Positions 1-36,660 of a stretch of 36,660 nucleotides of DNA are shown piece by piece. Below the pieces are notes generated by a model that was given only the letters and a program-made list of their open reading frames with translations, did no database searches and had not been told where the DNA came from. Position 1 is the first letter of the stretch; each line of letters opens with the position of its first letter. The translations under genes were made by a program, and so were the position numbers. Origin of the DNA: a virus (taxonomy: Duplodnaviria > Caudoviricetes). The DNA lies in IMG/VR virus record IMGVR_UViG_3300017903_000747, positions 1 through 36,660 of that record, one strand, 5' to 3'.

Positions 1-141
1 GCGTGTAGCGGCGCAGCATATTGATGTCACGGTGGCCTGAGAACAGCGCCACCGTCATGGCATCCAGACCCAGCTCGAACAACCGACTGCACCCCTCGTG
101 GCGCAGATCGTGCCAGCGGACATCGAGGCCGATGCGGTTCC
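1..141 (+). repeat. Terminal direct repeat, left copy (likely assembly overlap)
   Basis: Identical to 36520-36660; lies inside the integrase ORF. Confidence 0.95.
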
Positions 142-934
142 TTGAGCGTTGGAATGCTGCGGACACAGTCTCGCCGTTGTAGGGAAAGATCCGGTCATCG
201 GTGCGCGGCTGGCGCTGGATTATCTCGGCGGCCTCCTCCAGCAGCGGGACACGCGAGTAGCGTTTACCCTCTGGGTGCTTGCGCCACAGCCCGATGCTGC
301 GGCCCTCGTCGCCCAGCTCGTCCCATGTCATGCTCAACACCTCGCCGCGCCGCATGGCCGTCAGCACACTGAACCTGATCAGGTCTGCCAGCGGCAAGCG
401 GGTGTCTGCGTGCTGCAAGATCTGATCAATCTCAGCGTCAGTCACGCGCCGCTCGCGCTCGTTAGACTCGGCAATGACCTGCTTAGACTTCAGGAAGTGC
501 ATCGCCTTCTCGTACTCGTCCATTTTGGGTTTGCAGTCCCACGCGGCCTCGGCAGCCTTCAGCACCACACCGACATAGATCATGTCCTGCTGAACCGTGC
601 TGGCCTGCGCCTTCTTTGCCCTGTCTTTGGCGTAGCTGATCAGCGTCGAGGACTTGAGGTCTTTGAGGCTGTGGTGCCCGAGGTTACGCTGTACCAAACG
701 CAGCACACCCTGCTTGGTGTCACCAAATGGCCCGTACTCGTCAATGTATTTATCAACGCATTTGCCGAAGTTCATCTGATCCTCGCGGTAGTTGCCCTTG
801 GCGATGTTGGCCTCTGTCTCGGTCATCCACGCCTGAGCCAGTGCCTTCTTCGGGAAGGTCTTGGAGATGGCTGGCATTCCAGCCTTGCGGATCAGGACTC
901 TGTAGCTCTCGCCACGTTTTTGTATCACACCCAT
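1..934 (-). CDS. int: Tyrosine integrase (Rci/dusA-associated-integrase-like), N-terminal part; continues across the contig join; ~325 aa in total
   Basis: Not in ORF track. Manual translation MGVIQKRGESYRVLIRKAG...TAMRRGEV...WHDLRHEGCSRLFELG...SGHRDINMLRRYTH shows the R, HxxR, H, Y catalytic residues. Confidence 0.93.
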   Translation of the reverse strand, partial: MGVIQKRGESYRVLIRKAGMPAISKTFPKKALAQAWMTETEANIAKGNYREDQMNFGKCVDKYIDEYGPFGDTKQGVLRLVQRNLGHHSLKDLKSSTLISYAKDRAKKAQASTVQQDMIYVGVVLKAAEAAWDCKPKMDEYEKAMHFLKSKQVIAESNERERRVTDAEIDQILQHADTRLPLADLIRFSVLTAMRRGEVLSMTWDELGDEGRSIGLWRKHPEGKRYSRVPLLEEAAEIIQRQPRTDDRIFPYNGETVSAAFQRSRNRIGLDVRWHDLRHEGCSRLFELGLDAMTVALFSGHRDINMLRRYT

Positions 935-936
935 GT

Positions 937-1138
937 TGGTACACCCTCTGGTACAGTTTGAGCGTGAGTCTACGTTGACAAGCGTGTATTGACAAGGGTT
1001 TTAGGGCAGGCGGATCAACGGCTTAGTGAGGCTAAGTTATTGATTGTTATGCGTTGTGAGTAAATCGGCCCCATGATGGGTGGGATCAGGGGCCATATAA
1101 ATCAGTCACTTACAGACCGATGGTACTCACTTGGCTCA
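937..1138. promoter_or_regulatory. Putative attP: arm-type repeats, IHF sites and symmetric core
   Basis: TGGTACA x2 (937-943, 949-955), TGGTACT (1121-1127); IHF-consensus matches at 1013-1025 (one mismatch), 1033-1045 and 1100-1112; palindrome CCCAT-G-ATGGG (1070-1080) inside GGCCCC...GGGGCC. Confidence 0.7.
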
Positions 1139-1297
1139 CTTCTTCTTTTTCTTGGCGGTCTTTGCGGCCTGCTTAAAGGCCTTGGCGGTGGGTGCGCCCT
1201 TGCTTCCCGGTTTCCTCATTTTCTCTTTTGAGCCTGCGGCGATTCTCTTCTTCTTTGCGTGGATGTTGGCATACAAGCCTTTCTTCTTTCCGGGCAT
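1136..1297 (-). CDS. Small Lys-rich basic protein (GLYANIHAK family of aquatic phages)
   Basis: MPGKKKGLYANIHAKKKRIAAGS...; ATG at 1297 coupled to upstream TAA (TAATG). Confidence 0.8.
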   Translation of the reverse strand: MPGKKKGLYANIHAKKKRIAAGSKEKMRKPGSKGAPTAKAFKQAAKTAKKKKK

Positions 1298-1554
1298 TAG
1301 CTTCTCCTTGATTTTGCGCCGCTGCACTTCCAGCGTTTGCGTGACAGGTTGTTCGGTGTGTTGGGGTCGTTGGCCTTTTTCTTCGGCAGCCGCTTCTTGA
1401 TCCCCAGCGACCGGGCGCAGTAGCTGTCGCCCTTTGAGGTTCCGGGCTTGACCCTTGGCCCACCGCCCTTGGCCTTACCGGCCTGCCCGTAGCTGACCTT
1501 CTTGCCAGATGCGGTGACCTTGACCTTTGCTTTTCCTTTACGAGGTGTTGGCAT
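1297..1554 (-). CDS. Small basic protein (DUF6321-like)
   Basis: KKVSYGQAG...KGDSYCARS...SRKRWKC motif; GGAG RBS. Confidence 0.75.
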   Translation of the reverse strand: MPTPRKGKAKVKVTASGKKVSYGQAGKAKGGGPRVKPGTSKGDSYCARSLGIKKRLPKKKANDPNTPNNLSRKRWKCSGAKSRRS

Positions 1555-1563
1555 GTTTGCTCC

Positions 1564-2028
1564 CTAAGTGAATGCCTTGATGACCAGCAGGAAGAGACCG
1601 AAGGCGATGCCTCCACCAATCACCAGTGTGACGCCACCGGCCACGATCTGATGTATCAGTCTCTCTCGCTCTTTCTTCTTCTTCGCCATCAGCGCCATAT
1701 GCTCCTTACGTCTATGCTCCTGCTCTGCCTTGGCCCGTTTGAACTCCTCAAGCAGCTCGGGGTCGAGGGCGACTAACAGATCTGATAAGTCTTTCCAGTA
1801 CCGCTCCTGCTGCTTGCGGAGCCGGGTGATGGTGAACAGCTCGGACTGCGTCAGGGGCTTGAAGGTGCTGCTTGTTCTGCTGAGTTCAAACTCTGTCAGC
1901 CCCTCACCGAAGTCGCTGATCATCCCCATAACCTGCTGGACACCGGAGCCGGTCTCGTTGACCTGCTTCACCAGATTATTGATGGTTGATATGGCGGCTG
2001 TGGCTGCCGCTACCGATTCGATGATCAT
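1564..2028 (-). CDS. Hypothetical protein with coiled coil and C-terminal transmembrane helix
   Basis: Hydrophobic C-terminus IVAGGVTLVIGGGIAFGLFLLVI; ATGA coupling to upstream gene. Confidence 0.8.
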   Translation of the reverse strand: MIIESVAAATAAISTINNLVKQVNETGSGVQQVMGMISDFGEGLTEFELSRTSSTFKPLTQSELFTITRLRKQQERYWKDLSDLLVALDPELLEEFKRAKAEQEHRRKEHMALMAKKKKERERLIHQIVAGGVTLVIGGGIAFGLFLLVIKAFT

Positions 2029-3206
2029 AGTGGTGAGAACAATAGCGCCGTGTTGCCTGCTATGTTTCCAGCGGATCTCGCCCGTGCAGCTCTCTCTCGG
2101 TCTTGCATATACTCCTCTTCAAGAATACCTCTCAAGAACGGGTTGCTGTATGTTGACGTAGCTTGTTGCTCACGCGGCAGAGACTGCTCAGTGGTCATCC
2201 CGGATTGCACATCATCGTAAAGCTGTGTGCCTTGCATAGCGCCATAAGGATCATACGGAACAGTGGCTCTCATGCCGTCGATGTAGTCCATGCCTGCGCT
2301 TAACAGGCCAGCGCCGAACTCTTTAGCTGCACCCGGCTCCACTGGTGTTCTTCCTGAGCGTGGGCTTGCTTGAGCTTCTTCCGGCGCAACCATCTGGGCG
2401 GCCACGGCTAGAGGCACACCGTACTGACGCATAATCGTGATTAAATTGTCATCGAAGATGACGAAATTGCTTGTCTTCGGCCCCTTGGAAAAACGGGTCT
2501 GAGCGTCTGCGTACTTAACACCTTTGATTCCAGCAAATTTAAGTGCTTCAGGTGCGCCTTCTCGACCTTGTATGCCTGTAAAATGCTGTAGTATTTCGTG
2601 TCCTCTAGAGTCGCCGGTAACACCCGTGTTCAGGTAAACCTTGGTTCCTTCTGGGGAATAAGATTCAACCCCATTCAAAACCATGAGGTCATCAATTGCT
2701 TTTTGAACCTGCGGGGATTGCTCTTTTAGAGGCAAATCGTAATCAAGCAACTCTTCTGGCGAGGCGTCTATCTCGACCTCGTACATGCTGCCAAAATTGA
2801 CAGGGCTGCCGTCTTCTTTACGGAATCCGTCGATTTCATCTGCCATGTCTGCGGCTGCTTGCCGAAAGTCTTCGTCGTAATCGGTGTTATTAGCCAGATC
2901 CCTAAAATCTGCTGGCGTGTCATGCATCATTGCGCGTTCAAGCATTTCCGCCCGGAGATAGTCTTCGTTCTCCATTGCCTTTCGGTTTTCCGCAACTAAA
3001 TAATCTTCGTACTCAAAATCACGAGGGGTTAAAGAGTCTCGGTAGCTTTCTGCTGTCCCTTCACGTTCAGCAAAATAAAGTCCACGCCCGTAAGCCTGCG
3101 CCCCCTCACCTGTACCAATCTGGTCAGTGCTGAAGCGGTCAAAGCTGTAGGGTGAACCGTGGAAGGCTCGGAGCTTCTCTCTTAATACCGAGGCAATGGC
3201 AGACAT
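2025..3206 (-). CDS. ADP-ribosyltransferase-like (ART-PolyVal-type) domain protein, probably virion-delivered
   Basis: AFHGSPYSFDRF...GEGAQAYGRGLYFAE...MYEVEI...GIKGVKY...NFVIFD pattern; at the end of the ejection-protein cluster. Confidence 0.7.
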   Translation of the reverse strand: MSAIASVLREKLRAFHGSPYSFDRFSTDQIGTGEGAQAYGRGLYFAEREGTAESYRDSLTPRDFEYEDYLVAENRKAMENEDYLRAEMLERAMMHDTPADFRDLANNTDYDEDFRQAAADMADEIDGFRKEDGSPVNFGSMYEVEIDASPEELLDYDLPLKEQSPQVQKAIDDLMVLNGVESYSPEGTKVYLNTGVTGDSRGHEILQHFTGIQGREGAPEALKFAGIKGVKYADAQTRFSKGPKTSNFVIFDDNLITIMRQYGVPLAVAAQMVAPEEAQASPRSGRTPVEPGAAKEFGAGLLSAGMDYIDGMRATVPYDPYGAMQGTQLYDDVQSGMTTEQSLPREQQATSTYSNPFLRGILEEEYMQDRERAARARSAGNIAGNTALLFSPL

Positions 3207-3207
3207 A

Positions 3208-3696
3208 TCAAGACATCCTCAACACGCCAGCCTCTGGGGTGGGTGTGAACTGATTCGGGTCGTTAAGCATCCCAGTGCCTTGGCTTGCCTCCTCTAGCCG
3301 GAACCTCTCAGCCTCGCGCTCCAGCGGGGTCATGTACCCGTCATCCTCTGCTGGAGAAAAGAACTTAGTCATGTCCGGTGTTTGTAGATCCATCGCACCG
3401 AGCTGCACCATCCCAGCCGCCGGGTTCATGATGCCCCCACTGGCTAGTGTGCTTTGCATCAGCTTGGCGGAGTCCACAGCCATCCCGGTGTCGAAGTTAC
3501 GCACCGACGGCATTGTGATTTGATCTGCGTTGCCGAACCCAAGGGAGCGCATCGCTGGGTTCAGCATATCGCCCTTGGCCTGTATCAGGTCATCACGCTG
3601 CCCCGTCACGGCGCTTGCAAAGCCAGTGTCTGCAAAACTGTTGAGGAGGTTCTCTTTCGCCTTGCTGGCCCCGGCGATGATGCTCAGTAGTCCCAT
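3208..3696 (-). CDS. Hypothetical protein, possible internal virion protein
   Basis: 162 aa ORF tiling the operon, AAGGA RBS. Confidence 0.7.
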   Translation of the reverse strand: MGLLSIIAGASKAKENLLNSFADTGFASAVTGQRDDLIQAKGDMLNPAMRSLGFGNADQITMPSVRNFDTGMAVDSAKLMQSTLASGGIMNPAAGMVQLGAMDLQTPDMTKFFSPAEDDGYMTPLEREAERFRLEEASQGTGMLNDPNQFTPTPEAGVLRMS

Positions 3697-3704
3697 TGTT
3701 TTCC

Positions 3705-5906
3705 TTACTCTTCTAGTGCGCCGCCGCTGTTAGTTAGACGGTCTTCGCCTTGAAACATTGCAGCCCTCAGCACCGCGTTTATGTTTGCGTGTGGTAAAAC
3801 AGGCAGCTCATCTTTCCGCATCATTCTCATAGTGGCGGTATTAACCGTGCCCCTAGCCGCAGCTTCTGGCACAAAGTTGATAACCGGCACACCGCGAAGA
3901 CCTGTCAAGTTGAAGAGCAGATCCATCAGCTTGTAGGCAGTGCCTGAATTATTGACCGTCCCCTCAATAGGTTTTGTTCGAGAAACCTGTCGCTCAAACC
4001 TAGCTAATGTGTCGTACTGTTCCGGCGTCAGCAGCGTTTGCAGTATCGCTTCGCTCTTCTTAAAAGCTGTCGAGAATTTAGCCGCAGAAAAGATTTCATC
4101 GTCCGCAGAGTTGAGGTTGTTGATGTTGACCGCATCATCAAGCAAGTCCTTGACGTAGAAGGTTCGTAAATCATCGACAGCCTGCTGGTTTCCAGTGGCG
4201 TTCAACCTATCCATTACCCGCGTCAAGTTTTCTGGGCTGCTGGTTATCTTGCTGACAACCTGAGATGGGTCAATAAATGGGGTATCATCGTCAAGGGCTT
4301 TAGTTCGCGTGAGGTCTCTTAAAATGTCTCTGGACTCCCACAGCCCTTGAAACTCGGAGTACATTTCTCTGGCTGTACGCGCCTGATCTACAAGTGCCTC
4401 AATGTCTGCCTTGTTGATTCCAGCGGCTTGCAGAACCTCGTCATCTAACTGAGCGAGGTCATCTATATTCTTCGCCTGTGCGCCATCTAGTGCCGCCGTC
4501 ATCTCTCTGACAATCTGCTTAGATTGGTTGCTGTTGGCGTTGTAGAACTTATTTATGAACTGGCGCACATCTTCGGCGTTTCCGTAGCTTAGACGATCAA
4601 GCTGCTGACCTGTCTTTTGCAGGAGTATGTTCCCGCTCAACATATCTGGATCAAGCACACCTCGATCTACCAGCATATTGCCGATGTCGGTCAGCATACC
4701 GCTCTCGCTGCCGGAGTATTCCCTAACTAGCTTCAGGTACGTCTCTGCTATGTCTCCTGTAGGAAAGTTGAGTCCTGCGCCGGTGCTGCTAGACAACGCT
4801 CTGGCAGTATCGTATGCGGTATCGTATGCGTCCTTGCCCTCGGCACGGGCTTGAACAAGGGCGTCTTTAACTACACCGCCTATGCCAGTGCGTTGTTCGA
4901 CCTCATTGCCCAAGGCGTCTAGCACAGGTTGCCCACCGAAATCATCAGCAAGAACACCACCTGCTTGCTTAATATCCGCGTTCTGCTGATTGCGGAAGTC
5001 GCGCATTCTTGTGCCTGCCTCGTTAGACATACGGGAGGCCGTGGCCTCCGCAGACTGCTGTATGAAAGCATCCTGTCCGGGTGGCATTGACTGCCCCTTG
5101 GTTAATGCAAAACCAAACTCGGTCTCCAGTGCTTCGCGGACAGCGGCGTCAACATCGTCATCAACCTTGAAACCTGCAAGCACTTGCTGCGTCTCGGGTT
5201 TGAGGTCGTACATTTCAAGACCTTGGCCTCGCAACGCTTCCTCAACCTTATTAACCTTGCCTCCTTCAGAATCCAGCAGACCTGATTTTTTGCTGCGAAC
5301 AAACCGCGTCAAAGCAGTCGTTACGCCCTCCGCAAAAGTACCGAAAGCCATGCCTTGCGCGGCGTTACCCAGCCTAGTTTCCCCTTCTAATGGCATAATC
5401 ACGCCGCCTTCCAAACCGCCACCAAAACCACTTAAACCTAAGCGTGTCAAAAAGTTGGTTGAAGCAGGAAGACCGCCTGTGAACGGAACAGCCATTGCAG
5501 GCATAGCCTGCCCGACAACATTCGCCGTAAATCCAGCCACCGGGTTCTGCTCCTCAATGGCCTCCTGCGCGAACTGTTGCTGACGGATCTCGTTCTTCTG
5601 CTGCTGATCGTCACCGTAACCCACGAGGTTTTGTAGCCCAGTGACCACGCGGTTGGCACCTATGCCTGCTGCGGTCAGCATACGATCACCGAAGCCCAGC
5701 TCGTTCATCTGCTGCTGTGCGCTGTACTGCTCCATCTGGCGATTGAACTCGTCCTGCGATGGTCTTAGCTGGCCGTTGTAAAAACTGTTGGGATAAAGCT
5801 CTTGTAGCCTGTCTGCTGCCAATTGCGCTCTCTGTTGCACTTGAGGGTCTTCAGATGCTAAATCTGGCGCAATACGGGCGTAGACTGATCTGACATCATT
5901 CGCCAT
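3705..5906 (-). CDS. Large DNA ejection/internal virion protein
   Basis: 733 aa, helical, Gly/Ala-rich hydrophobic patch; third gene of the ejection trio by synteny. Confidence 0.7.
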   Translation of the reverse strand: MANDVRSVYARIAPDLASEDPQVQQRAQLAADRLQELYPNSFYNGQLRPSQDEFNRQMEQYSAQQQMNELGFGDRMLTAAGIGANRVVTGLQNLVGYGDDQQQKNEIRQQQFAQEAIEEQNPVAGFTANVVGQAMPAMAVPFTGGLPASTNFLTRLGLSGFGGGLEGGVIMPLEGETRLGNAAQGMAFGTFAEGVTTALTRFVRSKKSGLLDSEGGKVNKVEEALRGQGLEMYDLKPETQQVLAGFKVDDDVDAAVREALETEFGFALTKGQSMPPGQDAFIQQSAEATASRMSNEAGTRMRDFRNQQNADIKQAGGVLADDFGGQPVLDALGNEVEQRTGIGGVVKDALVQARAEGKDAYDTAYDTARALSSSTGAGLNFPTGDIAETYLKLVREYSGSESGMLTDIGNMLVDRGVLDPDMLSGNILLQKTGQQLDRLSYGNAEDVRQFINKFYNANSNQSKQIVREMTAALDGAQAKNIDDLAQLDDEVLQAAGINKADIEALVDQARTAREMYSEFQGLWESRDILRDLTRTKALDDDTPFIDPSQVVSKITSSPENLTRVMDRLNATGNQQAVDDLRTFYVKDLLDDAVNINNLNSADDEIFSAAKFSTAFKKSEAILQTLLTPEQYDTLARFERQVSRTKPIEGTVNNSGTAYKLMDLLFNLTGLRGVPVINFVPEAAARGTVNTATMRMMRKDELPVLPHANINAVLRAAMFQGEDRLTNSGGALEE

Positions 5907-7227
5907 TAGGTAGCACCTCGCTTCCTTGTGTTGCTTCTACGTAACCCGCTAATGCCGCGTCTGCTGGATCGGTTGTGTCCCGAACACTTACTTCTACGGG
6001 AGGAGCCGGTGGTGGTGCGTCAGACACCTGATCGTCTCCAAAGTTGAGGCTAACCTCATCGCCCAACAAAGTTTTGATATCGTCTTCGGAGTATTGATAC
6101 TTGCTGAACTCTGTAGCGTATCGGCCTCGTTTTTCGTTGTACTTGTCTTCATACAACTTGGCGATTTCACCGGCCACTTCAAGCATCTCTTGAGCGACTT
6201 CAGGTCTAATAAACTCACCTGTTTTGACATTGCTTATCATCGACATCAGCTTGGTGTGCAAGCCCCCAGCCTGTGCGGCTAGTTGGAACTCACCCTCTCT
6301 AACCACAGAGTTGGGGTCTAGTGTCTTCATGAATGTGAACACTGCGGCGATGTTGCCGACAGCATTGCCTGAACCAAGAGAAGCCTTCAAAGCAGAATAT
6401 CCTTGCAGCGCGTCACGGTATCCGCTGGTTACAGTCTCAAACTTCTCTGCTCTTCCTAGTACGGTCTTGTGTAGCTGCGCGTCTATTACTGTGTCACCAA
6501 ACTGGATAGCTTGACCTTTCCTCACACGAAATAGTTTTGTTAAAGCCTCCCTCTGCTGCGGGTCTCTGTACATGTTCTGCAAGCCTTCGCCAACGGCGAA
6601 GTTTTGCAGCTCCTTCTCGAAGGGCGACATCATCTGGATGCGCTGATTGGCTCGGCTGTTCTCTAAGGCGTTGGCGGCTGCGAGGCGCTGAGTGCGTGAG
6701 TTTGAAAACTTCTGATAGTTCGCCTCGCGCAGCGCATTCATCTCGTTGAAGCGGAGGTTGTACCCGGTCTTCAACCTGTCGCTCGGGTCGTACTGGCTCT
6801 GGTCTTGTCCCTTGAGCCAGAACAGCGGGGACAAGAAAATACGCCCAGCGTCTGCCAGTGTGTCTCCTGCCTTGAACAACTTGCTGTTGGCAATGGCCTC
6901 AGTCTGCTGCCTGTCGCGTTCCTGCATCATTTGGAGCCGCACCATGGCAGATCCAGCAATATCCCGCTGCGGGTCTACAAACCCGCCCTTGCCGTCCGGT
7001 ATGAAGCCAGCCCGGCTCAGCGTGTAGTTTCGCTCTGCCGCGAGTTGTGCGCGTTGGTCTTCGGGCATCGAGGCAGGTATGTTAGCGAGGGGGTTTATCG
7101 GCAAGGTTTGATCCATACCCTGCTGCGGCGTTAGGTATCCTTGCTCCGCCATGCGGCGCTCATACTCTTCCTGCTCTGCAAGATCCAGCGCCCCACCGCG
7201 AAGCATGTCAAATGGAAGTTCAGCCAT
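5896..7227 (-). CDS. DNA ejection/internal virion protein
   Basis: 443 aa; FMKTLDPNSVVREGEF motif typical of podovirus ejection proteins; synteny. Confidence 0.7.
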   Translation of the reverse strand: MAELPFDMLRGGALDLAEQEEYERRMAEQGYLTPQQGMDQTLPINPLANIPASMPEDQRAQLAAERNYTLSRAGFIPDGKGGFVDPQRDIAGSAMVRLQMMQERDRQQTEAIANSKLFKAGDTLADAGRIFLSPLFWLKGQDQSQYDPSDRLKTGYNLRFNEMNALREANYQKFSNSRTQRLAAANALENSRANQRIQMMSPFEKELQNFAVGEGLQNMYRDPQQREALTKLFRVRKGQAIQFGDTVIDAQLHKTVLGRAEKFETVTSGYRDALQGYSALKASLGSGNAVGNIAAVFTFMKTLDPNSVVREGEFQLAAQAGGLHTKLMSMISNVKTGEFIRPEVAQEMLEVAGEIAKLYEDKYNEKRGRYATEFSKYQYSEDDIKTLLGDEVSLNFGDDQVSDAPPPAPPVEVSVRDTTDPADAALAGYVEATQGSEVLPNGE

Positions 7228-7236
7228 AGCCTTTCC

Positions 7237-8358
7237 TTAGAATCCGAATGAAGTTGAGCGTGAGCTGCCTCGGCTGGAGGACGTAGAGCTGGACAGGTTG
7301 TTCGGCGCACCAACGATCTGGTTGTAGAAGTTCAGCGCGTTGAACGGTGCCATACCTGCGCGGTACTGCTGGTTCATCAGTTGCTGTTCGTAGTCTCTGC
7401 CGTACTGCCCTGACGCCAGTTGCTGACCGACGCCAGTGTTAAACATGTTGGCCCCGGTACGCATCGCGTCCACGCCAGCCTGACCGCCTCGGAATGCAAG
7501 GTTTGCGCCAAACTGCTGACCCTGCTGGTTGGTGTTGAATGCTCTCTGACCTAGTGAGGAGCCAAACTGTCTAGCTTGGTTAAACGCCCCGGCGTTGTAC
7601 TGATTCGCTTGCTGCTGTAGACCTGCGTTCATCTGGTTTGCAGCTTGCTGGAAGCCAGCGTTCTGTGACGCACGACCTGCCTCGATGCCCAGCGCCTGAC
7701 CGTATGCTTGGCCGCGCATCTGCGCGGCTACATCTGCCGATCTGTCAGCAGCTCCACGCATGGCGATGGCGTCCATGACGGCGCGGCGGCTTGAGCCGCT
7801 GTTACCAGAACCGGCTGCCATAGCCGCGTTTCCGGTCAGTTGGTTCTCGTTCAGGTTCCTGCCTATGTCGCGTGTGGCGGCATTGATCTGCCCCTGCAAA
7901 ATATCGTTATTGATGTAGTTGCCGAGGTTGGCTTGGTTGAATCCTTGGTTGGTGGCGGCGTTCATTTGCGCGGCGTCCATGCCTGCGGCACCAGCGGCGA
8001 ACTGGTTGCCGGTGTCTACGGCGAAGTCTCTACCGCCCTGTGGCCCTTGACCCATCGCACGGTCAGCGAAATTCATAGATCCGCCAAAGCCGCTGCTCAT
8101 CATGCCGCTGCCGTAGCCCATCATCCCCGTGCCGCCAGTGGCCTGCATGTTGCCGCCCATGTACTGGTTCTGGAGCGCGTTAGCTAGGTTGGGGTTGATA
8201 CCGGCAACGCCTTCCACCGGCATACCGCCAGCATTCAGGTTCTGCGCCTGCCTGCGTATGTCCTGAAGAAACGGCTGCTGCGACGGATCAACGTATGTGT
8301 TGGCTTGGCTGTCTGAGCTGCTCTTTGATTTGCTGCTTCCAAATGAAAATAAACCCAT
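7237..8358 (-). CDS. DNA transfer/pilot protein (P22 gp7-like position)
   Basis: MGLFSFGSSKSKSSS start; Gln/Gly/Ala/Asn-rich; Ser-rich end. Confidence 0.7.
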   Translation of the reverse strand: MGLFSFGSSKSKSSSDSQANTYVDPSQQPFLQDIRRQAQNLNAGGMPVEGVAGINPNLANALQNQYMGGNMQATGGTGMMGYGSGMMSSGFGGSMNFADRAMGQGPQGGRDFAVDTGNQFAAGAAGMDAAQMNAATNQGFNQANLGNYINNDILQGQINAATRDIGRNLNENQLTGNAAMAAGSGNSGSSRRAVMDAIAMRGAADRSADVAAQMRGQAYGQALGIEAGRASQNAGFQQAANQMNAGLQQQANQYNAGAFNQARQFGSSLGQRAFNTNQQGQQFGANLAFRGGQAGVDAMRTGANMFNTGVGQQLASGQYGRDYEQQLMNQQYRAGMAPFNALNFYNQIVGAPNNLSSSTSSSRGSSRSTSFGF

Positions 8359-8367
8359 GATCCTGTC

Positions 8368-8616
8368 CTATGCTATGAACTGCCAACCGGCGTCGTAATA
8401 GTAAAGCCCACGGCCTGAGCCGGGGTTCCATGCCGTCCCATCCGCAAAAACCACCTGACCCTCAACGGGCTTAGATGGCTCTGCGGTTAAAACCGGCAGA
8501 GTTGTTGTTTGCGATGCCACCGTGAAACCGTTGGCGATCCTGTTAAGCTCCTGCACCAGCCAGCTCCGTAGGCCGACCGCCGTGTCTGCTGCTGTGGATG
8601 ACGGTATGTAACTCAC
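8368..8616 (-). CDS. Small tail-associated protein
   Basis: ELNRIA...ADGTAWNPGSGRGLYYY motif; follows tail hub gene. Confidence 0.7.
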   Translation of the reverse strand: MSYIPSSTAADTAVGLRSWLVQELNRIANGFTVASQTTTLPVLTAEPSKPVEGQVVFADGTAWNPGSGRGLYYYDAGWQFIA

Positions 8617-10169
8617 CGGCCTGCAACCTCCTTCACGTCGATGTCGAGTCCGGTCAGCCTCCAGTAGTCGGACGCGGAATCTGACGAGATGCGCAGCGCG
8701 AAGTATCTGCCGCTGCTGCGGAAGTCCACCTTGTGATCGGTCTCGACGTTGAAGGTCTTATCGACCAGCCAACGTATGCCGTCCTGTGGTGCGTCAGAGA
8801 CACCGACCTCAATGCGTACCGTCCCAGAGCCTTCGATCTGGGGCATGATGCCGTTTAGTTGCTTGATGTTGCGCGTGGACTTGCCAAGCACTTGATCGAG
8901 GTCGATCTTAGTGGCCTCTAAGAAGGCATCCATCGCGCTGCCGCTGAGGCCGTTTGTGTCCTTGAGGATACGGATCTTGCTGTCGCTGTAGCAGGCACCG
9001 AAGACTCGGATGTTGTTGGCTTGGGTGCTGAGGCTGATGTTCGACCAGTAATCTGAAGATACGTCCCACGTCAACGACGATGCGTCGTAGCTGCCGGAGG
9101 TGTCCATGCGGTCTGCCACAGTCAGCGCCCTGACGTTGGGGAGGTCGATGAACGTGAATGCGTCCTGCGTCCAGTTATACACCAGCGCCCGATTAGCGGA
9201 CTGCGAGTCGGCTGCGTCCTGATCTGCGTAGCAGATATAGATTTCTGTCGCGTCCGGGATGGTCTGGCAGAACACAGAGCGGGTGTCGGTGAGGTCGTTG
9301 AAGAAAGTACGACGCACCTTGTTATCGACTAAGCTCCGCTTCTGGCTGCCATCGTGGAGATATATGTCATTCTGTCCGACTACAACGTGACCGTTGGGTA
9401 TCGGCGCCACAGCGCCACGGTTCAGGATGCCGTCATCGCTGAACAGCTCGCGGAAGCTGAACACCAGCGGTGCACCGATGAAGTCCATAGCGTACACGCC
9501 GCGCTCTGCATAAATTATGTTGCTGTTTCGCAGAGTCATCTGATCCACCAGCGCGCCGTTGGCACCGCCCAGCGTGGTCTCGCCAGAGAGGTTGGTGGTG
9601 CTGGTGATGTCGTAGTCGCCGGGGATGCTGGAGGGGTCGTACTCGTCTGACCAACGAACCGTGTAAGGGCGCTCGGTGCTGCCTTGCTCGTAGCCGGTCA
9701 TGACCAAGAAGCTGTTAAAGGGCTTGAGGCAGCTAGTTGTCAAGCCAGAGGGCCAAGAGGGGAGGTCAGCGAAGCGGGTGCCGGATGGCAGCATATACTG
9801 CGGTGCCTCGACCCCGTTGTTCATTAGCATCGCCGTACCTAGCTGCGCGCTCTGCCAGCGGGGGCTATTGCTGTAGTTGGTGGCGTCGGATGTCTTGGTC
9901 ACGTTCGTGACCGTTGCGCCGTTGAAGCGGTAGAGCTTGTTAAGCGCCCCGATCACCAACGTGTTGTTTCCGCTGTAAAGCCAACCCTGAACGTGGGTGG
10001 GTTGGAACGACAGCGACTCCCGGACGCTGTGGCCCAGCGCCTTGCCGATGCGGCCAGAGTGGAACGCGACATTGTTGCCGTCCGGGAACTGGGTAAGCTC
10101 CAAATCATACGGGTCTTGGTCTGTGACGATCCCGCCTGCGCCGATTTTTCTAAGTGGTATGTACGGCAT
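8613..10169 (-). CDS. Tail hub/nozzle (packaged DNA stabilisation, P22 gp10-like)
   Basis: 518 aa beta-rich; TVRWSD, ALVYNW, GRYFALRI motifs; synteny. Confidence 0.8.
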   Translation of the reverse strand: MPYIPLRKIGAGGIVTDQDPYDLELTQFPDGNNVAFHSGRIGKALGHSVRESLSFQPTHVQGWLYSGNNTLVIGALNKLYRFNGATVTNVTKTSDATNYSNSPRWQSAQLGTAMLMNNGVEAPQYMLPSGTRFADLPSWPSGLTTSCLKPFNSFLVMTGYEQGSTERPYTVRWSDEYDPSSIPGDYDITSTTNLSGETTLGGANGALVDQMTLRNSNIIYAERGVYAMDFIGAPLVFSFRELFSDDGILNRGAVAPIPNGHVVVGQNDIYLHDGSQKRSLVDNKVRRTFFNDLTDTRSVFCQTIPDATEIYICYADQDAADSQSANRALVYNWTQDAFTFIDLPNVRALTVADRMDTSGSYDASSLTWDVSSDYWSNISLSTQANNIRVFGACYSDSKIRILKDTNGLSGSAMDAFLEATKIDLDQVLGKSTRNIKQLNGIMPQIEGSGTVRIEVGVSDAPQDGIRWLVDKTFNVETDHKVDFRSSGRYFALRISSDSASDYWRLTGLDIDVKEVAGR

Positions 10170-10585
10170 CAGGGGTTCTCGTTGATGTCGAGGTCTTTAG
10201 ACACAGACACAGTCACCCGCGTGGTGACGCTTGCGCCGTTGTATGTGGCCGTCACATCGACCACGCTTGTGCGACTAGAAATAGGCGCACCACCGTATGA
10301 CAAGCGCACAAACGTGGCGGTGCCGCTGCTCGATCCGGTGGTGAAGGTATTGCTGCCAGAGACGAGGCTGAAGCTCCAAGTTACGCTCTTGTTTGCGGTA
10401 ACCGAGACGGTGGCTGTGCCTGTAGCGTCATTATAGGCGGTGACATAGTGCGATCCGCTTGCTGGGCTGGTAGTGAGAACCACGTTAGACCAAACAAGAG
10501 TCGAGCCGACGTAGACGGCCTCGACCTGAGTCGATCCGACCTTTACGTTTGATACCTGTGTGTTTCCTACTCGCAGATCAGGCAT
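10169..10585 (-). CDS. Tail fibre-associated protein
   Basis: VKVGSTQVEAVYVGSTLVW N-terminal motif; Ser/Thr/Val-rich. Confidence 0.7.
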   Translation of the reverse strand: MPDLRVGNTQVSNVKVGSTQVEAVYVGSTLVWSNVVLTTSPASGSHYVTAYNDATGTATVSVTANKSVTWSFSLVSGSNTFTTGSSSGTATFVRLSYGGAPISSRTSVVDVTATYNGASVTTRVTVSVSKDLDINENP

Positions 10586-10588
10586 AAC

Positions 10589-11320
10589 TTATGTCACAAA
10601 GTAGATGGTGTTGGCGTCGGGGGAGCCGGGCAGCGAAGACACAACCGCAACGTGCTTTCCGTCCACCTTGTCGCTGTCTGCCGCCGTGCCGCTCGTTGAC
10701 AGCTTGCCGTTCAGCGCGGTCTGCAATCCATCGACGTTGGCGATGATGTGGTTGTGACTATCGTCCGCCACGGCTGCGGTGATGCTGATGTTGGCGCTGC
10801 CGTTGAAGCTGGCGCTGCCAGACAGATCGCCGCCAAGCGATATAGTCCGAGCCGTCGCCAGCGCAGAGGCCGTTGCCGCGTTGCCGCTGGTGTCCTGCGT
10901 TCCTGCGGAGTTGACGCCGGGCAAGTTGATGTTAGCGGTGCCGTCGAAGCTGACCCCGCCGATGGTTCTGGCGGTCGCCAAAGCTGTCGCGGTAGAGGCG
11001 TTCCCTGTCACGTCCCCGGTCACGTCGCCGGTCACGTTGCCGGTCAGCGCCGCAGTTATCGTACCGGCGGTGAAGTTGCCGGAGGCGTCACGCTTGACAA
11101 TGGCGCTGGCGGTGTTGGCGTTTGTTGCCGCGTTGGCGTCAGTCACGGCGCTGTTGATTGCCGTGTGGGTGCCGCTGACCGCTCCTGCGATATTTGGAAA
11201 CGTGGCCTTGATCGTCTCTTTAATCAGCCGAATGTGATTATCGCCTTGGGCGATGTTGTCAGAGCCGGTAGGGTAGGACGCATTGAGGCCGTTGATGTAA
11301 GTCGCTGATTCTACTGGCAT
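10589..11320 (-). CDS. Short tail fibre/needle protein
   Basis: GDNHIRLIK anchor motif; GNVTGDVTG and ATALATARTI repeats; PDANTIYFV end. Confidence 0.8.
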   Translation of the reverse strand: MPVESATYINGLNASYPTGSDNIAQGDNHIRLIKETIKATFPNIAGAVSGTHTAINSAVTDANAATNANTASAIVKRDASGNFTAGTITAALTGNVTGDVTGDVTGNASTATALATARTIGGVSFDGTANINLPGVNSAGTQDTSGNAATASALATARTISLGGDLSGSASFNGSANISITAAVADDSHNHIIANVDGLQTALNGKLSTSGTAADSDKVDGKHVAVVSSLPGSPDANTIYFVT

Positions 11321-11695
11321 TTATTTTTTCACCTTGTTCATGATCCCGATCACGCTTCGGACGCCGAAGGAGGCGGCGATAATTACTGACAGACCGTACT
11401 GATACCACTGCGGCATCGTGTTCAAAACCTCAAACCCTTGGCGGACATAAGGCACAGCGTCCGGTATGAAGGCCAGAACGAGAGGGATGCTGAACAATAT
11501 GGTCAGCCACTCATCTTTCCAGCTCTGTGCGCTTGACCGCGCCATCGCGGTCTCCCAATCCGCAGCGCTTTTTGCCTGCGTCTTCATGACCGACGCCTCG
11601 GCCTCGGCCTTGGCCTTGGTCTTGGCTACCTTCCCCTCAAGCCACGTCTTACCTAGCTCGGCAACCGGGCCTATGACTGATCCCAATATGTTCAA
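11321..11695 (-). CDS. Putative 3-TM holin
   Basis: SWKDEW followed by two TM helices and ASFGVR; TTG start coupled to upstream TGA. Confidence 0.7.
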   Translation of the reverse strand: MNILGSVIGPVAELGKTWLEGKVAKTKAKAEAEASVMKTQAKSAADWETAMARSSAQSWKDEWLTILFSIPLVLAFIPDAVPYVRQGFEVLNTMPQWYQYGLSVIIAASFGVRSVIGIMNKVKK

Positions 11696-11979
11696 TTCGC
11701 CACCCCGCTGGCTAACAGGCCAGCAAACACCGTCATCCCAATCCAAAACAGACGCTCACCTCTGCCAAGGGTGAACTCCTGCACCGCGTTCTGTGACTCC
11801 AGTGCGTCGATCCTCTCGTCAAGCTCACGCACCTGATCATGTATGCGGTCGTTGTGCTTGAGGATCGTGGTCACGCGCTCCTCTATCCGGGCCAGCGAGA
11901 CCAGTGCCTCGTTGATGCCGTCGAGCTTCTGCTCGAAGCGCGTCAGGCGCTGTTCCACGTCCACTAGCTGTACCGCCAC
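11692..11979 (-). CDS. Coiled-coil membrane protein of lysis cassette
   Basis: LARIEER coiled coil plus C-terminal TM helix; between endolysin and holin. Confidence 0.65.
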   Translation of the reverse strand: MAVQLVDVEQRLTRFEQKLDGINEALVSLARIEERVTTILKHNDRIHDQVRELDERIDALESQNAVQEFTLGRGERLFWIGMTVFAGLLASGVAN

Positions 11980-12314
11980 ATCATCGGCTCAGTCTCACGC
12001 ATATCGACGTGGACAAATGTCTTGGCTATCCCTATACCCTTGAACCCCAGCCTGATCGCGTTGCTTGCAATAGAGTAACGCTGCGCCCCGCCGGTTACCT
12101 TGATATCGGCGGCGATGCCCTGCGTGTGCTGACCCGGTCTGGCCTTCTTGGCCTCGACGCTGTGGCTCGGTGATCGGTATCCCGATGTGATGATGAAAGG
12201 GAATCCGCACACACCGCGCAAGTCATCCAGAGCCGACACGAAGTCGTATCGGATCTCGTTCTCGCCAGTCTCTTGACACGCGAAGTCTTCGATTTGGAAG
12301 TATCGAAAGTCCAT
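11964..12314 (-). CDS. Endolysin, peptidase M15A family
   Basis: ITSGYR...HTQGIAADI...GIG...FVHVD zinc-peptidase motifs. Confidence 0.9.
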   Translation of the reverse strand: MDFRYFQIEDFACQETGENEIRYDFVSALDDLRGVCGFPFIITSGYRSPSHSVEAKKARPGQHTQGIAADIKVTGGAQRYSIASNAIRLGFKGIGIAKTFVHVDMRETEPMMWRYS

Positions 12315-12376
12315 AAGGCTCCAGAGGGGTTGGTTTGCTGTCGCCGGACGGCGGTGTAGCAGGGTGGTTGTTGTCG

Positions 12377-12411
12377 ATTCTACTTAAAGTTGTATCTAAA
12401 TCAAAGGCTTA
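12377..12411 (-). promoter_or_regulatory. Possible sigma70 promoter for lysis/tail genes with overlapping IHF site
   Basis: TTGATT-N16-TAGAAT on minus strand; AATCAAAGGCTTA (12399-12411) matches WATCAANNNNTTR. Confidence 0.5.
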
Positions 12412-12449
12412 CAGGTAGGTGAATTTCAACGTGGTTATAGTCATACACT

Positions 12450-13010
12450 TCAGCGTATATCTACCATGCCGAGCGAAATCCGGTTGGTGTCTGAACCCAC
12501 GCAGTGCCAGAACAGCCCGTCTGCCGGGATATCGAAATGGCGAACCATTACTCTCTCTGTGTCCCAATCAGTGACAACCGTGTCCGTCGCCGAGTCGTAG
12601 TACCTAAAGAAGCTGTGGTTTGTCTTTTCAACGCAGCTAATGTACGTCCGCCGTCCGGGTCTATCTGAGTTAGTGTGCCAGCCGATGTACCCGCCCGGCG
12701 GGTAGTGAAAAAAGCCGGTGCCCTCCATGTAGAACTCGCCTTCGGGTAGAAACTCCGTGTACAAATCGCCTGCGTCTGAGTCTTCGAGCCTCTTTCTGTT
12801 GCGTTGGGTCGCCGGAAAATCCGGCGCAAGGGCAAGAATTTCTCTCAGCCGAGCCTCAGAGCAAACGGAGTCTTTGTCCGTCAGCGAGGCGTCCCACTGC
12901 TGAGTGTAGGGAACTGACTCAATCAATGAGAGGCTTGAAAGGTCTAGCCCATCGAACCACCCCTCGATGACGGCTACATCTGTTGTCAAAAAATTACAAG
13001 TGTTTGGCAT
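12450..13010 (-). CDS. 2OG-Fe(II) oxygenase-like protein
   Basis: YPPGGYIGWHTN...WHCV...RISLG (HxN...H...RxS). Confidence 0.75.
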   Translation of the reverse strand: MPNTCNFLTTDVAVIEGWFDGLDLSSLSLIESVPYTQQWDASLTDKDSVCSEARLREILALAPDFPATQRNRKRLEDSDAGDLYTEFLPEGEFYMEGTGFFHYPPGGYIGWHTNSDRPGRRTYISCVEKTNHSFFRYYDSATDTVVTDWDTERVMVRHFDIPADGLFWHCVGSDTNRISLGMVDIR

Positions 13011-13013
13011 GGT

Positions 13014-13811
13014 TTAATCGTCGCTGTCCACTGCACTCGCTCTGGATTCTGATCGGATGTCGAAGCTCACAGTGTGAGAGGTGTGGTTCGCCTTCGTCAG
13101 ATAAACAGTCATCACCGCGTTTTCAATGTCTGACTGAGAAAAGTAGCCGTTACCGCTCTTGTAAGTGTTTGAGCGGATTGCTGCGCCCTTGGTACCGTTA
13201 AAACTGGTGTTCGACGCCGCTGGCGATGCACCGTTCATATAAGTGCTGGTCGAGTAAGTGCTGTTCCCGCCTGTGATTCTTATCGTCCAGCCGGTCCCCG
13301 CGTTGGTGCCCGACTGCCAAAGGAGTTGAGTGTGGTAGTACGCACCCGAATTTGGTCTGGATAAAGAGCCGCTCGACGGCACTCGGATCTCAGTGCCGGA
13401 CGTGTTTCGATAATAAATCCGCCCGAATCTTGAAAAGTTGGGGTTGTTGTCGGCGCTCTCGTATCGCCCATAGCCATAAATTTGGATTCTTCCGCTGGAA
13501 TTCGGATAGCACAACAGACCAGCAAAGGTTGTTGAGCCGAAGTCATAGGACTGGTTGTCGGAGCTTGCGCTTTGATATGCGCGGAATGAGTAGTCGGACG
13601 CTTGAGCGGCGGTGTAGGCATAGTACGTCCCGCTGACGGTAGTGAAGTTGCTTGCCCCGTACCACTCGCTGAAGCTCATCGTCGCGCCAGAGCCTTTGCC
13701 GATCAGGGCACGGATGTCCGAGTCGTTGAGACTAGCGCTAGTACCCGATGCCCCGCCTGCCTCGACGTGGATCTGATTGAGGCTAATAGCGCCAGAAGTT
13801 TGGAGTGCCAT
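13014..13811 (-). CDS. Tail fibre tip/receptor-binding-associated protein
   Basis: MALQTSGAISLNQIHVEAGG...MSFSEWYG N-terminal module usually found downstream of S74 fibres; variable Ser/Tyr/Gly-rich C-terminus. Confidence 0.7.
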   Translation of the reverse strand: MALQTSGAISLNQIHVEAGGASGTSASLNDSDIRALIGKGSGATMSFSEWYGASNFTTVSGTYYAYTAAQASDYSFRAYQSASSDNQSYDFGSTTFAGLLCYPNSSGRIQIYGYGRYESADNNPNFSRFGRIYYRNTSGTEIRVPSSGSLSRPNSGAYYHTQLLWQSGTNAGTGWTIRITGGNSTYSTSTYMNGASPAASNTSFNGTKGAAIRSNTYKSGNGYFSQSDIENAVMTVYLTKANHTSHTVSFDIRSESRASAVDSDD

Positions 13812-14071
13812 CAGTCAGTCCAGACCGCGTTGCAGATTGTTTGAACCAGAGCATCCTCGCCGCTGATGTCTGTAGGCACCTGAGTTGGGTCATCCGCCAA
13901 TGCTGGGTCTTCAACATAGCGAGGGAGATTAACTGTCTGGTATGTGGTTGCAGGCAGCGCGTCATCGTCGGCGTCATCAAACACCCATCGGTAGGTGACA
14001 TTAACCCGTGGGTCTGGAGAGACAACCAAAACCTGAATATCTGCTACTGATCTAGTCTTTGTAATCGCCAT
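13811..14071 (-). CDS. Small tail fibre accessory protein
   Basis: 86 aa, coupled to neighbours; ends VQTICNAVWTD. Confidence 0.7.
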   Translation of the reverse strand: MAITKTRSVADIQVLVVSPDPRVNVTYRWVFDDADDDALPATTYQTVNLPRYVEDPALADDPTQVPTDISGEDALVQTICNAVWTD

Positions 14072-16429
14072 CTATTGTTTCTCCTTCATCTGGCTCTTCA
14101 AGGCGTCCACCTCGGCTTTTAGTTCTTTGATCGCCTCAATCAGCAGGGGAACAATCTTCTCCTTATCGACGGTCAGGAACTCGTGATCTGTTCCGCACTT
14201 CGCTGTGTAGTTGCCGTTCATCGGGGCTTCCACAACCGCGTCAGGTATAACCGCCTGTATCTCCTGCGCTATGACGCCTGTTTCGTGCATATGCTGAGGG
14301 TGGAAGTCATACTCCGAAGCGATGTCATCTACCCAATCAAACTCAACGCCACGGATGCGCGTCACTTTGTCGAGGGCATTGTCGATGCTCTGAATGTTTG
14401 TCTTGAGACGACGGTCTGAGGCGTAAGCGGTGACATTGCCGGTGAAGTAGCCGTGTCCCTGTTGACCACTGAAGTAAATACGGGCATCACCGTCAGAGGC
14501 AACGTACATGCCCCAGCCAGAAGATCCTGCAAAACCTATAAAGGACGCGTTTGTGTGAGAGTAGCCGATTCCATACATATTGCCGAGGGCTGCGTCACTG
14601 GGGTTATAGCTAGAGCCGATTGTGTAAATAGGGTTTGATTTATAGCTGTTCGCGCCAACCGAGTTGTAGCTACCTTCTAGGTGACCGGAGTTGTGGCTTG
14701 ACCTCTCTAAGGCGTATCCGCTTTTCAGTCGTATATCTTGGGTTGTCACTCTCCCTGACTCCCCACTGACGTTGAAATACTGACCGCTGCTGTTATGACT
14801 CCCTATCGCAAAATCTGCCCCAGAGCTGTTGTTGTTGTTTGAATCTAAGTCAATGTAAACCGCGCCGTAGGAGCTAATCAGAATGTCATCGGCAACGGTG
14901 TTGGATGAGTCTCTTGAGAAAATGCCGTGATGTTGGTTGGCATCGCCGTAGAACGTGATACCGCCTGCTCTCGGCATGTGGAGGTAATAAGCGGCTGCCG
15001 ATGAGGAAGCGCGAAGGTCAATGGTTCCGTTTGCGGTCACAGCGCCCGTGAAGACCGCAGCGCCGCTGCCTATTGTAAGTTGATTTGAACTACTGGCTGC
15101 CCTGCGAAGAACAAGGTCTTGGTTGTAAGAGTCAACAATACCTTCATCAACGGTGATGCGTTTATTGAAATAAAACTTACCCCTGTCCGTTTGGAAGTGA
15201 GTGTAGGCAGTGTTCATCGGGCCAACATCGACATAGCCGCTGTCGGTCTGGATACGAACTGCGTTGCCAGAGCCTTCGTGGATTCGGGTGTTGGTGTCGT
15301 TTATGTAGACGTTAGCGGTGGTCACTGATGTCGGTGCTATAGCAACACCGTCTACTGTCGCGTCTGCTCCATCGGCTCCGGCTGGGCCTTGTGGGCCTTG
15401 TGCGCCAGTGGCACCTGTGGCTCCGGTTGGGCCTGCTGGGCCTTGAGCACCAGTTGCACCCGCCGCGCCGTCTGCGCCGTCGTTACCTGCTGGGCCTTGT
15501 GCGCCGGTTGCGCCCGTTGGCCCCGCTGGGCCTTGTGGGCCGGTGGCACCAGTAGGGCCAGTCAGCGCATCTAGCTGAGTCTGCGTGAAATCCGCATAAA
15601 CAAATGCGTCACCCTGCGGCCCTTGCGCTCCAGTTGCACCCGTTGGCCCCGCTGGGCCTTGTGGGCCGGTGGCCCCGGTATCGCCTTGTGGCCCGGTGGC
15701 CCCGGTATCGCCTTGTAAACCCTGCGGCCCTTGTGGCCCTGTCGCGCCCTGCGGCCCGGTTGCCCCAGTGGCCCCGGTATCGCCCTGCAAACCCTGTGGC
15801 CCCTGCGGCCCGGTTGCCCCAGTTGCGCCAGTGGCCCCAGTGTCTCCACGAGGCACGGTCAGCGTGTTGGTGCCAGAGTCGAAGCTGACGCTGGTGCCCT
15901 CCGCGCCCGTGGACACGTTCAGTGTCTGAATCGAGGTCGCGCTGGCTGCGGCGTTGGTGGCAGAGGTGGCTGCGTTGGACTCGGATGTCGAGGCGTTGCT
16001 TGCCGACGTTGCGGCCTCGCTTGCCTTGGTGGTGGCGGTTGTTGCAGAGGCTGCGGCGCTTGTGGCCGATGTGGCTGCCGCGCTCTCACTAGAGGCGGCG
16101 TTAGCCTCAGCGCTCTCGGCGTTAGTCTCAGCGGTCTCGGCGTTTGCCTCAGCGGTCTCGGCGTTGGTTTCCGCAGTCTCGGCTGCGGTCTTGGCCGTCT
16201 CCGCCGCTGACTGTGCAGCTTCCGCTGCTACCTTGGCAGCCTCGGCGGCGTTCTTGCTCGCCAGCGCGTCAGCCGTATAGGCGTCGGTGGTGGTCTGATC
16301 GGGGGAGCCTTGATAGAAACCGCTGGCGGTGTCGGTCTGGGTTACCGCATCCTCTGCGATGGTGGACTCGGTTGCGTCCTCAGAACCTACCTGCGTTGCA
16401 GGCGGGTTGTCCTTAAAAAATCCAGCCAT
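14072..16429 (-). CDS. Long tail fibre with Ala-rich stalk, collagen-like repeats and C-terminal S74 intramolecular chaperone
   Basis: GXY repeats; SDRRLKTNI...GVIAQEIQ...[11 protein letters not shown] chaperone signature. Confidence 0.92.
15360..15855 (-). repeat. Collagen-coding tandem repeats ([15 protein letters not shown] units)
   Basis: Degenerate 9/18/27-nt repeats such as GGGCCTTGTGGGCCGGTGGC; one interruption ([16 protein letters not shown]). Confidence 0.9.
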
Positions 16430-16430
16430 C

Positions 16431-17033
16431 TTAGTATCCCATCTGGACGGTTGCAGTCGCTCCTGCGTTCTCAGCCATCGCAGCGTGCTGCATCAGTCGC
16501 CCCATGGCGTTCTGGTAGCCGCCCTCCCAGCGGGAGCCGTCGCTGCCTAAATACTGCGCCGCCTCAGACAGCGCACCGTAGAGGTAAAGCTCCGGCGCTG
16601 CGGCAAATACCACATTGCTGTTGTCGCTGCTCGTTAATCGACCGGGGTCGTAGTAGTAGATCATCCGAAGCTCGTCGGTATCGCCCACCGTGGGCACCGG
16701 GTAGAAACGCAGACGGTAGGTCTCTCGGGCAAACACCTCCGGGGCCACGCCAGTGCGCTCGGTGTAGCTGTGGATCTGTGACAGCGTGACGCGAGAGATC
16801 GGCTCATAGTTCCAGAACAGATCCTTGGCCTCCAAGAAGTCTGACGGCAGTGTCGCATAGCCGTCGCTGCTCAGAGTTAGAAGGATCGTCTTCTCATTAA
16901 CTGGCGCTCGAAGCTCGTGGTAAATCCGGTTCTCCGCAAGCTCAATAAAATCTGGTATCACCGAGGTCAGGTCTTCGCGGTTCAGCCAGTCGGCTATCGA
17001 GACCTTGAGGCCGTCATAGGTACTTAGGCTCAT
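16431..17033 (-). CDS. Head-tail adaptor
   Basis: [10 protein letters not shown]...[12 protein letters not shown]...PELYLYGAL motifs. Confidence 0.8.
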
Positions 17034-17329
17034 AGTCTACCGCCTCGGGTTCTTAGGTACGCATACTCCGGGGAGTTCAGCTTCTTCTTGATCTTCTGCT
17101 GATCTTCATATGTCGGGGCCATCACGTTGATGCCCTCCTTCATCCACTCCATGACAACCACAGCCGGGATGGTCGCAACACGGGTGGTGTCGCCCCACTT
17201 GGTGTGCTTGTCGGCCTCGTTGGCTTGAGCGATGTTGTTGGCGATGATTGGCTTGATGTCCTGCGTGTGCGCTACATGCAGCTTGTCTTCCATCTCATCG
17301 TGTTGAATTAGGGTCTTCAAATCTGACAT
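17030..17329 (-). CDS. Conserved hypothetical protein downstream of capsid gene
   Basis: QDIKPII...VATIP...LNSPEYAYLRT; GAGG RBS. Confidence 0.75.
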   Translation of the reverse strand: MSDLKTLIQHDEMEDKLHVAHTQDIKPIIANNIAQANEADKHTKWGDTTRVATIPAVVVMEWMKEGINVMAPTYEDQQKIKKKLNSPEYAYLRTRGGRL

Positions 17330-17341
17330 TTCTTCCACCTC

Positions 17342-17375
17342 AAAAGAAAGGATGGCGACCCCCGGAGGGGCCGCC
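17342..17375 (-). terminator. Intrinsic terminator after major capsid gene
   Basis: GGCGGCCCC-TCCG-GGGGTCGCC stem-loop followed by ATCCTTTCTTTT. Confidence 0.7.
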
Positions 17376-17402
17376 GTTGCTCAGGGGAGGGATGAGCAAA
17401 CT

Positions 17403-18302
17403 TTACGCGGTCAGTGCGTCGATCTTGCCGCTGGCCTTGTCGTTTTCACAGACTAGCGTGAGTTCGGTGAGCATTTGACGTTTATCGCTGTCACCGACCT
17501 TGGCCAAGACAATGGTCTGCATCGGACGAAGCACGGCGCGAGACCAATACTCTGTGTCCAGAACCAGAACGGTGTTGGCGTCGAGGAAGCGGTTTGGGAT
17601 CAGAGACACTTGGCCGAATGGCGAAATGATCACGTCCACAGCGTTCACGAGCGTGGTGCCGGTAGCGAAGTCACGCTGACGGCCTGACGCCGTTGCAAAG
17701 CCTGCAACCGTTACAGAGTGAGAGGGAGTAACCTGAACTTGGTTAGGTTCGCCACCTTCTTCGTAGCACTTCTGCAAGACATCCAACAGGAGCGTTTCGG
17801 TCAGTGCGCGGTTGCTTCCAGCGGTGTTGGTGGTCGCTGAGTTGATCTGGTTCGCGGCAGAGGTCAACTGACGTGCAGTTGAGCCGTTACCGGCGGTGCC
17901 AGCTTGTCCAGCGCCTACGAAGGCGTGCTCGATGTCGCGCTTGATTTCCTTACCGGCCTTGGCGATGGCGTATGCCAGATCGCTGGTGCGACCATAGGTG
18001 CCAACCGCTTCAGCGGTTCCAGATACCTGTACCACCTTGTCGAAGATCTGCGTGTTTGCAGTCTTGACCACCTGAGTGATCGTAGAGGCAGTGCCTGCGT
18101 CCGCGCCTTCAACGGCGGCGTTGGTGCCTACCGCAGCCAGCTCATCTTGCAGCCACTGGTGCAGGGTCGCAGATGCAGTTGAGGTGCCGATGCTGGAGAG
18201 CATGGGCGTAGTGGTTGGGCTGATGTCATAGATGATGTCCTCGACATCTTCACGCTTACCAACCTGATCGAAAGTTTTTAGAGTACCGCTTACTGTGGGC
18301 AT
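17403..18302 (-). CDS. Major capsid protein (DUF5309/SU10-type)
   Basis: GKREDVEDIIYDISPTTTP...HQWLQDEL...NTQIFDK...KEIKRDIE...LAKVGDSDK. Confidence 0.9.
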   Translation of the reverse strand: MPTVSGTLKTFDQVGKREDVEDIIYDISPTTTPMLSSIGTSTASATLHQWLQDELAAVGTNAAVEGADAGTASTITQVVKTANTQIFDKVVQVSGTAEAVGTYGRTSDLAYAIAKAGKEIKRDIEHAFVGAGQAGTAGNGSTARQLTSAANQINSATTNTAGSNRALTETLLLDVLQKCYEEGGEPNQVQVTPSHSVTVAGFATASGRQRDFATGTTLVNAVDVIISPFGQVSLIPNRFLDANTVLVLDTEYWSRAVLRPMQTIVLAKVGDSDKRQMLTELTLVCENDKASGKIDALTA

Positions 18303-18303
18303 T

Positions 18304-19269
18304 TTATTTCATCCTATTCAAGAGGGCTGCCGCCGCGTCATCCACAGAGCCGGTCTTCCTCAGTCGCTCCCGGGTCTTACGGGCGCTCTCTGACTGGACG
18401 GCCTTTGTCGAATCTGCTTTGGAGCCAGACAAAGTTTTAGTCGGTGACGGCTTCACTTTCTTTTTAGCCGTTACCTGTTTCGCCTGATCAAACTGCATTG
18501 CCTTCCACAGCGCGGTTATCAGCCGGTGATCGGAGACCTGATTGAACTCCTCGCTGCTGACACCTAAACCTTGAGCATACTCCCCGATCTTGTAATAGAG
18601 ATCGTTGTTCCAGTTTGGGATGTTGGTCTTCAGGACAGTCAGGCTGTCTTTCGCGGCCTCTTTCTGTGCCGCTTCAGCCTGTTGCTGTTGCTGAGTCTGG
18701 AACTGATCCGCCTGCGCCTTGATGTAGTTGTAGGTGGACTGTGCCTGCTCATAGGCCGCCTTGGCCTGCTTGTATTGATCCGGGCTGTCTATCGCTGCCT
18801 GCTCCCAATTCACGTTCTGAAAACGCGAAAGGTCTGCGCCAGCGGCAGACATCAACGCATTCATGGTCGCCTCGGCCTCTGCGGTTTGTGACTCTAAAGC
18901 CTTCCGCTGCTCGGCTACCGCCTGCGTCTTCTTGGTGTAGTCGCTTTGCCTCAAGTACCCCAGCTTCAGCTCTTCGGCGGTCAGGCTCTCGCCATCCACC
19001 TCAAACGTCAGCTCTTCCGGTTCCTCCTCCTCGGCCTCATCGGTTGGGTCTTCCTCGACCTCCTCTGCCTCGGCGGTATCCTCTTCGGGGGCTTCCTCAA
19101 ACTCCGCGTCCACTATGTCGGCCTCGTCGGCCTCTTGATCTTCGGATTCTTCCTCGGCCTCTGGCTGTTCCAGCTCGGACTCCAGTAGGGCGGTCAATCG
19201 CTCGATCTCGCTTGATTCAGCAGAATCCTCGGGGGTCTGTTCTGCTGGATCTATGTTCGCTTCAGCCAT
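18304..19269 (-). CDS. Capsid scaffolding protein
   Basis: Acidic N-terminus, ELKLGYLRQSDYTKKTQ, C-terminal RLRKTGSVDDAAA. Confidence 0.88.
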   Translation of the reverse strand: MAEANIDPAEQTPEDSAESSEIERLTALLESELEQPEAEEESEDQEADEADIVDAEFEEAPEEDTAEAEEVEEDPTDEAEEEEPEELTFEVDGESLTAEELKLGYLRQSDYTKKTQAVAEQRKALESQTAEAEATMNALMSAAGADLSRFQNVNWEQAAIDSPDQYKQAKAAYEQAQSTYNYIKAQADQFQTQQQQQAEAAQKEAAKDSLTVLKTNIPNWNNDLYYKIGEYAQGLGVSSEEFNQVSDHRLITALWKAMQFDQAKQVTAKKKVKPSPTKTLSGSKADSTKAVQSESARKTRERLRKTGSVDDAAAALLNRMK

Positions 19270-19270
19270 T

Positions 19271-19537
19271 CTACTCACCCTCTTGTTGTTTACGCAACTC
19301 TAAGTTGTTGATTAACGTAGCAAATTGCTGCACGAACATCTGACCTGACTTGAACATCATGTACAGTCTCTCGCGCTCCTCATTCGCCTCGGGCGGTGTC
19401 TGCAATATCTGGTCAACAATCCCCTGATTCATCGAGCTGAAGGCTTGGTTGAACACCTCGCTGTTCAGCATCGCACTGGCCGCGTCGGCCTTGGACTGCA
19501 ACTCGTGCAGCTCCATACTTTCCACATCGCTCATCAT
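19271..19537 (-). CDS. Conserved hypothetical protein between portal and scaffold
   Basis: EERERLY motif; tiles operon. Confidence 0.75.
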   Translation of the reverse strand: MMSDVESMELHELQSKADAASAMLNSEVFNQAFSSMNQGIVDQILQTPPEANEERERLYMMFKSGQMFVQQFATLINNLELRKQQEGE

Positions 19538-19725
19538 TTCAAAAAGTCCTCTTCAGGTTGCTTTGGTTTTTTGGGTTTTTCGGGCTTTGTTTCCGTTTCA
19601 ACCGGCGCGTCCTTGTCGTGCCGGTAGATCAAGAAATCGTTGTAGACAGTTTTCGGGTCAGGCTTAGGAGCCTTACGCTGCTTCGCCCTCTTCAAAAACA
19701 CCTCGAACCTACTTATGTCAGCCAA
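19534..19725 (-). CDS. Hypothetical protein
   Basis: 63 aa, overlaps both neighbours in coupled fashion. Confidence 0.6.
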   Translation of the reverse strand: MADISRFEVFLKRAKQRKAPKPDPKTVYNDFLIYRHDKDAPVETETKPEKPKKPKQPEEDFLK

Positions 19726-21796
19726 TGCTTACGTTCCTCTTCTGCTCTCGTTCAATTTCCAGCTCGGCCTGATCACGCTGCACATCGTGCATGTGCTTCT
19801 CGGTGTCCAGCATCAGCCGGGCCTCCTTCTCCTCCTCGGCAAACTCCTGCTTCTCCAGCTCCAGAAGCATTCGGTTCTGCTCCTTCACCACGTCCAGCTC
19901 TAGCTGGCCCTCCATCACGGAGACCTGTCGGGCAGTCATACCGGCTTGGAATTTCTCTATCTCTTCCTGACGGGCCTGCATTTCCTCAGCCTTCTGCTGC
20001 TGTTGCTGCATCTGCTGCTGGAACTCTGGGCTGTTCGGGTTGACCAGATAGTTAGCGCCGTCCTTGATGTTCATCAGCTCGAAGGCTCTGGACAGCAGGG
20101 CGTGGCGCTGCTGCTGGCCGTAGAGGCCGCCAACGGTGGGGTCTGCCGGGTTGGAGCTGAACTGCGTGTCCAGAGCCAGCAGCTTCTGGGCCTCGGCCTG
20201 CTGCTCCTCCGGCGTCAGCGCCACGGCGACAGTCATCTCGGTGCGGTCACCCAGCAGGGCTGGATTGATCGGCACGAACTGGCCGTCGAGCTGTAGCAGC
20301 TTATCTTGGTTCTCGTACTCCACAGCCAGACGATACAAGTCCTGCATCAGCGGCTTCAGGAAGTTCTCGGCAAAATTCCGGCACATGACCATGATCCGCC
20401 GGTTGCTGGCGTTCATAAATGTGTTGATCAGATCGCTGGAGTTCTGCTTGCTGATCGCGGTCGAATCCATGCCGCGCGCCATCCGGCTGCTACCAGAGCG
20501 CTGCTCTTTCTCCTGCTCGAAGTTCTCAATCGCCGTGTAGACGTTGCCGTTGAGCTGCGGCGTGGGCAGGGGACGTACCACAGACTCCGGGTTCGGTGAC
20601 ATGACATCCACCACCGCACCTACCCGGTTGTCCAGCAGGTCGCGTGGGTTCTTGACCAGCGACAGGTTCGCAACCCAGCGGCTGGTGGTGGTCAGCATCA
20701 GATGATCAACCACGCCACGCTTCAGGCTGCTCATCGTCTTCTGCAAGTCGCATAGCTGGTCGGCCAGAGACATACCATAGAACCGATGCGGCAGAGGGAA
20801 GGGCGTGAAGCTGCGGAAGGGCATCTCTGACACCAGCTCAGAATCCAGCATGACGTGTCGGCTGTGGATGCACTTGTAGTACACGCAGGCGTTGATCTCG
20901 GGGTCGTAGCGCTTGATGTAGCTCTCGTAGAGCGTGACGTACTCCCGATCCTTGGAGTCATCGGTGCCGAAGCGGTCGTTGCGGAAACTGTCAACGCTGT
21001 CGCGCCCCAGTGACCCGTCCTCCTTCAGCATATCCTCCTCATCCAGCTTGGCGACTATATCCTCGTCGAAGCCTTCAGACAGCAGCTCGCCACGGGTACG
21101 CGCCATGCGGTGAGAGCAGAAGTCGGCGTCCTGTATCGTCTTGGCCCGTGGATTGATCAGGAAGTCCTCCGGCTCCACTGTCTCGACGCAGACCTTGCTG
21201 GTATTGATGCGGCGACGGGCCGTGCCAGAGATAGACATCTGACTGAACACCGTCCCGGTCTGCTCGTCTACAACCTCGACGGCCTCCTCCATCAGCTCCA
21301 CCGGCTCCATGGACGGGTCAGACATCATGACGTTGAAGTCGCCCTCGCTGAGACCCTCGAACTCCATCTGATCGTACTTGTAGTCGTTCTTCCAGTAGCG
21401 CTTGACGATGCCGGTCTTGGCAATCAGCGCGTCGTGGATCACGTCGCTTAGGATCTTGTAGCCGTCGTTCTGCCGGTAAAAGTTGTAGTTAGTCCACGCC
21501 GTCGCCATCCGGGCACCCATGGCGTCCTCGGGTGACTGGGCATCAAATCGGCAGATGTTCCTATCGGCGCTGAATGTCTCCAGCATCATGGACTTTACGG
21601 CCTCGACGGCGTCGAACACGTCCCGGGAGACGTGCTGGCTGCGGCCTCGCACCTCGTTGCCCATGGGTTCGCCGTAGTAGTAGCGGTGCCCTTTATCCCG
21701 CTGGTCACCTACCTCGCTGTTGGCGTAGGTGTCTGCGGCGTCGATGTTGCGCTCCAGTGTGGCGAGCAGCTCCTGCTCATCAATAATCATATTCAT
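19718..21796 (-). CDS. Portal protein (P22-like with C-terminal coiled coil)
   Basis: 692 aa after terL; YYYGEP...DALIAKTGIVK...PHRFYGMSLAD; Gln/Glu-rich tail. Confidence 0.9.
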   Translation of the reverse strand: MNMIIDEQELLATLERNIDAADTYANSEVGDQRDKGHRYYYGEPMGNEVRGRSQHVSRDVFDAVEAVKSMMLETFSADRNICRFDAQSPEDAMGARMATAWTNYNFYRQNDGYKILSDVIHDALIAKTGIVKRYWKNDYKYDQMEFEGLSEGDFNVMMSDPSMEPVELMEEAVEVVDEQTGTVFSQMSISGTARRRINTSKVCVETVEPEDFLINPRAKTIQDADFCSHRMARTRGELLSEGFDEDIVAKLDEEDMLKEDGSLGRDSVDSFRNDRFGTDDSKDREYVTLYESYIKRYDPEINACVYYKCIHSRHVMLDSELVSEMPFRSFTPFPLPHRFYGMSLADQLCDLQKTMSSLKRGVVDHLMLTTTSRWVANLSLVKNPRDLLDNRVGAVVDVMSPNPESVVRPLPTPQLNGNVYTAIENFEQEKEQRSGSSRMARGMDSTAISKQNSSDLINTFMNASNRRIMVMCRNFAENFLKPLMQDLYRLAVEYENQDKLLQLDGQFVPINPALLGDRTEMTVAVALTPEEQQAEAQKLLALDTQFSSNPADPTVGGLYGQQQRHALLSRAFELMNIKDGANYLVNPNSPEFQQQMQQQQQKAEEMQARQEEIEKFQAGMTARQVSVMEGQLELDVVKEQNRMLLELEKQEFAEEEKEARLMLDTEKHMHDVQRDQAELEIEREQKRNVSIG

Positions 21797-23267
21797 GACT
21801 TAAATATCCTTCCTTGTTTCCGAGTTGCTGCTGCTCTACGTTGTTTTGACCATATCTGGTCACCGATATGGCCGCGTATCTAGTCGCGTCCATCAGATCA
21901 TCAAATTCTTTGTGAATTTTTCCCTTCTTCCTGTGATAGCGACGGAACTCCTCGAACCACGGGGAGAGGTTGCTGAAGACCTGCAACCGGCCAGTGCGGA
22001 AGCGCTCAAGCATCTCCATTAGCCCCGGCTCCACATAGTTTGTGCCGTCGGGGTTTGTGAACTTGCCAATCATCAACACCCCTGACTCCAGATACATCTC
22101 GGCCAGTGTCTTGCCTGACCCCTTCTCAGTAGAGTCACCGTCGTGGGGGTAAATCATGGGGATGGTTTTCCCTCGTGATTTTACGGCAGAGGCGTGTACC
22201 GCCGGGATCTCTCCCTCTTTCTTGTAGATGTCGTAGACAAAGATCGTGTCGTTGTCTGGGTTATAGGCAGTCCAGACCACGCATGTGGGGTGAGTTATCC
22301 CAAAGTCGATGGCGGCCAGCTTTTTGTAGTGGCCCGGTATCTCAAACGGCTCGCACTTCACCGCCTCCTCGCTGATCGGGAACACCATCCCCTCTCCAAG
22401 AACCGGGATGCCTTTAGACCGCATCTCACGCTGATACTCCGGGATGGCCGCCAGAAGCTGATCCTTTGTCTCTTTGTTGAGGTGCTTTGCATCGTCCCAT
22501 GTGGCGTTTGCCAGATGCTGACCCGGCTGCCGGTTGTCCATGAACTGGGCAACCAGCTCGGTGACACCGTTCTCCGGCGTGAATGTCATCGTGACGTATC
22601 CGCCCTCACCACCGTTGCCGGTGGCGGTTCTTGTTAGGCACTGGGGGTAGATCGTCGGGTCTACCGGCTCCTCGTCGATCCAGATGAAGTCCTGAGATGA
22701 CCCCATCAGCACATGCTGACCCTGCGTATAGGATTTGAACGACACCAGCGATGTGTTGCCGGTGGCGTATCTGACTGAAACGTCACGAGGTAGGCGCGGG
22801 GTGCCCATGGCCGGTGTGACCTGATAGACCTGATCCTGACGTATGAGGCCGTTGCCATCGAACTTACCGTCGCCGAGATAGGAACCAAACAGCTCCTTCA
22901 CCAGAACATCGCGGAGCTGCTCACCTGACACCCCTAGACACCAGATCGAGGTTGGTTTTTTGAAGCGGATGCCATTCCACCAGTCTGGGTAGTTTCCTGT
23001 TAGGTGATACGCCACCTCCACCGCCATGGATGCTGTCTTGCCGACTCGGTTTGCCGCCATCAACAAACGCTGCTTGTTGCCGTGACCGGCCTTGTAGAAT
23101 TTTTTCTGCCAAGGGTATGGCTTGAAGTAGTCCAGACGGTGGGTGCGTTTATGCTCTTTGACTACCGCAATGGCCTTGGCGATTTCTTCCGCTTTCTCTT
23201 TCTGGGCATCCGTAAGTTCAGGAGTCCCTTTTTTGCGAACCGCTTTTTTAGAAGTGCTTGCTGTCAA
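21780..23267 (-). CDS. terL: Terminase large subunit
   Basis: AANRVGKT Walker A, IWIDEE Walker B, TFTP coupling motif, IDFG and DDLMDATRY nuclease motifs; TTG start. Confidence 0.95.
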   Translation of the reverse strand: MTASTSKKAVRKKGTPELTDAQKEKAEEIAKAIAVVKEHKRTHRLDYFKPYPWQKKFYKAGHGNKQRLLMAANRVGKTASMAVEVAYHLTGNYPDWWNGIRFKKPTSIWCLGVSGEQLRDVLVKELFGSYLGDGKFDGNGLIRQDQVYQVTPAMGTPRLPRDVSVRYATGNTSLVSFKSYTQGQHVLMGSSQDFIWIDEEPVDPTIYPQCLTRTATGNGGEGGYVTMTFTPENGVTELVAQFMDNRQPGQHLANATWDDAKHLNKETKDQLLAAIPEYQREMRSKGIPVLGEGMVFPISEEAVKCEPFEIPGHYKKLAAIDFGITHPTCVVWTAYNPDNDTIFVYDIYKKEGEIPAVHASAVKSRGKTIPMIYPHDGDSTEKGSGKTLAEMYLESGVLMIGKFTNPDGTNYVEPGLMEMLERFRTGRLQVFSNLSPWFEEFRRYHRKKGKIHKEFDDLMDATRYAAISVTRYGQNNVEQQQLGNKEGYLSHEYDY

Positions 23268-23503
23268 AACCCACCCCGGTATTTATCTCGATATACCCCC
23301 CGTAGCCGCCACCAGCCGGAGTCCCGTTTTTGCGAAGCCGGTCTGGCCCGGAGACCCCCCAGATCCTCGACACCCCCTAGATCGTAAGTCATTGATTTCA
23401 TTAGACTTTTTCCTAGCCCCGGATCGAAGGTGTACCGCGAACTGTACCAATCACTGATTAACGCCCGTCACAGCTAGACATCTGCCCCATGCCGTATCGG
23501 GCA
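23268..23503. promoter_or_regulatory. terS-terL intergenic region, candidate packaging/terminus site with IHF site
   Basis: 236 bp non-coding gap, several C5-C6 tracts, TAAGTCATTGATT (23385-23397) perfect IHF consensus. Confidence 0.45.
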
Positions 23504-23875
23504 TCACAGTTGCGAGGGGTCGATGCCTGCATCCTTCAGCGCCTCGATGGCCGCGTCGAGCTGCACGTCAAGGCCCACAGTGCCGCTGTGCTCTACCTCC
23601 TGCCGGTCTGACCATTTGGCCCGGTTCTTCAGGAAGAAGATCTGTGCGGCGGTCTTGTCGCCCTCCACAGCGCCCTTGAACAGCGCGTTGGTGACCTTAC
23701 CGATGCCAGCAGCCTTGCCAGCCTTTAATGTCTCGGCAAATGTCTCGTCGTCTTTCTTACGCCGACCCATGGTCGCTACGCTGATCCCAAGACTTGCGGC
23801 GATCTGCTCCTCGTTCAGGCCAATCATCGCCATGCGGTACAACTCGTCGAGGCTGACCTCTTTCTCGTTTGCCAT
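23504..23875 (-). CDS. terS: Terminase small subunit
   Basis: HTH (EEQIAASLGISVATM), AQIFFLKNRAKWSDRQEVEHSG; upstream of terL. Confidence 0.88.
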   Translation of the reverse strand: MANEKEVSLDELYRMAMIGLNEEQIAASLGISVATMGRRKKDDETFAETLKAGKAAGIGKVTNALFKGAVEGDKTAAQIFFLKNRAKWSDRQEVEHSGTVGLDVQLDAAIEALKDAGIDPSQL

Positions 23876-23911
23876 GAATTTTCCTTGCAAAACAGTTGCT
23901 TATGGCTGGCG

Positions 23912-23940
23912 ATTATGCCTGCACAATCCAGCGTTGACCA
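23912..23940 (-). promoter_or_regulatory. Possible late promoter upstream of terS
   Basis: TGGTCA-N17-CATAAT. Confidence 0.35.
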
Positions 23941-24303
23941 TACCACTAGCAGTTGTTTCTACACCTCAAAGCCCTTGCACCCACCAAGCTGGCACACCGG
24001 AACAGCCATGGTACACGCAAGCCGTTGATTTACTTACACTTTTCCAAGTATCCCGCTGATCCGGGAAAAAACTTTAATCCATATGGAAAGCGTACTTTTA
24101 TTTCCTCTTTTTTCCTTACCATAGGCATACATGACGCTTCTTTTTCATTTCCCTCTGGATATACTTTTTACTTGTCTCTCTTATCTCTCTCTCTAATTAA
24201 AAGAAAAAATATATATAAAACAAGCGCTTACACGCACCAATACGATTTCCACGGCCTCAGCACAAAATCAAGCCTCCCCGACTCCCCGGCACACCACGGG
24301 CAT

Positions 24304-24339
24304 AAAAAACCCCGCCGGAGTCTCACAACTGGGGCGGGG
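24304..24339 (-). terminator. Intrinsic terminator ending the early leftward operon
   Basis: CCCCGCC...GGCGGGG stem followed by T6 on minus strand. Confidence 0.7.
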
Positions 24340-24368
24340 CGAGGAGAGACAGAGAGAGGATCACCTCC

Positions 24369-24581
24369 TTACGAGCGCTGGTGCTCTTTGCTGATCTTAC
24401 CGATCTGGGACTGGTAGGCAAAGGTCTTGACTACCTCCTCCTTAGACAGCGTACCGGCCTCACGCTTGTAAGCATCAGGGCCATAGGTCTGAATCGTACC
24501 GCCTTGATCGAGGTACTCCTGTAGCGCCTTGGCGGTCGCCTTGCGCTGTGCCTCCTTGGCCTCGTTAGCTGACGGCCTCAA
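24369..24581 (-). CDS. SutA-like RNA-polymerase-binding small protein
   Basis: QRKATAKALQEYLDQGGTIQ resembles the SutA helix-GG motif; TTGA coupling. Confidence 0.6.
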   Translation of the reverse strand: MRPSANEAKEAQRKATAKALQEYLDQGGTIQTYGPDAYKREAGTLSKEEVVKTFAYQSQIGKISKEHQRS

Positions 24582-24757
24582 TGCAGTGTCTCCTCAAGCT
24601 CAAGGAAATCTACGTCGGCCCGACAGCACACCGACCAGTATTCGTAGCTGTGGCGCTCGACCATTTGATCGCCGTAGGGTTCGAGGTCGATGGTGATCTC
24701 CTCGAATACATCGCATAGCTTCCCGCACTTGAGGCATCGGAAATCAGTACCGCTCAT
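24578..24757 (-). CDS. Small Cys-rich (zinc-ribbon-like) protein, 59 aa
   Basis: Not in ORF track; MSGTDFRCLKCGKLCD...SVCCRAD...; AAGGAGG RBS. Confidence 0.7.
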   Translation of the reverse strand: MSGTDFRCLKCGKLCDVFEEITIDLEPYGDQMVERHSYEYWSVCCRADVDFLELEETLH

Positions 24758-24920
24758 CGCACACCTCCTTAATCTGCAAGTAGTCGCCGTGATCCCCGGA
24801 GGTCACTCTGGCGCAGTAGGCGGCCTCTGAGGCCAGAGCGTCCTTGTAGTCGTTGTCGCCGGTGTAGCCCAGCAGGGCCACCACCAGCGCCGTCAGCCCT
24901 ATCCCAATGATCGCCTTCAT
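24744..24920 (-). CDS. Small membrane-anchored/exported protein, 58 aa
   Basis: Not in ORF track; MKAIIGIGLTALVVALLGYTGDNDY...YCARV...VCDERY; ATGA coupling. Confidence 0.7.
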   Translation of the reverse strand: MKAIIGIGLTALVVALLGYTGDNDYKDALASEAAYCARVTSGDHGDYLQIKEVCDERY

Positions 24921-25159
24921 AGCTGCTTCCTAAACTCTCGCCTGATCTTGTGAACGGATGAGGGTGAAACATCCAGCACCTCAGCGATCTCACGGGCCAT
25001 GGCCCCTGCCTTGGTCATGCGGACGATGGTCTCGACCACCTTGATGTCCTGATCGAGCCTGATCCTGCTGGGCTGCCCCTTGGGCCTCACGCCCCTGAAC
25101 ATCTTCAGCAGTCTCCCGTCCACGGCCACCCTCGTGGCCTCATAGAATTTATCACTCAT
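24917..25159 (-). CDS. HTH DNA-binding protein
   Basis: C-terminal AREIAEVLDVSPSSVHKIRR; AGGGG RBS. Confidence 0.75.
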   Translation of the reverse strand: MSDKFYEATRVAVDGRLLKMFRGVRPKGQPSRIRLDQDIKVVETIVRMTKAGAMAREIAEVLDVSPSSVHKIRREFRKQL

Positions 25160-25184
25160 CTGTTGTCGATTCCCCTATTCGTTG

Positions 25185-25380
25185 TAATTAAGTTCGGCGG
25201 ATGGACAGATTTGGGCCTCGTGTTTGACTTGGGGCAGCCCGGTCATCTGTCCTGTTTCACGTCTGGTGCAAATAGCGCCAGCTCACACCGAGGCCGCCGA
25301 CCCCCTGCGGGAGATGCCCCTGAACTATCTCAGTAATTCGATGATCCGTTTCAGCACCAAGTGGATCAGGCTTGGTACAA
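25185..25380. ncRNA. Candidate structured non-coding RNA (unassigned family)
   Basis: Intergenic; at least six complementary segment pairs including two crossing (pseudoknot) pairings. Confidence 0.45.
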
Positions 25381-25420
25381 AAACTGCCGTATGCACAAAA
25401 AGGAAAAAAACATACGGCAG
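25379..25420 (-). terminator. Perfect 10-bp inverted repeat with 17-nt loop and T5; terminator or operator
   Basis: CTGCCGTATG-N17-CATACGGCAG (25384-25420) followed by TTTTT on minus strand. Confidence 0.5.
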
Positions 25421-25438
25421 CCCTGCTGTCTCAAAATG

Positions 25439-25753
25439 TCAGACCCTCCAGATCCTCACGGCCTTGCCGCCGTCGATGACCCGGTGGATGTGCTTTCGCT
25501 TCAGCTTTCGGAGCTGGTACTCGAGCGGTGCCGCGACGTTCCCGGCTTTTCTGCCCTTCGGGATCAGCAGCTTGACGCTGTCCCCGACCTTCATCTTGGC
25601 GGCCACAGCGGCCATGCCGCGCCGGAGCTTGGCGCTTGTCGGCACCTCGATCCCGGACTCGATGGCGATACCGTCCACCATCTTAATTTTCTCGCCGCGC
25701 GCGGCGGCGTATAACTCTGCGCGTCGATCCGCGCCGTATTCATTCAGTGTCAT
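25439..25753 (-). CDS. Small basic phage protein, probably DNA binding
   Basis: IESGIEVP...MKVGDS...VRIWRV family pattern; GGAGGG RBS before ATG 25753. Confidence 0.75.
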   Translation of the reverse strand: MTLNEYGADRRAELYAAARGEKIKMVDGIAIESGIEVPTSAKLRRGMAAVAAKMKVGDSVKLLIPKGRKAGNVAAPLEYQLRKLKRKHIHRVIDGGKAVRIWRV

Positions 25754-25860
25754 GTCATCCCTCCATGGATGTAGTTGATGTTGTGATGCAGCCGCATCGC
25801 GGAGCGCACCCATGGTATGCGCTCGACGCTGTGGCTGTATGCGGTAAAAGGTGCCGGGGG

Positions 25861-26049
25861 TTATTCCGCACCGCTCCTGTTCTCCCACCCGAAGGTGTCG
25901 AAGCAACCGTCACCTGCCGGTCTTTTGTTGGCCCAGTAGCTGGCGGTCACATCTGTCTCTTCGCCCTTAACGGGCTGCGGCCTGCCGCTGTACGGCAAGG
26001 TGGTGATCTTGCCGCCGCGATCCAGATACTCTTGGAGCAGACGATTCAT
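25861..26049 (-). CDS. Second SutA-like small protein
   Basis: LLQEYLDRGGKITTLP; ATGA coupling. Confidence 0.6.
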   Translation of the reverse strand: MNRLLQEYLDRGGKITTLPYSGRPQPVKGEETDVTASYWANKRPAGDGCFDTFGWENRSGAE

Positions 26050-26336
26050 CGCTTAAACCTGTACAGGTTCTCGTACCGCTCGGCGTTGATCAGCTCCTGC
26101 GCCAGCTCGTCCATGTACATGAAATTAGTGTGGTCAGCGCCGCAGCTCCAGCAGCTTCTCTCGAAGTCGCCACCGTTCTGCGCGTGGTGTACCTGCTGCC
26201 GGTTGCACTGGCTGCACACCAGCCAATCCCTGAGCGGGGTGCCTAACACCTTATAGCGCTTGTTGGTCAGCACATCCTGTGGCGATACCGCCTGAAGGTA
26301 ATGAGTAACCGATCTACCTGTTGCTCTTGCTTGCAT
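26046..26336 (-). CDS. Zinc-finger-like hypothetical protein
   Basis: CSQC...CWSC; GGAGG RBS before ATG 26336. Confidence 0.7.
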   Translation of the reverse strand: MQARATGRSVTHYLQAVSPQDVLTNKRYKVLGTPLRDWLVCSQCNRQQVHHAQNGGDFERSCWSCGADHTNFMYMDELAQELINAERYENLYRFKR

Positions 26337-26355
26337 AACTTCCTCCCCGGGCCGC

Positions 26356-26643
26356 TTACGCGGCTCCTTTTGGCAACCATCGAGTGTCTTTGGCGGCAGA
26401 AAGTCTTTCTTTGACGACGATGACCAGAGGCGAGGTGTAGCTAACGTAATCTTCTTCGCCGTCTTTCCCAACGTGATACTGCGGATAAACTTCTTGCTCA
26501 ATAACATCGGCGAGTTCCATTCTTTCGCAGCAAACATCAAAGGTGTCGAAAGGGCTTATCCTTCTGATCCCATTCACCAACACGCGAACATCTGGTGTTG
26601 CCCAATAAGTCTTGCCATCTTTTTCAAAAGTTTCGTTGGCCAT
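26356..26643 (-). CDS. Hypothetical early protein (cassette gene)
   Basis: AAGGAG RBS in repeat block; ends GAA* within conserved hairpin. Confidence 0.75.
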   Translation of the reverse strand: MANETFEKDGKTYWATPDVRVLVNGIRRISPFDTFDVCCERMELADVIEQEVYPQYHVGKDGEEDYVSYTSPLVIVVKERLSAAKDTRWLPKGAA

Positions 26644-26750
26644 GTCCGATCTCCTTATCTATAAGTTATGTCAATTAACTTGACACCACTGATCATACAG
26701 ATATCTGGGGTAATGACAACAAAAAGTTGTCAATTAATGTAAATTTTTTT
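26641..26750 (-). repeat. Repeat block copy 1: early promoter, two palindromes, RBS and start codon
   Basis: Near-identical to 27709-27817; TTGTCA-N16-TATGAT; TGACAAC-N5-GTTGTCA (26714-26732); TGTCAA-N5-TTGACA (26669-26685). Confidence 0.9.
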
Positions 26751-26756
26751 ACCCAC

Positions 26757-26779
26757 AAAAAAGGCCGCTCACGCAGCCC
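26757..26779 (-). terminator. Intrinsic terminator between cassettes
   Basis: GGCTGC-GTGA-GCGGCC followed by T6. Confidence 0.75.
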
Positions 26780-26892
26780 AAGGGGATCAAGTGTTTCATA
26801 TAATTGACAAAAATCCATATTTGTACATCACATGAAACATTCGATCTCCTTCCGGGCCGCCTACGCGGCCTCCGTTGGTATTGCTGAGAACA

Positions 26893-27204
26893 TCAACGGC
26901 CTGTATAAGAGCGACGAGCAGCTACTTCTTCGTGTAGCTTCTTCGCTATTCGTCGGCTTCCATTGTCATAAAACTCTGGGAGCTTGCCGTCTTCGACTGT
27001 GGCGTAGTCTCGGTCGAGTAGACCGTCATTTTCATCGCCCCAGTAGGATCGAACGAGTTCGATGAACTGGCCCTCTTCGTAGTCGCAATAGTGGTGAGCT
27101 TCTGCGTAGGTTTCGAGCTCGTCAAAACCGCCAGAGCGATCATCGGGGCCATCGCATTCCATCCATATCCACCATGTATAAACGATAGATTCGCCTTTTT
27201 TCAC
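26893..27204 (-). CDS. Acidic hypothetical protein (cassette gene)
   Basis: GTG start with GGGAGG RBS directly after conserved hairpin. Confidence 0.7.
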   Translation of the reverse strand: MKKGESIVYTWWIWMECDGPDDRSGGFDELETYAEAHHYCDYEEGQFIELVRSYWGDENDGLLDRDYATVEDGKLPEFYDNGSRRIAKKLHEEVAARRSYTGR

Positions 27205-27222
27205 ACTTGCCTCCCGGGCCGC

Positions 27223-27711
27223 TTACGCGGCCTCTTTAATTTTCTTGACGCTGCAAAGCACTCGGCAGTGCAGGCATTGAATGTTGTATCCGCCAGCCCA
27301 AATCACATCCAGCTTGACGTGGTGACCGTTGATGACCCATTCACCGCAAAAATCTTCGCCGTAGATCACAACCAGATCGTCTGAGTCGATGTCTGCGATG
27401 CCAGCCTTCTCGAATTTTTGCGCGATTCGCTTGTTGCGGTTCTCGTGAGTGCGCTTAGTTCGCTTGGTTACACGCTCAACGTGATCGTCAAAACTCCAAT
27501 TCATATCTTCTTGAATCTGCTTTGATGCTATGCGATTCAGTTCCGAGTAGAACCGATTGCCGTTTTGTCTATTGATTGGGAACTCTTCGCGCAGCTTTGC
27601 GTAAGCGTTTCTGTACCACTCACGGGAGCGCTGCACTTCTTCTGGAATGCCAGCGATGCTCTTGGCATCTGCTTCGGCAAAGGCTGCGGTAAGTTTTTTA
27701 AGTAGGGTCAT
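27223..27711 (-). CDS. Hypothetical early protein (cassette gene)
   Basis: C-terminal IWAGGYNIQCLHCR motif; AAGGAG RBS in repeat block; ends EAA* in hairpin. Confidence 0.8.
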   Translation of the reverse strand: MTLLKKLTAAFAEADAKSIAGIPEEVQRSREWYRNAYAKLREEFPINRQNGNRFYSELNRIASKQIQEDMNWSFDDHVERVTKRTKRTHENRNKRIAQKFEKAGIADIDSDDLVVIYGEDFCGEWVINGHHVKLDVIWAGGYNIQCLHCRVLCSVKKIKEAA

Positions 27712-27817
27712 GTCGATCTCCTTATCTATTGGTTATGTCAATTAACTTGACACCCCTAATCATACAGATATCTGGGGTAATGACAACCTTTAGTTGTCAA
27801 TTAATGTAAATTTTTTT
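27709..27817 (-). repeat. Repeat block copy 2: early promoter, two palindromes, RBS and start codon
   Basis: Near-identical to 26641-26750; palindromes at 27736-27752 and 27781-27799. Confidence 0.9.
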
Positions 27818-28280
27818 CGAGGATGTTTTGGCACCACCAGAGCAGGTCATGCTCCTCCATGTCGTGCTTGATCAGGTTCACGCGCAGGCAGACCAATTGC
27901 ACGTTCCGGGGCTTAAAGGTGTAGCCCTTGTCTTGATCAATCCGGTCTAACGAGACGTTTAAGTCTTTACCCTTTCGTCCCTTACCGTCCTTTGCGGCCT
28001 GCATCAGGACACCGGAGAGGGCGCAGCGCCCGCCCTGCTCCTGCCAGATCTGCATCACCTGATCAATGTCCAGATCGAACACCAGCCCACGCTTCTTCGC
28101 TCCGTACTTGGCCTTGGCGAGGGTGTTCCGCAGATAGTCCCGTGGGCTGTTGTTTTGTGTCCGAAACTCGGCACTGGTTCTACAAGGTCGGCAGGTGTTC
28201 TCAACGGAACCGTCGGGCCTCTTGTAAAACTTGACCAGATCTTTTTCGTTACCACAAACAACGCAGCTTTTTGTGTCCAT
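27801..28280 (-). CDS. HNH-like (His-Me finger) endonuclease
   Basis: N-terminal CxxC pairs; CALSG...SLDRID...GY...NVQLVCLRVNLIK. Confidence 0.75.
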   Translation of the reverse strand: MDTKSCVVCGNEKDLVKFYKRPDGSVENTCRPCRTSAEFRTQNNSPRDYLRNTLAKAKYGAKKRGLVFDLDIDQVMQIWQEQGGRCALSGVLMQAAKDGKGRKGKDLNVSLDRIDQDKGYTFKPRNVQLVCLRVNLIKHDMEEHDLLWWCQNILEKNLH

Positions 28281-28297
28281 GGCGTGAAATTCTACGC

Positions 28298-30568
28298 TTA
28301 AAACGGCACATCATCATCCCAGTTGTCAGGGTCGAGCGGATCGACATCGTCTGAGAACCGTCCAGAGTCATCAACGAATGCGTTGCTGTCGATATTGTGG
28401 TGGGCGTTGAACGCCTCCAGCGCCAGCTTGTGGTTCACGAACTGCACAAACCTCGGCTGCCGGTGACCTACACGCTTCCGGGTCTCGTCAGCGATCAGGC
28501 CGTCAATGGCCCGGAGGTGCTTCCAAAACTGCGACTCCTTCTTCAAGTGCTCGAACCTGCCCTTCACGCTGCTGGCGTAGGCCGAGTAGATCCCGTTCTT
28601 CGGCTCGTCCTTGGCGAAGCTGAAGGTCTCACCTCCGGTCTTCTGCTCCCGGAACTCGCCGTTGTTGATGCAGTCGATCAGCCACTGGTCGATGCTGTCC
28701 AGCGAGTGCAGCTTCTGCTCATCCAGCGCGGCAGTCCTCGGAGCCTTTCGCACATCCACAGCCGACAAGTCGAATGTCTTGAAGTAGTGGAGCATCGACT
28801 CCGCCCCGCCGCGATCGTACCAGCGCCTCAGCGCCCCGAAGTATTTTGCGTCCTGCTGCTTGATGTTTGATACATCGAAGATGGCGAAGCGGCGCTCGTC
28901 CAGCGATGCCGGGACGACCCACTCCTCGTTGGAGGAGAACAGCAGCCGCGTGTAGTTCGCGGAGCTGTAGCTGTCCATACCCTTGCGCTCGACGGTGATC
29001 CGGCTGTTGGTCAGCAGATCCTTGAGAGCGCCCTCGGCTGCCTTGTTACGCGCCCAGTATGCCTCGTCGCATTGAAGCAGCAGGGTGTCCTCAAGGTGGC
29101 GGTTGAACTTCCCGGTAACATGCTCGGCCTTGGACACGATGCGGTGGTGCGCCTTGCACAGGCCACCGATCAGCTCACCGAAGAAGGTCTTGCCTGACCC
29201 CTTGGAGCCTCGCAGCACCAGCCCCACACCGACCTTGGCCTGCGGTTTCTGGATCATCTGAGCGCACCAGCCAAGAATGTACTTGGCGTGGTCTTCGTTA
29301 CCGCTGGCGATGACGTTGGTGACGAAGTCGATGAAGGGCTTCACGTCCCCCTCAACGGGCTTATAGCTCCAGCCCCGCCATAGGTTATAACGGCGCAGCA
29401 CCTCGTTCTCTGGGGCGAAGCAGATGCCTGCCGCATAGGTGCGGCGATCTGGATGCTTGAGCCACAGATCCACGAGGTTCACCATCTTCGGCGTCCTGCC
29501 GGAGCTGTCCAGCACCTCGCGGTTTGCGTACTCCTTCTTCAGATCCTCGGTCTTGAACAGCATCACCTGATCGCTGTCCAGCTCCTCCCTCAACACCCGC
29601 GCCGACCCCTCGACCTGCACAAATGCCCACCTCTCAAGCATCTGCGGAAGCTCATCATCAACGAGATCGACGCTGTCGGACTTTTTTGCCTCGAACTTCA
29701 GCGAGGCCATGGTGACCGGGCTGCCTTGATAGTCGCCAAACGATTCCCACCGCTTGGCGCACTCGCCCTCGCGGTACTTGTCACTGCCCAGCGACCACTG
29801 ATCCCACATATCGAGACCCTCCGGGTCGCCGCCAAACTGGTGATGCAGGGCCATGCCCACGCGAATCCAGTTGTCGTGGTGGTCGTCCGGGTCGAGGGTG
29901 TTGACGATCTCACCGATCTCCTCGGCGCTCATGTCCATGGCGGCCTTGAGATTCATCAGCGCATCGCGCTGCTCGATCTGCTGCTGGCTCCCGGCCTTAA
30001 CCTCAGACCAGCCCAGCTCCTGCGCCTGTGCCTCGAAGAACTCGATGAACTTCCGAGCCAGCCCACTGGTCAGCTCCGGGAGATCATCGTGGAAGACATC
30101 GGCCAGCGTCGGGCCACTGACCCACTCATATGGCTTGATGGTCTTGGGGTGAATCCCATAGGCCACGAACTGCTGCCCATCGCCAAGGATCTCGACCGCG
30201 TGCTTGACGCCCTCGGAGTCCTCAAACTCCTTCGAGCGCATCTTTTTGAATCCCTCTTCATTGCGGAAGGGCACGACGCACTTGGGGTTCTCACCGATGC
30301 GGATAGCCGCCAGACCGACATTGTCCTTCAGCCAGTGCAGCATCTTGTTGTTCAGCGCCTTGTCTCGGCAGTCCATGTCCACCGCGCAGGTGGTCTTGCA
30401 AAGCACCCCGATCCCGAAGTCTGGATTGTTCTCGATCCACCCAGCCACCAGCTCCGGTGTCGAGTCGATCTTCTGCCACCCGTTGCCCGGTGGCCGCTTC
30501 TTTCCCGCCAACAGCGGCACAATTTTATAGCCCCGCTCAACAAGGCGGTGCCCGTATTGCTCAATCAT
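28298..30568 (-). CDS. Primase-polymerase / PriCT-2 / SF3 helicase-like fusion
   Basis: GKKRP...AVDMDC prim-pol motifs; WIRVGMALH...WS..SDKY PriCT-2; GSKGSGKT Walker A, CDEA Walker B, FSSN motif C. Confidence 0.9.
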   Translation of the reverse strand: MIEQYGHRLVERGYKIVPLLAGKKRPPGNGWQKIDSTPELVAGWIENNPDFGIGVLCKTTCAVDMDCRDKALNNKMLHWLKDNVGLAAIRIGENPKCVVPFRNEEGFKKMRSKEFEDSEGVKHAVEILGDGQQFVAYGIHPKTIKPYEWVSGPTLADVFHDDLPELTSGLARKFIEFFEAQAQELGWSEVKAGSQQQIEQRDALMNLKAAMDMSAEEIGEIVNTLDPDDHHDNWIRVGMALHHQFGGDPEGLDMWDQWSLGSDKYREGECAKRWESFGDYQGSPVTMASLKFEAKKSDSVDLVDDELPQMLERWAFVQVEGSARVLREELDSDQVMLFKTEDLKKEYANREVLDSSGRTPKMVNLVDLWLKHPDRRTYAAGICFAPENEVLRRYNLWRGWSYKPVEGDVKPFIDFVTNVIASGNEDHAKYILGWCAQMIQKPQAKVGVGLVLRGSKGSGKTFFGELIGGLCKAHHRIVSKAEHVTGKFNRHLEDTLLLQCDEAYWARNKAAEGALKDLLTNSRITVERKGMDSYSSANYTRLLFSSNEEWVVPASLDERRFAIFDVSNIKQQDAKYFGALRRWYDRGGAESMLHYFKTFDLSAVDVRKAPRTAALDEQKLHSLDSIDQWLIDCINNGEFREQKTGGETFSFAKDEPKNGIYSAYASSVKGRFEHLKKESQFWKHLRAIDGLIADETRKRVGHRQPRFVQFVNHKLALEAFNAHHNIDSNAFVDDSGRFSDDVDPLDPDNWDDDVPF

Positions 30569-30577
30569 CCCCGTCCC

Positions 30578-30706
30578 CTAAACGTGCTTAGCGCAGTTTC
30601 TGTCTGCCCAATTCTCTAGCTCCTCTAGGCTGTCGGCCAGCCAGAAGCAGATATGTTTGAGTTTCTTTGCAACCCACCACAGCGCCCTCCATGCCTTAAA
30701 TTTCAT
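30578..30706 (-). CDS. Small hypothetical protein
   Basis: MKFKAWRALWW...; ATGA coupling and GGAGG RBS. Confidence 0.55.
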   Translation of the reverse strand: MKFKAWRALWWVAKKLKHICFWLADSLEELENWADRNCAKHV

Positions 30707-30954
30707 CGTGCCTCTGCCTCCTTGATTTCTTGCAGCAGGTTCGGGCAAAGCTCTTGCCACGAAACCTTTTTGTCAGTCGCGTATTCGATGTGCGCGGCTC
30801 TGGCCGGTGGCACCTCGCCCCTGATCCTCCACTGGGCCACGGCCTGCCGGGTGACATCCAGCTTGATGGCAAGCTGTCTATCCGAGCGCAGATTCATCAG
30901 ACCCTTGGAGTGATCGAGCCAATCGCCTACCGATTTGGCTTTGCTTTTTGTCAT
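30703..30954 (-). CDS. Cro/YdaS-like HTH regulator
   Basis: QLAIKLDVTRQAVAQW...VPPARA..IE.AT...ELCP; AAGGAGG RBS. Confidence 0.85.
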   Translation of the reverse strand: MTKSKAKSVGDWLDHSKGLMNLRSDRQLAIKLDVTRQAVAQWRIRGEVPPARAAHIEYATDKKVSWQELCPNLLQEIKEAEAR

Positions 30955-30981
30955 TGTGTTGGCCTCCTTGTTATCACAATG

Positions 30982-31016
30982 TTGACAAGGTAATTGACTA
31001 CCTCTATCTTCGTCAA
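30982..31016. promoter_or_regulatory. Overlapping divergent sigma70 promoters
   Basis: Plus: TTGACA(30982)-N17-TATCTT; minus: TTGACG(31016)-N18-TACCTT. Confidence 0.7.
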
Positions 31017-31048
31017 CTGAATTTGCAATCGCAGCTTGCGTCGTTATC

Positions 31049-31069
31049 TTAACAACACGCAGTTGTTAA
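31049..31069. promoter_or_regulatory. Operator-like palindrome
   Basis: TTAACAAC-N5-GTTGTTAA, same geometry as TGACAAC-N5-GTTGTCA in the repeat blocks. Confidence 0.65.
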
Positions 31070-31086
31070 TCAAACGGGAGGTAGAG

Positions 31087-31821
31087 TTGAAGCAGTACGA
31101 GATGGATCTGGAGCCAGCTCACGCGATGTTGAGCGCAAGCAGCGCACACCGATGGATTGCCTGCCCAGCTAGTGTGCAGGCTCAGGCCGGGCTGCCAGAC
31201 GAGGGCAGCCTCGCCGCCGAGGAGGGCACCGCGCTACACGAGCTGGCAGAGACCTGTCTTCGCAAGGGGCTGGAGCCTCACGACCTTATCGGTGAGTCCT
31301 TTAACGCATTTGAGATTGGGCTGGAGTACGCCAACTTGGCGAGGGTCTACGTCGATCACTGCCGCTCACTGCCCCAGACCCACACCCATGTCGAGCGCCG
31401 ATTGGACTACTCCATGTGGGCCGATGGCGGGTTCGGAACCGCAGACTACCTAGCGATTAAAGAGGGTGAGGCGTGGGTGGTCGATGCCAAGTTTGGCCGC
31501 AACCAAGTCGATGCCGACTGCGATCAACTCAAGTGCTACGCCCTCGGGGTCTTCAACGAGTTCGGGTTCGATGCCCAGCTCGACACCATCCACATGACCA
31601 TCGTTCAGCCCCGGCTGGGGCACATCGACACACACACCATGAGGTGCCCAGATCTGCTGGTCTGGGGCCGCGAGGTGGTGAAGCCAGCAGCCGAGGCCGC
31701 GCTGGGACAAAACCCGCCGTTCAATCCCGGCGAGTCGCAGTGCCGCTACTGTAAGGCCGCGCCAACATGCCGGGCGCTGGCGGCCCACGTTTTTGAAACC
31801 ATCGGAGAAGAGATCTTGTGA
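31087..31821 (+). CDS. DUF2800 / Cas4-like PD-(D/E)XK exonuclease, N-terminal part
   Basis: HAMLSASSAHRWIACP, EGTALHE, GTAD, VDAKFG, QLKCYALG, CRYC..C; TTG start with GGAGG RBS. Confidence 0.88.
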   Translation: MKQYEMDLEPAHAMLSASSAHRWIACPASVQAQAGLPDEGSLAAEEGTALHELAETCLRKGLEPHDLIGESFNAFEIGLEYANLARVYVDHCRSLPQTHTHVERRLDYSMWADGGFGTADYLAIKEGEAWVVDAKFGRNQVDADCDQLKCYALGVFNEFGFDAQLDTIHMTIVQPRLGHIDTHTMRCPDLLVWGREVVKPAAEAALGQNPPFNPGESQCRYCKAAPTCRALAAHVFETIGEEIL

Positions 31822-32213
31822 AAGACGTAGAACGTATGAGTGTGGAGGAGATCGCGGTAGTGCTTCCGCGCCTCGCCACCATCAAGAGCTGGTGCGAGGC
31901 CGTCGCATCACACGCAGAGAATCTGGCGCTGACCGGCGTGCCCATCGAGGGCTACAAGCTGGTGACCAGCCGCACAAACAGAAAGTGGGCAGACGATCAG
32001 GAGGCCATCCGCGCAATGGGGATGTTGACAAACGAACCCGTCTTTTCCCGCAAACCGATTTCTCCCAGCAAGGCAATCGCCATGCTGGGGAAAAACTGCG
32101 ACAGCGTGAACGCGCTGATCGTGAAACCAGAAGGCAAGCCGACTCTGGTGCCGGTATCCGATCGGAGACCAGCACTAGATATGTTGGATGGCTTTGATGT
32201 AATTGAAAATTAG
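31818..32213 (+). CDS. DUF2800 C-terminal-like protein
   Basis: GYKLV...RKWAD...SPSKA...KPEGKPTLVPVSDRRPA; GTGA coupling. Confidence 0.8.
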   Translation: MKDVERMSVEEIAVVLPRLATIKSWCEAVASHAENLALTGVPIEGYKLVTSRTNRKWADDQEAIRAMGMLTNEPVFSRKPISPSKAIAMLGKNCDSVNALIVKPEGKPTLVPVSDRRPALDMLDGFDVIEN

Positions 32214-32222
32214 AGGACAGAT

Positions 32223-32786
32223 ATGACCGAGATCATTATTAAAAACGTAAGACTTTCTTTTCCTTCTTTGTTTAAGCCTTCGGCTTTCCAAGAGGGAGAC
32301 ACCGAAAAGTACCGGGCAAACTTTATTCTCGATGAAGTTCAGCACAAAAAAGAGATTGCCCAGATCAAGAAGATTCAGCAGGAGCTGTCATCGCGGTGGG
32401 GCGATAAGCAGCCGCGCAATCTATATTGCTCGCTGCAACATTTCGACGATTTGCGAACGCAGCGGCCAGAGTATGAGGGCAGCTATGTTTTGAAAGCCAA
32501 CAACAAACGTCGGCCAAATGTCGTAGACAAAGACCTGAGTCAGTTGGTCGAGGAGGATGGCAAGCTCACTCGGGGCGGCGACTACGTCAACGCGAAGGTT
32601 AGGTTCTACGCTTGGGACAACAACAAAAGTTTCTGGGGTCAGATGTGCAGCCTTGAGACAGTGCAGTACGCGAAAGAAGGCGAACCACTTGGGGGCAGCA
32701 ACAGCGACCCAATGGCTGGTTTTGACGATGTAAGCAACGAGACGGCGCAGGACGTTGCCGAAGAGGCGGAGGAGTTTTTGGCTTGA
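32223..32786 (+). CDS. Single-stranded DNA-binding protein (DUF2815, T7 gp2.5-like)
   Basis: VRLSFPSLF...VQYAKEGEPLGG and acidic tail. Confidence 0.88.
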   Translation: MTEIIIKNVRLSFPSLFKPSAFQEGDTEKYRANFILDEVQHKKEIAQIKKIQQELSSRWGDKQPRNLYCSLQHFDDLRTQRPEYEGSYVLKANNKRRPNVVDKDLSQLVEEDGKLTRGGDYVNAKVRFYAWDNNKSFWGQMCSLETVQYAKEGEPLGGSNSDPMAGFDDVSNETAQDVAEEAEEFLA

Positions 32787-34660
32787 TCGTCAGCATTGAC
32801 TTCGAGACTTTCTCCGAGTGCGACATTCGGGCTGCGGGTGCGTGGGCGTATGCCGACCACCCCAGCACCGAAGTCCTGTGCATGGCTTGGGCGGTGAACG
32901 ATGAGCCGCCTGAGCTGTGGACTCCAGATATGCCTGCCCCGGTTGAGCTGTTCCGCTTGATCGAGCGCGGGGCCGAGGTCTGGGCGTGGAACAGCTTCTT
33001 CGAGCTGGCTATTTGGCAGCGTGTCTTGATGTGGCCCAGCATCCCAATCGCGCAGTGGAACGACACCGCCGCTCTGGCTGCGGCGCAGGCATACCCTCGC
33101 TCCCTTGGTAACTGCGGGGACTTTATGGGCATGTCCGGGGACGCCGCCAAGGATAAGCGCGGCAAGTACCTGATCCAGAGGCTGTGCAAACCCTACCGGG
33201 GCAAGCGCGTCTACGATCAGGAGCTGCTGCGCGAGCTTTACGCCTACTGCCTTCAAGACGTTGTCGCTGAGTCAGAGATACGCAAACAATTGAGGCCACT
33301 GCACCTCAGCGAGCGATTGGTTTGGGAGGCAGACCAGCGCATGAACCTGCGAGGCGTGAAGCTGGACGCTGCAAACTGCGAGCACGCCATCGAGATTATT
33401 AAGAGGGTTGAGGCCGAGCTGAACCAAGAGGTGTTCGAGCTGACCGACGGCGAGCTGGCCTCAACGTCCTCACGGGCCAAGTCGCTGGAGTGGATCAACC
33501 GGCAGGGGCTGGCGATGGACTCCTATGACAAGGCAGCGGTGACCTGCGCCCTTGAAGGTGTATGCCCACCGAAGGTGTATCGCTTCCTGCAAATCCGGCA
33601 GGCTTTATCGAAGTCCAGCACCAAGAAGTTTCAGGCGATGCTGGCCTGCTTGGGCCGAGATGGCCGGGCGCACGGCACGGGCATGTACCACGGTGCAGCC
33701 ACCGGGCGCTGGTCTGGCAGACACTTCCAGCCCCAGAACCTCCCGCGCCCCATGGTCGATGATGTTGACCCCATCATAGATGCACTGCGGTTCCGCTGCC
33801 CTGATCAGCTCCCGGGAGAGCCGATGGCTCTGCTGGCCTCCTGCCTGCGTGGGATGCTGATCGCAAGCAAGGGCCGCAGGCTTATCGTGTCCGACTACTC
33901 GGCAATCGAGGCCCGGGTGCTGGCGTGGCTGGCCGGTCACGAGACGGTTTTGCAGTCGTTCCGCGAGGGGCTTGATCTCTACAAAGTGACCGCCTCTGGC
34001 ATGTACGGAATTATGTACAGCAGCGTCGATAAGGATCAACGCTTTATCGGCAAGGTGGCATCGCTGGCCCTTGGCTACCAAGGTGGCGTGAAGGCCTTCC
34101 AGAAGATGGCACAGAACTACGGGATTGATGTTGATGAGGCCACGGCCACCACCGTCCGCGACGACTGGAGGGCCGCCAACCGCCCAATTGTGAAGCTGTG
34201 GCACGAGGTTGAACGCGCAGCCTACAACGCCATTCAAAACGGGAGGCGCGAGGAGACCCGGGCCGGTGACTTCAAGATGGTCAAGGGCGACCTACTTTTT
34301 AAGCTGCCATCTAGCCGCTGCCTGTCGTTCCCGCAGGCGGCGCTGATCAATAACAAGATCACCTACCAAGGGATGAATAACTTTACGCACAAGTGGGGAG
34401 CCATCGAGACCTACGGCGGCTCGCTGGTGCAGTCCATCACGCAGGCTGTTGCCCGTGACCTGCTGGCCCACGCGCTGCTGAAGCTCGACGCCGCAGGCTA
34501 CGACCCTATCATGACAGTACATGATGAGATCGTTGCCGACACCAAGATCGGCCACGGCTCACTTGATGAGTTCAACACATTGATGTGCGAGCTGCCAGAC
34601 TGGGCCAGTGGGCTTCCGGTGGATGTCGAGGGCTACGAGGCCGACAGGTATCGCAAGTGA
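32783..34660 (+). CDS. DNA polymerase family A (APSE/SPO2-type) with 3'-5' exonuclease
   Basis: IDFET, YCLQDV, TGRWSG..QPQNLPR, DYSAIEARV, R..GK...LALGYQG, VHDE, RYRK end. Confidence 0.95.
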   Translation: MIVSIDFETFSECDIRAAGAWAYADHPSTEVLCMAWAVNDEPPELWTPDMPAPVELFRLIERGAEVWAWNSFFELAIWQRVLMWPSIPIAQWNDTAALAAAQAYPRSLGNCGDFMGMSGDAAKDKRGKYLIQRLCKPYRGKRVYDQELLRELYAYCLQDVVAESEIRKQLRPLHLSERLVWEADQRMNLRGVKLDAANCEHAIEIIKRVEAELNQEVFELTDGELASTSSRAKSLEWINRQGLAMDSYDKAAVTCALEGVCPPKVYRFLQIRQALSKSSTKKFQAMLACLGRDGRAHGTGMYHGAATGRWSGRHFQPQNLPRPMVDDVDPIIDALRFRCPDQLPGEPMALLASCLRGMLIASKGRRLIVSDYSAIEARVLAWLAGHETVLQSFREGLDLYKVTASGMYGIMYSSVDKDQRFIGKVASLALGYQGGVKAFQKMAQNYGIDVDEATATTVRDDWRAANRPIVKLWHEVERAAYNAIQNGRREETRAGDFKMVKGDLLFKLPSSRCLSFPQAALINNKITYQGMNNFTHKWGAIETYGGSLVQSITQAVARDLLAHALLKLDAAGYDPIMTVHDEIVADTKIGHGSLDEFNTLMCELPDWASGLPVDVEGYEADRYRK

Positions 34661-34917
34661 GGGAGTCTCACATTGAGCGCACTGTCAACGACTACGCCCG
34701 TGACAGGGGCTGGCTGGCCTTCAAGTGGACATCACCCGCGCAGCGCGGCGTTCCGGACATGATCTACTTCAAAGACGGCGAGTGCCTGATGATTGAGTTT
34801 AAGGCACCGGGCAAGAAGCCCACACCCTACCAGCACGCGATACACAAGAGACTGAAAGAGCATGGCTTCCATGTTTATGTCGTCGATCAGATTGAGCAAG
34901 GAAAGTTACTATTTTAG
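34657..34917 (+). CDS. VRR-NUC nuclease (resolvase-like)
   Basis: ESHIE...GVPD...IEFKAPGKKPTPYQ; GTGA coupling. Confidence 0.9.
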   Translation: MRESHIERTVNDYARDRGWLAFKWTSPAQRGVPDMIYFKDGECLMIEFKAPGKKPTPYQHAIHKRLKEHGFHVYVVDQIEQGKLLF

Positions 34918-36269
34918 AGCACAAGGATTTGCACCAGTACCAGCTCCGGGCCGCGCAGTTCATCAAGGACAATCACAACGCGGCGCTGTGGGTGGACATG
35001 GGTTTGGGCAAGACCGTCAGCACGTTGACGGCGATGGTCGATCTGCTTGTCGCCAAGGAAATCAAGAAGGTGCTGGTCATCGCACCGCTGCGGGTGGCGC
35101 AGCACACTTGGCCGACAGAGATTCAGAGCTGGCGGCACCTGAGACCTCTACGCTTCTCAGTCATCGCCGGGCTGAGTCCCGCCAAGCGCGAGGAGGCGAT
35201 GCACTCCTCTGCGCCCATTCACATCATTAACAGGGAGAATGTACCGTGGTTGGTAGACGTTTCAGGGCCAGACTGGCATTACGACTGCGTAGTCATCGAC
35301 GAAAGCAGCAGCTTCAAAAGCCACAGCAGCCAGCGGTGGAAGGCGCTGCGGAAGGTGGTGAAGTCCGGGGCCATCAAGAGGATGGTGCAGCTAACCGGGA
35401 CACCGGCACCCAACAGCTTAATGGAGCTGTGGCCTCAGATCTACCTGCTGGACAAGGGTAAGCGGCTGGGCGACACCAGAGGCAAGTTCCTCGACACATA
35501 CTGCCGTCAAGTCGGCAATCCTCAATGGTCTCAGTATGAGGTCAGAGCTGACCGCGTTGACCTGTTGCAAGAGAGGGTGGCCGATCTGGTGCTACGCATG
35601 GACGCCGAGGACTACCTTGAGCTGCCTCAGCGCATCGACAGCGACGTGGTGGTGTCACTGCCGCCAAAGGCCCGTAAGGCGTATAAGCAGATGCAGGACG
35701 ATTTCCTGATCGAGCTGGAGCGCGGCGAGGTGCTTGCCGCCAACGCCGCAGTCAAGATCAACAAGCTCCTGCAAGTATCCTCCGGCTCCCTCTACACCGA
35801 GGACGGATACGAGGTGCTGCACGACGCCAAGATCGAGGCACTGAAAGAGATCATCGAGACCGCCAACGAGCCGGTGCTTGTGTCTTATAACTTTCAAGCC
35901 GACGCCGAGAGGATCTGCAAGGCGATAAAGGGTGCGGTGGTTCTCAAAAAAGACACAAAGTTAATTGATCGCTGGAACGCTGGCGACGTAGCCGTTATGT
36001 TGGCTCACCCCGCGAGTGCTGGACATGGACTAAACCTCCAAAAAGGAGGGAGCCTCATAGTGTGGTTTGGTCTCTCTTGGTCGCTTGAACTTTATCAACA
36101 GTTCAACGCCCGACTGCACCGTCAGGGACAGACGCGCCCGGTTCGCGTGATCCACCTGCTGGCGGACACTGACGCCGACAGATTGGTCAGAGACGTGTTG
36201 GACGACAAGGATGTCGCGCAGGATCACCTGCTTACATTTGTCGAACAACTACAACTAAAAGTGGAGTAA
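34911..36269 (+). CDS. SNF2-like DEAD/DEAH helicase (start uncertain: ATT 34911 or TTG 34929)
   Basis: MGLGKT, IDES, LTGTP, GHGLNLQ, QFNARLHRQGQ. Confidence 0.93.
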   Translation: MLEHKDLHQYQLRAAQFIKDNHNAALWVDMGLGKTVSTLTAMVDLLVAKEIKKVLVIAPLRVAQHTWPTEIQSWRHLRPLRFSVIAGLSPAKREEAMHSSAPIHIINRENVPWLVDVSGPDWHYDCVVIDESSSFKSHSSQRWKALRKVVKSGAIKRMVQLTGTPAPNSLMELWPQIYLLDKGKRLGDTRGKFLDTYCRQVGNPQWSQYEVRADRVDLLQERVADLVLRMDAEDYLELPQRIDSDVVVSLPPKARKAYKQMQDDFLIELERGEVLAANAAVKINKLLQVSSGSLYTEDGYEVLHDAKIEALKEIIETANEPVLVSYNFQADAERICKAIKGAVVLKKDTKLIDRWNAGDVAVMLAHPASAGHGLNLQKGGSLIVWFGLSWSLELYQQFNARLHRQGQTRPVRVIHLLADTDADRLVRDVLDDKDVAQDHLLTFVEQLQLKVE

Positions 36270-36276
36270 ACAACCT

Positions 36277-36510
36277 ATGAGAAAAACCGACACAGTGAAC
36301 CACCCACCTCATTACAACACCGGGCAGATCGAGTGCATAAAATATCTGGAGGACAATCTAGGTGAGGGCTTCGACTATTACCTAGAGGGCAACATCAAGA
36401 AGTACCTCCACCGCTGGCGCTATAAGGACGCCCCGGTGGAGGATCTGCGGAAAGCTGCGTGGTATCTGGGCAAGCTCATCGAGAGCCAAGTCTTTGCAAA
36501 ACCTGAGTAG
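36277..36510 (+). CDS. DUF3310 protein
   Basis: VNHPPHY...IECI...GNIKKYLHRWRYK...EDLRKAAWYL. Confidence 0.9.
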   Translation: MRKTDTVNHPPHYNTGQIECIKYLEDNLGEGFDYYLEGNIKKYLHRWRYKDAPVEDLRKAAWYLGKLIESQVFAKPE

Positions 36511-36660
36511 CGTTAAGGTGCGTGTAGCGGCGCAGCATATTGATGTCACGGTGGCCTGAGAACAGCGCCACCGTCATGGCATCCAGACCCAGCTCGAACA
36601 ACCGACTGCACCCCTCGTGGCGCAGATCGTGCCAGCGGACATCGAGGCCGATGCGGTTCC
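36476..36660 (-). CDS. int: Tyrosine integrase C-terminal part
   Basis: Reads ...HDLRHEG...RRYTHLNATQVLQRLGSR* with TGA at 36476-36478. Confidence 0.9.
   Translation of the reverse strand, partial: NRIGLDVRWHDLRHEGCSRLFELGLDAMTVALFSGHRDINMLRRYTHLNATQVLQRLGSR
36520..36660 (+). repeat. Terminal direct repeat, right copy (likely assembly overlap)
   Basis: Identical to 1-141. Confidence 0.95.

Follow-up and report, generated by a model that had tools for sequence, protein, structure and literature searches.

A conserved, pseudoknotted three-way-junction RNA in an intergenic slot of one clade of marine phages

What occupies a gap of 279 bases (25160-25438) between two small minus-strand genes of a phage? 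The gap lies in a virus record of 36,660 bases, analysed over its whole length and called the window here; the record is complete, with direct terminal repeats, and a seawater metagenome is its best DNA match among sequencing runs and may be its source. No RNA run was found among the listed sequencing runs carrying the window. PHROG matches (43 proteins scanned) indicate a podophage-like layout: the minus strand carries primase, HNH nuclease, small unknown genes, terminase, portal and capsid, the plus strand DNA polymerase and helicase. None of these proteins is annotated as an integrase or as part of an immunity region. BLAST against 50,697 GenBank phages returned only six short chance matches, and the nearest terminases are about 50% identical, so that a cultured relative or host was not found. 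A preliminary description of the gap had proposed a novel multi-domain RNA with pseudoknots, and all of the complementary segments that it named are present where it placed them. The proposal stands for 25181-25320 on the minus strand, hereafter Module 1; the knots drawn there do not, and the second domain, Module 2, is independent of the first.

Relatives (n = 80) were collected via the terminase, and a DNA search with the gap matches 22 of the 80, always within 25160-25330 and never in the remainder. Further copies came from pattern scans of viral and metagenome contigs, the metagenome scan covering 41 of 64 parts; one pattern scan had 82 of its 100 loci discarded as low-scoring, and a second gave 22 full copies among 71 loci and one more that is cut (50.5 bits). 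Model R1, derived from the alignment, gives 140.6 bits to the window copy, the only one in the window, and 97 and 123 bits to held-out copies. Out-of-clade pattern matches, at most 30.6 bits against at least 97 for full copies, were dropped. Prokaryote genomes yielded four pattern matches, three of them chance and the fourth the 12,899-base contig of locus L011 itself, binned in a MAG and providing no host evidence. The RNA is found in 24 of the 26 loci (window included) that hold the block of helix-turn-helix (HTH) or 58-aa genes, and seven of nine near-complete records match, those seven having been chosen in the knowledge that they do. The complete, more distant relatives G001 and G006 have no match and, in the loci examined, are without HTH and 58-aa genes. 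Judged from these searches, Module 1 appears to be a single-copy RNA confined to one clade of marine phages.

Two other elements were observed along the way. Three metagenome contigs (L208, positions 1110-1235, minus strand; L256; L257) carry a different conserved intergenic element that shares the first junction motif and the hairpin after it, scores 16-18 bits with model R1 and has no Rfam match; apparently structured, it is possibly another uncatalogued RNA. A related GC-rich element with a terminator-like start was caught by a pattern scan in the soil-type metagenome contigs L153, L163 and L232, and the two of these scanned against Rfam gave no match.

The fold of Module 1 is read from a main alignment of 22 distinct copies made with MAFFT, with no structure fitting, on which RNAalifold finds helices P1, P2 and P3 unaided (Table 1). 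Across 23 pairs and 22 copies, 98.4% of 504 cells are paired in this alignment; covariation in homologs, proposed earlier as a check, is present in 15 of the 23 pairs, which change on both sides (98 cells). Slid controls pair only 24-46% of cells, although this control is lenient, the helices having been picked after viewing these sequences. On a terminase tree of 19 carriers, 19 pairs undergo 54 pair-state changes with 2 of 361 cells unpaired, a count meant to allow for kinship but one that recombination between the terminase and RNA loci could inflate. The other check put forward, folding against shuffled sequence, came out at chance level for the single sequence: the 279-base gap has z of -0.45 on the minus and -1.57 on the plus strand and the 151-base element -0.45, with a folder that cannot form pseudoknots. 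P1 and P3 as first drawn are thus confirmed by covariation, and so are the basal 4 bp of P2, whose loop is free in length and sequence. The inner hairpin first drawn gives way in the relatives to the stem of P4, the loop of which makes the longer pseudoknot, PK1. A crossing pair suggested between 25214-23 and 25285-95 did not survive comparison: the window forms 7 bp, two close copies form 6 and 5, and the other 23 of 26 only 2-4.

Table 1. Features of the locus, listed in the direction of the minus strand
Feature	Coordinates	Strand	Basis or remark
Upstream 104-aa gene, no family	25439..25753	-	One of four gene types found at this place
Module 2, optional insert at upstream stop codon	25331..25442	-	Two bases instead in X2/X15 contigs; present in X5/X9
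Insert hairpin followed by five U, weakly terminator-like	25384..25420	-	X5/X9: one two-sided pair change, U run altered
Insert H-type pseudoknot, 6 + 6 bp	25342..25376	-	X5/X9 comparison
Module 1, whole, about 140 bases	25181..25320	-	Model R1 score, covariation
PK1 5' strand	25315..25320	-	Own-versus-swapped partner test; lost along with partner loop in L055 and L135
Possible 3-bp hairpin Pa, ending in invariant AGG	25304..25314	-	Possible in all 24 of 26 copies keeping the 5' module
Second, small pseudoknot: 2-bp helix, 25302-03 with 25292-93	25292..25303	-	Loop is the P1 5' strand
P1 5' strand, partner 25194-25200	25294..25300	-	100% of cells paired, 5/7 pairs with two-sided changes
5' junction strand	25282..25293	-	7/12 positions invariant (25 of 26 rows, of equal length, counted)
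P2 hairpin	25263..25281	-	Basal 4 bp conserved; loop length and sequence free
3' junction strand	25253..25262	-	7/10 positions invariant
P3 5' strand, partner 25203-25210	25245..25252	-	6/8 pairs with two-sided changes
P4 stem (25237-40 with 25213-16) and loop	25213..25240	-	86% of cells paired in the alignment fitted to it
PK1 3' strand, within P4 loop	25231..25236	-	Swap tests, fitted alignment
P3 and P1 3' strands	25194..25210	-	Covariation, 22-copy alignment
Unpaired ribosome-binding block	25160..25187	-	A/C-rich tail 25181-87, Shine-Dalgarno-like purines 25170-76, start codon 21 bases beyond tail
Downstream 80-aa helix-turn-helix gene	24917..25159	-	Pfam HTH_23 at cut-off; directly after RNA in 13/19
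Three small genes (58, 59, 70 aa) travelling with the RNA	24369..24920	-	58-aa gene directly after RNA in 6/19
Terminator-like hairpin and U run, end of block before terminase operon	24304..24339	-	By eye

PK1, which joins 25315-20 to 25231-36, was absent from the earlier reading. Its own partners score 130 against 107.3 +/- 4.8 for swapped partners (0/10000) in 23 of the 26 copies, two of the three left out being without the 5' module and the third cut; a thinned set (n = 17) gives 96 against 78.9 +/- 4.5. The partners change together and extend to as many as 11 bp in L032, and 84-85% of cells in the PK1 columns are paired in the model-fitted alignment, with one subclade out of register. Both strands are gone together in L055 and L135, which keep the core, and PK1 may only brace the junction core, which the invariant junction strands would form as a compact unit. 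The small second knot is G-C in 15 of 22 copies and C-G in 7 of 22, with three flips on the terminase tree, its support consisting of one varying pair. A knot between the P3/P4 bulge and the P4 loop and six other pairings were at chance, the best being linker against P2 (318/5000). Hairpin Pa is too short and too invariant for proof, and a hairpin at 25311-31 is of 4 bp and, by eye, present in some copies only.

The strand, initially left unresolved with the plus strand favoured for the first domain and the minus strand for the H-type knot, is read as minus: there one-sided changes give G-U wobbles, changes in the insert hairpin also give G-U, and the flanking genes are on the minus strand. 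A conserved short open reading frame is excluded as the cause of the conservation: core lengths fall into all three classes modulo 3 (13, 7 and 6 of 26) and any one frame is free of stops in 14 copies at most, so that Module 1 is not coding. That 25181-25320 of the minus strand is a real conserved structured RNA, with a three-way junction, two near-invariant strands and two pseudoknots, is well supported by these sequence comparisons.

The rest of the gap behaves differently from Module 1. The H-type knot and 10-bp hairpin of the preliminary description do exist, as a separate optional insert and not as part of the same RNA as the first domain. The X2/X15 contigs join 25330 to 25443 across two bases, a junction that would put a stop codon directly before Module 1. 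In the X5/X9 contig (31 changes in 311 bases) the 35 bases of the H-type knot carry none of the changes listed, and no covariation signal was obtainable for it; the other changes in the insert hairpin keep or add pairs, with wobbles that suit the minus strand. The related loci searched hold no match to Module 2, and a search of 126 bases for the insert gave no Rfam tmRNA family, with chance-level matches only at E up to 10. The sole viral match to the H-type motif, L286, lacks the second stem, lies inside an open reading frame and was set aside as chance. Module 2 seems to be a later addition at the same gene boundary.

The gene order around the RNA is primase, optional HNH, variable cassette, RNA, HTH gene, 58-, 59- and 70-aa genes, often a terminator-like site, and terminase. 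The RNA thus separates a hypervariable cassette from a conserved block, a position that would also suit a DNA-level signal or a recombination anchor at the cassette edge; such a role is extremely improbable, as the element is single-copy, has pseudoknots and carries strand-specific wobbles on the coding strand. A locus search by the protein of the HTH gene alone returned 0 loci. Within the variable cassette are two identical sigma-70-like promoters on the minus strand (26692-26779 and ~27760-27790), the one at 26692-26779 preceded by a terminator-like hairpin; relatives have zero, one or two copies ahead of differing small genes, and these promoter units look like moron-like modules. Elsewhere, a non-coding stretch of about 400 bases with an A/T- and AG-rich tract (23890-24300) lies ahead of the small terminase and is a candidate origin, late promoter or packaging site. 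The exonuclease family phrog_69 matches two consecutive open reading frames, 31036-31821 (profile 74-333) and 31818-32213 (profile 340-474), a candidate split gene or frameshift.

Position relative to the neighbouring genes is regular although the genes are not. In 18 of 19 loci the upstream stop codon falls 2-17 bases inside the model, the upstream neighbour being, by eye, one of four unrelated gene types. In 17 of 19 the next start codon follows the conserved tail by 19-21 bases; the next gene is either the HTH gene (13) or the 58-aa gene (6), two of the latter six having a start further from the tail. Since the genes on both sides vary, what the RNA keeps to is the slot, not any one gene. 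In L135 four tandem 11-base copies just after P1 stretch the linker to the ribosome-binding block, and L145 has two such copies, so the distance between RNA and block is not strictly fixed. The slot can also be filled otherwise. In L049 the flanking gene types and the ribosome-binding block are as elsewhere, but the place of the RNA is taken by a plain hairpin (about 21 bp) with a U run; L049 is the sister of the core-only L055 on the terminase tree (support 99/92). L050, whose contig is cut 135 bases upstream, has a different perfect hairpin (1-135) in the slot before the HTH gene, and both loci are nested in the carrier clade on that tree. Common to the occupants of the slot is a stable structure flanked by a stop codon and an unpaired ribosome-binding block.

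Start codons so evenly spaced, together with many invariant, aptamer-like junction bases and the terminator-like hairpin in the L049 slot, would fit a regulatory leader whose junction recognises a protein or small ligand and thereby controls translation of, or read-through into, the downstream block. This reading is rather doubtful: pairing between the ribosome-binding region and the RNA is without covariation (loop, 64 against 66.8 +/- 3.4 in a swap test, the pairing expected of an anti-Shine-Dalgarno), no U run follows P1, the ribosome-binding block persists without the RNA in L049, and the HTH gene is absent in 6 of 19 loci and is therefore not the required partner. A riboswitch expression platform was likewise rejected, swap tests of the ribosome-binding region being at chance and P1 lacking a U run behind it. 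An independent small RNA cut from the operon and acting in trans, as decoy, host-protein scaffold or antisense RNA of the P4 CI/P1 C4 kind, would explain why P1 and PK1 tie both ends together in the style of a stable RNA and why the element is retained while both neighbour genes change. It is nonetheless quite unlikely, with no promoter or terminator of its own found at the element, no recurring 9-base target in 17 long loci, and a plain hairpin in its place in L049.

P4 CI and P1 C4 are structured antisense RNAs with target sites on their own transcript, and Module 1 is like them a structured phage RNA in an operon. It differs in that no Rfam match, no complementary target sites and no annotated integrase or immunity region (43 proteins) were found. 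The earlier suggestion of a C4/CI-like immunity RNA finds no backing in a search for complementary 9-mers across 17 long loci from 13 phages, which gave only scattered ones, none recurring across subclades. The put RNA of HK022 is a promoter-proximal two-hairpin RNA that binds RNA polymerase, and a put-like antiterminator, binding the polymerase while nascent, would allow read-through of the terminator at 24304-39 into the terminase operon. Module 1 lies about 850 bases ahead of that terminator-like site before the late genes, a similar site being present in 8 of 14 relatives, window included. Even so, such an antiterminator is very unlikely: the nearest consensus promoter in the window is 1388 bases upstream and none was found in 14 of 20 loci, the RNA is much larger than the two-hairpin put, and a terminator-like hairpin can replace it.

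Searches against catalogued RNAs agree with the preliminary description, which could not match the element to a tRNA, hammerhead or riboswitch. Rfam 15 at its gathering threshold has 0 matches in the window, chance-level matches alone appear at E up to 10 on 801, 171 and 126 bases, in 10 homolog loci no match at E up to 1 overlaps the RNA, and ARAGORN finds 0 tRNA or tmRNA genes. The core consensus of hammerheads is CUGANGA before stem II; among the 26 sequences, flank included, it occurs in one, outside the conserved junction. In phage T7, RNase III processing hairpins lie between early genes and are, like Module 1, intergenic structures in an early polycistronic message, and the L049 replacement is likewise a long imperfect hairpin, whereas Module 1 is a knotted junction with invariant unpaired bases and not a long helix.

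Hammerhead and other self-cleaving ribozymes occur between phage genes (Perreault et al. 2011, PMC3088659; review PMC6765202). Like them, Module 1 lies within a polycistronic phage message next to genes that change, and its three helices meet at a junction where two strands are conserved, with an optional peripheral pseudoknot. Its junction strands differ in being longer (12 and 10 bases) and without a hammerhead core, and Module 1 has no Rfam ribozyme match. The double T-loop module, as described in 2013, also consists of two conserved strands flanking a variable hairpin, with AGNNA in one strand and UGNNA in the other (PMC3664808). The 3' junction strand (25253-25262) may hold a T-loop-like pentamer: it reads UGNNA in 18 of 26 copies and AGNNA in the other 8, in agreement with one pentamer of the rule. 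The 5' strand has AGNNA in 0 of 26, also when the extra U of the L1 stalk is allowed, and the 8 copies with AGNNA in the 3' strand do not overlap with the 5 that have UGNNA in the 5' strand. Membership in that module was rejected, as the defining pentamer pair is not there and no other parts of RNase P, rRNA or T-box are present; a likeness to RNase P and the L1 stalk, from comparison by eye with E. coli sequences, was dropped because it fails the published pentamer rule.

Orphan phage RNAs found by covariation and having no assigned function are a further parallel (Weinberg et al. 2017, PMC5737381; Fremin et al. 2023, PMC10690425). Fremin et al. screened IMG/VR, where copies of Module 1 also reside, and report 10,006 candidates (PMC10690425); the supplement tables searched give 0 sequence matches, and these tables may hold no sequences. 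The comparison also drew on PMC4810234, PMC4919913 and bioRxiv 10.64898/2026.10.21.760802, and no paper on the Module 1 RNA was found in the literature searched. By these comparisons Module 1 appears to be an uncatalogued RNA fold belonging to no Rfam 15 family, and the IMG/VR candidates of Fremin et al. may include it.

As to function, we tentatively prefer a boundary at which the early message is processed or stabilised. The RNA of about 140 bases, presumably transcribed from the minus strand, would act in cis as such a boundary; the transcript would be cut at the RNA, by itself or by a host nuclease, or shielded from decay, and the expression of the four-gene block behind it would thus be separated from that of the primase and variable genes that precede it. 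Cutting or shielding of the message is suggested by the stable structure that slot occupants have in common at this place, and the occupants are interchangeable: a plain hairpin in L049, the core only in L055, and an added hairpin and knot in the window lineage. Some points count against a boundary. The L049 hairpin fits a leaky terminator equally well and favours attenuation over cutting; a nuclease barrier alone would not need about 20 invariant junction bases; and the replacement argument comes from one locus (L049), L050 being cut short upstream.

The many invariant junction bases and the precedent of hammerheads in prophages suggest self-cleavage as a special case. Hammerheads are reported to lie beside prophage genes that change and to cleave polycistronic transcripts (PMC3088659; PMC6765202). 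Module 1 would then be a new class of self-cleaving ribozyme, with a three-way-junction core, about 20 invariant bases, the 2-bp knot and an optional bracing pseudoknot, and marine podophages would use self-cleavage to split the early message ahead of the regulator block. This version is unlikely. Known phage ribozymes are often multi-copy and widespread, whereas this RNA is single-copy and confined to one clade.

The reach of the finding is limited to one clade of uncultured phages. Within that clade there is a natural deletion series, from the full element through the core without the long pseudoknot (L055, L135) to a plain hairpin (L049). To our knowledge only about ten classes of self-cleaving ribozyme have been described, and if Module 1 does cleave itself it would be a new one; if it does not, it would still be a model for how lytic marine phages without an RNA polymerase of their own tune genes within an operon.
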